Source of the DNA: Thecamonas trahens ATCC 50062
Lineage: Eukaryota > Protista > Apusomonadida
Length of the DNA stretch: 64,000 nt
Direction: 5' to 3'
NCBI RefSeq assembly: GCF_000142905.1
Contig: NW_013657642.1
Coordinates: 290,551-354,550, forward strand
The notes beneath the pieces are model-generated. The model saw only the letters and a program-made list of their open reading frames with translations. It was not told the origin of the DNA and did no database searches. Positions 1-64,000 of this stretch are shown piece after piece. Positions within the stretch are counted from its first letter, which is position 1; each line of letters starts with the position of its first letter. The translations under genes were made by a program, and so were the position numbers.

Positions 1-432
1 GGGGGAGGGGGGGGGTCTAGGCAAGGAGAGTGTGACGGTGTGAAAAGAGTAGCACTTGACGCAGGGGCCACCGACATAGACATAGGTATAGGCATTGACG
101 TTATCCCCTTCCCCTCAATCTCTGCACTATGAGTAGCCTCTCTGGTGATGAGGAGGGTGATGGGTATGGCGGCACCTGTGCGGTGGTGGAAAAATCAAGG
201 AAGACCGTCCGTCGAGAGGAGACTCGCTGGAGGTCCATGATGAGATGCCTGGTCAAGGGGATGAGTTTGTCGAGTTTAGTCAGACCGATGCCGAGGTCGC
301 TGGCAGTACCGCTGTTGCTGGTGCCGCCGCTAGCAGCAACAACAACAACAATGACGATGGAGATGGCGATGACGAGCATGATCGTGATCACAATCACAGC
401 CATAGCCACGTGGGAACCAGAGCGAGCAACCG

Positions 433-2534
433 ATGTCGTCAACTATGGCGGCTGTGCACAAGATGGATGGCTTGCAGCCTTGTTCGCCGAGGTCGAACCG
501 CTCGTCGGTCTCATCGTCGGATGCCGGTGTGGTGTCGATGGCTCGGGTGGAGAAGCGGGGGCATGTCCGTGCTCCGCTGACGCCGAGGACTCGATCGCGT
601 CAGTCGTCGGCTTCGTCAGGAACCGGCTCGTCTGGCTCGTACTACTCATATTCGTCGTCGGACGAGTGCTCAAGCGACGAGTCCGGTGGTGATGTGCTGT
701 CGTCGGATGCTGGCGCTGAGGCTGGGCCGTCGGGCGCAAGCGCCAGTGTGAGCGGAGCTGTTGGTGGCAGCAAGCGCAGCTCCGTCCGCAACAGCTTTGC
801 GGCGGCGAGTGGAGCTGCCGACGTCAGCAGCGGGCTGGGCAGAGCCGACGACAGCGGCGTGAATGGCCTTGGTGAGGATGACAGCGCGCTGGTGCGTGGG
901 TCGTCCGACGGCCTGCCGACCGACATGCGCTACGACGAGGACGACGAGTCGGGCATGCTGTCGGACACGGTGACTGGCGGGCGGGTGTCACCCACTGGTG
1001 GTCTTCGTGATGGCGGTGACTCTGTCACCTTTGTCCCCGACTCTGGCGCCGGCTGCTCAGAGCCGTCCCGGCTTCTCACCCTGCTGGGTATTCGCGAGGG
1101 CATGCCCGAGGTCCTCACCCAGTCGCTTGGCGACGTGACCGACAATGACAAAAAAGCACTGGAGTATTTGAATGCGCTGCGGGCACAGCACGACGAGATG
1201 CGGACCGCTGTCGCCGAGCTGAACACCGCCAACAAGTCGCTCGCCGCCCTCGTCCGCCACCTCACCCGCAAGTTCAACGTAGTTGCCGAGGCTCTGCCCG
1301 AGTCGCCGTACATTGCGACCGACACAACGTCGGCGCAAGACGCGGCGACTAAGGGCGACTCGGACGAGGACGAGGCGTTTGGCCACCTGCCCGGGCGGGC
1401 GACCCAGATCCTCATGAAGGGCTACGTCAACAAGAAGGGTCGCCGCGTCCGCAACTGGAAGCGCCGCTTCTTTGTCCTCCGCGGCGGCACGCTCTCGTAC
1501 TACACCGACGAGACGTGCGCTACCCGCAAGGGCAAGATGCGGCTCGACCAGTGCCTTGTCGACGGCCTGCGCGAGCGCGATGAGACCGGCCGGGCCTGCC
1601 TCGCCCTCTCGACCAAGGGTCGCACTCTTTTCTTCCAGTCGGACGAGGCCAGGAAAACACCGCGTGGTTCCTTGCCATCTCGTGCATGCAGCAGCAGCTG
1701 GAGTATGCCCGCAACATGCGCGAGACTGGCCAGGCCGCAGACCTGCGTGTCCTCGAGTTCTTCTCCTACCCAATGCGCCACAAGCTCGCACTCTCCGGCC
1801 GCCCGCTCCCACTGGTTGCCGTCACCTCGCTCGACGCCTCGGTCCGCTTCCACTCGATGCTGCATGTGCTCGCTCTGGAGGATGCGTCGCTGACCGACGA
1901 GCATCTCGTCGCGCTCTCGGACGCTCTCGGTCCGAACAAGTCGCTCGGCGTCCTGCACTTGGCGTCCAACTCGTTCTCGCGGACAGGCATTGAGGCGCTC
2001 GCCGCCGCTCTCCGCCAGAATAAGACCATCACCGAGGTGTATCTGGAGAACAACGGGCTTGACGACGACGCTGCCGTTGTTCTCGCCCAGATGCTCTCGT
2101 CCACCCGCCACATCGGCGTCCTCGCTCTCGATGGCAATGCCATCGGTGACGTCGGCGCCGAGGCACTGGCCAAGGCCATCGCCCGCCCGCACCGCCTCAA
2201 CACCCTCGCGCTCGACGACAACGCCATTGGTGATGTCGGCGGCGCCGCGCTCGGCCGCATGCTCGAAGTCAATCCAACCGTTACCAACGTCCATCTCCGC
2301 AGCAACCGCATGACCTCGCGCGGCGTTCTCGCCATCGTCTCCTCGGCGAAGCACCCGACCGCTGCCGTTGCCCGCCTCCTCCTCTCCGGCAACGCCTACG
2401 ATCCGCGCGACATTGCCGCTGCCGTCATGGACCTGGCGCGGACGTCGCGAACCCTCGCCCACGTTGACATTGCGCCCTATGTCCTCGGACATGGCGCCAT
2501 CACCACTCTCCGGCTCCTTCCACTCACACAATGA
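433..2534 (+). CDS. Coiled-coil + PH domain + RNI-like LRR protein, with an apparent 1-nt frameshift near 1650
   Basis: ORF 433-1893 has a PH domain (MKGYVNKKGRRVRNWKRRFFVLRGGTLSYY). The PH C-terminal helix (QENTAWFLAISC) continues in the frame of ORF 1686-2534, which has RNI-type LRRs (LxxLxLxxNxIGDxGA). Confidence 0.8.
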
Positions 2535-2583
2535 CACGCGCTCACGTACATGATGACACGCTAGCGCAGCCATTCAGCCTCGT

Positions 2584-5500
2584 TTACTCGTTTGCCGGAC
2601 CAAAGCCGCCGCCGCCCGGCGTGTGGATGTGGATCTCGTCACCGACCTCACAGGTGAACGAGGCCTTGCCGCCGAGGTTGACCAAGCCGTCATCGCGGCC
2701 GCGCTTGAGGGTGTTGGTGCCGCGGGCGCCGTCGCTGCCGCCAGCCACGCCGCGTGGCGGCATTGCCCGGCGCTCAGAAAGCATCGAGACTGAGGTTTTC
2801 TTGAGGAACTTGACGACGCGGACGACGCCGTCGCCGCCACGGCGCGCGCCATCGCCGCCCGAGTTCGGGCGGAGCGAGAACTGCTTGAGCAGGACCGGGT
2901 AGCGGCGCTCCAGGATCTCCGGGTCAGTGATTCGGGTGTTGGTCATGTGGGTGTGGACGCCCGATGCGCCATCCCAGCTCGGCCCGGCGCCGGCGCCGCC
3001 GCAGATGGTCTCGTAGTAGCCGTAGGAGAACTCGGGCTCGACACCCGAGGTTGCGGCGTCGTCGCCAAAGGTAAAGTTGTTCATGTCGCCCTGCGAGCAT
3101 GCGGCGGCGCCAAAGGCCTGCAGCAGCACGTCGGTGACGCGTTGCGAAACGAGGACGTTACCGGCGACCACGGCAGCATCAGGCAGCGGCTCCAGCAGCG
3201 AGCCGTACGGAGTGATGACCTCCACGGGCTCGAGGCAGCCTTGGTTGAGCGGAATGTCCTCCGAGACCAACGAGCGGAGGACGTAGATGACTGCCGAGAG
3301 GGTGATGGCCCGCGGCGCGTTGGTGTTGCCCAGCGCCTGCGGCGAGGTGCCGGTAAAGTCAAAGACCGCCCGTCCGGTGGCGGCGTCAATCGAGAGCGCA
3401 AGCGCAATCTTCGCCCCGTCGTCCATGTAGTCGGTGGCGGTGAGGACGAGCGGCGAAGCGCCGGGGCTGGGATCGGCTCCGTGCTTAAGCGCCAGGCCAC
3501 GGAGCATGTCCGACACTGCCATGGCGGCCTTGGCCCGAATCCCATCCATGGCTGCCGTCACCTTGTCGAGCGAGGCCTTGCCGATGAGCTCCTGCATGAG
3601 CGTGATCCCCTTGTGATTCGCCGCAATCTGCGCCTTGAGATCGGTGAGGTTGTCGGCGAGCGCACGCGTGCCTGAGATGCCTGCCGCCGCTGCCTCGGCC
3701 GAGACGTTGCTCAGCACCGCTGTGATGCCGTCCTCCTGGAACTTGCCGCCGTCGACGAGCTTGAACGACTTGATAGCGGCACCCTCCTCGGCGAGAGACT
3801 TGGAAAACGGTGGCATCGAGCCCGGCGTGATGCCGCCGATGTCGGCGTGGTGCCCGCGCGACGCAACGTAGAACGCTGGCTTCTCGTTTCCACCTACAAA
3901 CACCGGAGTCATGACCGTGATGTCCGGCAGGTGCGAACCGCCGGCTGCCGGGTGGTTCGAGCACACCACGTCGCCCTCGCGCCAGGTGTCGCCGAGGGCC
4001 GAGATCTGGTACTTGACCGCCTCTTGCATCGAGCCGAGGTGGACAGGCACGTGCGGCGCGTTGGCCACCAGCCCGCCGTCGGGGCCAAACAGGGCGCATG
4101 AAAAGTCAAGCCGGTCCTTGATGTTGGTCGAGATCGAGGTCCGCTGCAGCGTCACTCCCATCTGCTCCGCAATCGACATGAACCGGTTGGCGTAGATGGA
4201 GAGCTCGATGGGCGAGACGTCAGCCGATGCGGCGGCGTCGGCGGCGCTGGCCGCTGCCGCCTTGCTCATCTGGACCTTGTGCAGGACGAGGTCGCCACCG
4301 TCGAGCGCGGTTGCCTCCCAAGATGGCTCAACCACAATGGTGGCGTTGTTGTCGATGATGAGCGCCGGGCCGGCAAGCTTGGCTCGCGAGTCGGCGAGCT
4401 TTTCCAGCTTGTACACCGGCGTCGTGACCCGGCCACCTGCCGACGCAAAGTAGGTATGGACGGTGGCCTCGGGTGAGCCCGGGGCCGTACCCGGGGCCGA
4501 CATCGGCTTGGCCTGTGACGCGGCCTGGACGGCTTTGGCCGCGTCCGAGAGGCCGACGGCGCGGACCCGGATGTCATCGACCAGGATGTCGCGGCCTTCG
4601 AGGACAAAGCCGTACTCTTGCTTGTACTGCGCGAGGAAGGCAGACTCAAAGGCGGCCGGCTCCATCGAGTCAGCGCGGATCATCAGCGCAGTGTCGGCGC
4701 CATCGAACCTGAGGTTGAGGTACGTCTCGCGGGTGAGCGCTTCGGGCTCAAAGCCGCGCTGGGCAAGCTGGGCAAGCGGATCGACGGCGACGGCGTCAAA
4801 CTTGGCAGCAAGGTCGGCGGCAGCGAGGTCGGCGAGCCGGACGGCGGCAGGCTCCTGTGCCTCGGCCACCATGGGCGCAAGGGCCATGCCGTAGGCCGAG
4901 AGCACGCCCGAGTGGCGGTGGATAAAGATGGAGGCCATGTCGAGCGAGTCGGCAATGGCGCACGCGTGCTGCCCGCCAGCGCCGCCAAAGACAGACAGAA
5001 TGTGGTCGGCGGTGGCGTAGCCCTTGGCCTCTGTGATGGAGCGGATCGGCCGGCACATGGCTTCGTTGGCAACCGCAAGGAAGCCCGCAGCAACCTCGTC
5101 GAGGCTCTGCACCTCGGGCGTCTCGCCCAGTGCCTCTGCCTCGCGGGCGAGGTCAGCGTTGATCTGGTTGGCGAGGGTCTCAAAGGCGACGGTTGTCGCC
5201 GCCAAATCGAGCGGCTCGGCTTCCGACTCACCAAAGATGGCAGGAAAGAAGGCTGGATCGAGTCGGCCGAGGAAGAGGTTGGCGTCAGTGACTGCGAGAT
5301 CGCCGCCCTTGCGGTAGCAGACCGGGCCCGGATGGGCACCAACAGACTCGGGCCCGACCTGGTACATGTAGTTGGAAAAGTGGAGCTTGGAGCCTCCGCC
5401 AGCGGCGACGGTGGTGATGTCCAGCTGCGGTGCCTGAGTGGTCACGCCGGCGGTCTCCGACTCGTAAACAAACTCAAAGGCGTTGTCAAAGCGAGAAACG

Positions 5501-6756
5501 TCGGTCGACGTGCCGCCCATGTCGTAGCCAATGACCGGCGCGGGCGCCTCGCCGAGCGCCGGGTTGCCGTACGACGTCTTGGCGTAGCCGACGACTCCAC
5601 CGGCCGGGCCGGAGAGGATGGCCCGGACGCCCGAAAAGGCATCGACCGGCGCGAGGCCGCCGTCCGACTGCATGAACTGGACATTGACCTTGGTCAGGAG
5701 CGACGAGTCAAAGCCGGCACAGAACGACTGAATGTAGCGATCAACGACGGGCGAGAGGTATGCGTCGACAGCAGCCGTGTAGCCGCGCGGCACGATGCGG
5801 GTCCGCGGCATGAGCTGCGACGAGAGCGAGATGTGCTCAAAGCCGATGGCCTTGGCCAGCTCGCCGACCCGCGCCTCGTGATCCGGAAAGGCGTACGAGT
5901 GCATGCAGACGACTGCGAGTGAGCGGATGCCCGAGTCGTAGACAGCTTGCAGCGAGGCGGTGAGCGCGGCCTCGTCGAGCTCCTCGAGTACCTGGACAGT
6001 CTCGCCGGTGACGCCGGAAATTTCCTGGACCACTGGCGGCGGGTGAACCGTGGCCGCTGGTGACTCGGCCCGGGCAACCTCCTGGGCCGTCACAACACGG
6101 ACTCGCTCTGGAACCTCGACAACCTGCTCGTAGAGCAGCTCGGGCCTCCTGACAGCAAGATCAAAGATGTTGGGCCTCGCCTGGTTGCCGATGAGCAGCA
6201 GGTCCGGGAAGCCCTTGGTGACTGCCAGAGCCATGCGCTCGCCCTTGCGCTCAAGGAGCGCGTTTGTGGCCACAGTGGTGCCCATGCGGATCTCAGCAAT
6301 GTGGTCAGATGGGACTGGAAGCTCTGGGTCGAGCACCTCTCCACGAACAGCCGCCAGAACGCGACGAATTCCCTCCCGCGGAGCGTCGGGATAGTTTGCA
6401 GGATCCTCGGAGAGGAGCTTGATGACCGTCGACGAGGTGTGAGCGTAGTCCTTGTTCTCAGCCGTTCTCTTCCACTCGGCATACACATCGGTAAACGTTC
6501 CGCCACGATCAATGCCAAAGGTAAAATCAGTGGCATTCCAACAATGTCCTCCGCTGCTCAGTGCCCGAATCAGATTCATAGTCTGCCACGCGCCACCTGC
6601 GCCAGCAGCCGTCCCAGCGCCAGGCCCAGCGCCAGCGCCAGCCTGAGTCATGCCCATGCCCAAGCTCCCAGCGCCAGGCCAGGCCAGACCAGTTCGGGCG
6701 AGTACAGCGCGACCTCTTCCGCCACTACGCCACACGCTTGCAGCCGCACGCAACAT
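2584..6756 (-). CDS. OPLAH: 5-oxoprolinase (fused hydantoinase A/B), with an N-terminal extension
   Basis: IDRGGTFTD, MGTTVATNALLERKG, SGPAGG, DMGGTSTDVSR, RLDFSCA, HTHMTNTRITDPEILERRYP and TPGGGGFG motifs; 1390 aa. Confidence 0.96.
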   Translation of the reverse strand: MLRAAASVWRSGGRGRAVLARTGLAWPGAGSLGMGMTQAGAGAGPGAGTAAGAGGAWQTMNLIRALSSGGHCWNATDFTFGIDRGGTFTDVYAEWKRTAENKDYAHTSSTVIKLLSEDPANYPDAPREGIRRVLAAVRGEVLDPELPVPSDHIAEIRMGTTVATNALLERKGERMALAVTKGFPDLLLIGNQARPNIFDLAVRRPELLYEQVVEVPERVRVVTAQEVARAESPAATVHPPPVVQEISGVTGETVQVLEELDEAALTASLQAVYDSGIRSLAVVCMHSYAFPDHEARVGELAKAIGFEHISLSSQLMPRTRIVPRGYTAAVDAYLSPVVDRYIQSFCAGFDSSLLTKVNVQFMQSDGGLAPVDAFSGVRAILSGPAGGVVGYAKTSYGNPALGEAPAPVIGYDMGGTSTDVSRFDNAFEFVYESETAGVTTQAPQLDITTVAAGGGSKLHFSNYMYQVGPESVGAHPGPVCYRKGGDLAVTDANLFLGRLDPAFFPAIFGESEAEPLDLAATTVAFETLANQINADLAREAEALGETPEVQSLDEVAAGFLAVANEAMCRPIRSITEAKGYATADHILSVFGGAGGQHACAIADSLDMASIFIHRHSGVLSAYGMALAPMVAEAQEPAAVRLADLAAADLAAKFDAVAVDPLAQLAQRGFEPEALTRETYLNLRFDGADTALMIRADSMEPAAFESAFLAQYKQEYGFVLEGRDILVDDIRVRAVGLSDAAKAVQAASQAKPMSAPGTAPGSPEATVHTYFASAGGRVTTPVYKLEKLADSRAKLAGPALIIDNNATIVVEPSWEATALDGGDLVLHKVQMSKAAAASAADAAASADVSPIELSIYANRFMSIAEQMGVTLQRTSISTNIKDRLDFSCALFGPDGGLVANAPHVPVHLGSMQEAVKYQISALGDTWREGDVVCSNHPAAGGSHLPDITVMTPVFVGGNEKPAFYVASRGHHADIGGITPGSMPPFSKSLAEEGAAIKSFKLVDGGKFQEDGITAVLSNVSAEAAAAGISGTRALADNLTDLKAQIAANHKGITLMQELIGKASLDKVTAAMDGIRAKAAMAVSDMLRGLALKHGADPSPGASPLVLTATDYMDDGAKIALALSIDAATGRAVFDFTGTSPQALGNTNAPRAITLSAVIYVLRSLVSEDIPLNQGCLEPVEVITPYGSLLEPLPDAAVVAGNVLVSQRVTDVLLQAFGAAACSQGDMNNFTFGDDAATSGVEPEFSYGYYETICGGAGAGPSWDGASGVHTHMTNTRITDPEILERRYPVLLKQFSLRPNSGGDGARRGGDGVVRVVKFLKKTSVSMLSERRAMPPRGVAGGSDGARGTNTLKRGRDDGLVNLGGKASFTCEVGDEIHIHTPGGGGFGPANE

Positions 6757-7645
6757 AGTACAGGACTACCTGCTTCACAAACACCGTCAAGTGTATCCCT
6801 ATCCCTATGCCTATCTCCGTCAATGCAAGCTGGGCAAGTCACCGTGCTGCAGTCACGCCACCCTTTGCTCACTCTCTCGCTCACTCTCTCTAGTCGGTCT
6901 GACGTGGCATTGCGGCGGACGTACAACTGTACTATTTTTTGGTCTCGTGGGAGGAGCACCGTTTTTTGCCGGCGCACCTTCCCCTCCACTCTACTTCGCA
7001 TTTGGCTGGCATGTCTGGCTGAAAGGACAAGGGTTGGCCTATATGTAGTTATGGTTTTGGCTGTGATGTATCTACATGCATATGTATGTGTGTACGTGTG
7101 TGTGTGTGTGTGTGTGAAGAGTAAGGAGGTGAGGAGTGTCTGTGTTGGACATGTTCAATTTTTTTCCGGTTTGCTGAAACTATCGACAGTAACTAGGCGT
7201 GGGATTTGTGGGAAGGCGAGGGAGAGAGTGTGTGTAGAGATCTTTGTATTGTAAGAAGGGTAGGTGCGGAGGTCGTCGACTAGCTCGTGGGGCTGTTGGA
7301 GTGGTTGTGGATCCCAGATTATGTGAGACTTCGCAACACAAGGTGCGGCTTGCCTGGGAGAAAAAGAAACTCCGACACTTTCGGCTTATCTTCAGCTTGC
7401 CATCCATGGCGAGTCCCACTCAGACTGCCTCACCCTGGCATCATCCTTACCCTCCACCAACCAGTGATTGTCACACCTACCGCCCTTGCGTAGGGAGAAA
7501 AAGAAAGCGCCCGATGCGCTGCTCTCTAGATTCTTCTGCAGCCTTTGAAATAGAATAAATTTTTTCGCTCGACGCGTCGTGCGGCAGCGGTGGCAAGTCA
7601 AGCCAAGACCAGCACACTCGACTGTCATCCCGTACCTCCAGTGGC

Positions 7646-9025
7646 ATGGCACTTCGTGTGGCTGTTGTCGGAGCAGGAACAGCAGGTCTGGCAACTGCGG
7701 CGCTTCTGGCTCGGGCTGGTGCCGCCGTCGAGGTCTTTGACCGAGTGGCAGCACCGGCAGCAGTCGGCGCCGGACTGCTGCTTCAGCCAACAGGCGCGTC
7801 TGTTCTGACCGAGCTTGGAGTCCGCGAGGTGGCAGAGAGTGCTGGAGCACACGTGACCGAACTTGATGGCCGAAATGGTTGGGGTTTGCCGGTGGTTCGG
7901 GTGCGATACAATTCGCTAGCTCCTGATGCGCACGGCATCGGCATCCATCGCGCCACTCTGGCCTCGTCCCTGCACGCTGCCGTCGCACGGGCGCGCAGCA
8001 AGTCCAAGCTGGGAGAGGAAGCGGTCCGATTTCACTGGGGCGTTGGCCTTGACAGAGTTGAGTACGGATCGGACGATAGTCTGGCCCGCTTGGTCGGGAG
8101 CGACGGGAACACGGTCGGGGATAGCGCCGGATACGATCTGTGCGTAGTGGCGGCCGGCGCAAACTCGAAGCGGCTCTCTCCACCCGAGACACTCGATTAC
8201 TCGCGAGTGTACCCTTGGGGCGCGTTGTGGGCCATCTTGGAGGACAAGCAGGGAGCGTTTGATGACGTTCTTGTCCAGCAGTATCGCGATACGCGGACAA
8301 TGCTCGGGTTCATGCCAACTGGGCGGCTCGTGGAATACTCGGCGTCCGAGACAGGAGAGATGGGCATGCCGCAGCTCACACCACCGGATACGCCACCGCT
8401 GGTCTCAATGTTTTGGTCGCTGCGCGCCGAGAGCCGCCACGAGCTGGAGGCTATGTCGCTAGAGGGCCTCAAGGGCCGGTTGGAGGCGCTTGAACCGCGG
8501 GCGGCGCCGCTGTTGGAGGAGCTGACGTCCATGGATCAGCTAACATACGCGTCGTACTCGGATGTACGGATGAATGTGTACCATTGCGGGCGTACAGTGT
8601 TTATGGGCGATCATGCTCACGCGACGTCGCCTCAGCTGGGCCAGGGAGCCAACATGGCGCTCATCGATGCGTCGTGCCTCAACTACGTCCTCGATTCGCT
8701 GTGGAGCGACGGGCACGAGGCGATGTCGGCGGCGATTCCGGAGCGGATTGCGTACTTTACCCGGATCCGCAAGCCGCAGACGGCGTTCTACCAGCGGATG
8801 TCACACCTACTCACGCCGCTGTTCCAGTCGCGGCTCGTTCCGCTGGCGCCAGTGCGCGACGTGGTCATGGGCATGGGCGGCAGCATGTGGCCGTTTTCGG
8901 CGTTTGCTACCCGTCTTCTCACCGGCTACCAGCGGACGCTCTTTTCCCAGCTTCCGTACTCGGCGGACAACTCGTACCTATGGCAGGACAAGCCGTACGC
9001 GGACGAGCTGGCAGCGAGCGAGTAG
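7646..9025 (+). CDS. FAD-dependent monooxygenase (UbiH/salicylate hydroxylase-like, class A flavoprotein)
   Basis: N-terminal VAVVGAGTAG Rossmann motif; GD motif GDHAHATSPQLGQGANMALIDA. Confidence 0.9.
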   Translation: MALRVAVVGAGTAGLATAALLARAGAAVEVFDRVAAPAAVGAGLLLQPTGASVLTELGVREVAESAGAHVTELDGRNGWGLPVVRVRYNSLAPDAHGIGIHRATLASSLHAAVARARSKSKLGEEAVRFHWGVGLDRVEYGSDDSLARLVGSDGNTVGDSAGYDLCVVAAGANSKRLSPPETLDYSRVYPWGALWAILEDKQGAFDDVLVQQYRDTRTMLGFMPTGRLVEYSASETGEMGMPQLTPPDTPPLVSMFWSLRAESRHELEAMSLEGLKGRLEALEPRAAPLLEELTSMDQLTYASYSDVRMNVYHCGRTVFMGDHAHATSPQLGQGANMALIDASCLNYVLDSLWSDGHEAMSAAIPERIAYFTRIRKPQTAFYQRMSHLLTPLFQSRLVPLAPVRDVVMGMGGSMWPFSAFATRLLTGYQRTLFSQLPYSADNSYLWQDKPYADELAASE

Positions 9026-9057
9026 CAGGCGAAGCTTGGACAAAGCCGCCTCTCGTC

Positions 9058-12000
9058 TTACTTGCCCTTTTGCTGCTTTTCGTTCTCGGCCTTGATCCGC
9101 TTCTGGATGCCCGAATGGATGATGCGGACGTAGTCAACGTATGAGATGGACTGCGAACTCGGCGAGACGCCGCCGCCAACAAGCATGTCTTCTGTGCACA
9201 TGTTGAGGAGCCTGGTTTCCATGCCATCCCTAGCGCGGATGACGCGGAACTGTGGCGAGCGACCTAGCTCGGCCTCGAGTTCGGCGCGGAGGTTGGTGAG
9301 AACGGCGCACGCCTCGCGCGAGAGGTCCGAGTCGCGACTGGCGAGCCAGGACATTGGCTGGATGCTGGCGAGCGTGCCAACGCCAAAGAGGTCGACCAAA
9401 ACGTGGCGGTATGCCGACGCCCCAACCCAGAGCCAGAGGAGGGTATCCGAGACGAAGGCGTAAACACCGCGCTTAGAGAGGACCTCGCGCGAGAGGTGCA
9501 GTGCACGCGGAGTGCCATCTGCGCCACGCTCAATCTTGTCCAGGCGGAGCAGTCGCGGGTAGAGCTTGCGGATGAGGGCAAGGACCGAGGACGAGACAAC
9601 AAAGGCACATGAGGTAGCGCGTGCGTCGGAGCGAATGGGCTCTTTGGTCAGCGCTGGGAGCTTGAGGGCCATCAGAATGTACGACGGGAGGAGCTGCAGC
9701 GAGTCGGGCAGGATGAGCTTGGCTGGCGGAACGCGTCTGGCGAGGAGGAGGCGGTAGCCAGCAAGGATGTCGATGGTGCGGGCGGTGAGACGCTGGCGGA
9801 GCGCGGTGAGTTCGCTCTTGCCCTTGACCAGGCCAGCAGCGGCGTAGCGGACAAGCAGGGCGACAAGTGTCTCGACGTCGATACCGCGGTAGACGTCTGC
9901 TGGATCAGCAGAGGTCTCCAGTCGGAGGGTGTGGACACGGAGGAGGCGGGTTCCGTCGGACGCAGTGTACAGGAGCGATGCCTGGAGCCAGGCTGGATCA
10001 GCGGGCGGCAGTTCGTCGGCGGCGTACGAGAGGTTGACCGAGAGCGCGACGTGGGCGCGGATGCCGGCGAGGATGACTTGCGGCGGCGGGTTCTGTGGGA
10101 GGACGTGGCCCATGTACGAGTCGATCTTGAGGCCCTCAGAGGCGCGGAGGCGGAGCGCACCCTCGTAGCCAAAGGGAACGGCAAGCGAGGCTGTAATTTC
10201 GCGGGCAACGCGCTCGGCGTCAAAGCGCGGATGGTGGTGCTCAAAGACGTGCAAGTCGCCGCCGGTGAGCGCGGCGAGCTGGGAAAGGGTGGTCACGTCA
10301 AGGTAGCCACGCGGGAGGAGGAAGAGATCGACCGAGATATGCTGGCGGACGAGTTCGCTCGCCTTGTTTGCGTACCACTCGGAGCTGGGCGCGAGCCTGG
10401 CCGCGATGGCTGCGTCTGAGACGGCCGGCCTGGCCATCGGATCCCGGTCGTCGAGGCTAGCGGGCCCACAACGCGGGCGTGAAGTGAGGAAGAGGGCAAC
10501 TCGCCCGCCACGCGGAATGAGCAGGCACTGCGCAGCCTGGAGCGCGACGGCAAGATCGAGTTTGGGCGAGACGTGTGGGTCGACGAGCGATCCAACCGCG
10601 GTGGCAAAGAGGTCCGGCAGCTCGTCGGCCAGAGTGGCGAGCGCGTCGGCGTCATCGGCGAGCGAGGCAAAGGCGGCGACAGTGGGGAGCGGCGCAAAGA
10701 CATCGTCGGCCTTGGCGGCAACGACCGAGAGAGCCTTGACCGACATCGACGGTTCGCCGGCCGCGTTGCGGAGCTGAAAGTAGAGAACGCGCGAGCCCGC
10801 GACGGCAATGACTGCGATGCGCGAGTGGGCAATGTCCAGTGCGCCTGGCGGCGAAGCGGCGACACGGTCGAGGAGCTGGCGGAGCGCGGAGCAGACGGTG
10901 GTGACGAGGCCAAACGCGGCTGCTACAGACGAAGCTTCGATGCAGAGGACGAGGTGCGGCGAGCGCGCGGGGCGGAGCTCGTACTCTTCGGTCGGGATGT
11001 AGTCAACCGAGCCAAGGCGGAGTTCGGGCCGGTCGGCGAGGTCGGAGCGGAGGCCAGCGCTGTCGAGATTGGCAAAGTACTCGCGCGGGATGGCGGTCGA
11101 GGCCGAGCAAAAGTTGCAGCCGAACGAGCGGCCGCCGTCGAGCCAGAGCACACCCGGATTGATGTACGCCCCGCACTGTGAGCAGCGAATCGGCCCGCCA
11201 ATCTGGCGAGTGTCAACCCGCGGCAGCGGACCGGTGTCGTCGGCCACCGCTAGCGGCGAGACAACCACGCCCAGCGGGACTCCGATGAGCTCGGCGAGCT
11301 TCTTCTCCGACGGCAGCGTGTACATGGAAGAACGCATGTAGCGCGGCGAGGCTGACCCGCCGTCGATGACGGTGTGCCGGGTGACCGCCCGCGGAGGCGG
11401 GAGCCCGCGCCCTGTGGTGTACACGACGTCCTGTCGCAAGTTTTCGGCATCGGTAACCGGCGCCGGCAGACCGGCCTTTGCCGACGGCGCCACACGCTTC
11501 TCGCCGAACTTTTCCTGCAGCATCTCCTCCTCCGCCTTTGTGAGCTCGCGCGGGCCGGACGCAGACGCTGATGGTCCGTCGGGACTGGAAGATGAGGGGA
11601 TGCCGTGTGTTGTAGGCGCGACATGTGTAGACGGCGGACCAACGGTTGGCGGGTGCGATGTAGGCGGGCGCGATGTAGGCGGGTGCGATGTAGGCGGGCG
11701 CGATGTAGGCGGGTGCGATGTAGGCGGGCGCGATGTAGGCGGGTGCGATGTAGGCGGGCGCGATGTAGGCGGGTGCGATGTAGGCGGGCGCGATGTAGGC
11801 GGGTGCGATGTAGGCGGGCGCGATGTAGGCGGGCGCGATGTAGGCGGGCGCGATGTAGGCGGGTGCGATGTAGGCGGGCGCGATGTAGGCGGGCGCGATG
11901 TAGGCGGGCGAGAAGCAGTAGCAGCAGAGGGCGGACGAGAGGTAGTGGCGGAGGGCGGACGAGAAGTAGCGGCGGAGGGCGGACGAGAAGTAGCAGCCGA

Positions 12001-12312
12001 GGGCGGACGAGAAGTAGCGGCGGAGGGCGGGCGCATCATGGGCGGGCGAGTTCGCGTCTGAGAAGAGGCAGGCAGCTCACCACCAACGATTGAATGGCCT
12101 TCCATACCCGGTTGGACACGACGAGTGGCAGACGGTGGCGGTGGTTGGCGAGAGCCAGTTTGTCCACCACGACCACCACGACCACCACGACCACCACGAC
12201 CACCACGACCACCACGACCGACACCACGACCAAGACCACCACGACCAGTGCCACGTCCTCGAGCAGGTCTCGGACCGACCACGTCCGCCTTGGGTAGCAC
12301 CAGCTGAACCAC
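9058..12312 (-). CDS. SEC24: COPII coat subunit Sec24 (Sec24C/D-like) with RGG/Pro-rich N-terminus
   Basis: SPRYMRSSMY, zinc finger PIRCSQCGAYINP...CNFC, RPELRLGSVDY, trunk domain, LLYTASDGTRLLRVHT, LILPDSLQLLP, C-terminal SYVDYVRIIH. Confidence 0.93.
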   Translation of the reverse strand: MVQLVLPKADVVGPRPARGRGTGRGGLGRGVGRGGRGGRGGRGGRGGRGGQTGSRQPPPPSATRRVQPGMEGHSIVGGELPASSQTRTRPPMMRPPSAATSRPPSAATSRPPSAATSRPPSATTSRPPSAATASRPPTSRPPTSRPPTSHPPTSRPPTSRPPTSRPPTSHPPTSRPPTSHPPTSRPPTSHPPTSRPPTSHPPTSRPPTSHPPTSRPPTSHPPTVGPPSTHVAPTTHGIPSSSSPDGPSASASGPRELTKAEEEMLQEKFGEKRVAPSAKAGLPAPVTDAENLRQDVVYTTGRGLPPPRAVTRHTVIDGGSASPRYMRSSMYTLPSEKKLAELIGVPLGVVVSPLAVADDTGPLPRVDTRQIGGPIRCSQCGAYINPGVLWLDGGRSFGCNFCSASTAIPREYFANLDSAGLRSDLADRPELRLGSVDYIPTEEYELRPARSPHLVLCIEASSVAAAFGLVTTVCSALRQLLDRVAASPPGALDIAHSRIAVIAVAGSRVLYFQLRNAAGEPSMSVKALSVVAAKADDVFAPLPTVAAFASLADDADALATLADELPDLFATAVGSLVDPHVSPKLDLAVALQAAQCLLIPRGGRVALFLTSRPRCGPASLDDRDPMARPAVSDAAIAARLAPSSEWYANKASELVRQHISVDLFLLPRGYLDVTTLSQLAALTGGDLHVFEHHHPRFDAERVAREITASLAVPFGYEGALRLRASEGLKIDSYMGHVLPQNPPPQVILAGIRAHVALSVNLSYAADELPPADPAWLQASLLYTASDGTRLLRVHTLRLETSADPADVYRGIDVETLVALLVRYAAAGLVKGKSELTALRQRLTARTIDILAGYRLLLARRVPPAKLILPDSLQLLPSYILMALKLPALTKEPIRSDARATSCAFVVSSSVLALIRKLYPRLLRLDKIERGADGTPRALHLSREVLSKRGVYAFVSDTLLWLWVGASAYRHVLVDLFGVGTLASIQPMSWLASRDSDLSREACAVLTNLRAELEAELGRSPQFRVIRARDGMETRLLNMCTEDMLVGGGVSPSSQSISYVDYVRIIHSGIQKRIKAENEKQQKGK
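11651..11910. repeat. 15-bp coding minisatellite (~17 units) encoding PPTS(R/H) in the Sec24 N-terminus
   Basis: Tandem gatgtaggcgggYgc units; followed by 21-bp RPPSAATS-type units up to ~12030. Confidence 0.95.
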
Positions 12313-12772
12313 TGGGTGGGTGCTGGCTGCTCATTCCTCAGCTACTTCAACAATAGTAATGGTTGACAAGTGGTGTCGTGTGTCTGGTGGGTGAGGTGGT
12401 GGTGGGCGGTGGGCGTGGGCCTGGGTGGTGGTCGTCCTCGTGTCGTTTGGTGAGTGCCGAGCGGGTGGCGGCCGGGTGGCAGCGGGCGGCCGACGGGCGG
12501 TGGTTGGCCAGTCTTCACTCAAGGTGGCGGCGGTTTTTGCCAGGTGGCAGCCAACGACGGACGAAAAGTGGTTCGTCGACAAAGACGCGATGGGAGGTAG
12601 AAGTTGGACGGCTATTCTTGCAGTCGAAAGACATGAGTTGTAAAGCAAAGGATGCAGGGCGAGGATACGAGGTGGCCAGTCGTCACATCGGCGAGTGATC
12701 GGCTTGGTGATGCGATGGGGGGCTTTATCAAGAAAGAAAGTAGCATGGATGAAGGAAGAAAGTTAGATGGGA

Positions 12773-14380
12773 TTAGACGCGGCGCTCAAAAAGAACGGTG
12801 AGCTTGGCGAGTATCTCATCGGCCTGGGCAACGGTCTCAGCCTCGTAGTGGTTGGACGACTTGTCGATGAAAGAGATGACAAACTCGAGCTCGTTAAGAC
12901 GCTCGATCTGAAGAACCTCGGACCACTCGCGGTACGGTCGCTTGACCTCGCCAGACTTGAAGAGCTTGCCAAACTTGGAAGACTTCTTGCCGGCGGCCTG
13001 CTGGATGGTCTTGTTGTGGAGGCGGTCGCCATCGATGCCGAGGACCCGCTGCTGGCGGCGCCCGGCCTTGTTGATCTTGACGAGCGCGTACTCCTTGTAC
13101 ATGATGGCGGTAAACTCGGAGAACTGAAATTGGAGCGGCGATGGCGAGGTGAGTGTTGACGACCGTGACCGCTGCCCGTCCGACGATGGAGGCGCAAGTG
13201 TGTTGTCGTTGGTGGAAGCGGCGACCGAGCCCGACCGCGAGCCGATGGTTCCGCGCCGGCGGGCGAGTCCGCCGCTCTTAAGGAACAGTTCCGAGAGCTT
13301 GGGAATCATGCCGAGCGGCGTCCGCTTGTCCACCTCGGGCCCGTCCTCTGTTCGGTGCACAGTGCAGTCTTCCAGGTGGGTCGTCCGCTTGTTGGACGCA
13401 ATCTTGAGTAGCTGCTGGATAGAAATGGCGGCGTCGAACATGAGCACCGACGCTGCGCCGTTGGGAAAGTGGATGCGGATTCGCACGTTCTTGCCAGCAA
13501 ACGCCGCCGTGTCCATGTCTGGCGCCGCAGGATCCGAGCCGTGCACAGAGTGAACTGTGAGCGCCCGGCGGCCCGCAGTCACCCGCCGCTTGGTCGTCCG
13601 CCCGGCGCCGAGCCGCGTCGTCCTGGCGTCCTCCAGCCGCTTCGACGACTCGGCTGCAATGTCGGCCTCGGCGTTCGGGTTGTCGCACAGCACAAACTCG
13701 GTGGTTCCCATGACCGATAGCAGCTGCGCGCGGTCGAGCGCCGGAAAGTCCAACTCGGGGAGGCCCGTCTCGTCTTCGGCCAGCCGCATGACGTACCCGA
13801 GCGGTGAGGTGTGCACCAGCGCCGGGGCGTGGCCCGCCCGCGAGTACAGCTCCACGGCCCGCGCGGCAAGCTTGGCCATCGTCGACATCGACGGGAGCTT
13901 GAAAACCAGCGGCGGAGTCGACGGCTTACGCGCCCCGCCCACCACAACCCACACCCGCACCTCGATCAGGTCACCGTCGACAGACCTAGCAAGCGCCGAT
14001 TGCATCGGCAGCGCCTTGGTCCGCTGACTACGCGGCGGGAGGGCTTTCTTCGTTAGTGGAGCATCAGAGAGGCCCGAGTGGGTATCAGGAGAGCCGCTTG
14101 CAGGCGAGGATGACGAAGTAAACGAGACAATGGTCGTTGTCCGCTTTGGGTTCTTCCTCCTCTTGTTGGCGGCCTTGATCTTTTCGGTCCTCGACACCGA
14201 CGCAGGTTCGAGAACAGGCTCAAAGTACGATTGGTCAGCAGGCAGAGTATGGCCGTAGGCAAGAGTGTTTGTCGCCGAAGTAGGCGAACCCGAGTGCAGG
14301 TTCCTCGAGACCGAGTCCCCACACTTTGCAGAGTGATTGATAGCGTAGAGCACATGCCCCACAAACAGGTCCACGTTCAT
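12773..14380 (-). CDS. SIN1: TORC2 subunit SIN1/Avo1 (CRIM, RBD, PH domains); start codon uncertain
   Basis: CRIM-like LAEDETGLPELDFPALDR, ubiquitin-like RBD (VRIRIHFPNG), SIN1-type PH (YKEYALVKINKAGRRQQRVLGIDGDRLHN). The upstream part of the 666-aa ORF is microsatellite sequence. Confidence 0.8.
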   Translation of the reverse strand: MNVDLFVGHVLYAINHSAKCGDSVSRNLHSGSPTSATNTLAYGHTLPADQSYFEPVLEPASVSRTEKIKAANKRRKNPKRTTTIVSFTSSSSPASGSPDTHSGLSDAPLTKKALPPRSQRTKALPMQSALARSVDGDLIEVRVWVVVGGARKPSTPPLVFKLPSMSTMAKLAARAVELYSRAGHAPALVHTSPLGYVMRLAEDETGLPELDFPALDRAQLLSVMGTTEFVLCDNPNAEADIAAESSKRLEDARTTRLGAGRTTKRRVTAGRRALTVHSVHGSDPAAPDMDTAAFAGKNVRIRIHFPNGAASVLMFDAAISIQQLLKIASNKRTTHLEDCTVHRTEDGPEVDKRTPLGMIPKLSELFLKSGGLARRRGTIGSRSGSVAASTNDNTLAPPSSDGQRSRSSTLTSPSPLQFQFSEFTAIMYKEYALVKINKAGRRQQRVLGIDGDRLHNKTIQQAAGKKSSKFGKLFKSGEVKRPYREWSEVLQIERLNELEFVISFIDKSSNHYEAETVAQADEILAKLTVLFERRV

Positions 14381-15505
14381 GATGAATGCGATGTTTGTCG
14401 ATGACGATTCAGGTGATGATAAAGATGGCGATGTCGATGCAGTTGACGATGCAATTGACGACGATGTTGATGTTGTCGATGACAATAACGTTTGATGTTG
14501 ACGTTGACGTTGACGTTGACGTTGACGTTGAAGTTGACGGTGATATGAGGTTGGCGATGATGAGGTTGACGATGATATGAGGTTGGCGATGATGAGCTTG
14601 ACGATAAAGTCCTCCTCCTCGTTGATCACACACACACACACACACACACACGCCCTCTTCCCCCCTCCTCCTTTCACGCCCTGACACTGGCACACAACAA
14701 GCTCTCGTTGGTCGCAATGGTTGGCTCTTGGGTCTCTCCCCTCTTGCCTCGGCCAGAAACACAGTTCCACCAAAGACTTCCAAGGACAAGGTCAACAACT
14801 CCAGTCACAAAGGTTATGCGAAGAGGTAGGGCCCCAAAGCCGTGGGTATGTGGACAAGTGTTGCCGTCTGACCTTCTTGCTCTCCCTCAACCAGTCGCCT
14901 GAAAAGGCCATGGTTGTCAGGGCGAACGGCTGCACCGCCTGCACCCCCCCCCTATCGCCACACACATATGGAGGGGTACAGGCTTGAGAGATAAGGGGAG
15001 TACGTGATGGATGTAGTTGAGGTTGGATGGGGGATTGTGTTTGATGATGGCTCAGATGGCTCAGCAATCGAAGAAATGGATACGAGGCGAGGTCACGTAT
15101 CATCGCCCTCAATCGGCTCTTGGTATTGCTGTGTTATCGTCAGTCTCTCGCACCGATGAACAGGTGCGCTGTTTCCAGCTCCAAGACGACTACGACGACG
15201 ATCACAGCCACTCAGCCACTCAAAGGCAAGCACAATATACACCAGACGCCAGAGACTAAAGTAGACAACTTACTTGATTTCCATGCATCTGATCAAACCT
15301 CTCAGCTGCTGATCATCCCTTCTCTGCGGCACACCGGTTATGCGCGGCGGAGGCGAAATGGCGAGTGTCCGATCCAAGGCGAACATGATGTCACACACCC
15401 GGAACACGGGGGGGGGAGGTAGGGGGGCAGGGAAGCGAGCGGCCAAGGGTATGCTATCTGGTCACCTCTCTCACTCAGTCTCTGTACTCTAACTCTCGAG
15501 TAACT

Positions 15506-18500
15506 ATGTCCTCACAAGAGTATGTGGACAATGTGTTGAAGCAGTTTGAAGGGCTCATTGTGCAGAGGAGGGCCATGCAAAGGAGGGCTGCCCTCCAGTT
15601 CACCAACGAGTCTGGAGAGAGGGAGACCAGCTCAGTTGGAGGCACAGCTCCTAGCACGCCACCATCATCATCATCATCACCATCGACAGCAGCAACAGCA
15701 GCAGCAGTAGCAAAAACAACAGCAGCAGCTCCAACAACAACAAGTCCTGAAGGTGGTCCAGGTGGATCTGGTTCAAGTACTCCAGTTTCTTCGGCTGAGA
15801 AGCGCAAGGTGGGCCTCTCGGCTGCGTCGGGCTCGCCAACTGGTGCTGGTCTCGATGATGGGCACGGGGGTGGTGAGGTGGTGAAAAAGTCGGAGGCGGA
15901 GGCTGCGGCAGATGTGCGCAAGTCGCTGCGGACTATTTCGCGCGGTATTGCCCTCTTTGCGGCTGGTCATGTCGAGGCCATCGCCACGTTCCTGATGGGA
16001 GTGGCGGCCAAGTACCCGTCCGAGGTCTCGGACAACGTGTCGATGCCGACCAAGGAAGATCGGCCAGATGACATTGACGACCGGTCCGACGACGATTCGG
16101 TCGAGTATGCGGTCCTTCGGTCGCTTGTGGGCGTGGTTCGCCGAGTTAACGCCGCGGGCGAGGCGGCGTCGGCGGCGATTCCAGACGCGCTCTTCAACTT
16201 TGCCTTCAAGTACTTGTTCTTTGCGTACACGCCCGCCATTCAGCATCAGGCGCGACTTGCGTTACAGGCGCTCTCCAAGTACCGGCTCAACGACGTGGTG
16301 GCGCTCTTTCTCAGCAAGATGGGCGAGGTGAAGAAAGATGCGGCCGAGCGCGAGTTTGTGCCCTACATGCGCTCGCTCGGCTTGCTCCACTTTGCGCTCA
16401 CCTCGCAGGCGTCGATCGGCTCGTCAGTCCACTTTCTGGGCGTGCTCGCGCCGTTCCTCAAGGCACGCAAGCGGGGTGTGCTCAAGAAGGAGACATGCCA
16501 CACGCTGCAGTCGATTGTGCGGGCGGCTCTCGCGCGGCCAGACGCTCCAGGCGCGCTGCTGTCGACGACTGAGGCGTCGGTGGCGACGCTCTCGTTTGTG
16601 GAAAACTTTGGCGGCAAGATCCGGTTCACTAGCGAGGGCCTTGCGACGCGGGCGGCGTTCCTTGGCTCGGCCGAGACGGCCAAGCCATTCTGGACCTGCT
16701 ACGAGGCCATCATCGAGGTTGTGCTCAAGTGGCTCAAGACCAAGAAGCACATCAGTTTTGTTCTCCCGCTCCTCACCACCCTCGTCAACTTTGCGTCGCC
16801 GGCGCTCTGGCTGGCATACTCGGGCGCGCTGGTCAAGGCGCTGGTGGCCCACGCCAAGGACAAGTCGCTCCGCCCGCTTGTCCTTGAGCTGGCATGCCTG
16901 TTTGTGGAAGAGCGGAGGCCGGAACTGTCGGATGAGCCGCTGCGCAACGAGTTTGCCAACCACGTCCACACCCTCGCTGCGGCGCTCTTTGCCAAAAAGG
17001 CGTCGGTCAAGGGTACCGAGGGCCTGCTGGAGCGGTTCCTGGTCGGCGTCGGTGCGGTGTCGATCAAGCTCGGGCTCGCGCTGGTCATCTCGATGTGCTC
17101 GGCGCCGTCGACGTCGGCCAACTACTCGAACGACCAAAAGGCGGTGGCCATGTCGTCGCTCCACCTTTTGGCCAAGGAGCACGGGCCTGAGGCTGCGCAC
17201 GCGGTTTCGCTCGCGTCGCCATCGCTCATCGGGTTTTGCGACACGGTCCTCTCGGCGTCCAACATCGAGGCCAAGGACTACCCGCTGCTTGCGGCGGTCA
17301 TCGGGGCCATGCCTGCGGTGTCCGAGTCGGATCCGCTCCGGCAGCGCGACCTTGTGCGGCGGATTGCGTACCTGACGACTCACCCGAATCGGCAAGTTTC
17401 CGCGGCGGCGGTGCTCTCTGTCCAGGCGCACATGCTGCTCTCGCCGGGCGACTTTGCGTTTGTCATCCTCTCGGCGCTTACCATCATCCTCACCGATTTT
17501 GACAAGCTTGTCGAGGAGTCGCTCCTTCGCGCCTTCCAGAACCTCAACCTCCTTCTTGACACGCTCTCGGAGATTCTCGAAGCCAAGGGCACTGCGGTGC
17601 TTGCGCAGGCGCTGAGCTCGACGGACGTGGCCAAGCTGCGGTCGTCGATGGAGGGTGTGGTCCTCATTTGGTTCACCCACCACGAGCACTGGGTCCGGTC
17701 CGAGGTGGCGCGACTGCTGGTGACGCTCTCGCGGCCGGCGTTCCGCGAACTGGAGGCCGCGCTTGACCTCTCCGAGCACGCATGGCTTGTCGACACGCTG
17801 GAGATCCCGCCGTTGGAGGTTGCTGCCGACCAGGCGCCGTGGGTGACCGCTCTCCGTGACTTGCTCGCACACGCGTGGTTTGCGCACGCCGATGCCATCG
17901 CATTCGGCTGGTCCAAGCTTGTGGCGCTTTCGTGGGACCTTGCGCCAGACGCGGTGCTGGTTAAGCAGCCCAGGGTTCTGCAGGCGGCGCTTCCGATGTG
18001 GTCGTCGCATGTGCGCTGGCTCTGCGCTGGGGTGCGCTCTGCAGCCGGGGCCGACGCGCTTCGCAATGCGCCGTCGCTGCAGCACTCCCACTCGTCGTCG
18101 TCGCTGTCTGCAGCCATGGCTGCGGCACGGTCCGAAGGTGCAGCAGGAGGCGAAGGCGGCATGCACGGCTTTGACATTCTCTCGCCGGTCCTCATCTCCG
18201 AGTTTCTTACTATTGTGGCGGAGCGTGTGTTCTCGCCCGTCGACGCGGTCGTCGACATTCTCCTCGATGCTGCCGAACACCTGCATATTTCGACGCACGG
18301 CGAGCTGCTGAGCCGGATGGAGACCCATCTGAAGGCGAGTCTGGTCAAAGACAAGGCGCGGGCCAAGGCGTTGCGGCTTGGCACGCCGGACGCCGAAGTT
18401 CCTGTTCTTGGTGCGGACGAGCGGTCGCTGAGGCTCATAGCGGCGCTCTCACGGGCGCTTGTGAAGCGGCCGGAGCTGTACCTCTCGTCGCCGCTCTCGC

Positions 18501-21500
18501 TTGCGGTGAGCTCGTTTGTTTCAGGCTGGTTTGCCAACGCGCACCAGTGGACGGCGGAGAGCACGCCGATCAGCCTGCGGATCCAGGTGGCGGCGGTCCT
18601 CTCTCGGCACCTGCAGTTTGCGCTTGTCGACACCGAGCCGCGGGTGGTGTTCAACTTTCTGCGGGCGCTGCTGACGCCGCTCGGCTCGGCGCGGGCGCAG
18701 GAAGTGGCGTCGAACGTAGAGCTCGAGAGTCATGTGATGGCGGGGATGAGCGCGCTGGTCATGTCTGCGCGCGATGGGCTGGAGCCGTCACTGGAGCAGG
18801 AGGTACTTGCTGAGCTTTCGCTGGCGGGCATGCGAGGCGAGCACGTGCACGGCTACGCGGTGGGCGCGCTCGCAGAGCTGCTGGTCAACAACGCCGAGCT
18901 GCTTGGCTACTACGTGCTCAACTGCTACGAGACGCGCGAGGTGCCCATGGACGGTCCAGATGGGAAGGAACTCTTCCTAGCGTTTCCGGAGAACAAGGAT
19001 CTGTTCCTACAGGTTGTGACAGCAGAGATCATTGACCGTGACCGGCTCGACGTCCACCTCAACAACCGGTCGCCGCTCGGGCGGTTCGTCTACCTCGCCT
19101 TTGTGGCGCTGTGCTCGGGTTCGGAGCGGGCCCGTGTGCTCGGGCTCAAGCTTGCGTCTGGCCTCGCGCGGTCGCCGGTGGCGCAGCTGGAGGTCGGCAC
19201 ACACCTGCCTGTCATTTCCAACTCGAACGCGTCGACGTACATCGGGGTGGCGGTGGCGTACTCTAAGGCGCTTGCGGAGCGATACCCGTGGCTCACGCTC
19301 GAGCTTTTTGGCCAAGCGGTGCAGTATCTCAACTTGTGGACGTACGAGGAGCTGCTGAACGCGCTGCAGCTGCTCGCACCGTGGGCGCACCACCTCGGGA
19401 CCCTGGCGGCGACGTCGGACACCGAGGCGTGGAAGCCGGAGCCTGGCAGTGCGTGGACGCGACCGCCGGACGGGGCGGTAGTGGTGGCCCGGAACGCGGG
19501 CTCGATCTCCGACTCTGTGCAGATGCTGCTCTCGTCGATGTTTGAGCTGACCAAGGCTGCCGTCAAGGGCACGCCGCCGCTGCTTCCGGTCATCGAGCGG
19601 GTGTGGTCGCTTGCGCTCCGTGGGATGGAGCGGTGGGTGCTGGAGAATGTCATGGATGAGGTGGTGACGTTCTTGTTCTCGCGGTATGAGGCATCGCTGG
19701 AGGCGCGGCAGATGGAGCTGAAGGACGACCAACGGGTAGCGACGTACGTGACGGTGGTGCTCTCGCGAACACACGCGGTGGAAGCGCTCTCGCGGAGCTT
19801 GATGCGGTTCTTCTCACGGCACACGTTTGCCATCGAACTTGACGGCAACGCGTACGTGGCGCACGTCCAACCACTGCTGGAGGGAAGTGCTGTTGTTGGT
19901 GGCGGGGCAGCGCTCTCGCGGAAGCAGCAGTTTGCGCTCTTTGCGTTGCTGGAAGAGACCATCTTTGAGCAGGCGCTGCGGTTCCTGCCTCACCTGCCAC
20001 ACCTGCTCCAGCTTGCGTTGGTGGTGTACGGAACGGAGCGGCCCGAGTGCGAGGTGTTTGTTCGCAACGTGGTGCACTCGCTTGGCATCTGCCACGCAGT
20101 CTCCACGCTGCAGTTTGAGGCCGGCGCGACGCTGTTTGAGCAGATGCGCGGCGTGGCCGGACTGGGCGTGGCGCAGCTGTCGAACGGGACCGGGCGAGTC
20201 GACGAGTCGACGTCGAGCACGGTGCTTGAGCTTGTGCGGGTGCTCAACGGGCGCGACGCCAAGTTTCAGGATGCGTGGGCCGGAGTTGCCCTTCAGTGGG
20301 GGACACAGGAGGCCGACGAGAAGCTCGCGGTCGGATCGCTGGCGCTGTACTCGATCATTGTGCGGCATCTCGACGAGCGGGTGGTGGTCAATCTGGGGCT
20401 CAACTCGATGCTTGCGCTACGGTTTGGCCAGTTTGCGCGCGTCGACGCAGTGTGCCGGCTGCTGGCCAAGGTTGTGCGCGACGAAGGTGCGTCGGATGGA
20501 CTGGTCAATATGGCACTCGATGTGGCGGCCATTCTCGTCCGCTCACCGGTGGTGAGCAACTACGCGTCGGCGATGTTGATTCTGTCGACGGGCGTGGAGC
20601 TGTACGGCGCGGAGCGAGTCATTCCGCGGTTTGCGGCCATCTGGCACGATGCGGAGCTCGGAGACGACTCGACGCTTGCGCGCGCGCTGTTCCTGGGGCT
20701 GACGGCGGACACGACGGCAGTGGAGGCCTTTGCGTTCTTCGAGATTGTGGCCATCCAGCACGCCGGCACGCTGGTCAACGACAACTCGCTAGTGGTGACG
20801 GTCCTTGTGCTCCACGCCCTTGCGCTGCTGCTTGCGCGGCCAGAGGCCAGTGACGACGGCAGCAGCGAAGGCCTAGAGCGCAATGGCAGCTCGGGCTCTG
20901 TGAGCGGGGCGGGCGAGGGCGGCAAGGCGATGGCCGGGCCGGCGACGCGGTTTGTGAATTTCGTCGACGCGTTTGTGGAGGCGCAGGGCGAGGCACAGGC
21001 CGAGTCGCGCGGCGTCCTGCTGCAGATGAAGGCGCTTGTGTGCGAGGTGTGGCGAGAGGAGGCAGCGGCGGGCGGCGGCGGGAAGCACGTGCTCGCGCTA
21101 TCTGACGACGTGGAGGACGACGAGCAGCTGGTGGCGGCCGAGGTGCGGGAGGCGTTCCTACCGCGGTTCTGCGAGCTGATGGTGGGTCTGTGCCCGTCGC
21201 AGGCGTCGTACGAGTTTGTGGTGGACTTGCTTGTGCGGCTGCTAGAGGGCGGCGAGCGGTCGTGGGTGGCGCGCGAGTGCCACGTGCTTGTGGGTCTGCT
21301 GCAGGCGTACGAGCACTTTGAGCTGCTGGCGGACCACTTTGAGCGGATGGCGTCGTTTGCAGTTGACGCGCTCTTTACCATGTCGGCGAGCGTGGTGGGT
21401 GAGCTTGTCGAGTACGTGCACTCGCGGGCGCCGGACGAGGTGTCAAGCGATGTGTTCCACTTTGAGTACGTGGCCGAGATGCACTCGTACCAGGCGCTGC

Positions 21501-22768
21501 ACGGGAGCGGACGAAGCGGGTTGAAGTTCTTCAAGCCGATGGCGGCTACGCGTGAACGCAACGCGCTGGTTACGGCAGCGGTGACCAAGCTCGGCCAGCT
21601 GTTCCGAACCCAGACCGACGGTCTTGCCTTTGACCGCCGAGTCCGCGGCAAAGCGTCGTCGGCGCGGATCCTTCCGTCGCGCCCGCGCAAGTCGTCGGTC
21701 TGGCTTCCGGAAGACGCCAAGGGCGGACTGGAGAATGGGAGGGGCGCTGGCGCTAGTAGTGGCGGCATCGAGCTGGCAGTCAAGCCGGTCCTCTCGGCGC
21801 ACGGCGAGGCTGTGCTGAGTGGCCTCCTCGAGACTGACAGTGAGCAAGCCGGAAGCCTCGGCGAGGCTGCAGCGGAGGTGATCTCGAGCTCTGCCGAGCT
21901 GAGTTTGATAGCGCAGGCGTCAGGGGCCGAAGTTGTGGAGCTGGAGTTGGATGTGGCCGAGGTTGAGGCCGAGATCAAGACTGAGGTTGAGGCCGAAGTC
22001 GAGGCCGATGACGAAGCTGAAGTTGAGGCCGAGATTGAGGCCGAGGACAAAGCTGAGGTTGAGGCCGAGGTCGAGGCCGAGGTCGAGGCTGAAGTCGAGG
22101 CCGAGGTTGAGGCCGAGGTCGAGGCTGAGGTCGAGGCTGAAACCCAGGCTTTGGTGCTGAATCTTCCGACCGAGACGGGCACCGACGGTGGCGATCAGGG
22201 CCAGCTCAACACGTCATCGATCTCGCTGGCTGGTGCCAACCGCACGTTTGACACCGATTCCGAGTCGTCGTCGGGAGGCAGCGAGGACGGAGCTGATGTC
22301 GCAGACGGCGGAGCAAGTTGTGACGGCGGGCAGAGCTCGTCAGGCGGCGAGCTGGCAACGATGGTTGTGCCAAATGAGGCTGATGCCGAGGTCGACATCG
22401 ACGAGAATGATCTGCTGATCGAGTCGTTCCTGCGCGGTGAGTATGGGGTTGGAGAGGGCGAGCTTCTTGCTGAAGAGGCAGAAGCCGAAGCCGAGGCCGA
22501 GGTCGAGACCATGGTCGCGCAGCCGAAGCCACTGCCGCCCAACCCGACAGTCGCGGAGACGCCGTCGCCAGGGAAGAAGCGGCCGCGGCCGATGCCACGC
22601 CCGCCGGGAAGCAAGTTGCCCGAGGTGGCGCCGCCGCCGGCGCCGGCCACCCCCGGGGCGGTGTCAGCGAGCTCAGGCTCGGGCTCGGACTCTGGAAGTG
22701 GGAGTGGATCGAGCTCGGGTAGTGGCTCGGACTCGTCGTCAGGAAGCTCAGACTCGTCGTCGTCTTAG
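15506..22768 (+). CDS. Large HEAT/ARM alpha-solenoid protein, probably Furry/MOR2/Tao3-like, with an acidic (EVEA)n C-terminal region
   Basis: 2420-aa open frame rich in helical Leu/Ala. The segment REFVPYMRSLGLLHFAL...VHFLGVLAPFLKARKRGVLKKETCHTLQSIV resembles the MOR2-PAG1 N-terminal domain. Confidence 0.6.
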   Translation: MSSQEYVDNVLKQFEGLIVQRRAMQRRAALQFTNESGERETSSVGGTAPSTPPSSSSSPSTAATAAAVAKTTAAAPTTTSPEGGPGGSGSSTPVSSAEKRKVGLSAASGSPTGAGLDDGHGGGEVVKKSEAEAAADVRKSLRTISRGIALFAAGHVEAIATFLMGVAAKYPSEVSDNVSMPTKEDRPDDIDDRSDDDSVEYAVLRSLVGVVRRVNAAGEAASAAIPDALFNFAFKYLFFAYTPAIQHQARLALQALSKYRLNDVVALFLSKMGEVKKDAAEREFVPYMRSLGLLHFALTSQASIGSSVHFLGVLAPFLKARKRGVLKKETCHTLQSIVRAALARPDAPGALLSTTEASVATLSFVENFGGKIRFTSEGLATRAAFLGSAETAKPFWTCYEAIIEVVLKWLKTKKHISFVLPLLTTLVNFASPALWLAYSGALVKALVAHAKDKSLRPLVLELACLFVEERRPELSDEPLRNEFANHVHTLAAALFAKKASVKGTEGLLERFLVGVGAVSIKLGLALVISMCSAPSTSANYSNDQKAVAMSSLHLLAKEHGPEAAHAVSLASPSLIGFCDTVLSASNIEAKDYPLLAAVIGAMPAVSESDPLRQRDLVRRIAYLTTHPNRQVSAAAVLSVQAHMLLSPGDFAFVILSALTIILTDFDKLVEESLLRAFQNLNLLLDTLSEILEAKGTAVLAQALSSTDVAKLRSSMEGVVLIWFTHHEHWVRSEVARLLVTLSRPAFRELEAALDLSEHAWLVDTLEIPPLEVAADQAPWVTALRDLLAHAWFAHADAIAFGWSKLVALSWDLAPDAVLVKQPRVLQAALPMWSSHVRWLCAGVRSAAGADALRNAPSLQHSHSSSSLSAAMAAARSEGAAGGEGGMHGFDILSPVLISEFLTIVAERVFSPVDAVVDILLDAAEHLHISTHGELLSRMETHLKASLVKDKARAKALRLGTPDAEVPVLGADERSLRLIAALSRALVKRPELYLSSPLSLAVSSFVSGWFANAHQWTAESTPISLRIQVAAVLSRHLQFALVDTEPRVVFNFLRALLTPLGSARAQEVASNVELESHVMAGMSALVMSARDGLEPSLEQEVLAELSLAGMRGEHVHGYAVGALAELLVNNAELLGYYVLNCYETREVPMDGPDGKELFLAFPENKDLFLQVVTAEIIDRDRLDVHLNNRSPLGRFVYLAFVALCSGSERARVLGLKLASGLARSPVAQLEVGTHLPVISNSNASTYIGVAVAYSKALAERYPWLTLELFGQAVQYLNLWTYEELLNALQLLAPWAHHLGTLAATSDTEAWKPEPGSAWTRPPDGAVVVARNAGSISDSVQMLLSSMFELTKAAVKGTPPLLPVIERVWSLALRGMERWVLENVMDEVVTFLFSRYEASLEARQMELKDDQRVATYVTVVLSRTHAVEALSRSLMRFFSRHTFAIELDGNAYVAHVQPLLEGSAVVGGGAALSRKQQFALFALLEETIFEQALRFLPHLPHLLQLALVVYGTERPECEVFVRNVVHSLGICHAVSTLQFEAGATLFEQMRGVAGLGVAQLSNGTGRVDESTSSTVLELVRVLNGRDAKFQDAWAGVALQWGTQEADEKLAVGSLALYSIIVRHLDERVVVNLGLNSMLALRFGQFARVDAVCRLLAKVVRDEGASDGLVNMALDVAAILVRSPVVSNYASAMLILSTGVELYGAERVIPRFAAIWHDAELGDDSTLARALFLGLTADTTAVEAFAFFEIVAIQHAGTLVNDNSLVVTVLVLHALALLLARPEASDDGSSEGLERNGSSGSVSGAGEGGKAMAGPATRFVNFVDAFVEAQGEAQAESRGVLLQMKALVCEVWREEAAAGGGGKHVLALSDDVEDDEQLVAAEVREAFLPRFCELMVGLCPSQASYEFVVDLLVRLLEGGERSWVARECHVLVGLLQAYEHFELLADHFERMASFAVDALFTMSASVVGELVEYVHSRAPDEVSSDVFHFEYVAEMHSYQALHGSGRSGLKFFKPMAATRERNALVTAAVTKLGQLFRTQTDGLAFDRRVRGKASSARILPSRPRKSSVWLPEDAKGGLENGRGAGASSGGIELAVKPVLSAHGEAVLSGLLETDSEQAGSLGEAAAEVISSSAELSLIAQASGAEVVELELDVAEVEAEIKTEVEAEVEADDEAEVEAEIEAEDKAEVEAEVEAEVEAEVEAEVEAEVEAEVEAETQALVLNLPTETGTDGGDQGQLNTSSISLAGANRTFDTDSESSSGGSEDGADVADGGASCDGGQSSSGGELATMVVPNEADAEVDIDENDLLIESFLRGEYGVGEGELLAEEAEAEAEAEVETMVAQPKPLPPNPTVAETPSPGKKRPRPMPRPPGSKLPEVAPPPAPATPGAVSASSGSGSDSGSGSGSSSGSGSDSSSGSSDSSSS

Positions 22769-22806
22769 CTTTGTCTGTGCAGGGCGTGGTGTCGGTTCAT
22801 TCTGGC

Positions 22807-24300
22807 TCACGCTGTCGACGACGACGGCGATGACGTGTGAACATGCATGACGGCATGGAGAGAAGCTTCCCAGGCGATACGTTCCGAGACGGACGAGGCC
22901 TTAATGACGGTGGATTTCGCCGAGGTAAACCAACCACTCTCACGCTGGCGGAGCTCAAAGGCGCACTCGCCGGCCTTGGGGTGCGGGCCCGGGCGGAGCG
23001 TGTATGCTGGAAGGTAGAGCGAGAGCTCGGGAGCAAGGGTGGCGAGATCAGACGGGGTCTTGTCGGGCGGAAAGTGATGCAGGTAGCCGTAGCACGAGAG
23101 TACAAACAGGTGTGGCTTCCACGAAGTAAAGACGGTGCCGCGCTGGAGCGAGAGCATGCCGTGCTTGAGGATGTGCGGCGAGTTAAACTTGAGGTAGCGC
23201 GAGCCCTTGGTGACGTCGGGGACGGGCGGCTCGGTAAAGCTCTTCTTGGTAAAGGCGTTGACATCAGCCTGGCCGTTGATGGCGCGGGCGAGGGCCTTGG
23301 GCTCGGCTAGCGCGTCCGAAGCCTTGAGGTGGAGGACCTTGCGGGCGGTGGCCATGTCATCGAGGATGGTCTTGAGCGCCGCGCCGCGCTCGACCTCGAG
23401 CTCAGAGTACTTGACAAAGAGGGCGCCCATGGTGTGGCGGTAGGCCGACTCGGCCTTGCGGGCAGACCGAAGGCTCTGCTTGTACTCGTGCTGGGTGAGC
23501 CACGGATCGGCGGCCTTGGCGGCCTTGGCCGACGCTGATGCCTCGTCGCGGAATTGGGTGACCTTGGCGTGGCGGGCGTAGTGCGCATCGAGCGCAGCCC
23601 GGGCGTCACCGAGCTTGTTGGTTGCCGCCGCGATGGCCTTTCCGAGCTTGTTCGCGGTAGCAGCGGTCGATTTGGCCAGAGCTTTTGCACGCGGAATGAG
23701 CTCACTCGCCAGCAGCGCGGCGTACTCTTCGTACGCCGCCAGCGAGGTGAGATCGGCCGAGCCGAGGGCAGCCAAGGCGGCACCGATTGAGCCGAGATCT
23801 TCGATGCGAGCCGCTGCTGCCGCCGTCTCCTTCAGCATGTCAGCCATGGCACTCGCTCCAGCTGCATGCTTTTGAAGCAGTTCAACCAGGGCCTGAGAAG
23901 TGGCCACCGCACCACCAAGCCGTTGGATGAGCCGAGAACGATGCTTCTCTTCCCGATCCGCTTGTGCCACCGTCATCCGTGCCCGCGACTCTTCAAACTT
24001 TTCCAGCGCTGCGTGACCTCCACGAGCATCTGCCAGCCGCTTATGAACGTATGCCACATGGTCATTAGGCGGTGGCGCAGTAACGTCGACGGCTGTCCGT
24101 CCTGCCGATGATGATGATGACCTCGCCGCCCCAGCTGAGCTCGATGCTGCCGTCGCCTCACTCTCGCCCGTCTCACCCAAACTCGTTGTCGCCTTCTTGG
24201 TCGGGGAGAAGAGCTCGTCGTCACCGAGAGTGTCTGAGCTTGTCCCGGCTGCTGGGTCGAAGCCGAGCTCGGAGTCTTGGTCGTCGCTGTGAGCGGACAT
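22807..24300 (-). CDS. BAR/F-BAR-like coiled coil + C-terminal PH domain protein (Slm1-like architecture)
   Basis: Long amphipathic helices, then PH (ILKHGMLSLQRGTVFTSWKPHLFVL...SERIAWEASL). Likely start MSAHSDD at 24300. Confidence 0.72.
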   Translation of the reverse strand: MSAHSDDQDSELGFDPAAGTSSDTLGDDELFSPTKKATTSLGETGESEATAASSSAGAARSSSSSAGRTAVDVTAPPPNDHVAYVHKRLADARGGHAALEKFEESRARMTVAQADREEKHRSRLIQRLGGAVATSQALVELLQKHAAGASAMADMLKETAAAAARIEDLGSIGAALAALGSADLTSLAAYEEYAALLASELIPRAKALAKSTAATANKLGKAIAAATNKLGDARAALDAHYARHAKVTQFRDEASASAKAAKAADPWLTQHEYKQSLRSARKAESAYRHTMGALFVKYSELEVERGAALKTILDDMATARKVLHLKASDALAEPKALARAINGQADVNAFTKKSFTEPPVPDVTKGSRYLKFNSPHILKHGMLSLQRGTVFTSWKPHLFVLSCYGYLHHFPPDKTPSDLATLAPELSLYLPAYTLRPGPHPKAGECAFELRQRESGWFTSAKSTVIKASSVSERIAWEASLHAVMHVHTSSPSSSTA

Positions 24301-24726
24301 AGGTAGATGAGTGTGCGTGTGAGAACGTGGCAGTGGGTAGGTGACTGTCGGACAGGAATGATGGGGTGGGGGGTGGGGGGTGGGGCGACGGTAAAAATTG
24401 TTGACAGAAGGAGGATGAGGAATGAGACTGGCATGGGGAAGCGTGAGAGAGGGGGGAAGATGTAAGAGGTGGGGGGGAAGGGGAGGGGGGGGGGGGGGAG
24501 TTGGGAAGAGATGAAAGGGATCGGGGGTTGGGGATGGGTGGAGGTGATGTGATCGGGGGGGGGGAACTGTGTGCCGAGAAAAAGAACAGGAACCGCGGGA
24601 GAGTGGCCAGTGATGGCCGAGTGGCGGTGGTGCGGCGGGATCAGGCTGGCAGCAGAGCGGCGAGAGCCAGGTCGGGAGCTCGGGCACGGGCACGGTCGTA
24701 AGAACCACCACTCAACTCGGGGGGGC

Positions 24727-27219
24727 ATGCCAACCGGAGCAGGAGTCGTCAGCATGTCGTCTACGTCGTATGGTGAGACCAGCAGCTTGGTCAGCTCGTC
24801 ACCTTCGTCCGCTGCTATGCTGTCCTCGTCGGACTGTACCACTTCGACCGGCAGTTTTTCAGCGGCCACCAGCAGCGGCCACAGCAGCGGCAGCAGCGGC
24901 AACGGCAATGGCAGCAACAAGTGGTCGAGGAATGATGATGATGATGATAATGGTGGTGATGAGTCGTACACCTTTATGTATGCCAGTGAGAGCTCGGGCT
25001 CTGTCGAGGCGGCCGAGGTGGCCGAGATCGGTGGTCGTCGGGCTGGTGGTTGGGCTGGTCGTCGGGCTGGTCGTCGTGGCCGGCTGGCAGAAGTTCGTGA
25101 AGAGGCTGAAGAGGTCTCATCGTCGTCGTCGCTCTCGTCGTCGGCTTCGGGACAGACTGCGCTGGAGCTGGCGTACCTCACGCGGAATCTGGAAAAGGAT
25201 ATCAAGCAGAAGATCCAGGTCAAGCAGCTGAAGCGTGAGTTCCGGGGCCAGCTGCTCGAGATGGTTGTGTACTGCGTGTTTCTTGTGGTCTTCTCGCTTG
25301 TTGTGCTCAACTCGCGTGATCCGCTCTACTCGTTCCAGTACAACGACTACATGAAGGACCTGATGCTGTATGAGGAGTTTTCGGGCGACGTGACCAAGAT
25401 CTACAAGACGTTTTTCTCGGTGGCGACGTTTGAGGAGTTCTGGCAGTACATGAAGGGCCCGCTCCTTGCTGGACTGTTCGAGTCGCCCGACGTGGGGCTC
25501 GGGCGCGGATACATTTACGGAGTCAACTACCTGGTGGGCGCGGTGCGGCTCCGGCAGGTGCGCGTGGCGCCGGGCAAGTGCGACATTGTGACCGACTTTA
25601 AGGCCGTCTTTCCGCAGTGCTACGCGCGGTACTCGAGCTCGGCGGTGGAGCGCGGGCCGCACACGCCCAAGCTCAAGCCGTACTTTTCGTCGGACCAGCT
25701 GGGGACGACGCGGCAGGTTGCGCGTCTGCAGTGGTTCGAGGGTGGCGGGTACATTGAGGACTTTTCGATTGCGGACAACACGACGGTGCATGAGGAGCAC
25801 ATGGCAGAGCTGGAGAGCGACGGGTGGGTGGATCTGCAGACGCGCGTGGTGTGGGTCGACTTTACGACGTACAACGCGAACCTCAACCTGTTCCACATTG
25901 CGCAGATGGCGTTTGAGTTTCTGCCTTCGGGCGGCGTTTTTCCATCGTACACCTTCCGGGTGGCGCGGCTGTACAAGTACGCCGACACAGCACTCGGGCG
26001 GGCGCAGCTTGCAGGCGAGATCATCATCATGTTCTTTGTGGTCTGCTACCTCATCCAGGAGGTGTACGAGCTGTGGAAGCACGGGTGCATCGCGTACTGG
26101 CAGAATGGATGGAATGTGATCGACCTGGTCAACATGCTGCTCTTTGTGTGCGTGTTTGGCATCCGCATCGCCATTCTCATCAAGCTCAACAACCTCGAGG
26201 TGGACCCGACGAACACGCGCAAGTTCTACAACTTTCAGCCGATCTCGCTGCTCAACTCTGCCGAGCAAAACATTCTGGCCGTCAACGCGTTTATCCTCTG
26301 GTTCAAGGTCTTCAAGTACACCAAGTTCCTGCCGGGCATGGACATCATTGCCGAGACGGTCTCCAAGTCGATCCGCAACACGGTCTCGTTTGTGGCCATG
26401 ATGGCCTTTGTTCTCTTTGGCTTTGCGCAGGCCGGCGTCCTCGCCTTTGGCACCGACGTCCCGGGCTTCCACACCTTTATCGACACGTTCTTCACCCTCC
26501 TCCGGTCGCTGCTAGGCGACTTTGACTTTGTGGCCATGCAGGAGTCGAACCGAGTCTTTGGGCCGCTCTACTTTGTTGTCTTTATCGTCCTTGTCTTCTT
26601 CATCCTCCTCTCCATGTTCATGGCCATTCTCAACGACGCCTACACCGAGGTTCAGGACACCATCCGCGAGAAGCAGAAGGACAAGGTCAACTTGCTCCAC
26701 GTCTTTGGCTCGTGGATTAAGGACCGCACGCAGGTCTTCCAGCAGGAGGAGGACGACGCTCAGGAGCTGCAGGACGCCATTGTCGAGGGCGACCAAGACG
26801 ACAATGACCTCCTCGACCGCGACGAGATCGAGACCATCTTCAAAAAGTACAAGCGCGAGGCCAAGCAGCTGCTTGGCGTTAACAACGCCGAGGAGCTGCT
26901 CCGCGAGTTTGACACCGACGGCGACAATTTGCTCGATGTCGAGGAGCAGCGCAACCTGCTCCGCAACCTGCAGCAGCGCAAGCTCCAGGCCCAGGTCAAG
27001 AAGCACGAGCTCCATGCCACGGGCGACATCTCGGGCCCGCCGGCCGTGCTCGACGGCGACAAGCTCGACTCGGAGTTCTCCTCCTACATCATGTCGCTCA
27101 AGCGCGATCTGAGCCACTTCCACGAGCGCCTCTCCAAGATGGACAAGCATATGCGCATCCTCATGCGCGAGATTGCGCCAGCGTCGGGCTCGTCATCGTC
27201 GTCGTCGTCGTCGTCGTAA
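24727..27219 (+). CDS. PKD2: Polycystin-2 (TRPP) cation channel; start uncertain
   Basis: TOP domain (GAVRLRQVRV, GWVDLQTRVVWVDFTTYNANLNLF), 6 TM, pore LRSLLGDFDF, FMAILNDAY, EF-hands (DQDDNDLLD, DTDGDNLLD), coiled coil. Confidence 0.95.
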   Translation: MPTGAGVVSMSSTSYGETSSLVSSSPSSAAMLSSSDCTTSTGSFSAATSSGHSSGSSGNGNGSNKWSRNDDDDDNGGDESYTFMYASESSGSVEAAEVAEIGGRRAGGWAGRRAGRRGRLAEVREEAEEVSSSSSLSSSASGQTALELAYLTRNLEKDIKQKIQVKQLKREFRGQLLEMVVYCVFLVVFSLVVLNSRDPLYSFQYNDYMKDLMLYEEFSGDVTKIYKTFFSVATFEEFWQYMKGPLLAGLFESPDVGLGRGYIYGVNYLVGAVRLRQVRVAPGKCDIVTDFKAVFPQCYARYSSSAVERGPHTPKLKPYFSSDQLGTTRQVARLQWFEGGGYIEDFSIADNTTVHEEHMAELESDGWVDLQTRVVWVDFTTYNANLNLFHIAQMAFEFLPSGGVFPSYTFRVARLYKYADTALGRAQLAGEIIIMFFVVCYLIQEVYELWKHGCIAYWQNGWNVIDLVNMLLFVCVFGIRIAILIKLNNLEVDPTNTRKFYNFQPISLLNSAEQNILAVNAFILWFKVFKYTKFLPGMDIIAETVSKSIRNTVSFVAMMAFVLFGFAQAGVLAFGTDVPGFHTFIDTFFTLLRSLLGDFDFVAMQESNRVFGPLYFVVFIVLVFFILLSMFMAILNDAYTEVQDTIREKQKDKVNLLHVFGSWIKDRTQVFQQEEDDAQELQDAIVEGDQDDNDLLDRDEIETIFKKYKREAKQLLGVNNAEELLREFDTDGDNLLDVEEQRNLLRNLQQRKLQAQVKKHELHATGDISGPPAVLDGDKLDSEFSSYIMSLKRDLSHFHERLSKMDKHMRILMREIAPASGSSSSSSSSS

Positions 27220-27344
27220 AAGGTGATGCACAACCGAGAGGCGAGCGGAGCAGGGATGTTTTTACCTCGTTGCAATGCGTGCCACAACGAGAGCCATGGC
27301 GGGGGCGAAAGGGGAGAGCAAAGTCATCCAAGTCAACATGTACA

Positions 27345-27772
27345 TCATGTCTTGCCTCTGTTGTAGTGGGCGTCAGACTTTGTGTGGCCGACGTTGATGA
27401 TCTTTGGACAGCCTTCACGGGAACGTTCGAGGAGGCAGCACTCCTTGCAGTAGTAAGCATCGGCCTCACCTCGCCTGCCACAGACGAGACAAGCCTCTTG
27501 ACCCTTTCCAAAGGCACACTCATCACAGATCCTCACAATCTCAGCAAGCCGAACAAACGAGTCGCACACCACACATCGTCCGTCACATCGATCACATACT
27601 CTTCCAATACTGATCCCTGTCTGCTTGTGGCAAGGAATGAGATCAGGATCTACACAATTGACCAGCCATGATCCACGTATCTCCATCATGAGTAAGAGGA
27701 GGGGGGGGGGCAGGGGGGGGGCAGGGGGGGGAGGGCGGGGGGAGGGGGGGGGGACGTACGATGGCGAGCCAT
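27345..27772 (-). CDS. PHF5A: SF3b subunit PHF5A/Rds3; exons 27772-27760 and 27649-27345 (105 aa)
   Basis: Splicing GTACGT...TAG (27759-27650) restores MARHHPDLIPCHKQ; triquetra Zn-knot CxxC pattern and DAYYCKEC...GCPKIINVG. Confidence 0.93.
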
Positions 27773-27904
27773 GAGGGGCGGAGAAGGAGGTGACTGGTCC
27801 GGATGGGGTGGGTGTGGGGGGGGTGGGGTGGAGAGAGGAGGTGAGGTGAAGGGATGGAGGGGTGGGGGTGGTGGGGGTGGTGGGGGTGAGGGTGAGTGAG
27901 GTGT

Positions 27905-27985
27905 TCGTCGGTCCTCGTCGTCGTGTCGTGGTCGGTCCTCGTCGTCGTGTCGTGGTCGGTCCTCGTCGTCGTGTCGTGGTCGGTG
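27905..27985. repeat. 24-bp tandem repeat x3 upstream of PHF5A
   Basis: gtcggtcctcgtcgtcgtgtcgtg repeated three times. Confidence 0.9.
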
Positions 27986-28508
27986 GCGGAGTGGGTGGTG
28001 CCAGCTGTGCCCAAGGCGACACGATGGAGTGATGCGAAGATGATATGATGATAAGATGACGGGGGGTACTTGGAGGGGAGGGGAGGGGAGGGAAGGGGAG
28101 GGGAGGGGAGGGGAGGGGGGAGGGGAGGTGATCAGAGGTGATCATGACGAGGCTATTGTGACAGCTGTGTCAATGGATATGCTGAAGGTGTGCTGAAGGT
28201 TGATATGATGGCGATGTTGACAATCAGGCAGATGATGGGCAGGATGTTGGTGAGGATGATGAGACCGAGACAGCCATGACATACCACACATACCATGAGC
28301 TCGGCGTGACGGTCTGGCACCTGCAGGCGACGGCGACGGCGAACGGCGACGGTGACGGCGAACGGCGACGGCGGTGGCGACAGCGATGGCGGACAGATGA
28401 CTAACTCTGTCGATAAGCACGTGACTCTCTCGCTACCCACGCCGACGGTCCCCACCTTACCTTCCGTAACAGGTATATAACTGTACCGCGTGTTTGTGCA
28501 GGGAGAGC

Positions 28509-29843
28509 ATGCCTTCAAGGTCGTGGCTGGTGAGCGAGCTGGCTGACGAGATTCTGGTGCTGGTCATCCAAGAGTTGGAGGCAAAGGATGTGCGGGCGTT
28601 GGCAAGCAGCTGTACCAAGATGTGGCGGTTGTGTATGGATCAAGTGGCATGGAGGAAACGGGTTAATGACCTTCTTCATTCTGCTGATGATGGTCATGGC
28701 CTGGGCCGATGGATGATCTCGTTGTTGGCCGATCTTCGCCAGGCTGAGCTGCCTGAGGATGTCATTCATCGATTCTTGTCGGTCACCTCGTTGCCGTTGG
28801 CAAAGCTCGCCTTTGCTGAGGCCTGGTTTCTGGATGAATGCAGGGCGTGTCCAGACTATGGCGGAGGTCTGCTCTCGCCGGTTGTGGTGGGGGTGGGGGC
28901 GGGCGTGGGCTCCAGCGATGACGATGCCGACGCGGTCGAGCGGCGGTGGCGCGTCGAGCTGGTGGTGGACGAGAGCAGCGCCACGGGCACAAACCCGCGC
29001 ATCGAGCTCGGCCACGTCGAGCTGAGGCTGGATGCTTCTCAGGATGAGGTTGGATACCAAGGCCGGCCGGCAGTCGAGGTGGTGGCGGCAGTGGCGGCCG
29101 GCGGGCGGTTTGCCTTTGGCCTCGACGAGGCGTACGCGCACGTCACCAATGCCGCCGGCGACGCGGTCGACGTCTTGCCGCTGCCTGCATCAGATACAGA
29201 GCCTAGGCTTGTAACCTTTGTCTCGGATGCTGTCGCGGCGCATCTGACAGGTACTTTTGTGCCGCTGCCGGAGCAAGTGGCGCGAGCGGCTCTGCCAACC
29301 GGCGCCGCGGTCGACGCGCGTGATCTCGTCGGCCTCTACGCCTCGCTGTATGGCGAGCATGGTCCAGAGCTCATCGCTGTGGTTGTCATGGAGGTGCCGG
29401 CTTTGGAGGCGGCACACGCCGACGCCGCGCCGTCGTGGCCTGTCTGGCCACTCCCGCCCAGCCCGCTGTATCTCCCGCCGGACCAGCACAAGCACGCGCT
29501 GGTTGGCTTCAAGATCTTTGGCGATCCCAATGTGCCGGCGTGCGCCCCGACGTTTGCCTTTGGCCTCGGCATGGACGACGAGCTGCGGCTGGAGTCGGAG
29601 AATGTTGCGACAACGAGTAATGGCCCTGCCGACGGGCTGCGAGTTCTGCACGGATGCGGGCGCATCGCTATGACCGGCTATCGCCAGTCATCGTGGTCGC
29701 CGGCTGTGCTTGTCCTCTCACCGCAAATACCCGATCGGCTAGCCGTGACCTGGCTTGCGCTCAACGCCACCACCAATCTGTACAACCGCTTGAGTGTGTC
29801 GAGCGTCTTCTTGTTGTCCGATCTGGCTGTGGATCTGGAGTAA
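28509..29843 (+). CDS. F-box protein with C-terminal DUF3506/cyclin-D1-binding domain (FBXO31-like)
   Basis: F-box ELADEILVLVIQELEAKDVRALASSCTKM; GLYASLYGEHGPELI, KIFGDPNVPA and GRIAMTGY motifs. Confidence 0.8.
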   Translation: MPSRSWLVSELADEILVLVIQELEAKDVRALASSCTKMWRLCMDQVAWRKRVNDLLHSADDGHGLGRWMISLLADLRQAELPEDVIHRFLSVTSLPLAKLAFAEAWFLDECRACPDYGGGLLSPVVVGVGAGVGSSDDDADAVERRWRVELVVDESSATGTNPRIELGHVELRLDASQDEVGYQGRPAVEVVAAVAAGGRFAFGLDEAYAHVTNAAGDAVDVLPLPASDTEPRLVTFVSDAVAAHLTGTFVPLPEQVARAALPTGAAVDARDLVGLYASLYGEHGPELIAVVVMEVPALEAAHADAAPSWPVWPLPPSPLYLPPDQHKHALVGFKIFGDPNVPACAPTFAFGLGMDDELRLESENVATTSNGPADGLRVLHGCGRIAMTGYRQSSWSPAVLVLSPQIPDRLAVTWLALNATTNLYNRLSVSSVFLLSDLAVDLE

Positions 29844-30058
29844 TGCACAACTGCAGCAGACGCGAGCATACAGGTTGAGGTTAGCGACGGCATTAGCCCT
29901 GGTAACTTGCTGAGCAGCGAGATGCTGTCGTCATCAGAAAGAAACGAAGGTAGCTATTGGCGGGCCTGGGCCGATGATAGTGCAACTGATGTCAGCCACA
30001 CCACTGCTGCCGATCTCAACATTAGCCACCTGACTCTCTTTGTCTGTCCCCCCCCACC

Positions 30059-31444
30059 ATGTCCACATCGACCAATCCGCCTGCGTCTGTTCAGGCTGCA
30101 GCGCTTGCTGATGTGCGGTCCACGACCGATCTTGGTGCAGACCTAGCCAACAAGGACCTTCCCCTTGCTGACCGTTTTCGTGTTCTCTTCACCCTCCGTA
30201 ACATTGGTGGTGAGGATGGTGTCGCTGCTATTGCCCGTGGTACGTTCCTCCGCCTAATTGCTCGCCTGCCCATGGATGGGCGTAAGATGGAGTGCCACTT
30301 TGCCGCGGCAGGGGGGGAGATTGGCCGAGACGGCGAAGGCTCTGGAAGGAGTATTATAGATATTTGGGGAGACCTTTTTGGCTTGCGGCATGCTGTATTT
30401 GTGTTGTACCTCATTACTTAGTTTGGAGGTGGTGGGTGGGTGTGGGCGGTCATGGGAGTGCTCGTGGTGGAGGGGAAGGGGGGGGGAGGACTCGGAAAGG
30501 CGGTGCCGTGCGTTCATTCGTTCGAAGGATTCCGCCATTGACGACAGCAGGCCGATGGGGGGGGGGGGAGGCTGGGGATGGTGATGATGATGTGTGACTC
30601 ATGAGATTGTGATCTGTGTTGTGGGATATGTATGTGGGGGGGGGGGTGGGGGGGGTGTATGGGGCTGGGGAGGATAGCTTTTGAGGACGATTCCGTGCTT
30701 CTCAAGCACGAGGTGGCGTATGTGCTCGGGCAAATGAAGGATCCGGCGGCTGTGGAGACGCTGCTCAAGGTGCTGGCTGACGAAGACGAGGACCCGATGG
30801 TCCGGCACGAGGCTGGTGAGGCGCTGGGTGCTATTGGCGATGAAAAGGCGCTTCCTGCGCTCGTCAAGTACGCGGAGCACGAGGATCCGGTCATTGCCGA
30901 GACGTGCGCGCTCGCGGTGGCGCTCATCGAGTGGACCAACTCGGAGGAGGGCAAGGCGCAGCTGGAGTCAGGCGAGCTGGGCGAGAACCCGTATCTGTCT
31001 GTGGATCCTGCGCCACCCGCGGCGCCGACCGCGTCTGTGGCGGAGCTGAAGGAGACGCTCAACAACGCGGACGCCTCACTCTTTGCCCGGTACCGGGCGC
31101 TCTTTGCACTGCGTAACGAGGGCTCGGACGCTGCTGTCGAGGCCATCTGCTCAGCCTTTGACGACGCCTCGGCGCTCTTCCGCCACGAGCTGGCCTACGT
31201 TCTCGGCCAGATGCAGTCGCCGGTTGCGGTCGATGCCCTCGCCAAGGTTCTCAAGGACGGCTCGGAGCATTGCATGGTCCGCCACGAGGCCGCCGAGGCC
31301 CTCGGTTCCATCGCCCACGATGACTGCCTCCCGCTCCTCCAGACCCACCAGTCTGATGCTGAGCGTGTCGTCTCCGAGTCGTGCCAGGTTGCCCTTGACA
31401 TGGCCGATTACGAGGCCTCGGGCGCGTTTGAGTACGTGGCGTAG
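30059..31444 (+). CDS. DOHH: Deoxyhypusine hydroxylase; exons 30059-30239 and 30678-31444
   Basis: RFRVLFTLRN and four HE iron-binding motifs (KHEVAY, RHEAGE, RHELAY, RHEAAE). Intron GTACGT...ATAG joins the exons in frame. Confidence 0.96.
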
Positions 31445-32107
31445 TTTACAATGAAGACAACCGATCAGACCGATAATGAAGGGAGCCAACTGGTTCCATC
31501 TTGCTGCAGATCGTGTCGACGATGCATGACCTTGCCCTTTGTCAACCGTGGTTGCTCCTGGTGAGCAAGCAAGTGCAGTTGGAAGATCGCCGAAAAAGAG
31601 ATGGCGAGCGAAAAGATGGCGTTCCACGGGACGTTTACTCTGTTGCCAGCGATCAAGACAGATGAAAGAGGTACATCACCCTGTGCTCATTATGGCCCAG
31701 GTACCAGCCAATGACACAGATCAAAGTGTAGAGAAGTGAGTCTTTCAAGTATTCATGTGGTTACGGGCATGAGAGCAAGACCGCGGTATTCTCCGAGCTC
31801 GATCCTACAAGATGCGGTACACTGTGCTCTATCGGCGTGGCCTGATCAACCGCAGCCATGTAGCATCCGCACCATGTCTTGTGGTGACTCAATGACTATG
31901 ATTGAGCTCGATCGAGCCCGATCGAGCTAAACTCGCAGCAGATGGATGCGACTCGCGGTGACAGGTGCGTGTCATTGTTCAGGATGCTGACTACACGAAC
32001 AGTGCGTGAAAAGGAGCAGGTGTAGACACAGGCGCAGGCGCGGGACGAGCCAGTGTCACACACCTCTCCAAGCCCTTCACCCCCTCTCACCACAAGTCTG
32101 ACTCATC

Positions 32108-32702
32108 ATGTCCAGCCGGCGTAACACGGTGTTTGTGGCCAACATTGCCATGAGTGTCTCTCCTGGTGAGGTCGAGGCCGCCTTGTCACAGGCCGGCGAG
32201 GTGGCTTCGGTACAATTCACAACAACTGCGTATGTTTGCTCTGTGCATTTTGAAGATAATGATCTCCGCCTTGCCTGCCGTCTGCTATACCATGTTCTCT
32301 TGCTCTCCTCCCCACAGTGTGTGTGTGTGTGCGGGGGTGGTGGTGGTGGTGGGGGGGCGGTGTGTGATCGATCGCGGAGGGGGGGGAAGGGGGGGTGATC
32401 GGCCAAGATGATCACCCAGGTGCAGAGAAAAGCCTTCAAATCAGGATCGCATGGCGGCAATTTGAGCGGGATGTGGGCGGAATGCCGAGGATTAGCGGGA
32501 TGGAGAGAGGGTTTTGCGGCGAAGAAGGGTGGTACTTACTGAGTGTGCGACCTGTGACTGTGTTTCTGGCTTCAGATCGGGCAAGCATCGCGGGTTTGGC
32601 TACATCGACTTTACCACCCGCGAGGCAGCTGTGGCCGCCACCGAGTTGGAGGGTCTCGAGCTCGGCGGAAAGCCCATCCGTATCGATCTCTGTGAAAAGT
32701 AG
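32108..32702 (+). CDS. Small single-RRM RNA-binding protein; exons 32108-32229 and 32576-32702 (3' end may be extended by further splicing)
   Basis: RNP2 VFVANI and RNP1 RGFGYIDF, joined by a GTATGT...TTCAG intron. Confidence 0.8.
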
Positions 32703-33035
32703 AGGGAGCTGGATAACAGTGACACGCCCCCACAGCATCGTCCTGTCCGTTCGATCGCCTACTTCACTTTGCTCGCCCCCGCTTGCTCGACGTCGATCGC
32801 ATCTGTCACCATCCAGCGCCTGGACATGGGCAGGCCCTTCTTCCCCCCCCCCCCCCCTCATCATGACCATCACCCGATAGCCATCATGTCGCTCACTCGA
32901 AAACTATCAACAACAAATGATCTGATCCGTTGGAGACGGTGTGTGTGTGTGTGTGTGGGGGGGGGGGGGGGCGGGGGGCGAGCACCATCACCAGCATCAG
33001 CAATTGCCGCGACTGCTTCGAGTCGCTAACACTCG

Positions 33036-33364
33036 CGGCCGGCTGATCGGAGCAAAGCGGCTGACACCTTACTTCGCTAAGAGCTCCGATGGCGTCGGCA
33101 CAGTCGGCTCTGACGGAGCGGGAACCCACCCGCCCACCCTTTTGATGCCGATGCGCGACGACGATGACGACGGGCGGTCCTCTGGGCGCCCAATTCTTAC
33201 CTTGATCCCGTGTGTACGCGAGCTAGTGACAGGCGCTCATGTACACGCGGATCACTGGGACAATTAGCACGATGTGGAGGCAAAGATGGCCAACACAGTA
33301 AATGCGAGGTAATCTCAAGCTGTCGAGCCAGCGGAGAGCGACCGCTCGGCCGGCAACCGAGAGA
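33036..33364 (+). repeat. Dispersed repeat family, copy 1 (longest)
   Basis: Aligns by eye with 56946-57180 (+) and 58983-59251 (-); shared blocks include ccttacttcgct, gcacgatgtg, cacagtaaatgcgagg and gagcgaccgctcggccgg. Confidence 0.88.
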
Positions 33365-33549
33365 GAGAGAGAGACCCTCTCCAAATTGCCTGTCACGTTT
33401 TTCGCGCTCACCAAAGAGCGGCAGCCCAAAGTGGTGGCGAAGAAGGCGAGGCAAGAGACGGGCAAAGGGGGTGCAGAGGGGAGGCAGAGAGAACGGAAGT
33501 TGCCAAGCCAACTCATCTCACTCTCAAGGGAGGTTGCTCAATTGGAAGC

Positions 33550-35220
33550 ATGTTTCGGTTTTCGTCGACGGCAGCGAACATGACTCAGCTTCAACAAGCC
33601 ATGCGAGTCATGGTTGGTGGTGGTGGTGTGGAGGGAGTGCGCTCGCTGTGGTCGACCGTTGGAGCTGAACATGGTGGAGGATGCTGTGCTCATGGACCAA
33701 CGATTCTGTCAACATCATCATCGTCATCATCATCGTCATCATCGGATCATATGGAAGACATCTCGGGAGCATCGCCTGGAAGTGGACCGAGTGGAGCTGA
33801 GAATGAGATCGATGTCGAGTATGGCTTTGATGTCAAGGCCAACAACGTGACCTTTGGTCGTGGAACTCGTCATGAACTTGGTGGTCTTGCTGCTCGCATT
33901 ATGGACGGTCCTGGTGCTCGTCATCTTGTGGATGATCATGGTCTTACTCCTCGTCGTGTCGGTCTTCTCACCGATAAGCGTGTGAGAGGCCTGGAGACAA
34001 CCGCTGATGTCATTCGTGCTCTTGAGTCGGCGGGACATGACGTGGTAGTGTACGACGAGGTGACTGTGGAGCCGACGGATGGCTCGTTTCTTGCTGCGGG
34101 CGAGTGGGTGGCCGAGACCAAGGCTGCGGCGTATGTGTCGGTTGGAGGCGGGTCAGTGATGGACACGACCAAGGCTGGCATTGTGTACGGCATGTACCCA
34201 CACCGCGATGGCTTCTACGGGTACATCAACAAGCCGATGGGCTCGGGCGACTCGCCGTCGGGCCTGCTTGCTCCGCACATTGCGGTGCCGACAACCTCGG
34301 GGACCGGCTCGGAGACTACCGGGTTTGCGGTGTGCGACGTGATTGAGCGCAACACCAAGACTGCGCTCGCGTCCAAGGCGCTCATTCCAGTCCACGCCGT
34401 GGTGGATCCGGCGTTTTGCGACTCGCTCACGCCCGAGATCATTTGCGCCTCGGGCTATGACGTGCTCTGCCATGCTATGGAGTCGTACACGGCGCGGCCG
34501 TACTTTATGCGAGCGGTGGATGCAGGGACAACGCCTGCCACGCACGACCGCCCGCTCAACCAGGGTGCGAACCCGATTGCCGACATTGGGTGCATCCGCG
34601 CGCTTGAGCTCTGCGCGCAGTACCTGGTCCGCGCGGTGACGGACGCCGACGACGTCGCCGCCCGCGACGGAATGATGCTGGCGTCGACGGTGGTAGGGAC
34701 GGCGATGGGCAACGCTGGAACGGCGCTCTGCCACGGTATGTCGTACCCAGTCTCTGCGTTCTCGGCCCACGGGAGCCACTGCCCGTCGCCCGAGTCGGGC
34801 TACCCGGACGCGCCGCTCCTCCCACACGGCATGTCTGTGATGATGCACGCGCCGGCAGCGTTTGCGTATCAGGTGGCGGCGGATCCTGGGCGGCACGCGG
34901 CGGTGACAGCTACGCTCGCGCAGGCCTCGGCCGCGCTGGGGCTGCGGCACGCCACCGGCGTGTCGCAAGCCGACCTTTGCGCCATGGCTGCGGACGACAC
35001 GCTGGCGCTGGGCGAGGTTCTCTCTCAGGAGCTCATTGCCATCATGCGGGCAACGGGTGTGACGCCGCCGGGCCTCTCGGCGGTCGGCATCACCATGAAC
35101 GACATTCCTGGCCTCGTCGAGCGGGCGCTTCCGCAGAAGCGGGTTCTCAACAACGCTCCGTTTGCGGTCTCGGCCGCCGACCTCTCGGTCATCTACGAGG
35201 ACTCGCTCAACCTGTGGTGA
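33550..35220 (+). CDS. ADHFE1: Hydroxyacid-oxoacid transhydrogenase (Fe-ADH family), mitochondrial
   Basis: VEPTDGSF, VGGGSVMDTTK, VPTTSGTGSETTG, DVLCHAMESYTA, GNAGTALCHGMSYP, PHGMSV. Confidence 0.93.
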   Translation: MFRFSSTAANMTQLQQAMRVMVGGGGVEGVRSLWSTVGAEHGGGCCAHGPTILSTSSSSSSSSSSDHMEDISGASPGSGPSGAENEIDVEYGFDVKANNVTFGRGTRHELGGLAARIMDGPGARHLVDDHGLTPRRVGLLTDKRVRGLETTADVIRALESAGHDVVVYDEVTVEPTDGSFLAAGEWVAETKAAAYVSVGGGSVMDTTKAGIVYGMYPHRDGFYGYINKPMGSGDSPSGLLAPHIAVPTTSGTGSETTGFAVCDVIERNTKTALASKALIPVHAVVDPAFCDSLTPEIICASGYDVLCHAMESYTARPYFMRAVDAGTTPATHDRPLNQGANPIADIGCIRALELCAQYLVRAVTDADDVAARDGMMLASTVVGTAMGNAGTALCHGMSYPVSAFSAHGSHCPSPESGYPDAPLLPHGMSVMMHAPAAFAYQVAADPGRHAAVTATLAQASAALGLRHATGVSQADLCAMAADDTLALGEVLSQELIAIMRATGVTPPGLSAVGITMNDIPGLVERALPQKRVLNNAPFAVSAADLSVIYEDSLNLW

Positions 35221-35247
35221 CGACGAGCTTTTAAATCAACGCAAATA

Positions 35248-37596
35248 CTACTGCATGCTGCGTTCGCGGACGTCATGATGGGCCGAGTGGAGTGGGACGG
35301 CTGGCTCGGACGCCGCCATGTCCCGCAGCGGGACCGGGCGGCTCGGCCGCGGCGGGGTGATGGGGCGCATCGGCTTGGGCTGGCTGGCGCGGCGAGAGGG
35401 GCTGGCATCAGACGCCGGCGCAACGCCGCGGCGGGAGCTCGGATGGCCAAACGCCTTGCGTGCTGCCGACTCTGACGGCATCTCCTCGGGCACGGCGCTC
35501 GCGGCGGTCGACGTGTCGTGCGGGTTGGCCGGAGCCGGCGCTGAAGCGACGACCTCGGGCAGGACGTCTGGGCGAAGGGTGGTCACCACGGTCGAGGGCA
35601 GGCTCACCATGGGCAAGTCGTGGAAAAACTTGGTTGGCCGCGGGAGGGCGGCGAGGATCCAGCCTGCCAGGGTTCCGCCGAGCAGGCCAGCAGTGAGGGC
35701 GATGCCGAGGGCCATGGCCTGGTACAGCGGCTGCCACGAGTTGTGCGGAAAGAGGGCTGCGGCGTCGGCGGGCGTGTAGGCCGACGAGCGCGAGGCCCAG
35801 GTGACGCCGATGGACCAGAGCGCACCCACGGCGCCTGGCACTGCGAGGGTGGCCACCAATTGGGAGCGGTCGTGCCACATGAGCCAGACCGGCGAGCGGG
35901 CGTCGACGCCAGCCTGGGCGAGGGCGCCGACAGCAGAGCCGACGGCGCCGGCGATGAGCGCCAGGCCGACGTTGAGCTTGTAGCCGGCGAGCGGAGCAAT
36001 GGTGACGGCACCAGCGAGTAGCCCGTTGGCAACGCCCGGAATCGTGAGCTTGGGAAGCATCCACAGCTCGATGATGACGGCACCGAGGCCACCGCCGAGC
36101 GAGGCCAGAAGCGTGTGGATGGCGGTGCGGGTGGCAGCGTCAAGTGAGGCCGACACGGCCGAGGCAAAGACGAGCGGGAGAAGGGCGACGAGCCACAGCG
36201 CACCAACCATCATGTCGCGGAGCGATCCGACCGATGCCGCGTCTGACGGATGGCGGTAGCCTGGCGTAGCATACCGCGGGTGAGTGCAGAGAGCACTCGC
36301 CGAGAGGCCAAAGACGCCGGCAACCAGCAGCTCGCCCAAGCCGCCGACTGGATCGACGGCGTCGAGAAGATCCACGCTCAGCAGCATGGCCACGCCCGCA
36401 AACAGCTGGTACAGCGCAAGGAAGACAAGCGCGCCGACAAGAGTGACCTTGCCAGCAAGACCGGCATAGCCGAGCAGTCCGGCCATGGTCAGCCGGAGTG
36501 CGCCGGCGAGCGTCGTCACTGACACCACCAACGCGCCGCCGGACTTGGTATCGAGCGCCGCGCGCGCGCCGGTCACCAAAATGGCCAGCGGCAGCAACGC
36601 CATCAGGGCCAGAGCCGGCACGACCAGAGTCGACAGCGTAGCCCTCCGGTACAATGAGAGGCGGTGCGGGATTGCCAAGCAAACAGCAGCCCTGCAAGGG
36701 TCTCCCGATTGTCGACCGTGCGTCCGTGGCCGTGCAGCCGTCCATCCGTCCATAACCAGCCGTCCGTCCATCGTCCATAACCAGCCGTCCATGACCAGCC
36801 GTCCGTCGATCGTCCATGACCAGCCGTCCGTCCGTCGTCCATGACCAGCAACCCGTCCGTCGTCCATGACCAGCAACCCGTCCGTCGTCCATGACCAGCA
36901 ACCCGTCCGTCGTCCATGACCAGCCGTCCGTCCGTCGTCCATGACCAGCAACCCGTCCGTCGTCCATGACCAGCCGTCCGTCCGTCGTCCATGACCAGCA
37001 ACCCGTCCGTCGTCCATGACCAGCCGTCCGTCCGTCGTCCATGACCAGCAACCCGTCCGTCGTCCATGACCAGCCGTCCGTCCGTCGTCCATGACCAGCA
37101 ACCCGTCCGTCGTCCATGACCAGCAACCCGTCCGTCGTCCATGACCAGCAACCCGTCCGTCGTCCATGACCAGCCGTCCGTCCGTCGTCCATGACCAGCA
37201 ACCCGTCCGTCGTCCATGACCAGCCGTCCGTCCGTCGTCCGTGACCAGCAACCCGTCCGTCGTCCATGACCAGCCGTCCGTCCGTCGTCCATGACCAGCA
37301 ACCCGTCCGTCGTCCATGACCAGCAACCCGTCCGTCGTCCATGACCAGCAACCCGTCCGTAAGTCCCCCCTCTGCCCCCCTCCCCCCTCCCCCCTCCCCT
37401 CCTTCCTTCCCCAGGGTGCGTACAATGGCGGGACAATGGCCAGGAGACTGGTGGCGGCCTCAGCCCTGACCTCGGTACCTGTGGCAAAGGCTAGGGTGTA
37501 GAAGACGAGGAGGGCCACGAGGATGACACTGCCCACACGTCGCCCACTCATTCTGCCCTTGCCTGCCCCTTCCTCACTTGCCGGGCTCTGCATCAC
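35248..37596 (-). CDS. Divergent Rhesus (Amt/Mep/Rh) family membrane protein; intron 37423-36692; 5' end uncertain
   Basis: Rh-like segments DMMVGALWLVALLP, KLTIPGVANGLLAGAV and QPLYQAMALGIAL...GG..AG...PTKFFHD. An in-frame GTACGC...GCAG intron removes the repeat array. Confidence 0.8.
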   Translation of the reverse strand: MMQSPASEEGAGKGRMSGRRVGSVILVALLVFYTLAFATGTEVRAEAATSLLAIVPPLYAPWGRKEGRGEGGGGQRGDLRTGCWSWTTDGLLVMDDGRVAGHGRRTDGWSWTTDGLLVTDDGRTAGHGRRTGCWSWTTDGRLVMDDGRVAGHGRRTGCWSWTTDGLLVMDDGRTAGHGRRTGCWSWTTDGRLVMDDGRVAGHGRRTDGWSWTTDGLLVMDDGRTAGHGRRTGCWSWTTDGLLVMDDGRVAGHGRRTDGWSWTIDGRLVMDGWLWTMDGRLVMDGWTAARPRTHGRQSGDPCRAAVCLAIPHRLSLYRRATLSTLVVPALALMALLPLAILVTGARAALDTKSGGALVVSVTTLAGALRLTMAGLLGYAGLAGKVTLVGALVFLALYQLFAGVAMLLSVDLLDAVDPVGGLGELLVAGVFGLSASALCTHPRYATPGYRHPSDAASVGSLRDMMVGALWLVALLPLVFASAVSASLDAATRTAIHTLLASLGGGLGAVIIELWMLPKLTIPGVANGLLAGAVTIAPLAGYKLNVGLALIAGAVGSAVGALAQAGVDARSPVWLMWHDRSQLVATLAVPGAVGALWSIGVTWASRSSAYTPADAAALFPHNSWQPLYQAMALGIALTAGLLGGTLAGWILAALPRPTKFFHDLPMVSLPSTVVTTLRPDVLPEVVASAPAPANPHDTSTAASAVPEEMPSESAARKAFGHPSSRRGVAPASDASPSRRASQPKPMRPITPPRPSRPVPLRDMAASEPAVPLHSAHHDVRERSMQ
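36737..37360. repeat. 25-bp intronic minisatellite (~24 units, two interspersed variants)
   Basis: atgaccagcaacccgtccgtcgtcc and atgaccagccgtccgtccgtcgtcc units. Confidence 0.97.
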
Positions 37597-37708
37597 TCTC
37601 TCCGTCCCGACGTCAAGTGCTTACCTAGGCGGGAGGGGGGGGAGGGGGGGGGAGCTTGCCCTGCTGCCAGAAAGGGACGTCCACCATTACCTGTTGTACC
37701 GGTAATCG

Positions 37709-37863
37709 TACGATTGTTGAACGAGTGGTTAATCGTTGGTACGATTATTGAACGAGTGGTTAATCGTTGGTACGATTGTTGAACGAGTGGTTAATCGTTG
37801 GTACGATTATTGAACGAGTGGTTAATCGTTGGTACGATTATTGAACGAGTGGTTAATCGTTGG
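37709..37863. repeat. 31-bp AT-rich tandem repeat x5 with an inverted repeat across each unit junction
   Basis: tacgatt(a/g)ttgaacgagtggttaatcgttgg x5; aatcgt-tggt-acgatt palindrome. Confidence 0.97.
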
Positions 37864-38301
37864 GCGCTGACTGACCATGCCGATGATCCTTGGTGGCGAT
37901 CATGGACAAGGGACCAAGCTGGATGTCGTTGCAGCTAAGCTGCACCTTGCGCCAGATCGTTGCCAACATTATCTCTGTCAGCCTCGTGCTGCTGCTGCAG
38001 CGGCACGGGGCGATCGGCGAGCAGCGGCACATCACATCGGCAAGAAGCAAGCGCGTGGTCGTTGCAATCACGATGGTAGCAGCGCGATGCCGAGTGACCG
38101 CACATCACATTGGGCGTATTGAACTGGTGTGCACGTGCAATGAGTGTCAGCGCGTGGTTCGTCCGGTTCCGCCGCCTTTCCCCGCCAATTTCGACGACGA
38201 ACATTGGTCAATGGCCGGCGGGAACAAAACCCGGCGCACCGCGCGTCATGGGTGGGCGAGGCGTGTAGGCTACACTCTACTCCTTTCCATTGTATCAGAC
38301 C

Positions 38302-39021
38302 ATGGCGACCCATATCACAGATCTTCCTACGGAGATATTGCATTTGATCGCGTTCAAGTCGTCCGTGCTCGACGCCAGGGATGTTGGCGCGCTCGCGGCT
38401 ACGTGTCGGTCGATCTCGGTGTCGCTCACCGGCGATGACTTTGCTCGCGGCCAGCATATGTTGCTTGCGGGCGTCAAGACTTCCGCTCGGCTGGGCAACT
38501 GGCGAGCGCTGCGCCGACTGCTGCATCAGGAGCTGCGTGGCGAGGGAGAGGACAAGATGGTCGCCCGCTTCGCTGAGGAGCTGCGTGCCATCAGTAACGC
38601 GCGTGCAAGCGGTCAAGACGCCGTTGACGCTGTGCTTGCCAAGCAGGCTGCGAGTCAGCTCATCGCCGTCGATGACATCAACGAGCTCTACTTTCTCTGC
38701 TACGAAATCAACGACTACGTTCCGCCGATCTGGGGCTACCTCGTGGAGGGCGATCCCGACCAGCGCTGGATCGCCAACACCGTCTCGCGCATTCGCGACG
38801 CGCTCTGCACAGACGACCTTGTCCGCGATGCCATCATTGGCACTCAGGGCACATATACCACCTTTACCGCCCATCTTGCCCTCCAGGCTGGCTCAAACAG
38901 GCTCGATCCCTTCCTTGTCGTCCGCGAGTGGGAGGACTCGCAATCGACCGAGTCTGACGAAGACACCGCCACGGCCTCGACCGCCACCCAATCAGACTCT
39001 GCCTTTGACTGGGGCTTTTGA
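38302..39021 (+). CDS. F-box-like protein with an unknown C-terminus
   Basis: ITDLPTEILHLIAF...LDARDVGALAATCRSI F-box signature. Confidence 0.7.
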   Translation: MATHITDLPTEILHLIAFKSSVLDARDVGALAATCRSISVSLTGDDFARGQHMLLAGVKTSARLGNWRALRRLLHQELRGEGEDKMVARFAEELRAISNARASGQDAVDAVLAKQAASQLIAVDDINELYFLCYEINDYVPPIWGYLVEGDPDQRWIANTVSRIRDALCTDDLVRDAIIGTQGTYTTFTAHLALQAGSNRLDPFLVVREWEDSQSTESDEDTATASTATQSDSAFDWGF

Positions 39022-39349
39022 TCAGCCTATGCCAACATGACGATTGCTGCTACATCGAGTTTGAATGACCTGCGCAATCTGATGCCATGGGATGGTCTTG
39101 TCCGGCCACTCTAAACGCTCTACTTTCTCCAAAGCCCCAACTCCCGCGAGCTGCCGATCAGGCCACCCAGCACTAGACTGCGACCGATAGTGACTCACAT
39201 ACCCCACCGTTTGCTGTCGCCCTATTTCACCCCGATCGCGGCACATCGCGTCCAACCCGACTCTCCGATCCGGCCAAAGCCAATCCGCCGACCAAAGCGC
39301 GCGACCGACTCCCGCGACCTGCCAGCACTCGACTACGACTACGACCACG

Positions 39350-40690
39350 ATGGATGTGTTGATTATTGGCGCAGTCTGCGTGGCACTTGCTGTCCTTGTA
39401 GCCCTTGTAGCTAGAGCAGTTGTAGGAGGAAGTGGTGGTGCTGGTGGTGTTGGCGGTGGCACCGGTGGTGGTGACTCTGGCCATGGCCATGGTAGTGGGC
39501 GAGGACGGGACGAGTCTGGCAAGTCGGGCAAGGGGAACAAATCGGGCAAGTCGGGCAAGTCGGGCAAGTCGGGCAAGTCGGGCAAGGCGGGCAAGGCGGG
39601 CAAGGCGGGATCATTGTCTACTGGTGGTGGTCGGAAGAAGGGCAAGAAGAAGAGCACCACACATGAATCGCCTTTGTTTATGAAGACTATCAAAGGTCAT
39701 GGTGGTGAGGTCTACTCGGCGAGCTTTGTGGCAAAGGGCATGGTGCTGGCTACCACTTCAAGTGATCGGACGGTTCAGTTTCATGCCACAACGGCAAAGA
39801 CTCTCAAGGCGGCTTCGATGCCTGTCAAGGTCATGCCTATCGAGCTGGATGAGGTCAAGTGTTTGGCAAGTGTTCCTGATGCTGACGTCGCCGTCGGACT
39901 CTCTGGTTACGCTGGTGATGTGGTTGTATTTGATCTCTCGTTCAGCGCATGGCTGGCAAGCTCAAGCTCGCGCGATCCGGTTGCCACCGAGCGGACGCGC
40001 TTCCAGCCTGGCCATCGGGACGACATTCTCAAGCTGCTGCTGTGGGGCGGTGCAAATGCGGCGCCGGTTGTCGTTACTGTCGGCCGCGACACCCTTGTCC
40101 GCATCCACTCGACCTCGGGCACCGAGCTCGCTGTCCTCGACACCAAGCAGATGCGGAACAACAACGCAGCTGTCTCTGCCGATGGGCGCTTCTTTGCCGT
40201 CGCCGCCTTTACCTCGGACGTCAAGATCTATGAGGCCGTCCGCGACAAGGCCGGCGCATTCACCGGCGTCGAGCTGGCCATGGACCTCGGTGGGCACACA
40301 CGGTCGGTCAACTTTGTCTCGTTCTCGGCCGATGCCTGCAGGGTTGCCACCCTCTCGCTCGATGGCTCGTGGATCCTGTGGGACATCGACGTCCGCTACA
40401 TGGTCAATGAGGATCCACACATCCTGCACGTCGCCGCCCTCGACGACGCCGGCCTCACTGCCGATGCCATCCACGTCTTTGAGCTCTCCCCCGACGGCAA
40501 CACCCTTGCATTTGCTATCAATGCCGACATCATGCTCTTCGACGCCAACTCGGGCGAGGCCATCGCCACTATCACCGACGCCCACGGCGAGAGCATCCGC
40601 ATCACCTCGCTCGTCTGGCACCCGTCGTCCAAGGCCCTAATCTCCACCGCCGCCATGGACAAGCACGTCCGCCTGTGGAAGACCTCGTAA
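39350..40690 (+). CDS. TBL2: Transducin beta-like 2 (ER-anchored WD40 protein)
   Basis: N-terminal TM, Lys-rich (GKS)n linker, TIKGHGGEV, DGRFFAVAAFTSDVKIYE, DGSWILWDIDVRY..NEDP. Confidence 0.88.
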   Translation: MDVLIIGAVCVALAVLVALVARAVVGGSGGAGGVGGGTGGGDSGHGHGSGRGRDESGKSGKGNKSGKSGKSGKSGKSGKAGKAGKAGSLSTGGGRKKGKKKSTTHESPLFMKTIKGHGGEVYSASFVAKGMVLATTSSDRTVQFHATTAKTLKAASMPVKVMPIELDEVKCLASVPDADVAVGLSGYAGDVVVFDLSFSAWLASSSSRDPVATERTRFQPGHRDDILKLLLWGGANAAPVVVTVGRDTLVRIHSTSGTELAVLDTKQMRNNNAAVSADGRFFAVAAFTSDVKIYEAVRDKAGAFTGVELAMDLGGHTRSVNFVSFSADACRVATLSLDGSWILWDIDVRYMVNEDPHILHVAALDDAGLTADAIHVFELSPDGNTLAFAINADIMLFDANSGEAIATITDAHGESIRITSLVWHPSSKALISTAAMDKHVRLWKTS

Positions 40691-40703
40691 GCAGTCCACA
40701 AGA

Positions 40704-42878
40704 TCATCCGCTAAAGTACTTGGTCTGCAGATGCGCGAGGTAGAAGCCGGGATCGAGCCGCGCCCCGGTCAGCGCCTCGCAGAGCTCGTTGCCGTCCGAT
40801 GGGAGCGAGCCGGCGGCATGGACTCCGCGAGCCAGCCACGGCTTGAGCGCTGTAAACGCCGCCGGATAGTTACCGTCCGCAAGCTCAGGAACCTGCGCTG
40901 ACGCCGCGCCTATCATCTGCGCCGCGTACATTGCGCCGAGCGTGTACGACGGAAAGTAACCAAACGCGCCCATCGCCCAGTGCATGTCCTGCAGCGGACC
41001 GGGGCCTCGAGCCTCGGGAATACCCAGTGCGCCGGCTTCCTCATTCCATGCGTCAGGCAGATCCGCCGCCTTGAGCTCGCCGTTGAACATCTTGGCCTCC
41101 AATGAGGTCCGCAGCACAATGTGCAGCGGGTACCGCAGCTCGTCGGCCGAGACCCGGATGCCCGAGAGATCCGGCGCGTTGGCTGCAAGGTACGCGTCGT
41201 GCGCCGATGCGCCGGGCGCCAGCTCCGGCAGCGCCGCCTGGACCTTGGGCCACACCCACTCCCAGAACGGCAGGGATTGCCCGATGTACCGCTCGTAGAG
41301 AATAGCCTGTGACTCGTGGATGCCGACCGAGAGGATGTCGCTTGCCGGGGTGCCATACGGCACCGAGCCGCTCCCGCGACCCTGCTCGTACAAGCCGTGA
41401 CCGGCCTCATGGACCGTCGCCAGCAACGCTTCGAGCACAGACTCGGTCCGAGTCGTGATCCGGACGTCGCTCTTGTGGATGCCGATGGTGAACGGATGCG
41501 GCGAGAGGTCGAGCCGCCCCGCATCAAAGTCAAAGCCCTGCGCGGCCACAACCTCCTTGCACAGACCCATCAGCGCGTCGCGATCAGCCACGGGCGCGTT
41601 GAGCGCCGCCCGAACCTCCTCAGGTGCTTCTGCAAGTGTGGGCTTGCGGCCAACCAGGTCGCGGAGCGCAGGCGCAAGGTCATCAAAGAACATCGGACCG
41701 AGATCGGCAAACTTGAGCCCTGGATTGAACATGGCCAGCGCCACATCGTACGGCGTCTCGCTCTCGATGCCGGCAGCGTGAGTGTCGACCGCCGCAGCCT
41801 GCGCCACTTTGACGTCGATGACTTCCTGGAGCAGCGGGGCAAAGGCCGGCCAGTCCAGCTGTGCGTCCGGCTGCGCCTTGCTCGCCGACCACGCCGCGAG
41901 CGTCGCCGACACCGCCTTGCTCTCGGCCTCGATGAGCGCATCCGACACCGATCCCGTGACTGCACGCTTGCGTAGTGCAAGGCGGGCAGACGCAGGCAGG
42001 TGCGAGAGCTCCGACTCGCCTGTCTCAGCGGCGGCTGCGGCCAGGTAAGGATCCGACGCCAACGACGCGGCGATCGGCCCGATGTCGCCGTCCATGACCA
42101 CGGCCTTGGACGCCATCTGAAGCTGCGACAGTGGTGCTGCCCGTGCCGCAGCGGCTCCAGGCGGCATGTTGACGTGGCGATCCCACTCGAGCACCGCAAG
42201 TGCGCTCGAGTACGATGTCAGCTTGCTCGACCATGCCTCGAGCGCGGCGCCGCGCTCCGCCACTGACCCGAGGCCGAGCCAGTTGGAGGCATCCATGACC
42301 TGGCCAAGGTCAAGAGCCGACCACGCGTTGGAATCACTTCCCACCAGCTCAGCAACAAACGGCGAGAGGTCGAGCAGGCCCGACGAGTGGGCTGGGTCGC
42401 CCGAGTCTATGCCCATCTCGCGGGCGGAGAGCATCATGCCAGCCGACTTGACGCCACGGAGCTTGGCCTTCTTGAGCTTGATCTCCACAGTCTTACCGGC
42501 GCCAGTGAGAGCAGTGACAGCATCGGGGCCAGGCGAGGCTGGCGACGAGTGAGCAGCAACATCGGCCTTGGCCTTGGCCGGCGGGGCAAAGGTAGTCAGC
42601 CGAGCACCGGGCAGGGCGACCGGGACGAACATGCCCTCGACCACATTGGGCGCACCACAGACAATGGTAGTCTCTACAGGCGACACGCCGTTCTCCTGGG
42701 CAACCTCAACCCGGCACACCACCAGCCTGTCGGCATTGGGATGTGGCTCAACGGCTGCGATGCGGCCGAGTGCGAGGTGAGCACACCGCTGCGCGTCAAT
42801 GTCCGACGAGGCGAGGCGGCGGACAAGTCGGCTCGCAACGGCTGCAGAGCGGTTACAGAGCGAGGAGGAGCGGAGCAT
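40704..42878 (-). CDS. Fusion protein: mitochondrial-type presequence + PheT-like tRNA-binding OB fold + M32 (Taq-type) metallocarboxypeptidase
   Basis: HPNADRL, IVCGAPNV and LRGVKSAGMMLS, then the M32 motifs HPF, DVRITTR, HEAGH, HESQ, IRVSADELRYPLH, QDMHW and GYFPSY, all in one uninterrupted frame. Confidence 0.9.
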   Translation of the reverse strand: MLRSSSLCNRSAAVASRLVRRLASSDIDAQRCAHLALGRIAAVEPHPNADRLVVCRVEVAQENGVSPVETTIVCGAPNVVEGMFVPVALPGARLTTFAPPAKAKADVAAHSSPASPGPDAVTALTGAGKTVEIKLKKAKLRGVKSAGMMLSAREMGIDSGDPAHSSGLLDLSPFVAELVGSDSNAWSALDLGQVMDASNWLGLGSVAERGAALEAWSSKLTSYSSALAVLEWDRHVNMPPGAAAARAAPLSQLQMASKAVVMDGDIGPIAASLASDPYLAAAAAETGESELSHLPASARLALRKRAVTGSVSDALIEAESKAVSATLAAWSASKAQPDAQLDWPAFAPLLQEVIDVKVAQAAAVDTHAAGIESETPYDVALAMFNPGLKFADLGPMFFDDLAPALRDLVGRKPTLAEAPEEVRAALNAPVADRDALMGLCKEVVAAQGFDFDAGRLDLSPHPFTIGIHKSDVRITTRTESVLEALLATVHEAGHGLYEQGRGSGSVPYGTPASDILSVGIHESQAILYERYIGQSLPFWEWVWPKVQAALPELAPGASAHDAYLAANAPDLSGIRVSADELRYPLHIVLRTSLEAKMFNGELKAADLPDAWNEEAGALGIPEARGPGPLQDMHWAMGAFGYFPSYTLGAMYAAQMIGAASAQVPELADGNYPAAFTALKPWLARGVHAAGSLPSDGNELCEALTGARLDPGFYLAHLQTKYFSG

Positions 42879-43012
42879 GGTGGGAGGAGCAAAGAGTTCA
42901 CTGGACTGAGAGAGTGGGTGGGGAGGGAGAGGGAGGGCGGAGTGTGGAGTGTGCAGGGGGAGGGAGAGAGTGGGGTGTAGGGAGGGAGAGCGTGCGCCGA
43001 CTCGGTCCAAGC

Positions 43013-43429
43013 TCAGAATGTCTCGCCCTCGGCGGGCTGGGAGAGCTTCTTGTTTGCAGACGAGCGCATGGCGTCCTTGAGAGCCATGAGAATGGTCTCC
43101 AGACCGTACTCCCTCCGCCAGTTCTTGAGAGTAGAGAGCTTGGATGGAACGACGCGGCCGGAAGAGTCGACGCAGTTCATGTTGATCTTGGAGATGAAGC
43201 TGACGACAGGCGGCTCATCCGGGTAGTTGTCACCACAGACAATACGAAGCGAGTAGATGCGACCATCATGAGCCGTGTTTGCCGGACCAATGATAGTTCC
43301 CCGCCAGTTGGTCAGCATAATGTCCTCACCATCCTCCAATCCGTACGACACCGACGGGTCGCCCAGTCCCTTCTCGCCCTTCTCCAGCTCATCAAGGAGG
43401 ACAAAGTTACGTGGAACCACAGCAGCCAT
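43013..43429 (-). CDS. UBE2V: Ubiquitin-conjugating enzyme variant (UEV1/MMS2)
   Basis: [51 protein letters not shown]. Probable 5'UTR intron ~43718-43433. Confidence 0.95.
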
Positions 43430-43908
43430 GACCTGTACACACCACACCAACACCCATACCCACTCTTTTTCCATGAGTCTCTATCTCATACACTTGCCGG
43501 TGTCCTTGCTCTTCCCCTTGCCCCCCCCCCCCCCCCCTCCCCTGCAGCCCATGTCACTCTCCTTGGAATTCGTCCGTACATGCGGGTCGACACCCACAAG
43601 GCGGTGTGTGTGTGTATGTGTGTGTGTGTGTGTGGGGGGTATAGGGAAGGCGAAAGGGGGAGAAAAGAGGAGGGGAGAGGGGGAGGGGGGAAGGGTTATA
43701 GGGAGAGTGTGTACGTACTTGACGTGCGAGTGAGTGAGTTGTGTGTGGACTGGTGGTGTTGCGGGGGAGGAAGAGGAGGTGGCGGCGCTATGGCTTCCTT
43801 TCTCGCGACATGGCGACGGACTCTTTTGCTGGTTGGCGATTTGGCGGTCGAGGGAAGGGAGGGAAGGGAGGGCGGAGGGAGGGGGGGGGGGGGGGGGATG
43901 AATGAGAT

Positions 43909-46127
43909 TCACTTTGGTATGATGCCGAGGGCAGATGTGCCAGAGGTGGTGGCGGTGGCAGCGGCGGCGGCAGAGGCGGTGGTCGAGGCCGGGGCGGCGG
44001 TGGCAGTGGCGGATGCTGTCGGCGGATGGTTGGGATCGGCAGCATCGGCATCGGCAGCATCGGCAGCATCGGAGGGAGCAGGGATGGAGGAGGCGGATGC
44101 AGCGGATGCAGCGGATGCAGCGGAGGCAGCAGAGACGGCAGCAGAGGCGGCAGAGGATGATGATCCGGCCCTGGTGGCCTGCTCGATAAAGAACTGGGAG
44201 AGGGCCATGCCGCGGGCCTCCTCGTAGTGGCGCGAGAGAACCTTCCAGTCGAGGAGCTCCGAGAGCTTCTCGGTTGCGTTGCGGAGCATGATGCGATCGC
44301 GCCGGGAGAGGAGAGTAAAGTTGTAGAGGTAGTCGACGAGCTGCTCCATCGACTCCTCAGGGGCCTTAAAGCGGCGGTCGACGATGAAGATGCCCTTCTC
44401 GTCCGGCTTGTCAACGTAGCGCTCCATGTACGCGGCAAAGCCGGCGAGGTTGGATGTGATGGAGGGGACGCCGAGGAGGGCGGCCTCGCCCGGGGTGTAG
44501 CCCCAGGGCTCGTAGGCAGAGGGGAAGACGCCGAGGTGGCAACCGCGGACAAACTCGTCGTAGTCCATGGGGAGGAGGGCGGAGGAGGCGTTGAGGAACT
44601 CGGGGTGGTAGACGATCTTGACGCGGTCGTCGGGCTTATTGAAGAGCTGGCAAGAGCGGAGCTGGTTAAGGATGGGGTCGGAGGCGTCGTCGACCATGGT
44701 GTGTGTGGTGATGGGCGGGAGGGTGTCCCGCTGGAGGGTGAGGATGCGCTGCTTGAGGAGGACCGAGTCCTGCTGGGTGAGCAGGTCCTTGGGGTCGATG
44801 AGCTCGCCCTTTGAGACGGCCTCGAAGATGCGCGAGTTGATGTTCTCGTTGATCTTGTCGCAGAGACGGCGGGTCTCACGCATGAGGCTCTGGCCCTTGA
44901 GCGACTCGACGTTGTAGGTGACGACGGGGGCGCGGGTGACGACAAAGGCGATGACGGTCATGGGCGAGCCGGATACCTTGAGGCGATGGTTGAGGCGGGC
45001 GAGGGCCTCGATGAACATGTCGAAGCCCTTGTTGTAGTACTCGTAGCGACCTGCGGTGAAGAGGTAGAGGGTGTTGTCAAAGTCGATGCCGTCGAGGTAG
45101 CCGTAAAAGTGGCCGCGGACAAAGTCGTGGATCTTGTCCTTGGAGAGCTTGTGCAGGTTCTGGAACTCGTGCATGGCGGTGAAGCGCTCCACCTGGAGGC
45201 CGTTGGGGAGGATGACCTCGGGCTTGCGCGAGAGGAGGTGTTCGGCCTCAAGGGCGGTGATGTGTGAGACGGTGGTGAAGACATGGGCCTTGAGGGCGGC
45301 GAGCTTCTCGATGGTGTGGCGGTGGTAGATGCCGCGGTTGCCGGCCTCGCGGTCGACGTCGATGGACTCGATGCGCGAGTAGAACTCGGTTTTGCCGGCG
45401 GACATGTAGCGGCCGAGCAGGGTGGCGTGAGTGGTGAAGATGGTGGCCATAGGCAGGGCGTCGCGGCGGATGAGCGGAACGGCGACCGAGGCCATCCACT
45501 CGTGGAACTGGGCGAGGACGATGCGCGACGGATTCGTGGCGCAGAACTCGGCAAAGAACCACATGACTTGGAAGCCAAAGAGAACAACCTCGTTGGTCTC
45601 GGGATCGCCGTCACCCTCGGGAATGGGCAAGCCAAAGGAGGAGTACAGCTCGGCCTTGAACTCGTTGATCTTGTCCCACTGAGTGTGGTAGTCGATGAGG
45701 AGAACCCGCGGATAGCCCGGTATGAGCCAGCGACCAAACTCTAGCCGCATGCCTCGCTTTGTCTTCAAGTTCTCGATGACCTGAGTCAGGAGCGGGCCTG
45801 GATCCAGCGGCTCAAACTCTCTCTCCGCCGACTTTGCATCGTACGGACCGATGAGGCAGTACCGATCACCCCAGTCTGCCACAGTACACGGCGACTTGGA
45901 CTTGAGCACCGTGTAGATACCTCCCACCTTGCGGGCCACCTATAGTATCGCCTCGCCATGCAGGTACCAGCCATGTGAAGAATCATCCATAACAGCGTGA
46001 GTCCCGCAGTCCGTGGCGCATGACGTGGAAGAGGGGGGGCGTGCAGGGGGGGGGGGGGATGTAGCCATAGCCATAGACGTACCTCCCATGCAATCTCGAA
46101 TAGCAGTGGCTTTCCCGATGCGGCCAT
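43909..46127 (-). CDS. GYS: Glycogen synthase (GT3); exons 46127-46083 and 45939-43909
   Basis: FEIAWE|VARKVGGIYTV, QFHEW, TTHATLLGRY, HEFQNLH, AGRYEY, GCHLGVFPSAYEPWGYTP. Confidence 0.97.
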
Positions 46128-46203
46128 GGTTGTGGGCAAGGAGAAGAGGAGAGGTGTGTGGGTAGGGGTGGGAGGGGGGGAGGTGGGGGGGGGGGGGGGG
46201 GGG

Positions 46204-46563
46204 NNNNNNNNNNNNNNNNNNNNNNNNNNNNNNNNNNNNNNNNNNNNNNNNNNNNNNNNNNNNNNNNNNNNNNNNNNNNNNNNNNNNNNNNNNNNNNNNN
46301 NNNNNNNNNNNNNNNNNNNNNNNNNNNNNNNNNNNNNNNNNNNNNNNNNNNNNNNNNNNNNNNNNNNNNNNNNNNNNNNNNNNNNNNNNNNNNNNNNNNN
46401 NNNNNNNNNNNNNNNNNNNNNNNNNNNNNNNNNNNNNNNNNNNNNNNNNNNNNNNNNNNNNNNNNNNNNNNNNNNNNNNNNNNNNNNNNNNNNNNNNNNN
46501 NNNNNNNNNNNNNNNNNNNNNNNNNNNNNNNNNNNNNNNNNNNNNNNNNNNNNNNNNNNNNNN
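46204..46563. other. Assembly gap (N run)
   Basis: Run of N following a poly-G tract. Confidence 1.
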
Positions 46564-46866
46564 TATTTTTTCCCTTTCGCCCGGAACAACTGTATTTGAG
46601 CGGCGGGAGAGGGAGGGGGGGAGTGCCCGTTGGTTGGCCCTAGTTCGGGCCGCCCTCGTTGGGGCTGCCAGGCAGCTGGAACCTGGACTCGGGCGACTCC
46701 AGCCCCAACGAGGGCTGCCAGGCAGCGGGAACCTGGACTCGGTTGACTCCAGCGGCCGGTCTCAGGCTCAAGGTCGGGGTTGGTGTCAGGCTGGCAGAGT
46801 CGACGTCGACGTCGACGTCACCTCACTTTATCTTTGGTGTGGATTGGAGTAGGGTGGGCTCGGGGC

Positions 46867-48327
46867 ATGGGCGACAATGTGGTGGTGATGGGTGTGGGTG
46901 TGGGTGTGGGCGTGGCGTGCGGCGGGTCGGGCAGTGACGGGAGCAGCAGGAGCAGGAGCAGCAGGAGCAGGAGCAGCAGCAGAGGGCATGACGGTGACTG
47001 GTATGAAGAAGATGGATCGTTGGAGTTCTGGAGACGCGACGGCGACGGCGATGGTGATGGCGGTGGACATGGACATGGACATGGACATGATGCGAGCTGT
47101 GATGAGAGTGGTGATGGAACGAGGGCACCACGTCGCGCATCGTTGTGGCTCCGTGCTGGCTTTCTCCTCCTCGGCATCGGCCTGCTGTATCCATGGAATG
47201 CGGTGGTCAACTCGGCAGGGTACTTTCGAGCCAAGTTTGCCGACGAGGACGTAGCGTTTAAGCTGTCTGTGGCGTTTATGGTGCCGAATCTTGTGGCGCT
47301 TGGCGGGATGGTGTTTGGATCGGCGTATGTGAAGCTCTCTGTTAGGTTGCTTGTCGGCTTTGGGGCATATGTGGTGCTGGTGGCGATTCTTCCACTGCTG
47401 CCTGCGCTGTGGATGGTGCTCGCCGACGTGGCAGTGCTCGGGCTGCTGGATGCTGTTGTCCAGGGCTCGGTCTTTGCGCTTGGGGCGATGACGGGCCCAG
47501 AGTTGATGGAGGCGGTGATGTCTGGGGTCGGGCTTGCAGGGCTTGTGGTGACGATGCTGTACATGGTGGCGCTGTGGATTGCAAGTGCGATGGGGACCGA
47601 CGCCGAGTCGCTGGCGGCGAGCCTGTTTTTCTCGACGTCCGCCATGGTGCTGGCAGCATGCGTGGCGGTGACCGGGCGGGCGACGCGACGTGCGGCGGCG
47701 CTGCGGCTGGCCAACTCGGGCGGATCGGCGCCGGTGGCCGGACACGGTGGGCTGAGTGCGATGCCGGCATGGCCGGTGGTGGTGCGGGTGGCAGGGGCAA
47801 TCCGCAAGCATGCCGCGCTTGTGTTTGTCAACTTTGCGCTGACGCTGGCGATGTTTCCGGGCGTGGCGCTGCTGATCAAGTCTGAGCACGCCGGACTCAA
47901 CGCATGCCCGGTGGCGCCGGCAGAATGTCCGGCGGGCCAGGGTACGTCTGCGGTTCCGATCGGAGTCTGGCTCGTCTTTACGTTTATGGTCGGCGACTTT
48001 GTGGGCCGGTCGCTGCCGGGGTGGATGGAGGCGAGTCTGCCGGACGAGCTGCTGGGCGGAGCGATCGCGAGCCGGGCTATATTTGTGCCGCTGTTTGTTC
48101 TCCAGGTAGCGCCGCGGGTCATTGCGTCCGATGGGGTGGCGTTTTGCGTCATGGCCGTGTTTGCGGTGAGCAACGGGTACTGCGGCTCGCTGTGCATGAT
48201 CCGCGGACCGGAGGCGGCGCGGACGAACGCCGACAAGGAGCTGGCCGGCATGATCATGGTGGCGTCGCTGACGTCGGGTCTCACACTGGGGGTGGTGAGC
48301 GGACTGGTCATTGCGCAGTTTATGTGA
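46867..48327 (+). CDS. Equilibrative nucleoside transporter (SLC29/ENT); start uncertain
   Basis: LLGIGLLYPWN, MFPG, FMVGDFVGR, FAVSNGY, DKELAG motifs; about 11 TM segments. Confidence 0.9.
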   Translation: MGDNVVVMGVGVGVGVACGGSGSDGSSRSRSSRSRSSSRGHDGDWYEEDGSLEFWRRDGDGDGDGGGHGHGHGHDASCDESGDGTRAPRRASLWLRAGFLLLGIGLLYPWNAVVNSAGYFRAKFADEDVAFKLSVAFMVPNLVALGGMVFGSAYVKLSVRLLVGFGAYVVLVAILPLLPALWMVLADVAVLGLLDAVVQGSVFALGAMTGPELMEAVMSGVGLAGLVVTMLYMVALWIASAMGTDAESLAASLFFSTSAMVLAACVAVTGRATRRAAALRLANSGGSAPVAGHGGLSAMPAWPVVVRVAGAIRKHAALVFVNFALTLAMFPGVALLIKSEHAGLNACPVAPAECPAGQGTSAVPIGVWLVFTFMVGDFVGRSLPGWMEASLPDELLGGAIASRAIFVPLFVLQVAPRVIASDGVAFCVMAVFAVSNGYCGSLCMIRGPEAARTNADKELAGMIMVASLTSGLTLGVVSGLVIAQFM

Positions 48328-48332
48328 GCGGG

Positions 48333-51125
48333 TTAGAAGAGCGGACGCGAGCCAGCGAAGGAGGAGTGTGTAGCGACGGCGTGGCGGATGGCCGGCGACG
48401 AGGGCGAGATGCCGCGGTAGGAGGCGAGGAGCTCGGCCGTGAGGTCTGCGGGCGGCGGGCCCATGCCGACGGTGCGGCCCGAGGAGCGGCGGCGCGGCGA
48501 GCGCTTCGCGGCGATGGCAGCGCTCTTGCGCGCACGGGAGCGCATGGTGGCGGCGCGGTCTTGGAGGGCAGCATAAAGCTCCGGGTCGAGCGAGGGCATG
48601 TAGTTGTTGTGCCAGACGGCGGCGTCCCAACGCGAGCCGTTGCGGAACCACGAGGCGACGTTGATGTGGGCCGGATTGAGCTTGTAGTACGCGAGGTCGG
48701 TTGTCCACATCTCGCGCATGGCGCGGTTCATGTAGTGAACGGCAAACGAGGTGCCAGGCTCGGGTGCCGAGACCTCCAGCTGGTCTACAATGTCGCGGAG
48801 GTCGACGATGGCGGCGACGTCGAGGTCGACGCACATGAGGCCCTCGCGCTCGGTCTTCTTGGCCATGTACGCGTTCCACTTGACGAGGCGACGCTCGAGG
48901 GCACCGAGCTTGGCCATCGACTTGAGCTTGGCCTCGTGGGCGCGCTTGCTGCGGTAGCGGGTGGCGAGCAGGTCGCCGCGGGAGCGCGGCGAGGGCGAGG
49001 GTGAGGGCGATGCAGCCGTTGATGGCTTGCGGCGCGACGTGGCGAGGTCTGCCACATTGAGCGAGGTGTCGAGCGTCTTTGCGGCGTCGGGCTCGGCCGT
49101 TTCTGAGTGCGTTGCTTCTGCGATCTCGACTCCGTCGGACTCGACCCCGTTCTCGGCCTCAGTAGCGACATCGGCAGCGGTCTCTGTAGCCACAGCGGCG
49201 TCGATCCCGTCCTCTGGGGTTGCGGCAGCCTCCCCCTCTGCATCTGCATCTGACTTGACATTGGCCGCAGCCTGTGCCTCGGCAGTAACATCAGTCTCCA
49301 CGTCGGCAGAAGGAGCAGCCTCTACCTCGGGGGCAGCAGCAGTGGAAGCGGCGTCAGCAGTAGCCTCGGACTCGGCGGCAGCGGCCTCTGCCTCGGCAGC
49401 CGCAGGGGCCTCTGCTTCCGCAGCTGCAGCGGTCTCGGCCTCTGCAGCAGCCTTTGCCTCTGCCCCTGCTTTCGCAGCCGCAGCGGCCTCGGCTTCCGCA
49501 GCCGCTTTTGCCTCTGCCTCTGCAGCCGCAGCGGCCTCTGCTTCGGCAGCCGCCTTCACCTCTGCCTCGGCAGCAGCCTTCGACTCTACTTCGGCAGCCG
49601 CAGCGGCCTCTGCCTCTGCAGCAGCCTTCGCCTCTGCTTCCGCAGCTGCAGCGGCCTCTGCCTCTGCAGCCGCAGCGGCCTCTGCCTCTGCAGCAGCCTT
49701 CGCCTCTGCTTCGGCAGCCGCCTTCGCCTCTGCCTCTGCAGCAGCCTTCGCCTCTGCCTCCGCAGCAGCAGCGGCCTCTGCTTCCGCAGCTGCAGCAGCC
49801 TCTGCCTCTGCTGCAGCAGCAGCCTCTGCCTCCGCAGCGGCCTTCGCCTCTGCTTCCGCAGCAGCAGCAGCCTCTGCCTCCGCAGCGGCCTTCGCCTCTG
49901 CTTCCGCAGCAGCAGCAGCCTCTGCCTCTGCAGCGGCAGCGGCCTCTGCTTCCGCAGCTGCAGCAGCCTCTGCCTCCGCAGCTGCAGCCGCCTTCGCATC
50001 TGCTTCCGCAGCGGCCTTCGCCTCTGCCTCTGCAGCGGCCTTCGCCTCTGCCTCTGCAGCGGCCTTCGCCTCTGCCTCTGCAGCGGCCTTCGCCTCTGCC
50101 TCTGCAGCGGCCTTCGCCTCTGCCTCTGCAGCGGCCTTCGCCTCTGCCTCTGCAGCGGCCTTCGCCTCTGCCTCTGCAGCGGCCTTCGCCTCTGCCTCTG
50201 CAGCGGCAGCGGCCTCTGCAGCCGCCGCCGCAGCAGCCTCTGCCTCTGCAGCAGCAGCGGCAGCGGCCTCTGCTTCCGCAGCCGCAGCAGCCTCTGCCTC
50301 TGCAGCAGCAGCGGCCTCTGCTTCCGCAGTCGCAGCGGCCTCTGCCTCCGCAGCAGCAGCAGCCTCTGCCTCCGCAGCCGCAGCGGCCTCTGCTTCCGCA
50401 GCAGCAGCAGCCTCGGCCTCTGCAGCCGCAGCGGCCTCTGCAGCCGCAGCGGCCTCTGCTTCCGCAGCCGCAGCGGCCTCTGCTTCCGCAGCCGCAGCGG
50501 CCTCTGCTTCCGCAGCCGCAGCAGCCTCGGCCTCCGCAGCCGCAGCGGCCTCTGCTTCCGCAGCCGCAGCAGCCTCGGCCTCTGCAGCAGCAGCGGCCTC
50601 GGCCTCTGCCTCTGCCTCTGCCCCAATCTCCGACCCATCCAAACTAATGTCAACGTCGTCCGAGGTCTCGAGCAGAAGCTTGTCGCCCGAGTTGTCCAAC
50701 AGCACATCGTCCAAGCTCCCATCTCCCAGACCATCCTCTCCACTCAGATCCAGTCCCGAAACATCGCTGAGGCCCAAGTCATCATCACCTCCCAGATCAT
50801 CGTCGTCCAGCCCCAGATCTGCCCGCGTCGCTCCCTCCCCACCCACGTGAGTCCTTCCTTCCCCCATCTCTTCTCCCCTCCTCCTCATCCTTCTTTCCCA
50901 CCTACCAAGGTCATCATCGTCGTCATCCAAGCCCAAGCCCAGGTCGTCGTCGTCATCGTCCAGGCCAAGGCCAAGGCCGAGGCCGAGGTCATCGTCGTCG
51001 TCGTCGTCAAGCCCGAGGCCAAGGTCGTCGTCGTCGCCACCGAGACCGAGGTCGTCCGACCCAAGGTCGAGGTCGTCTGAGCCAAGGGAGACGTCCGAGC
51101 CCAAGTCTAGAGAGTCCGAGTCCAT
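48333..51125 (-). CDS. Hypothetical protein: acidic DDDLGL repeats, long (AEAEA(A/K)AA)n helix and a globular C-terminal domain; probable intron 50905-50819
   Basis: Open frame from MDSDSLDLG; 87-nt GTAGGT...GCAG intron containing GACTCAC; aromatic-rich C-terminal ~150 aa. Confidence 0.7.
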   Translation of the reverse strand: MDSDSLDLGSDVSLGSDDLDLGSDDLGLGGDDDDLGLGLDDDDDDDLGLGLGLGLDDDDDDLGLGLDDDDDDLGRWERRMRRRGEEMGEGRTHVGGEGATRADLGLDDDDLGGDDDLGLSDVSGLDLSGEDGLGDGSLDDVLLDNSGDKLLLETSDDVDISLDGSEIGAEAEAEAEAAAAAEAEAAAAAEAEAAAAAEAEAAAAAEAEAAAAAEAEAAAAAEAEAAAAAEAAAAAEAEAAAAAEAEAAAAAEAEAAAAAEAEAAATAEAEAAAAAEAEAAAAAEAEAAAAAAAEAEAAAAAAAEAAAAAEAEAKAAAEAEAKAAAEAEAKAAAEAEAKAAAEAEAKAAAEAEAKAAAEAEAKAAAEAEAKAAAEADAKAAAAAEAEAAAAAEAEAAAAAEAEAAAAAEAEAKAAAEAEAAAAAEAEAKAAAEAEAAAAAEAEAAAAAEAEAAAAAEAEAKAAAEAEAKAAAEAEAKAAAEAEAAAAAEAEAAAAAEAEAKAAAEAEAAAAAEVESKAAAEAEVKAAAEAEAAAAAEAEAKAAAEAEAAAAAKAGAEAKAAAEAETAAAAEAEAPAAAEAEAAAAESEATADAASTAAAPEVEAAPSADVETDVTAEAQAAANVKSDADAEGEAAATPEDGIDAAVATETAADVATEAENGVESDGVEIAEATHSETAEPDAAKTLDTSLNVADLATSRRKPSTAASPSPSPSPRSRGDLLATRYRSKRAHEAKLKSMAKLGALERRLVKWNAYMAKKTEREGLMCVDLDVAAIVDLRDIVDQLEVSAPEPGTSFAVHYMNRAMREMWTTDLAYYKLNPAHINVASWFRNGSRWDAAVWHNNYMPSLDPELYAALQDRAATMRSRARKSAAIAAKRSPRRRSSGRTVGMGPPPADLTAELLASYRGISPSSPAIRHAVATHSSFAGSRPLF
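49370..50620. repeat. ~24-bp coding repeat array encoding AEAEA(A/K)AA
   Basis: Degenerate gcctctgcc/gcagcg units over ~1.25 kb. Confidence 0.95.
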
Positions 51126-51430
51126 GCTGTGTTCACTGCCGCGTTCTGCTTCGCTGCTCCTTTGCGACGCTGAGTGCAGTGTGGCTGGCGCCGGCTCGTT
51201 GCTGCGAGAGCCCGAGGCACACGGCACGTGGCGGGGTGTGGGACGACTCGGCGGCAACTGCCGCTGCTGATGGAACTTTGCACAGCGAGAGAGTGTGAGG
51301 GGAGGGATCGCGAATGCTTTCATTGTGGGGATGGACAGACGAATGACGGAGACTGTAGCGAGTGAATGAGAGGGAAAAGAGGTGAGTGAGGGAATCAGAT
51401 CAGAGGCAGAGAGGCGAGGGCAAGGGAGCA

Positions 51431-51547
51431 TCGGAGCTCAGCGAGACATAGTCATAAATTAATATGGTGCAGCGATGTCGTATCAGCATGAGCCGAAGCT
51501 CTTATCAGACTGGGGCGACACGGGTGCTGCTCATCATAGCAAACCGA
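51431..51547 (-). ncRNA. Box C/D snoRNA copy A (snR67/SNORD31-like guide), in intron 51609-51353
   Basis: C box ATGATGA, D' CTGA, C' ATGCTGA, D CTGA, terminal stem CATCGG/CCGATG. The D' guide GTGTCGCCCCAGT is complementary to the LSU P-loop. Confidence 0.88.
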
Positions 51548-51748
51548 TGTGACCTTGCGGTCAAAAAAAAGGTGGTGGTTAGGGGAGAGGGGCGCATAGT
51601 TAGACATACCTGCTGGAGTTGCGGAGGCCTTCATTGCGAAAGTTCGTGTCGGTCGGTCGACAGTGACTGCGCAAGGCGAGAGGAGAGGGCGTGAGTGCGG
51701 CATCGGCCGGAGGGAAGCATGGGCAGGGTGGGGAGAAGGAAGCGAACG

Positions 51749-51866
51749 TCGGAGCTCAGCGAGACATAGTCATAAATTAATATGGTGCAGCGATGTCGTA
51801 TCAGCATGAGCCGAAGCTCTTATCAGACTGGGGCGACACGGGTGCTGCTCATCATAGCAAAACCGA
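51749..51866 (-). ncRNA. Box C/D snoRNA copy B, in intron 51905-51667
   Basis: Nearly identical to copy A; terminal stem CGTCGG/CCGACG. Confidence 0.88.
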
Positions 51867-51975
51867 CGATGGCAAAAAAAGGAGGGACACGAGGAAGAAA
51901 CATACCTGCGATGGACGTCAACAGCAGCGACGCCGCAGCGGTGGAGAGCGAACCGAGCGAGACCACAAGGGCAGC

Positions 51976-52969
51976 TTAGAGACGGCGACCACGGCGACCA
52001 CCCTTCTTGCGGGTCGAGTCTGTGGGGATCGGGGTGACGTCCTCGATGCGGCCGATGCGGAGGCCGTTGCGGGCAAGCGCGCGGATGGCCGACTGGGCAC
52101 CGGGGCCGGGGGTCTTGGTCCGGGTACCGCCAGTGGCACGGAGCTTGATGTGCACCGCGGTGATGCCGCGGATGGCGCACTGCTCGGCGACGGTCTGGGC
52201 GGCCATCATGGCAGCGTACGGCGACGACTCGTCACGGTCGGCCTTCACCTGCATACCGCCGGTCACACGCACGATGGTCTCCATGCCCGAGAGGTCGGTA
52301 ACATGGATGAACGTGTCGTTGAACGAGGCAAAGATGTGAGCGACGCCAAAGACGTGCTCGCCCTCGGCGGCGTTGGGGAGGTGGCTGTTGTCCTCCTCCT
52401 TCTCGACCTTCACGCGCTTCTTCTTAGCCTACTCGTCCGCATTCATACACAAGGCTTGGTGAGTCCCTGCCGCTTGCTCGGGCCTACACGCTTGCTCGGG
52501 CCCCCCAGGCCCTTTCCCACATAATGTGGGATGGCAGGCAAAAATAAACGTCACATCCAGCACTCGCTCTCTACCACAGCTACACCGCACAGCCATGGCC
52601 AACCACCTCCACCCTCGCCTTCCACCTACCCCATAGCCACAGCTAATAGGTAGCGGCTGCTGGGTGGGGGGTGGATGGCAATGGCGGCTGGTGCCTGGTT
52701 GCGCAAGACGTTCCGCCGACGGGGCGGTGATGGTGGCAGACAAAAAGCTGCAGCACCGAGCCGGCGTCGGGGCCGTCGTCCTCGGGGAGGGGGCTCTTCT
52801 AGCGCACATACACCGAGTGCAAGGGGCACAACCAGACAGAAGCACTCATTACAAGTGTAGCAAGGCACTGGTGGGGGTGTCGCCCCTACCAAGTGCCCAT
52901 AGGTGGACTCGGTGAACTCGCCCAGCTGCAAAGCCTGGGATGGGGCAACTCGCTCTTCCGACATACCAT
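51976..52969 (-). CDS. RPS14: 40S ribosomal protein S14 (uS11); exons 52969-52967 (ATG only) and 52428-51976
   Basis: [58 protein letters not shown]; ATG|GTATGT...TAG|GCT. Confidence 0.97.
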
Positions 52970-53503
52970 GATTGAATGAGAGTGGTGTGTGTCTGTTAAC
53001 TCCCCAACAGTTTCGCCACTCGCTCCTCCTTCCCATTTCCACCGCTGACGAAACGAGTCGCCGAATCGAGCAAACGAGTCTGACCGCCACCCGCCACCGC
53101 GCCACCCACCCGCCTGCTGCCAACTTGTTCTCATCGATGTAGGTGGCGGTGAGCGATGTCGCAGGAGAAAGGAATCAGATGTGTGAGCTTGTGTTTGTTG
53201 TCAATCGTCTCGGTGTGGCATTGGGGTGTGCCGAGTAGGCCTCGATTGTCCCATTGCTCGCGTATCGGGATTCGCCTATGCTCATGATGGTGGCGGCGGA
53301 GGAGTCGGTCCAGGGTATGATGGAGGCGATCGTGGTGGTGTGCTCGCGTGAGGGTGGGATCCAGAAGAAAGGGGAGACAAAGAGTGCTATGTCTCCTTGC
53401 TCGTGGTCTTGGCTCGTCAAATGGAGGTCATACACATCGCCAGGCAGGCGGCGCAGCGTGTAGATTTGGCGACGGTAGCCACCTGACTTGCCTGTGGCTT
53501 GAG

Positions 53504-53775
53504 ATGGCGACGCACACGTCCGCGTCGGCAGTCTTCCCGCTCCCGATCACCACAGTCTGGCCGGTCTTCCGTGACTTTCTCTTCCCTGGCCGCCTCATCT
53601 CCACCATCGAGGCATGCGAGCTCGTCGAGGGGTACGTCGGCCGGGCTTGGCTTGAGCGCGCGTGGGCGAGGTGAGGCGCGGCAGGGGAGGCGGGGCAAGG
53701 CGAAGAAGCAGGATGTGGGACTCACACAAAGCGTGCGGGCTACCGGTTGTATGTGGTGTGTTCATGCATGTGTTT

Positions 53776-53824
<49 letters not shown>

Positions 53825-54274
53825 CGTGTATATGTGTGTAGTGACGGCGCGACGTGCGTCGGCGCAGAGCGAGTCATCCGCTGGAAGACTGGCGAGGAGC
53901 GGCGGCATCGGCTGCTGGAGCTTTCCGACGAGCACTACTCGATCTCGTGGAACCTGGTCGGCGCCAACCACCCAACAGAGACCATGAGTGTCCTCTCGCA
54001 CATCCGCTGCTTCCCGATTACCGAGGACAACACCACGCTTGTCGAGTGGTCGTCCGACTTCTCGGCAGACGTCTCGCCGAGCGTGCTCAAGTTTGAGCAG
54101 ACAGCATACGCCAAGTCACTCGCAGAAATGCGCCGCATCCTCGTCGAGAACGCCGCGGCTCCCGCTTCGTCCTCCGATCTTGTCTCGGCATCGTCGCCTG
54201 CACTGGCTCGTCACGGCGCGTCCTTGTCCGACGACGCCCACTCGTCGGTCAGTGCTGCGCCTTCTGCCCTCTGA
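53504..54274 (+). CDS. SRPBCC/START (polyketide cyclase/Bet v1-like) protein; exons 53504-53631 and 53842-54274
   Basis: PITTVWPVFRDF, VGAERVI, RLLELSD, TLVEWSSDF; GTACGT...TAG intron containing (GT)n. Confidence 0.85.
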
Positions 54275-54665
54275 CGGCTCTTTCGCCTACATGCCCTCCC
54301 CGATCAGCCAAGCCAGTCCCACATGCGTGTCGCTCCCACGATCACGAATGCTGTAATGCTACAGCGCCTTTCTCCCTTTGCCAGGTGCCATCAGCTGTGC
54401 TCCCCCCTCGTCGCCCTGCGCGCTTCCTCCATGCGATCCTCGGGTTGTTGTGGGCCAGTTCAGCCCAATCAAAACTTCCGGGATCGTCCTCGATCGGGGC
54501 CGGTGTGTGTATGTGTATGTTTGTGTGGTGGCGGCGGTGATGGTGATGGTGATGGTGGGGCGGTCACTGTGGGACACCACGTCGAGTTGACGACATCACG
54601 CAACAACGGAACGTGTGCACACCACTCTGTCCTTCTCACGCACCCTCTCTCCGGTACACCGACTG

Positions 54666-55469
54666 ATGTTTCGCGTGGGACTCCAGCGCGGGGCGTCGCT
54701 TGTTGTAGCACCGATTCTGGCGGACAACTACTTGTATGCGCTCTGCACTGCCAACGGTGGAGTGGCGGTAGTGGACCCCGGCGGAGTGCCCGAGACAGCC
54801 GAGTGGGACGAGGTGAACAAGGCAGTCAAGGCCGTCCTTGTCACCCACCACCATCACGACCATGTCGACGAGCTGCGGAGTGTACTCGCTCATGCCAGCA
54901 TCAAGCGCCCGCCCGTGGTCGTCTCCTCGGCAGCCGCGCTCCGCGTCCCCTGCTCGTCCTCGCACCTGTCGCTCGAGCCCGGCTCCACCAAGGTCGACAT
55001 CCCTGGCCTCGGCCCGGATGCGGCAGTCGACGTCATCGCCACGCCTGGTCACACCCGCGATCATTGCGCGTTCCACTTTCCTCAGCTCGGCGTCGTTTTC
55101 TCGGGCGACAACCTGTTCGGGCTCGGCTGCGGTCGGGTCTTTGAGGGCTCGATCGCAGAGATGCATGCCTCGCTTCAGAGCCTCGCCAAACTCCCGGATC
55201 ATACCGTGGTTGCTGGCTCGCACGAGTACACCCTCGCCAATCTCGAGTTCTGCCTCTCGCTCGGCGATGAGCTCTACTCGTACCTCCCCGGCTCGCCCGA
55301 TGATGCCAAGGCCGCCTTTGATGCTCGTGCCGCTGACATCCGCACCGCCGCTGCCGCCGGTAAGCCCACCATGCCCACCACCATCGGGCTGGAAAAAGCC
55401 ACCAACCCGTTCCTCGTCCCTGACCTCTCCAGCTTTGCCCGAGTCCGCGCCGCCAAGGACGTGTTCTAA
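54666..55469 (+). CDS. HAGH: Hydroxyacylglutathione hydrolase (glyoxalase II); may have an upstream targeting exon
   Basis: DNYLY, VVDPG, THHHHDH, TPGHT, FSGDNLFGLGCGRVFEG, HEYT, PTTIGLEKATNPFL, RAAKDVF. Confidence 0.93.
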   Translation: MFRVGLQRGASLVVAPILADNYLYALCTANGGVAVVDPGGVPETAEWDEVNKAVKAVLVTHHHHDHVDELRSVLAHASIKRPPVVVSSAAALRVPCSSSHLSLEPGSTKVDIPGLGPDAAVDVIATPGHTRDHCAFHFPQLGVVFSGDNLFGLGCGRVFEGSIAEMHASLQSLAKLPDHTVVAGSHEYTLANLEFCLSLGDELYSYLPGSPDDAKAAFDARAADIRTAAAAGKPTMPTTIGLEKATNPFLVPDLSSFARVRAAKDVF

Positions 55470-55743
55470 TGAGGAACCCAGGCTTTTACGCACGCGAGAG
55501 GCACACAAGCAGCATCTCGAATAAAGAACGTCTCTGTTTACTTGGCAAGACACAGTAGCGCCCTCGATCAGGTCGGTTACGAGTACTTGGGAATGGTCGT
55601 GTGCGCCAGCCCCGATCGGTGCCACAGTCGATTCGCGGTTGCCAAAGCCCGAGCGGCGACTCGGTCGGTCGAGGGAACACCACCACCAACAGCGGGAGCA
55701 GGAGAGCCCGTCCACGGCCACCTCACCGCAGGCCAGGACGACC

Positions 55744-56715
55744 ATGTCTACGGATGTGGCGAATGAGTCCGAGACAACATCATACGCAACGTTTCGGGTT
55801 GTGCTGAACGTTCCCTGGGATGCGCCGCTCGGTGGGAGCAAGCTCGACATGAACACCTTTGTCCGCTCAAACACCCTCCGCCTTCCGCGAGTGCCCGACT
55901 TTGAGCTGCGACCAAAGGAGGCTGCGGCGGAAAACTCGGCGAGTGTGGGAGCTACTACTTCTACTGAGGTTGTTATGCGGTTGATCGATCCTCGGGCGCA
56001 TACGCCGACGCCCGCGCCGACTCCCATCAAGCGCAAAGGTGACAAGTTTGCATCGCTGACAGGGGATGCCCAGCCCAAGGCAGAGCCGCGCACCTCGGCA
56101 GAGACAGAGGCTGGATCGTCGGCAGTGAGTGCAAAGGCCAGTGCCGAGGCTGATGGCGAGGCTGAGCTTGACGCAGGGTGGACCAAGGAGATGGATCGTA
56201 TTGTGTGGTCGTTTGTGACCATGACCGGCCTCTCGGACGCGCAGCCGGACGGCTTGGACTGGACCAGCCTCGCGCAGCGGATTGGCGGTGTGACGCCCGA
56301 AGCATGCATGGCCCGAGCAGCGTTGCTGTTTGAGCGGCGGCTCCGAGGCTCGGGGACTGGTGCCACGGCACTGGTCCCGCCGCAGAGCATGGTGGCCAAG
56401 ACGGCGGCTGAACCGACTGCCGCGCCCGAGGTTCGCCGCCTGACACCGCTGCAGTCCGGAGCGGCCGCTGCCGACGACGACAACGCGCTGATGCAGTCGC
56501 TTCTTCGGCTCTCGGCCAACTCGGCCGGTGCGTTTGTCGCATCAGCGTCAGCGTCGGCCGAGCCGTCACCGGTCTCGTCGCCGCCTATCTCTGCCGGCCC
56601 GGTCTCGCTCTCAGGCGACGACGATTCGTTCTCCGAGTCGTCGGTCACCCGGTCCGAGATTCTCGCGGCCTTTCTCGACTACGACGACCCCGGCACACCG
56701 TCCAGCATTTTGTGA
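55744..56715 (+). CDS. Atg29-like protein (otherwise a SANT/Myb-like helical domain protein)
   Basis: FRVVLNVPW, WTKEMDRIVW...LDWTSLAQRI..TP....RAALLFERRL and C-terminal DSFSESSVTRSEILAAFL recall the conserved blocks of fungal Atg29. Confidence 0.6.
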   Translation: MSTDVANESETTSYATFRVVLNVPWDAPLGGSKLDMNTFVRSNTLRLPRVPDFELRPKEAAAENSASVGATTSTEVVMRLIDPRAHTPTPAPTPIKRKGDKFASLTGDAQPKAEPRTSAETEAGSSAVSAKASAEADGEAELDAGWTKEMDRIVWSFVTMTGLSDAQPDGLDWTSLAQRIGGVTPEACMARAALLFERRLRGSGTGATALVPPQSMVAKTAAEPTAAPEVRRLTPLQSGAAAADDDNALMQSLLRLSANSAGAFVASASASAEPSPVSSPPISAGPVSLSGDDDSFSESSVTRSEILAAFLDYDDPGTPSSIL

Positions 56716-56945
56716 TGCGAAGCGTGACAGGGCCTGGTCGAACAACCGCAAACCATTGAATGGGTGCGTTGGTGGGCGCGGCGATTGTGATGAGTCGCCA
56801 CGCCGCTTGTTGGCCTGGGCATGAGCAACTCGCCTGTTTCGGCTCAATTGCCGGATCCCTGGGCCTGTCTTCCGCAAGGCTTCCGCACACCGGCTTGGTG
56901 CGACGAGACAAGCTCGACTCACCTCTCCCAGCCACTACAGGCTAG

Positions 56946-57180
56946 CGCCTTACTTCGCTTAGAGCTCCAATGGCGTCGACACGTCCGGATCCAGAAGAGC
57001 GGGAGCCCACTCGCCCACCCTTTGATGACGATCTACAACGACATCGACTTGACTCATGTGCACGCGAGCTTGCTACGGCAGCTCAGGTACACGCGGGTCA
57101 CCGCGCCAATAGCACGATGTGCTGGCACAAAGGGGCAGGCCGCCGAGCCAGCGGAGCGACCGCTCGGCCGGGACTCGAGA
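56946..57180 (+). repeat. Dispersed repeat family, copy 2
   Basis: Homologous to 33060-33360, with internal deletions. Confidence 0.85.
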
Positions 57181-57484
57181 GCGTTCCTCAGCAAAAGTGT
57201 ACTTGAGCAGTACTCTGCAATCACCTGGCCCAGTGAGTCGATCGATGTGCAGTACGCCGAGGCCTGCGGCTCTGAGGATCGCTGCGGGCACGTTTGGCCA
57301 GGAGCAGCGCGGACAAAGTCGTTGTTGTCCTCTGTGCTAAAGGTGGTGAACGAGATGATGATGGTCTCGCGTGGGGGCGGTGATGTTCCAGGAGCAGTCC
57401 ATGTTGTTAGCGTAGAAGCCGCCATAGCTCGATACGTTGATCGACCCGGCGCGTCCGCCGGGTGCCGTCAGCATTTAGAGTCGC

Positions 57485-58877
57485 TTGCACCACCTCACCC
57501 GCACCATTGCAGCCACCCCCGCGTACGGCATTGTAGCTGCGTCGACGTCATGCCTCCTAGCCGGAACTTTCTATAGTTTCCCGCTCCTGTTCGAGGAGCT
57601 CAAGGGTCCGATGCGGCTGTCCCAGCTCGACGTGGCTGTTGCTGGCGCATGCGCATACTCAAGTGTGCTCATGTGCCTCTCCCTCGGCCCCTTCGTCTAC
57701 CCCGCCTTCCCAAGCCCCACCACCGCCATGTGTATTTCAGGTCATCGCTGCTGGCGATCACCGCTGCTTGGGCCATCCTCGGAAGCGCCACTGCCGTGAG
57801 CGGCACCTTCGCTGCCGTGCTGATGGCGGCTGGCGCAACGGCGCTTGGCGTGTCATGCGGGATGTCGTACCCGTACGAGATGGTGACGCTCATCATGGAC
57901 GGCCGTGTGGCAGATGTTGTTGCGGGTGGCTATGCGAGTGCCGTGTTTGCCTCGGCCGGCCTTGTTGCCACCGTGTATCTCGTCGTGCTGCAGCACGCGC
58001 CGCACCTGGGCCCCCTCGCTGCCATGCGCATCTTCGTGGCAACGTTTGGGTCCGTTTCGGCGCTGTTCACCTTCGCTGCGTTTGCTTACGACACATCACC
58101 GCCGGATCCTTCGCCGACGCTCGGGGAGGACTGTCCTCTGGTGCAGCCTGCCGAGGGGAACGAGCCAGAAGGTCCTCTGCGGACGCCGCGTCAGCTGCTC
58201 TCCGACGCTTTGGCGTTTCCGCTGCGCAAAGTCTCGTTTGCGCTTGCGACGGTCGTACTGGCGCTCAAGGTCGGCATCGGCGCCACGGCCATTGCCAACA
58301 TTGGTGCCGCGGTGGCGTCCGCGGGTGTCACCGGTCTTGACGTCGGCTGGGGCGTCGTTAAGCTCATGGCGGCGCAGGTAGTCGGTCGGATCACCCTCGC
58401 GAGCGTGTCTGCGCTCCCGCTGTTTGGTCAGGGACACGGAGCGCTGATCCTTGTCTCGCTTGGCTACACAGCGCTGTTTGGTTGGGCGTGGCTCGCAGGC
58501 GGCGTGGCGGCGCACAGCGTTGGGGCGTACACGATCACGCTTGGGTTCCTCTACGGCATCATGTGGACCGTGACGTCGTACATTCCCCGCTTTGCTCATC
58601 CCGTCACGAAAGACGTCGGCGACTACTGGCAGATCCTCATGAGTGTCGCGAACCCGTCGGCCATTTTCACCACCGCCGCGTTCGGTGCTGCCACAAGCTC
58701 TACGCTGCGCAGTGTCGCGCCGGTGAGAACAGCTGCGACGGCAAACACTGCTTCCGCGACTCGTTCCTCATGCTCGCGGTTGCCTCCGCAGTCCTCCTGG
58801 CCGCCTCGCTTGCCCTCACCCTCATCAACACCGTGTTCCAGGAGCGTGACGACGGCAAGCGGCAAGCTCACTCGTAA
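57485..58877 (+). pseudogene. MFS transporter (Nodulin-like/MCH1 type), split by two frameshifts (~57740, ~58690); pseudogene or assembly errors
   Basis: N-terminal AGTFYSFPLL..ELK...LSQ in one frame, TM core in ORF 57649, C-terminal CDGKHCFRDSF in a third frame. Confidence 0.7.
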
Positions 58878-58982
58878 ACCAGATTTTGTCTTTATCCACA
58901 GAGGACGACGACGTCGACTCACCCGAGCTCGGATGCAGCACAGTCCACTCCGCCACCGCGGAACCGGCCGATGTCCCGCACA

Positions 58983-59251
58983 CTCTCGGTTGCCGGCCGA
59001 GCGGTCGCTCCACTGGCTCGACGGCTTGACATTTCCTCGCATTTACTGTGCTGGCCATCTTTGCCAGCACATCGTGCCAATTGGCGCGGTGATCCACGTG
59101 TACCCGCGTACACACGAGATCAAGGTGAGAATTGGGCGCTCAGAGGGCGCCCCGTCGTCGTTGTCGTCGTCGCGTATCGTCGATCGGAGAGCCGACTGTG
59201 TCGAGGCCATCAGAGCGAGGTGGCAGCCGCTTTGATTCGCTCCGCTGGCCG
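58983..59251 (-). repeat. Dispersed repeat family, copy 3 (inverted)
   Basis: Reverse complement aligns to 33036-33364. Confidence 0.88.
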
Positions 59252-59420
59252 GGGCCGGTGGCGTACATGGCGCCGGAGCAGCTGCGCGAAGCCGAAGAGG
59301 GTTTTGAGGGCGACATGTTCACCTTTGGCACGCTCCTCTACGAGATGCTCATGCGGGCGCCGGCGTTTGATGGCAGCAATGCCATGGAGATTGGCCGCCA
59401 GGTCCTCACCAGCAACGCTG
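59252..59420 (+). pseudogene. Protein kinase fragment (subdomains VIII-X only)
   Basis: GPVAYMAPEQL...GDMFTFGTLLYEML..APAFDG; no upstream Gly-loop, VAIK, HRD or DFG. Confidence 0.75.
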
Positions 59421-59559
59421 CTAGTGCGATGGCGGGTAATTCATCAAGCGGTGTTGGTCGGTCGATCCGCTGGTGAGGCCCATGGCGCAGGAGGCTGCGG
59501 ATGTGCCGGTGGCGGCGAGGATGCGGGCGTGGTGCTCGGGGGAGAAAAGGCGGTGGGTG

Positions 59560-62500
59560 TTATGGATGGCGGCGGAGGATGATGGGGGGGCAGTTGGAGA
59601 ATACGGTGAGGAGGCGATTGGGGTCGGAGGGGTGGGGGATGGAGAGGCCGGTGTGGTTGGCGATCGTGATGCGGGTCCAGTTGTTGCGTGAGTGGATGGG
59701 GATGGAGCGGCGGGCGTGGAACCAGAAAGAGGAAGGGTGGCGGGCGTGGAGGGTGTAGCCGGTGGGGGAGGGGTGCCACTCGAACGTCTCGTCGGAGTAT
59801 GAGCGGGAGACCAGGACAGGCAGCTGGCCATCCGCACTCGGCAGCGCAATCACACCCCGCACACTGTTGGTGTGGCCCTCCAGCACCTCACAGGAGGCAC
59901 CGTCGGCGGTGTACCGCATGGCGCCCGTCCCGTTGTCCGCAGGATGCCACACCCGGATCGTCTTGTGGTTCGACCACGAGACCAGGACAGGCAGCTGGCC
60001 ATCCGCACTCGGCAGCGCAATCACACCCCACACATACTTGGTGTGGCCCTCCAGCACCTCACAGAATGCACTGTCCGCGGTGTACCGCATGGCGCCCGTC
60101 CCGTTGTCCGCAGGATGCCACACCCGGATCGTCTTGTGGTTCGACCACGAGACCAGGACAGGCAGCTGGCCATCCGCACTCGGCAGCGCAATCACACCCC
60201 ACACATACTTGGTGTGGCCCTCCAGCACCTCACAGAATGCACTGTCCGCGGTGTACCGTATGGCGCCCGTCCCGTCGTCCGCAGCATGCCACACCCGGAT
60301 CGTCCTGTCCTTCGACCACGAGACCAGGACAGGCAGCTGGCCATCCGCACTCGGCAGCGCAATCACACCCTGCACATCGTCGGTGTGGCCCTCCAGCACC
60401 TCACAGGAGGCACCGTCGGCGGTGTACCGCATGGCGCCCGTCCCGTTGTCCGCAGGATGCCACACCCGGATCGTCTTGTGGTTCGACCACGAGACCAGGA
60501 CAGGCAGCTGGCCATCCGCACTCGGCAGCGCAATCACACCCCACACATACTTGGTGTGGCCCTCCAGCACCTCACAGGAGACACTGTCTGCGGTGTACCG
60601 CATGGCGCCCGTCCCGTTGTCCGCAAGATGCCACACCCGGATCGTCTTGTCCTCCGACCACGAGACCAGGACAGGCAGCTGGCCATCCATACTCGGCAGC
60701 GCAATCACACCCTCGCACATACTTGGTGTGGCCCTCCAGCANNNNNNNNNNNNNNNNNNNNNNNNNNNNNNNNNNNNNNNNNNNNNNNNNNNNNNNNNNN
60801 NNNNNNNNNNNNNNNNNNNNNNNNNNNNNNNNNNNNNNNNNNNNNNNNNNNNNNNNNNNNNNNNNNNNNNNNNNNNNNNNNNNNNNNNNNNNNNNNNNNN
60901 NNNNNNNNNNNNNNNNNNNNNNNNNNNNNNNNNNNNNNNNNNNNNNNNNNNNNNNNNNNNNNNNNNNNNNNNNNNNNNNNNNNNNNNNNNNNNNNNNNNN
61001 NNNNNNNNNNNNNNNNNNNNNNNNNNNNNNNNNNNNNNNNNNNNNNNNNNNNNNNNNNNNNNNNNNNNNNNNNNNNNNNNNNNNNNNNNNNNNNNNNNNN
61101 NNCGCGGTGTACCGCATGGCGCCCGTCCCGTCGTCCGCAGCATGCCACACACGGATCGTGTTGTCTCTCGACCACGAGACCAGGATGGGCAGCTGGCCAT
61201 CCGCACTCGGCAGCGCAATCACACCCTGCACATCGTTCGTGTGGCCCTCCAGCACCTCACAGGAGGCACTGTCCGCGGTGTACCGCATGGCACCCGTCCC
61301 GTCGTCCACAGCATGCCACACCCGGATCGTCTTGTGGTTCGACCACGAGACCAGGACAGGCAGCTGGCCATCCGCACTCGGCAGCGCAAACACACCCCGC
61401 ACCCTGCTGGTGTGGCCCTCCAGCACCTCCACGCGTTCACCAGTTAGCACGTCAAGTACGTCCACATTCTTCCGACATTCACCAGCAACCAGCGAGCCAC
61501 CGATGTTGATGACTTTTTCGTACGAGCCATCAAAGCGAAAGCGCTCAGCACCACGATGCGCGAAAAGGGTCCACGGCTCTCGATGGAAAAAGAGCCCCAA
61601 ACGAGGCATCTTCGCTCACAGCAGCAACCATGTCCTTCACGGCTTTGGACGCCTTGACATAGGCAAGTCAAAGCAACAAGCTCGGTCTCGATGTGCGACG
61701 TACCGCTCTCAATGATTTCACGTGAGAGCGACAGCGCACGCTCGACCTCGTCAACGTCTTTGGCTCCTTCACAGCCAAGGCGCACAACACAACGCAGATC
61801 ATGGAGGAGGCCACCAAGCGAGTCGTCTGCGCGGGCTTTCATCCACGGCCAGGAGAGAGCAACGGCAACGGCAGCATGGTTTGCTCCAGCTGCAATCTTT
61901 CAAAATACCGCGGGTGACGATCCAATCGGAGGCAGTGCCAGAGGTCATGGTCTCCATAGCGGACTCTGGCGTGGCGCCAGGCGGAGGCACCCCGGCGACA
62001 ACGGCGAGGTGACGGGCAGGAAGGGAAGGGATGTCGTCAACGCACACCTCAAGCCGATGGCGAATGTACTCGAGGTGCAGATCGTGCAGCTCGACTACGG
62101 TTATGGCGCCGCCATCCGTGGCAACGACGCGCAGCAACGACGTGTTGGCGAGGGCATCGAGGGCCCTAGCAAACTTGATATTGCTTGCGTCGATCGCGGA
62201 GCGGAAGTTGGCGACGTCGATGGGCGCGTCTGATGGAAAGACGGCGAGCATGGCGTAAATAGTCAGCGCCACCTTGCGGACATGCTTGGGGATGGCACCG
62301 CCGAGGGTCCAAGTGATGATGTCAAAGATGTGGGCGTACTTGGCGTCCGATCCGCCGCAATCATCGCGGTGCTCATCCATGGCAAACTCGGTTGCATCTG
62401 CAGCGTCCTCAACAGCGTCGTCAAGTGCAGCCTCGCCAGAAATGGACGAGCCAAGGACGGCGAGGGCGAGGGCATGCCCACGGCAAAAGGTCGCGAGGGA

Positions 62501-63990
62501 GACGATGCGGGGATCGTCGAGAGCAAGGGTGTTTGCCCACTCAGGTGAGCCCTTGGCGAGGTAGTTGCGAAGGACAACAGCAGCGTCGTCCGGGCCAAAG
62601 GTGCCAAGCTTGATGGAGGAGGCGGTTGTTGGTAGCAACAGCGGCGTTACGCGAGGTGACGAGGACGGCATGCGGGCTGCGATGTGTTGGTGAAGACGGA
62701 GGCCTGCGGTGGTCCACGCATCGTCGAGATGAGCAAGATGCGAGTGCGGCATTGGCGAGGGCCCGGGTCTTGGCAGCAAGAATGGGTTGGAGGTCATTGA
62801 GGCCAGCTTGTGCATCGATTNNNNNNNNNNNNNNNNNNNNNNNNNNNNNNNNNNNNNNNNNNNNNNNNNNNNNNNNNNNNNNNNNNNNNNNNNNNNNNNN
62901 NNNNNNNNNNNNNNNNNNNNTCAGGAAGTAGAACATGCGGCTAGCAAGATCGGCGTGGACGTATGTCCTCACCAAGAGGGAGCCAGAAGACGGAGAAGGC
63001 GGAGATGATGGCGGGATGGATGGCGACATCGGCAGCGAGTGACGACTTGCCGACGCCACCGAGCCCGTTGACACCAACGACTGAGACGTTGTTCGCACCG
63101 AGAAGGACATTAATGACCGCATCACGAGTGTCAGGGAGCGGGTGGAACTCGGGTGGATTGAGTGGCGGTGGCATGGGTGAGGGGCGGAGGGGTGAACTGG
63201 GAACAATGGCCTGGATGCGGTCGGCAAGATCGTCGACCATGTCAACCACGCTGTCGCGAGCCGGGGAGTATGGAGCGAGGCCGCGCTCGAGGAGGGCGTA
63301 GAGAGTGCCGATGCGGGCGACTTTGAGGTCGGGCGTGAGTTCATCGTGTTCCCAGAGATCCGTGAAGCGACGGTTGTCCGGGATCTGCGACGGGAAAGCC
63401 GCCGCCATGTACGCCAGTAGAGGGTGGCTGGCATCCCGCGGGCCGTCACGCCATGCCGGCGACGAGACGGTCTCGAGCGAGAGCTCAGCGTCGGCAAAAA
63501 CCGGAAAGACCTTGCAAGTCGGATCAGCGAGGGCTGCGTCGGCCTCTGCGATGGCCCACCGTGTGACGATCGAGTACTTTGAGACAACGACGACCACAAC
63601 GTGTGAGTCACGGGCAAGCCGGGCGCAGTCTGCGGGATCTTGGACAATCATGGCGTCGAGCGACTTGACGTCGAGAAAGACGCGTAGACCGAGGGCAACG
63701 AGCTTGTCGCGGAGCGAGAGCATGAGCCCCTTGTCGTTGGAGCCGTGGCAGAGGAAGACATCGTATGACTTGGTGGGGATCTGGCTGGTAGTGGAGGACG
63801 GCCCGGCTGGTGACGATGACGTCGCTTCGATATGAATGTTCTGGGGGACTGCGGAGGAAGGGGTGGTCGAGCTGGCCGAGCTGGCGCTGGAAGTGCGCTC
63901 GACTCGCCCGGGGTCGGCCGGTTGCCCTGCGCGGCGCTTGGCAGAACTACCAGCGGCATACTCCGAACCGCCCCCTGGGGCGGGGTCCAT
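59560..63990 (-). CDS. TIR-NB-ARC (STAND)-WD40 NLR/Apaf-1-like protein; several frameshifts and two gaps in this assembly; may extend beyond the window
   Basis: TIR (YDVFLCH, RVFLD, VVVVVSKY, RWAIAE), Walker A GLGGVGKS, Walker B LDDAW, sensor LVTSR, CRGHALAL (GLPL-like), LHDL (MHD-like), then WD repeats LEGHT..V.GV...TIRVW. Confidence 0.88.
59809..61430 (-). repeat. 171-bp (57-aa) highly conserved WD40 tandem array; 8 units visible, about 2 more in the gap
   Basis: An anchor sequence recurs at 59810, 59981, 60152, 60323, 60494, 60665, 61179 and 61350. Confidence 0.96.
60742..61102. other. Assembly gap inside the WD array
   Basis: N run. Confidence 1.
62821..62920. other. Assembly gap (100 N, size unknown) inside the NB-ARC region
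   Basis: N run. Confidence 1.
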
Positions 63991-64000
63991 GGGCACAGTG

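Follow-up and report, generated by a model that had tools for sequence, protein, structure and literature searches.

Thecamonas trahens is a free-living flagellate whose branch neighbours that of animals and fungi. Good descriptions of NLR-type immunity exist for plants, animals and fungi and, more recently, for bacteria; to our knowledge, it has hardly been described in free-living protists. Among the closest described systems, Apaf-1 is a single gene whose product carries an N-terminal CARD, and the plant TIR-NLRs (RUN1/RPV1, RPP1, ROQ1 and RPS4) belong to multigene families that use LRR and C-JID as their sensor. The fungal HNWD/NWD proteins (HET-E, HET-D and HET-R) combine a HET effector, a NACHT NOD and WD40 units of 42 residues, and it is in fungal allorecognition genes that homogenized, hypervariable WD40 arrays are best known. 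Lastly, the TEP1/NWD1-type proteins of eukaryotes outside plants place a TIR-like NADase effector, an extended TeTIR of 200-350 residues, before a NACHT STAND ATPase and WD40 repeats (10.64898/2026.09.21.753143).

Here we describe a locus of T. trahens ATCC 50062 for which the partial NCBI model AMSG_12122 is available; it lies in a 64,000-nucleotide stretch of the genome that was analysed as a whole, referred to below as the window. The initial annotation had proposed a single tripartite gene with a TIR domain, NB-ARC motifs and a WD40 array. All of these were recovered on the minus strand between 59560 and 63990 and in the proposed order, but they do not share a single reading frame in the assembled copy, a point that the initial annotation did not weigh: tblastn with an intact paralogue changed frame six times along it, twice at a gap. 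Pieces of the window were searched separately with the intact paralogue as reference, and the read-through translation carried x at each break. The features, with positions in the window, are as follows.

59560..63990, minus strand: whole gene copy, annotated at NCBI as AMSG_12122 (partial); start codon (ATG) at 63990-63988, stop at 59562-59560
63766..63990, minus strand: N-terminal tail rich in Pro, Ser and Ala; differs among paralogues, with an 18-nt indel at about 63777-63794
63481..63765, minus strand: TIR domain core, beginning at YDVF and running to where the Pfam TIR_2 match ends; helices of the predicted fold run onward to about 63217
63558-63544, minus strand: WAIAE (WxxxE motif), Glu codon at 63546-63544
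62075..63126, minus strand: NB-ARC region (NBD-HD1-WHD), broken by gap 1 and seven small indels
63060-63043, minus strand: Walker A (P-loop), GGVGKS, by motif mapping
62821..62920: assembly gap 1, 100 N
62728-62714, minus strand: Walker B, LDDAW, by motif mapping and aligned with NRC1/NRC2
62663-62649, minus strand: sensor-1 (RNBS-B), LVTSR, by motif mapping and aligned with NRC1/NRC2
62485-62462, minus strand: GLPL-like motif, CRGHALAL, by motif mapping and aligned with NRC1/NRC2
62089-62075, minus strand: MHD-like motif, LHDLH, by motif mapping
62627..62962, minus strand: cluster of seven indels of 1-2 nt by gap 1, at 62962, 62748, 62729, 62708, 62687, 62677 and 62627
61430..62074, minus strand: helical linker, an HD2-like fold in the paralogue, with indels at 61899, 61672 and 61566
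61103..61429, minus strand: WD40 array, first 1.9 units of 171 nt
60742..61102: assembly gap 2, 361 N, within the WD40 array
59807..60741, minus strand: WD40 array, 5.5 units of 171 nt with 94% identity; +1 indel at about 60713, 29 nt from gap 2
59563..59806, minus strand: final WD40 unit, degenerate, followed by a conserved C-terminal tail with RRHP at its end
59256..59559: 3' flank, 82-96% identical to the paralogue loci

A third gap, of 1167 N, begins 10 nt upstream of the ATG. As the 3' flank is common to the paralogue loci, it belongs to the duplicated unit.

The TIR domain was matched by Pfam TIR_2 (PF13676) at 63481-63759 with an E-value of 1.1e-9 (39.2 bits; cut-off 28). Its WAIAE aligns with WTNYE of AbTir, whose functional WxxxE residues are W204 and E208, and the Glu codon corresponds to catalytic E208, bearing out the proposal that the catalytic Glu is retained. 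The same Glu is found in 9/9 aligned Thecamonas TIR sequences; alignments of the TIR sequence to solved NADases are weak (pairwise E 0.1-1). An AF2 model (pLDDT 82.5) has a flavodoxin-like TIR fold, and its top Foldseek matches, scored over whole folds and without residue-level superposition, are the TIR domains of the plant NLRs RUN1, RPV1, RPS4 and RPP1 (E 4e-7 to 1e-5) and of ROQ1. The same genome encodes TKL kinases with a C-terminal TIR that is 41-44% identical to that of AMSG_12122.

Because gap 1 and the frameshifts cut the NB-ARC domain, its fragment in the window reaches 22.6 bits (cut-off 23.5); the score in the intact paralogue is 52.1 bits. Walker A, Walker B, RNBS-B/sensor-1, GLPL and MHD occur in order. 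We modelled the NOD of the intact paralogue rather than that of the broken copy, and obtained an NBD-HD1-WHD fold (pLDDT 83.1) with ADP-bound, closed Apaf-1 as its best match, over 519-533 columns including HD2 (TM 0.69-0.71; E 7.5e-14 and TM 0.69 for 1z6t), compared with only about 360-380 aligned columns for plant NLRs. WD40 (PF00400) was matched in two array pieces (39 and 70 bits, cut-off 27; E 7e-10 and 2e-19), so that a profile search, which the initial annotation had put forward as a check, places TIR_2 and WD40 above their cut-offs in the window and NB-ARC above its own in the intact paralogue.

The array consists of tandem units with a period of 171 nt (57 residues), at 61103-61429 and 59807-60741. 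Entropy among units is highest at positions 5, 6, 8, 28 and 30 (2.0-3.1 bits) and mostly near zero elsewhere, with the exceptions of positions 51 (1.9 bits) and 37 (1.1 bits). At the five variable codons, non-synonymous differences separate 82% of unit pairs and synonymous differences 1.3%. The number of units also differs from paralogue to paralogue.

Judged by sequence, the locus is one copy of a T. trahens-specific family of about 20 loci, the intact, intronless copies of which encode predicted NLR-type STAND proteins of about 1400-1650 aa. Genome-wide profile searches gave 27 TIR_2 and 21 NB-ARC matches, and about 20 loci resemble this copy at 81-94% nucleotide identity. Intact copies have a short Pro/Ser-rich tail, a TIR with the WxxxE Glu, an Apaf-1-like NBD-HD1-WHD-HD2 and 9-13 or more near-identical WD40 units, each of 57 residues and differing from the others chiefly at five codons. 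An intact member, whose absence would have counted against the initial annotation, is present on contig C59 as an intronless, single ORF of 1620 aa; C64 and C22 also carry intact copies. A word-based protein search returned Thecamonas proteins only, and a full HMMER scan of a 1.8-billion-protein library recovered metagenome proteins at about 30% identity. Among the nearest relatives outside Thecamonas, at 26-31% identity, are NB-ARC-WD40 proteins as well as a TIR-NB-ARC-FGE-sulfatase protein and a SIR2-type protein from Pirellulales. Marine metagenomes contain stretches that are nearly identical to the family. Our literature search for NB-ARC, TIR or NLR in Thecamonas or apusomonads found no paper on this family. 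Almost every copy is found no more than about 12 kb from a contig end. We considered a subtelomeric placement and dropped it: no telomere arrays were found at the contig ends near family copies, and several contigs end within the repeat array, so closeness to contig ends may be an assembly effect.

With a plant-type TIR joined to a switch of the Apaf-1 type and to a WD40 sensor that is hypervariable, the family looks like an immune or non-self receptor. From homology we infer a putative ligand-triggered, oligomerizing NADase or cell-death switch. The WD40 propellers would keep the NB-ARC closed and ADP-bound until a ligand, binding to hypervariable residues of the top face, frees it; nucleotide exchange would then drive oligomerization, the clustered TIR domains would cleave NAD+ in composite active sites, and NAD+ depletion or a nucleotide signal may lead to cell death or defence. 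We know of no pathogens or cell-fusion biology of Thecamonas that would supply an obvious ligand for such a receptor.

The family could instead have a role other than pathogen sensing through NAD+ cleavage, such as allorecognition, an Apaf-1-like scaffold for developmental or stress-induced death, or an adaptor-only TIR acting, for example, towards the TKL kinase-TIR fusions. The homogenized, hypervariable array recalls the fungal allorecognition pattern, the kinase fusions are encoded in the same genome, and Apaf-1 is the closest fold to the NOD. However, the catalytic-type Glu is invariant across all aligned Thecamonas TIRs, the closest TIR folds are those of NADase-active plant TIRs, and no cell-fusion biology is known to us in apusomonads. 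We regard these other roles as unlikely, and retain the NADase receptor as the preferred reading.

The other alternative of comparable standing concerns the copy itself, which carries 11 small frame-breaking indels, 10 of 1-2 nt found by nucleotide alignment and one at about 60713. It could be a decaying family duplicate, a pseudogene whose frameshifts are present in the organism. Plainly truncated relics of the family do exist elsewhere (C91, C36 and C75), the copy has 98 private substitutions relative to three paralogues, and site 61672, read in the frame of the paralogue, would give a TGA (61670-61668). Against decay, the indels and private substitutions concentrate near the gaps and are not spread along the whole gene: 8 of the 11 indels lie at most 200 nt from a gap edge (P = 2.5e-4). 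Farther from the gaps, protein identity to an intact paralogue is 89%, and every motif is retained. Furthermore, among the read-derived contigs of four runs, each one spanning 61564, 61899/61902, 62626/7, 62673, 62685 or 62707 has the frame-restoring form, with the frameshifted form in none at these six indel sites; the indels at 61672, 62729, 62748 and 60713 yielded no contig evidence. Most read contigs cannot be assigned to the locus with certainty, because they are short and the paralogues are locally 90-99% alike. One of them (X2 record 14, window 62419-62706) departs from the window sequence by two substitutions and the three corrections, compared with at least seven substitutions in the nearest assembled paralogue over that stretch; over 62532-62706, the C67 copy equals the window except for the indels. 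Gaps and frame switches are also abundant in most other loci of the family.

Thus, decay in the organism is an improbable account, and most of the frame breaks are probably assembly errors. We take the copy to be a real gene, with frameshifts that are mostly sequencing or assembly errors, and we read the partial public model as an artefact of gaps and miscalled bases; its introns merely skip frameshifts. A donor-like GTGAGG past the P-loop region was considered as the start of an intron and rejected, because the intact paralogues are one ORF through it.

The initial annotation had also raised the concern that the TIR and WD40 parts might derive from different loci, and a scaffolding chimera, in which pieces of different paralogues were joined over gaps such that TIR, NOD and WD40 are not one gene, would fit the shifting identity of the closest paralogue along the gene (C70, C67a, C49, C22, C57, C97 and C49), the three gaps that flank or interrupt it (the 1167-N gap included) and the several contigs that stop within the repeat array. 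We consider this very unlikely, given that both flanks of gap 1 are collinear with three intact paralogues, in which the gap corresponds to 19 nt, that each inter-gap piece crosses a domain boundary (TIR and P-loop; the rest of the NOD and the first WD40 units), that the order and junctions of the pieces are those of every intact copy, and that gene conversion among paralogues would give the same mosaic; a chimera would in any case leave the inferred architecture unchanged, because the intact copies share it.

Taken as a whole, these results are best explained, on balance, by a copy of an NLR-type STAND receptor family with the mechanism proposed above and with mostly erroneous frameshifts. 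A broader reading, to which we give slightly less than even weight, is that Thecamonas runs a diversifying repertoire of intracellular receptors for innate immunity or non-self recognition: about 20 recombining genes in which a plant-type TIR NADase would sit on an Apaf-1-type chassis, with five hypervariable residues in each WD40 blade tuning recognition, independent of plant TNLs and fungal HET-E-type genes but convergent with them. The family unites parts otherwise known from separate lineages, namely the plant TNL effector, the Apaf-1 switch and the repeat diversification of fungal allorecognition genes. Such a combination in a lineage near the root of animals and fungi offers a testable case of receptor assembly and diversification in single cells. 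The message of the AMSG_12122 locus itself is modest, and intact copies such as that on C59 are the ones worth studying.

The initial annotation had likened the locus to plant TNLs, Apaf-1 and fungal HET-E-type proteins, and HMM, fold and repeat analyses bear these comparisons out. Apaf-1 resembles it in the closed, ADP-bound form on which the NOD model superposes and in a C-terminal WD40 sensor, which in the Thecamonas protein has units enough for two propellers. In contrast to Apaf-1, the Thecamonas copy and its intact paralogue have no CARD match and carry a TIR in that place, sequence identity is only about 15%, the 57-residue units are near-identical and hypervariable at five positions, and the family is multicopy. 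The plant TIR-NLRs share the N-terminal TIR with its catalytic-type Glu and give the best fold matches for it, the NB-ARC motif set aligns with that of NRC1/NRC2, and both are multigene families whose members exchange sequence; they differ in their sensor, as neither the copy nor the paralogue has an LRR match and both have WD40 repeats instead, and in the HD2-like subdomain of the Thecamonas protein.

Bacterial TIR- or SIR2-STAND and NB-ARC-WD40 proteins show the same modular layout of effector, NB-ARC and repeats, but at the low identity given above (26-31%), and the Thecamonas family is nuclear, GC-matched, multicopy and eukaryotic. PADLOC gave no match to an Avs or bNACHT model and only a weak match to the ThsB TIR. 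The fungal HNWD/NWD proteins share near-identical WD40 repeats, variation limited to a few binding-loop codons and a variable unit number between paralogues, whereas Pfam assigns NB-ARC and TIR_2 to the Thecamonas paralogue, with no NACHT or HET, and its repeat unit is longer, at 57 residues against 42. The TEP1/NWD1-type proteins share the order of TIR-like effector, STAND ATPase and WD40 repeats, in which the Thecamonas family has a canonical TIR_2 and NB-ARC rather than TeTIR and NACHT.

The window covers C38:290551-354550. On its minus strand, the frame that opens at the ATG at window position 63990 runs through a tail rich in Pro and Ser, then a TIR domain and a P-loop, and a stop at 59560-59562 ends a WD40 array and a short C-terminal tail finishing in RRHP. 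The locus was searched as separate pieces that were never joined or mended; a single read-through carried an x at each break. Against Pfam, these pieces matched TIR_2 (39.2 bits versus a cut-off of 28, E = 1.1e-9), WD40 (E = 7e-10 and 2e-19), and the first 50 profile positions of NB-ARC (22.6 bits, slightly below the cut-off of 23.5). The initial annotation had described a TIR domain with a retained Glu followed by the nucleotide-binding motifs of an NB-ARC switch, and every motif that it named was found and mapped.

Motifs mapped in the window copy
63558-63544, minus strand, WAIAE
63060-63043, minus strand, GGVGKS
62728-62714, minus strand, LDDAW
62663-62649, minus strand, LVTSR
62485-62462, minus strand, CRGHALAL
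62089-62075, minus strand, LHDLH

Together, the Pfam matches and the complete motif set confirm this observation. The NCBI model of the locus, AMSG_12122 (labelled "partial", 914 aa), jumps from the P-loop region to the part after sensor-1 and makes two further hops in the linker, with invented introns that carry it past the frameshifts. When an intact paralogue served as the query of a protein search, all matches were from Thecamonas trahens ATCC 50062, labelled "WD repeat protein", "ribosome assembly protein 4" or "hypothetical".

Three gaps box in the gene. At gap 1 (62821-62920), 100 N stand for only 19 nt of the paralogues, and the order is exactly kept on both sides, so the piece with the TIR and P-loop is collinear with the remainder of the NBD-HD1-WHD(-HD2) switch (NOD), an arrangement shared by every intact copy. 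Gap 2 (60742-61102) lies within the repeat array, so its assembled length and the frame across it are only nominal. A run of 1167 N past window position 64000 (C38:354551-355717; 551-1717 of the extracted stretch L021) begins just 10 nt before the ATG, and this copy's promoter and 5' UTR are therefore unread. The gene ends approximately 2 kb from the end of its contig, and nearly all family copies lie close to contig ends. Given that no telomere arrays were found at the contig ends carrying family copies and that several contigs break off within the repeat array, this position may be a product of breaks in the assembly and not of proximity to chromosome ends.

As a template for the reading frame we used the paralogue on contig C59 (L023:1629-6488), a single ORF of 1620 aa without gaps, relative to which the window copy shows six frame changes, two of them across gaps. 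Nucleotide alignment with three intact paralogues placed ten indels of 1-2 nt, mainly in short homopolymer runs, and an eleventh lies close to gap 2.

Indels in the window copy (position, change in nt)
62962, -2
62748, -1
62729, -1
62708, -2
62687, -1
62677, -1
62627, +1
61899, -2
61672, +1
61566, +1
~60713, +1 within a run of G, 29 nt past gap 2

Eight of these 11 indels fall at most 200 nt from a gap edge, a zone that takes in 20% of the letters read (binomial P = 2.5e-4), and private substitutions likewise peak next to gap 1 and next to the upstream gap. We also aligned contigs from three T. trahens sequencing runs and one marine metagenome to 61440-63990; the sites at 61672, 62729, 62748 and 60713 yielded no contig evidence, which counts against the error reading given below. 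All contigs crossing 61564, 61899/61902, 62626/7, 62673, 62685 or 62707 carried the frame-restoring form, and the assembled, frameshifted form at these six sites was seen in no crossing contig of the four runs. Most of these contigs could derive from paralogues; however, record 14 of run X2 (62419-62706) differs from the window by two substitutions and three indel corrections, compared to at least seven substitutions from the nearest assembled paralogue, and would not easily be accounted for by such an origin. N runs with adjoining frame switches also break most other family loci. Given the clustering of indels at gaps, the frame-restoring contigs and the similar breaks elsewhere, we consider it probable that the gene is intact in the organism and that the frameshifts stem from sequencing or assembly errors. 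Real decay into a pseudogene would be consistent with the TGA that results at 61672 in the paralogue's frame and with the genuine relics of the family present elsewhere in the genome, but the crowding at gap edges and the contigs at the six sites make it rather unlikely. That the locus is a scaffolding chimera is improbable; the closest paralogue switches along the gene, which gene conversion would explain equally well.

The genome contains 27 TIR_2 and 21 NB-ARC matches, and approximately 20 loci or fragments match the locus gene with nucleotide identities of 81-94%. Its TIRs fall into two subtypes within the family, WAIAE (the locus copy) and FAMEE, both of which retain the Glu, and this residue is invariant among nine aligned Thecamonas TIRs. 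The subtypes are only ~79% identical in DNA (L025, L022 and L035, from contigs C22, C97 and C67b, versus window 63481-63765), compared to 92-94% for the NOD parts behind them, which suggests that paralogues exchange whole domains.

Several further observations concern this locus. The N-terminal tail carries an in-frame insertion of 18 nt (63777-63794) that runs X7 and X6 show in their contigs, whereas contigs of X1 and X2 and the paralogues on C59 and C64 lack it. A 504-nt contig of the marine metagenome X6 (record 24; window 63329-63832) has three differences from the locus, includes the insertion, and is nearer to the locus than every assembled paralogue. Between 20-38% of the words of the stretch recur in each of several metagenomes from marine and estuary samples, indicating that these samples contained T. 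trahens or a strain very close to it. In two runs, contigs connect 63175 directly with 63805 and lack 629 nt with the entire TIR; the junction does not have GT..AG ends, its anchors are just 30 nt and Pro-rich, and it probably stems from a repeat artefact or from a paralogue that has no TIR. Directly 3' of the gene, on the opposite strand, lies an isolated protein-kinase C-lobe fragment (59132-59473, plus strand; Pkinase 1.2e-7, profile positions 161-212 only), partly inside a flank common to paralogue loci (59256-59559, 82-96%). A dispersed ~200-nt repeat with at least 30 genome copies (75-91% identity) occurs at 58979-59190 and, inverted, at 57054-57185, and the two copies bracket an ORF at 57649-59235.

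The locus TIR aligned weakly with bacterial TIRs (E = 0.1-1), with the W and E of WAIAE falling on WTNYE of AbTir, in which WxxxE comprises W204 and E208 and E208A abolishes NADase activity (bioRxiv 10.1101/2023.05.19.541320). Its AlphaFold model (pLDDT 82.5) matched first the TIRs of the plant NLRs RUN1, RPV1, RPS4, RPP1, SNC1 and ROQ1, followed by bacterial BtpA and AbTir. For the NOD we used an intact paralogue instead of the broken window copy. Its sequence matches plant NRC1/NRC2 motif for motif, and its model (pLDDT 83.1) is closest to closed, ADP-bound Apaf-1 (519-533 columns, TM 0.69-0.71); plant NLR structures span just ~360-380 columns. From the length of the Apaf-1 match, the stretch of ~200 residues that links the MHD-like motif to the first WD40 unit is predicted to behave like HD2 of Apaf-1.

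The WD40 unit is 57 residues (171 nt) long, with 89-94% identity among units of the locus gene. Eight units are readable in the window copy, on either side of a gap with room for approximately two more; the number in intact paralogues ranges from 9 to ~13. Across 50 family units, entropy reaches 2.0-3.1 bits at unit positions 5, 6, 8, 28 and 30, 1.9 at position 51 and 1.1 at position 37, and is near zero at most others. Among 88 units, the five codons differ non-synonymously in 82% of unit pairs and synonymously in 1.3%, versus 18% and 5.6% for the other codons. The five residues are the same in three of the five complete units of the locus copy, which points to recent duplication of units. 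In WD40 propellers, residues directly after GH and near the S-x-D turn sit on the top face, and by analogy we infer that the hypervariable positions lie there.

The analysis establishes the architecture, the folds, the conserved motifs, the presence of many copies and the hypervariability at a few positions, and the steps of a mechanism can be drawn by analogy with Apaf-1, plant TNLs and bacterial STANDs. The WD40 propellers would keep the NB-ARC closed and bound to ADP until the variable face takes up a ligand; nucleotide exchange and oligomerisation would then follow, and the clustered TIRs would cleave NAD+, resulting in cell death or signalling. Alternatively, the family may serve in allorecognition or as a stress-death scaffold, or the TIR may signal as an adaptor only, perhaps with TKL kinase-TIR fusions of the same genome. 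Two T. trahens TKL kinases on other contigs (P0016 and P0017) carry a C-terminal TIR and post-TIR module 41-44% identical to family residues 65-258, and are possible partners in TIR-TIR signalling.

Beyond the family, a full HMMER scan recovered relatives of only ~30% identity, including other Thecamonas TIR-NB-ARC proteins (e.g., AMSG_05240), metagenome proteins with TIR-NB-ARC-LRR, TIR-NB-ARC, NB-ARC-TPR or NB-ARC-WD40 layouts, a TIR-NB-ARC-FGE-sulfatase protein, and a SIR2-type protein from Pirellulales. The nearest relative outside Thecamonas (34% identity) is P0013, a 1075-aa TIR-NB-ARC-LRR protein with a plant TNL-like layout on a metagenome contig (L043:2251-5478). PADLOC gave weak TIR matches only, and full-text searching found no paper on the family. 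A 2026 preprint (10.64898/2026.09.21.753143) describes TeTIR-NACHT-WD40 proteins (TEP1, NWD1), a combination parallel to, yet different from, that of the Thecamonas family. The NLR/STAND kind of receptor is already known, and what is new is that a canonical TIR, an Apaf-1-like NB-ARC-HD2 and a HET-E-like hypervariable WD40 array are combined in an apusomonad.

Follow-up and report, generated by a model that had tools for sequence, protein, structure and literature searches.

The 171-bp tandem repeats in the window (the whole stretch of 64,000 nucleotides that was analysed) are the WD40 array of a TIR–NB-ARC–WD40 (NLR-like) gene, encoded on the minus strand in Thecamonas trahens ATCC 50062, and they belong to a family of loci whose nearly identical 57-residue units show a strong excess of amino acid differences at five codons and a divergence that does not follow locus boundaries. 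Sensor repeats that are almost identical to one another but carry a few hypervariable surface positions characterise fungal genes of non-self recognition and are seen in some bacteria; the organism here is an apusomonad, a free-living flagellate from near the root of animals and fungi. We consider it probable that the array is the sensor of one member of an NLR-type family, that its blades are drawn from a pool in concerted evolution and that five codons on the top face are under diversifying selection. What is new is a protist example of an already known receptor design, built here on a TIR–NB-ARC chassis, with blades of extra length and with copies gathered at the ends of scaffolds, and it suggests that this mechanism of receptor diversity is either old or has been reinvented repeatedly across eukaryotes. 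In a literature search, no paper tying Thecamonas to NLR, TIR, NB-ARC or WD40 was found, and nothing relevant for Apaf-1 either.

Anatomy and state of the window copy

The gene copy occupies 59560..63990 (minus strand) and contains two N runs and differs from intact paralogs by at least 11 indels that shift the frame. Used as a tblastn query, the intact paralog L034 (on C59; one open frame of 1670 codons) covers 63999-59758, the frame changing along the way, and tblastn and Pfam together give the order TIR, NB-ARC, WD40 along the minus strand, i.e. the tripartite layout of effector, nucleotide-binding module and C-terminal repeats. On the intact paralog, the Pfam scores of 37 bits (TIR_2, PF13676), 52.1 bits (NB-ARC, PF00931) and 153.2 bits (WD40, PF00400) all exceed the respective cut-offs of 28, 23.5 and 27 bits; neither NACHT nor HET was matched in Pfam at E ≤ 0.01, NB-ARC and TIR being found instead. 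In the window itself, the piece at 63481..63759 (minus strand; residues 78-170 of the translation of 62965-63990) can be assigned to the TIR domain by its TIR_2 profile score of 39.3 bits. The NB-ARC module lies at 61904..63126 (minus strand; Pfam NB-ARC start at residues 289-334, ORF translation) with an intact P-loop, GVNGLGGVGKS; its fragment alone scores 22.4 bits, slightly under the cut-off because the gap cuts the domain, and the profile assignment comes from the intact paralog, the P-loop being present in the window as well. A linker and a non-repeat first blade (…FRFDGSYEKVINIGGSLVAGECRKNVDVLDV…) follow at 61431..61903 on the same strand, recognised from the translation and from strands 16-47 of the paralog model and carrying indels at about 61899, 61672 and 61566. 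The WD40 profile gives 69.3 bits for the translated piece 59560-60711 (minus strand), and the gene ends in a conserved C-terminal tail (59560..59806, minus strand) composed of a last divergent blade (…ETFEWHPSPTGY…), a predicted disordered segment and the terminal IILRRHP with stop. This tail is 81-93% identical in nucleotides to 12 paralogs and 73% to the divergent C17 copy; in the model of the paralog, pLDDT stays below 50 over the final 56 residues.

Tandem Repeats Finder reports the 171-bp period at 59807-60741 (5.5 copies, 94% matches, no indels) and at 61103-61429 (1.9 copies, 89%). Read along the minus strand, the array begins with unit 1 (SRVR/NHK, 61253..61423; full-length blastn match of 92.4% to the reference unit, and translation) and with the first 149-150 nt of unit 2 (NDVQ/RDN, 61103..61252; blastn and translation), which runs into the N run at 60742..61102. 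The unit after the gap (KYV./EDK, 60568..60741; a 172-nt match with one gap) is put out of frame by one inserted base at about 60712, which is 30 bases from the edge of the gap, and is followed by four complete in-frame units identified by blastn and translation (59884..60567): KYVW/NHK at 60397-60567, DDVQ/KDR at 60226-60396, and KYVW/NHK at both 60055-60225 and 59884-60054. A final partial unit of 77 nt (NSVR, 59807..59883; blastn to the reference unit) closes the array, which ends at the same unit offset in 12 loci. The patch 1 series is thus SRVR, NDVQ, KYV., KYVW, DDVQ, KYVW, KYVW, NSVR and the patch 2 series NHK, RDN, EDK, NHK, KDR, NHK, NHK, exactly the variants listed by the sequence-only reading, which had described near-identical 171-bp units with two variable patches. 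In DNA, the five complete units of the window share 91-100% identity (mean 94%), and the non-adjacent units 60397-60567 and 59884-60054 are 100% identical. In protein, these five share 81-100% identity; the mean, 87.9% over 285 residues, lies above the threshold of Dyrka 2014 (PMC4986451) for NLRs with high internal repeat conservation, which is a protein identity between repeats of more than 85% across 100 residues or more. The tripartite domain order belonging to that class is present as well.

The sequence flanking the 361-base N run stops at unit offsets that leave 19 bases missing, and since 361 = 19 + 2×171, register and frame are kept across it at its nominal length, at which the run would hold the rest of unit 2 and two more units. 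Across the family, six of six N runs that are not 100 long hold the 171-nt register exactly and four of four runs of 100 do not, so that the length of 361 is not arbitrary; the count of whole hidden units is uncertain. More generally, unit order and number are uncertain in this draft assembly, as N runs lie inside many arrays.

Apart from the insertion near 60712, at least 10 further frameshifting indels separate the window copy from two intact paralogs. Its NB-ARC module is interrupted by an N run (62821-62920) and carries single-base deletions at about 62748, 62729, 62708, 62687 and 62677 and an insertion at about 62627; the deletion near 62729 falls inside the LLILDDAW region, so that Walker B and the downstream motifs are not uninterrupted. 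These indels at 62627-62748 may be either real or sequencing errors. As assembled, the copy is frameshifted, so that instead of a functional receptor it may be a donor or pseudogene: either the gene has decayed or become a pseudogene while still taking part in unit exchange, or it is intact and the draft sequence is poor here. That it is a dead pseudogene, which survives through its location in a duplicated block close to the end of a scaffold and would at most donate units passively, could well be true, even if we lean slightly the other way. The number of indels, one of them in the Walker B region, speaks for it, as do the pseudogene members in Podospora, which retain intact repeats via exchange with active loci (PMC1805685), and the disrupted repetitive propellers that are common in bacteria (PMC9218822). 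However, several of the indels remove one base from a CC, GG or CCCC run, and they lie close together beside the N runs, within 1.7 kb bounded by two gaps, as is typical where draft sequence is weak; moreover, no unit contains an in-frame stop.

One pool of units across the genome

The search of the genome for the same unit, which had been proposed from the window, gave 104 DNA matches in about 18 loci, all near scaffold ends. Among them, 114 ungapped units from 18 scaffolds are free of stop codons, and two paralogs form uninterrupted open frames of 1456 and 1670 codons containing no N; XP_013758056, XP_013753735 and XP_013758908 are paralog proteins of the family. In the one genome examined, the arrays comprise about 7 to 16 units across paralogs. 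The loci might be subtelomeric, but no TTAGGG run was found in the family loci examined. Outside Thecamonas, a full HMMER scan of representatives placed Chrysophaeum taylorii KAJ8612657 as the nearest relative of the units (48% identity).

The scaffold nucleotide distance between units is 0.059 within and 0.064 between loci. The NB-ARC dS between paralogs is structured (0.04-0.28), and the unit pS is flat (0.04-0.10; Mantel r = −0.02); as unit divergence is equally flat inside and across loci and does not track NB-ARC divergence, the units behave like a single pool that is shared and exchanged, and homogenisation is family-wide rather than particular to the window array. The divergent C17 copy stands outside this pool (pS 0.32-0.36), its four units being 67-85% alike. 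Identical units or blocks recur within arrays, reflecting recent whole-unit duplications, and units of close paralogs lack positional correspondence. The turnover and exchange of repeats suggested earlier for the window are borne out by this well-mixed pool, by the duplications and by the re-assortment of patches described below.

A recently expanded family could look similar without any ongoing exchange, if genes and arrays had been copied as whole segments and had simply had little time to diverge. Outside the repeats, the paralogs are indeed also 86-99% identical in DNA, as are about 300 bp past the stop, and some arrays are partly collinear, for example those of C79 and C22. Against this, paralogs with an NB-ARC dS of 0.04-0.065 already have unit pS values of 0.07-0.08 without any unit in common at corresponding positions, the same unit pS is seen in paralogs with an NB-ARC dS of 0.17-0.21, and divergence within arrays equals that between arrays. 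Furthermore, the common ancestor of all units in the pool postdates the separation from the C17 copy, whose own units have diverged, and identity in the window copy is mosaic, its TIR being 98.9% identical to C49 and its NB-ARC closest to C64, C59 and C22. We therefore regard mere youth of the family as unlikely. Still less credit is due to an assembly artefact, in which merged reads of many similar arrays would have produced chimeric or falsely identical units; this we judge highly improbable, notwithstanding the N runs inside 7 arrays, a frameshift only 30 bases off a gap edge, the small scaffolds C101 and C123 repeating units of C97 and C73, and the experience that fungal arrays of this kind are unreliable in short-read assemblies and often mis-assembled (PMC12222747). 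Mis-assembly can alter the order and number of units but cannot make codon-specific amino acid diversity, the same five variable codons and conserved scaffold recur in all the stop-free units of the 18 scaffolds, and the two long open frames are free of N.

Hypervariable codons on the blade

Counted from the high coordinate of each unit, the hypervariable codons are 6, 7, 9, 29 and 31, which in the last full unit correspond to 60037-60039, 60034-60036, 60028-60030, 59968-59970 and 59962-59964 (minus strand). Their entropy is 2.5-3.2 bits, while every other codon has at most 1.8 and mostly less than 0.8 bits; a weaker variable patch comprises codons 38, 52 and 53. Over 110 intact units, amino acid identity is 16% at the five codons versus 88% elsewhere, the family-wide mean unit protein identity rising from 82% to 88% when they are left out. 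The ratio of pN at these codons to background pS amounts to 7.1 (95% CI 5.6–9.0, locus bootstrap; 110 intact units), and in the window only, pN is 0.355 at the five codons versus a pS of 0.039 at the remaining ones. Tree-based counts, which ignore recombination among units, give a dN/mean dS of 4.5-9.7 (p 1e-14 to 1e-56). The per-site rate check called for by the sequence-only reading thus finds dN far above dS at precisely these positions, and the recombination of patches it had noticed extends to the family: patch 1 comes in 61 variants and patch 2 in 39, and of the 31 patch-1 types that recur, 26 are combined with at least two different patch 2 types.

Relaxed constraint or mutational hot spots at loop positions, instead of selection for diversity, have very little probability as the cause of this pattern. 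The variable codons do sit in loops and the remainder of the unit is only moderately constrained (pN/pS 0.5-0.7), but neutral sites cannot outpace the synonymous rate, which the five codons exceed 4.5- to 10-fold, and the intervening codons are conserved, 7 and 9 flanking V8 and 29 and 31 flanking D30. All three codon positions and many residue types vary, the codon lists showing no visible single-base bias, and the same positions are variable in unrelated stramenopile-alga and metagenome arrays and in Podospora. Targeted mutagenesis of the diversity-generating-retroelement type was considered and dropped, since the changes fall on every one of the three codon positions and comprise many different base substitutions.

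Each unit of 57 residues is a WD40 blade whose A-B loop is extended and whose strands C and D are joined through an additional hairpin. Alignment to the canonical 42-residue WD40 repeat accounts for its length as 42 + 4 (A-B loop) + 11 (C-D connection) residues and agrees with the inserted loop proposed before. Positions on the blade were mapped on an AlphaFold model of the paralog (pLDDT 68, moderate) and on topology. In this model, strands A (8-14), B (23-28), C (32-36) and D (55-2') are predicted in every unit, as in a four-stranded WD40 blade, and the residues typical of such a blade, H4 of the GH that precedes strand A, D30 in the B-C turn and W36 closing strand C, are nearly invariant among the units. 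The model strands place codons 6 and 7 in the D-A loop, codon 9 at the start of strand A, and codons 29 and 31 in the B-C turn around D30; judging from the topology, all five would lie on the top-face surface of the propeller. The model shows two propellers, residues 6-395 and residues 389-790, with a Z of 22-23 against 7- and 8-bladed WD40 propellers, the best Foldseek match being 2YMU, a highly repetitive Nostoc propeller, and the 14 blades of the intact paralog are predicted to form two seven-bladed propellers. In HET-E, the variable codons 7, 9, 25 and 27 flank the conserved codons 8 and 26; they belong to two segments at the propeller top, the d-a loop and the b-c turn (Paoletti 2007, PMC1805685). 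The AlphaFold model and the alignment put codons 7/9 and 29/31 of Thecamonas in the same loops, in line with the equivalence to HET-E claimed at the outset. Taken together, rates and modelled positions point to positive selection at a predicted binding surface, a further feature considered by Dyrka 2014 (PMC4986451).

Putative role and relation to known receptors

According to the explanation that we favour, the array would be the ligand sensor of one TIR-NB-ARC-WD40 (NLR-type) family member in T. trahens, the blades of about 15-18 loci forming one pool. Duplication and deletion of whole units, together with exchange within and between loci, would keep this pool about 90% identical in DNA (concerted evolution), and diversifying selection would keep the five codons, in the two loops building the propeller top face, highly diverse. 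Shuffled blades and the two patches could in this way provide many binding surfaces on a constant scaffold, so that putative recognition specificities may arise by repeat shuffling. The top face would bind a ligand, binding would switch the NB-ARC module and the TIR effector, and the role would presumably be one in immunity or non-self recognition. A more far-reaching variant, which we hold to be rather unlikely, is that more than 150 exchangeable blades at chromosome ends, frame-broken copies included, serve as an archive from which ectopic recombination feeds the expressed receptors, allowing a unicellular eukaryote to diversify its repertoire of innate receptors fast, perhaps even between clonal lineages; if true, this archive would resemble the antigen-gene archives of parasites or the assembly of VLR genes in lampreys. 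In any case, Thecamonas offers a small, culturable organism for studying repeat exchange, strain polymorphism and ligands.

The closest parallel is found in the NWD family of Podospora anserina (HET-E, HET-D, HET-R), STAND/NLR-type proteins whose C-terminus, as in Thecamonas, carries an array of WD40 units that hardly differ from one another (PMC1805685; Chevanne 2010, PMC2873952). In both, concerted evolution links units of the same and of different loci, arrays vary in their number of units, members with a broken frame still contain intact units, diversifying selection appears to act on codon pairs flanking a conserved V and D in the d-a loop and b-c turn, and double propellers are predicted (PMC12222747). 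Thecamonas differs in having NB-ARC instead of NACHT, TIR instead of HET, a unit of 57 instead of 42 residues, a fifth strongly variable codon (6) and the weaker 38/52/53 patch; moreover, it is an apusomonad flagellate and not a fungus, and its loci are at scaffold ends. Judged by sequence, the Thecamonas gene would work like the HNWD (HET-NACHT-WD) family without being a member of it. Among solved structures, WRAP of Nostoc punctiforme (PDB 2YMU, 6R5Y-6R60) is the best match in structure and sequence. WRAP is described (Dunin-Horkawicz 2014, as cited in PMC9218822) as having 14 near-identical blades arranged as two seven-bladed propellers, an attached STAND ATPase, a linked TIR protein and relatives that are often frame-broken, all reminiscent of Thecamonas; it is, however, bacterial, has 42-residue units, carries its TIR on a separate protein and has blades almost free of variation, so that the pattern of hypervariable sites is not a hallmark of WRAP. 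Apaf-1 shares the NB-ARC switch and a double WD40 propeller sensor (3SHF, Z 19.7), but has a CARD instead of TIR and diverged blades, and the plant TIR-NB-ARC-LRR (TNL) receptors combine the same switch and N-terminal TIR effector with an LRR sensor. KAJ8612657 of C. taylorii has near-identical WD units with the same GH-xx-V-x and S-x-D-x-T variable pattern, differing from Thecamonas in its NACHT-type N-terminal region and in its 47-residue units, which lack the DDGTGAMRYTAD insertion.

Hypervariable codons on a long WD blade

The 171-bp pattern of the array, which lies on scaffold C38 of the 28.7-Mb assembly, is genuine and well beyond chance. Tandem Repeats Finder reports the period on the minus strand at 59807-60741 (5.5 copies, 94% matches) and at 61103-61429 (1.9 copies). 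The minus strand is also the coding strand, and its translation yields the 57-residue unit LEGHT-xx-V-x-GVIALPSADGQLPVLVSWS-xDx-TIRVWH-x-ADDGTGAMRYTAD-xx-SCEV, in which the patch variants listed by the sequence-only reading were recovered exactly. The 3' end of the array always falls at the same 77-nt offset and is followed by a tail conserved among the paralogs (other TIR-NB-ARC-WD40 loci of T. trahens), ending in IILRRHP.

Across 106 distinct unit sequences, amino-acid entropy amounts to 2.5-3.2 bits at codons 6, 7, 9, 29 and 31; codon 52 reaches 1.8 bits, and the other codons mostly stay below 0.8 bits. Between units, amino-acid identity is 16% at the five hypervariable codons versus 88% elsewhere; V8 and D30, situated between the variable codon pairs, are conserved. 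In the family as a whole, nonsynonymous diversity is 0.56 per site at the five codons and synonymous diversity 0.079 at the others, a ratio of 7.1 (locus-bootstrap interval 5.6-9.0), and the window units alone give 0.355 versus 0.039. The claim that codons with excess amino-acid change are localised was borne out site by site: dN/mean dS is 4.5-9.7 at the five codons (p 1e-14 to 1e-56) when changes are counted by parsimony on a FastTree tree, an approximate method which ignores recombination.

The WD region of an intact paralog (841 residues) was modelled with AlphaFold2 from a shallow alignment (pLDDT 68). In every unit of the model, strand A comprises residues 8-14, B 23-28, C 32-36 and D 55-2', with an additional small hairpin formed by residues 38-40 and 46-48. 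By these strand limits, codons 6 and 7 are predicted to lie in the D-A loop, codon 9 to start strand A, and the B-C turn to hold codons 29 and 31 on either side of D30. Both the D-A loop and the B-C turn are found on the top face of WD40 propellers, and the variable residues would, by topology, map to that side of the model. The same placement was described for HET-E by Paoletti 2007 (PMC1805685). Alignment to the solved 42-residue repeat 6R60 pairs V8-W9-G10 with V8-W9-G10 and S28-x-x-x-T32 with S24-D-D-K-T28; thus, unit codons 7/9 and 29/31 equal canonical 7/9 and 25/27, the four HET-E codons, a match in numbering which depends on Paoletti 2007 naming 8 and 26 as consensus positions (PMC1805685). 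The proposed equivalence to the variable positions of HET-E is thereby upheld, and so is the remark that the unit exceeds a standard WD blade by an inserted loop, as it has 15 extra residues compared to 6R60, of which the A-B loop holds 4 and the C-D connection 11. Using VIA-align, 7- and 8-bladed WD40 propellers fit model residues 6-395 and 389-790 (Z 22-23), and the 14 blades are predicted to form two propellers; the best Foldseek match of the model is 2YMU, a highly repetitive Nostoc propeller. A weaker variable patch comprises codons 38, 52 and 53 (dN/mean dS 2.7-3.8 in the parsimony count on the FastTree tree; 59941-59943, 59899-59901 and 59896-59898, minus strand, in the last full window unit). 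This patch sits at the inserted hairpin's base and not on the top face; it could serve as another contact surface, or else mark a relaxed stretch particular to the long blade.

A unit pool shared between loci

A genome search for the unit at other loci, as proposed in the sequence-only reading, gave 104 matches at about 18 loci of the T. trahens assembly with a 342-bp query. The count is best taken as an upper limit for distinct loci, since the small scaffolds C101 (L046), which repeats the units of C97 (L038), and C123 (L033), which repeats those of C73 (L037), are probably redundant scaffolds or haplotype copies. For nearly all unit-bearing loci, the distance to a scaffold end is 0-16 kb, and the 5' end of the gene points toward that end; an element of 0.9 kb lying distal to the gene (L050:1719-2649, where L050 is C38:354000-356648) occurs 31 times with a like bias in position and orientation. 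The family loci are likely subtelomeric, judging from this arrangement; TTAGGG telomere repeats were not found in the fetched unit loci and are present elsewhere in the assembly (C1, C2). Ungapped 171-nt units taken from the family (n=114) are all free of stop codons. Window positions 59256-59559, about 300 bp past the stop codon, are 82-96% identical in most other loci carrying that stretch; the duplicated block therefore reaches beyond the gene. In the C70 copy (L031), the protein as annotated has 2359 residues, with further TIR-like and P-loop modules following the WD array; either a fused gene model or a real giant protein of many modules could account for this.

With the variable codons left out, units of the same locus differ by a nucleotide distance of 0.059 and units of different loci by 0.064; the closest match to a unit comes from the same locus in only 34 of 114 cases. 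Pairwise dS of the NB-ARC and linker region in eight paralogs ranges from 0.04 to 0.28 and is structured into two groups; unit pS between loci is flat (0.04-0.10, mean 0.068; 0.066 within loci) and does not correlate with the dS matrix (Mantel r = -0.02). The C59, C64 and C22 copies, with an NB-ARC dS of 0.04-0.065, have no units in common by position. The divergent C17 paralog (L047:2021-5833; 85% nucleotide identity in NB-ARC) has only four full units, 67-85% alike, and stands outside the pool with a unit pS of 0.32-0.36, a value close to its NB-ARC dS. Coalescence of all pool units therefore postdates the C17 split, and the C17 copy serves as a natural outgroup for an array without homogenisation. 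The window gene is itself a mosaic, its TIR part being 98.9% identical to C49 and its NB-ARC part closest (96%) to C64, C59 and C22.

Identical units or blocks recur within arrays. In the window, units 60397-60567 and 59884-60054 are identical to each other, and unit 60055-60225 has its first 114 nt in common with both and its last third with its neighbour. Among 110 units, 61 amino-acid variants of patch 1 (around V8) and 39 of patch 2 (around D30) occur in 96 distinct combinations. The re-assortment of patches noted earlier thus recurs across the family, 26 of the 31 recurrent patch-1 types being paired with more than one patch 2; it fits recombination between the patches, and independent mutation could contribute too.

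Frame and gap register of the window copy

The C59 paralog (L034:1629-6488) is intact, a single open frame with Pfam matches to TIR_2 (37 bits), NB-ARC (52 bits) and WD40 (153 bits). Its protein covers window positions 63999-59758 on the minus strand in tblastn, with repeated switching of frame. Nucleotide alignment against two intact paralogs places frameshifting indels, at approximate positions, near 62962, 62748, 62729 (Walker B region), 62708, 62687, 62677, 62627, 61899, 61672 and 61566. Another lies near 60712, in the WD unit just below the N run 60742-61102 and 30 bases from it, where one extra base (cccTCGcaca versus ccccacaca in other units) shifts the frame. Several indels are single-base losses in CC, GG or CCCC runs adjoining N runs, and others adjoin substitutions. 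Genuine decay and weak draft sequence are about equally probable causes of these breaks, and the window copy may be non-functional.

The N run itself counts 361 bases. The unit offsets of both flanks leave 19 missing, and 361 = 19 + 2×171; register and reading frame are therefore kept at the nominal gap length, and the open frame from 61609 continues across the Ns into LEGHTKYV. Among the family arrays, all six N runs of non-default length (109, 111, 173, 221, 361 and 370) are in exact 171-nt register (window 60742-61102 and, in other extracted loci, L035:4119-4227 and 4989-5099, L038:3138-3507, L040:8798-8970 and L046:5898-6118), whereas the four of default length 100 do not keep it. Non-default lengths are therefore meaningful modulo 171: they fix the register but not the count of whole hidden units, and unit order and number in the draft arrays should not be trusted.

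Known systems and relatives

Contributions of the present analysis are the gap-register result, the comparison of unit with NB-ARC divergence and the use of C17 as an outgroup. The interpretation that repeat shuffling would generate recognition specificities is supported as far as sequence allows, and we infer ligand sensing for immunity or non-self recognition as the function. The mechanism agrees with the model of Podospora NWD genes, in which repeats evolve in concert both inside a locus and across loci, four top-face codons are under selection and pseudogenes retain intact repeats (PMC1805685, PMC2873952), as well as with the broader class of NLRs that show high internal repeat conservation (PMC4986451) and with the recently amplified, often disrupted propellers of STAND proteins (PMC9218822). 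Membership of the HNWD family was rejected, because the T. trahens gene has NB-ARC and TIR instead of NACHT and HET.

Across 1.84 billion representatives, scanned in full with HMMER, the 57-residue unit was found in T. trahens proteins only (73-83% identity). Next, at 48% identity, comes a NACHT-type protein from the alga Chrysophaeum taylorii (KAJ8612657, P0004) with near-identical 47-residue units; most other matches have 42-residue units, and those of a JGI metagenome array (P0061) reach about 57 residues via an insertion in a different loop. In the algal and metagenome arrays, which come from unrelated organisms, the variable positions are those of T. trahens, GH-xx-V-x and S-x-D-x-T, and the design of near-identical WD units is widespread outside fungi.
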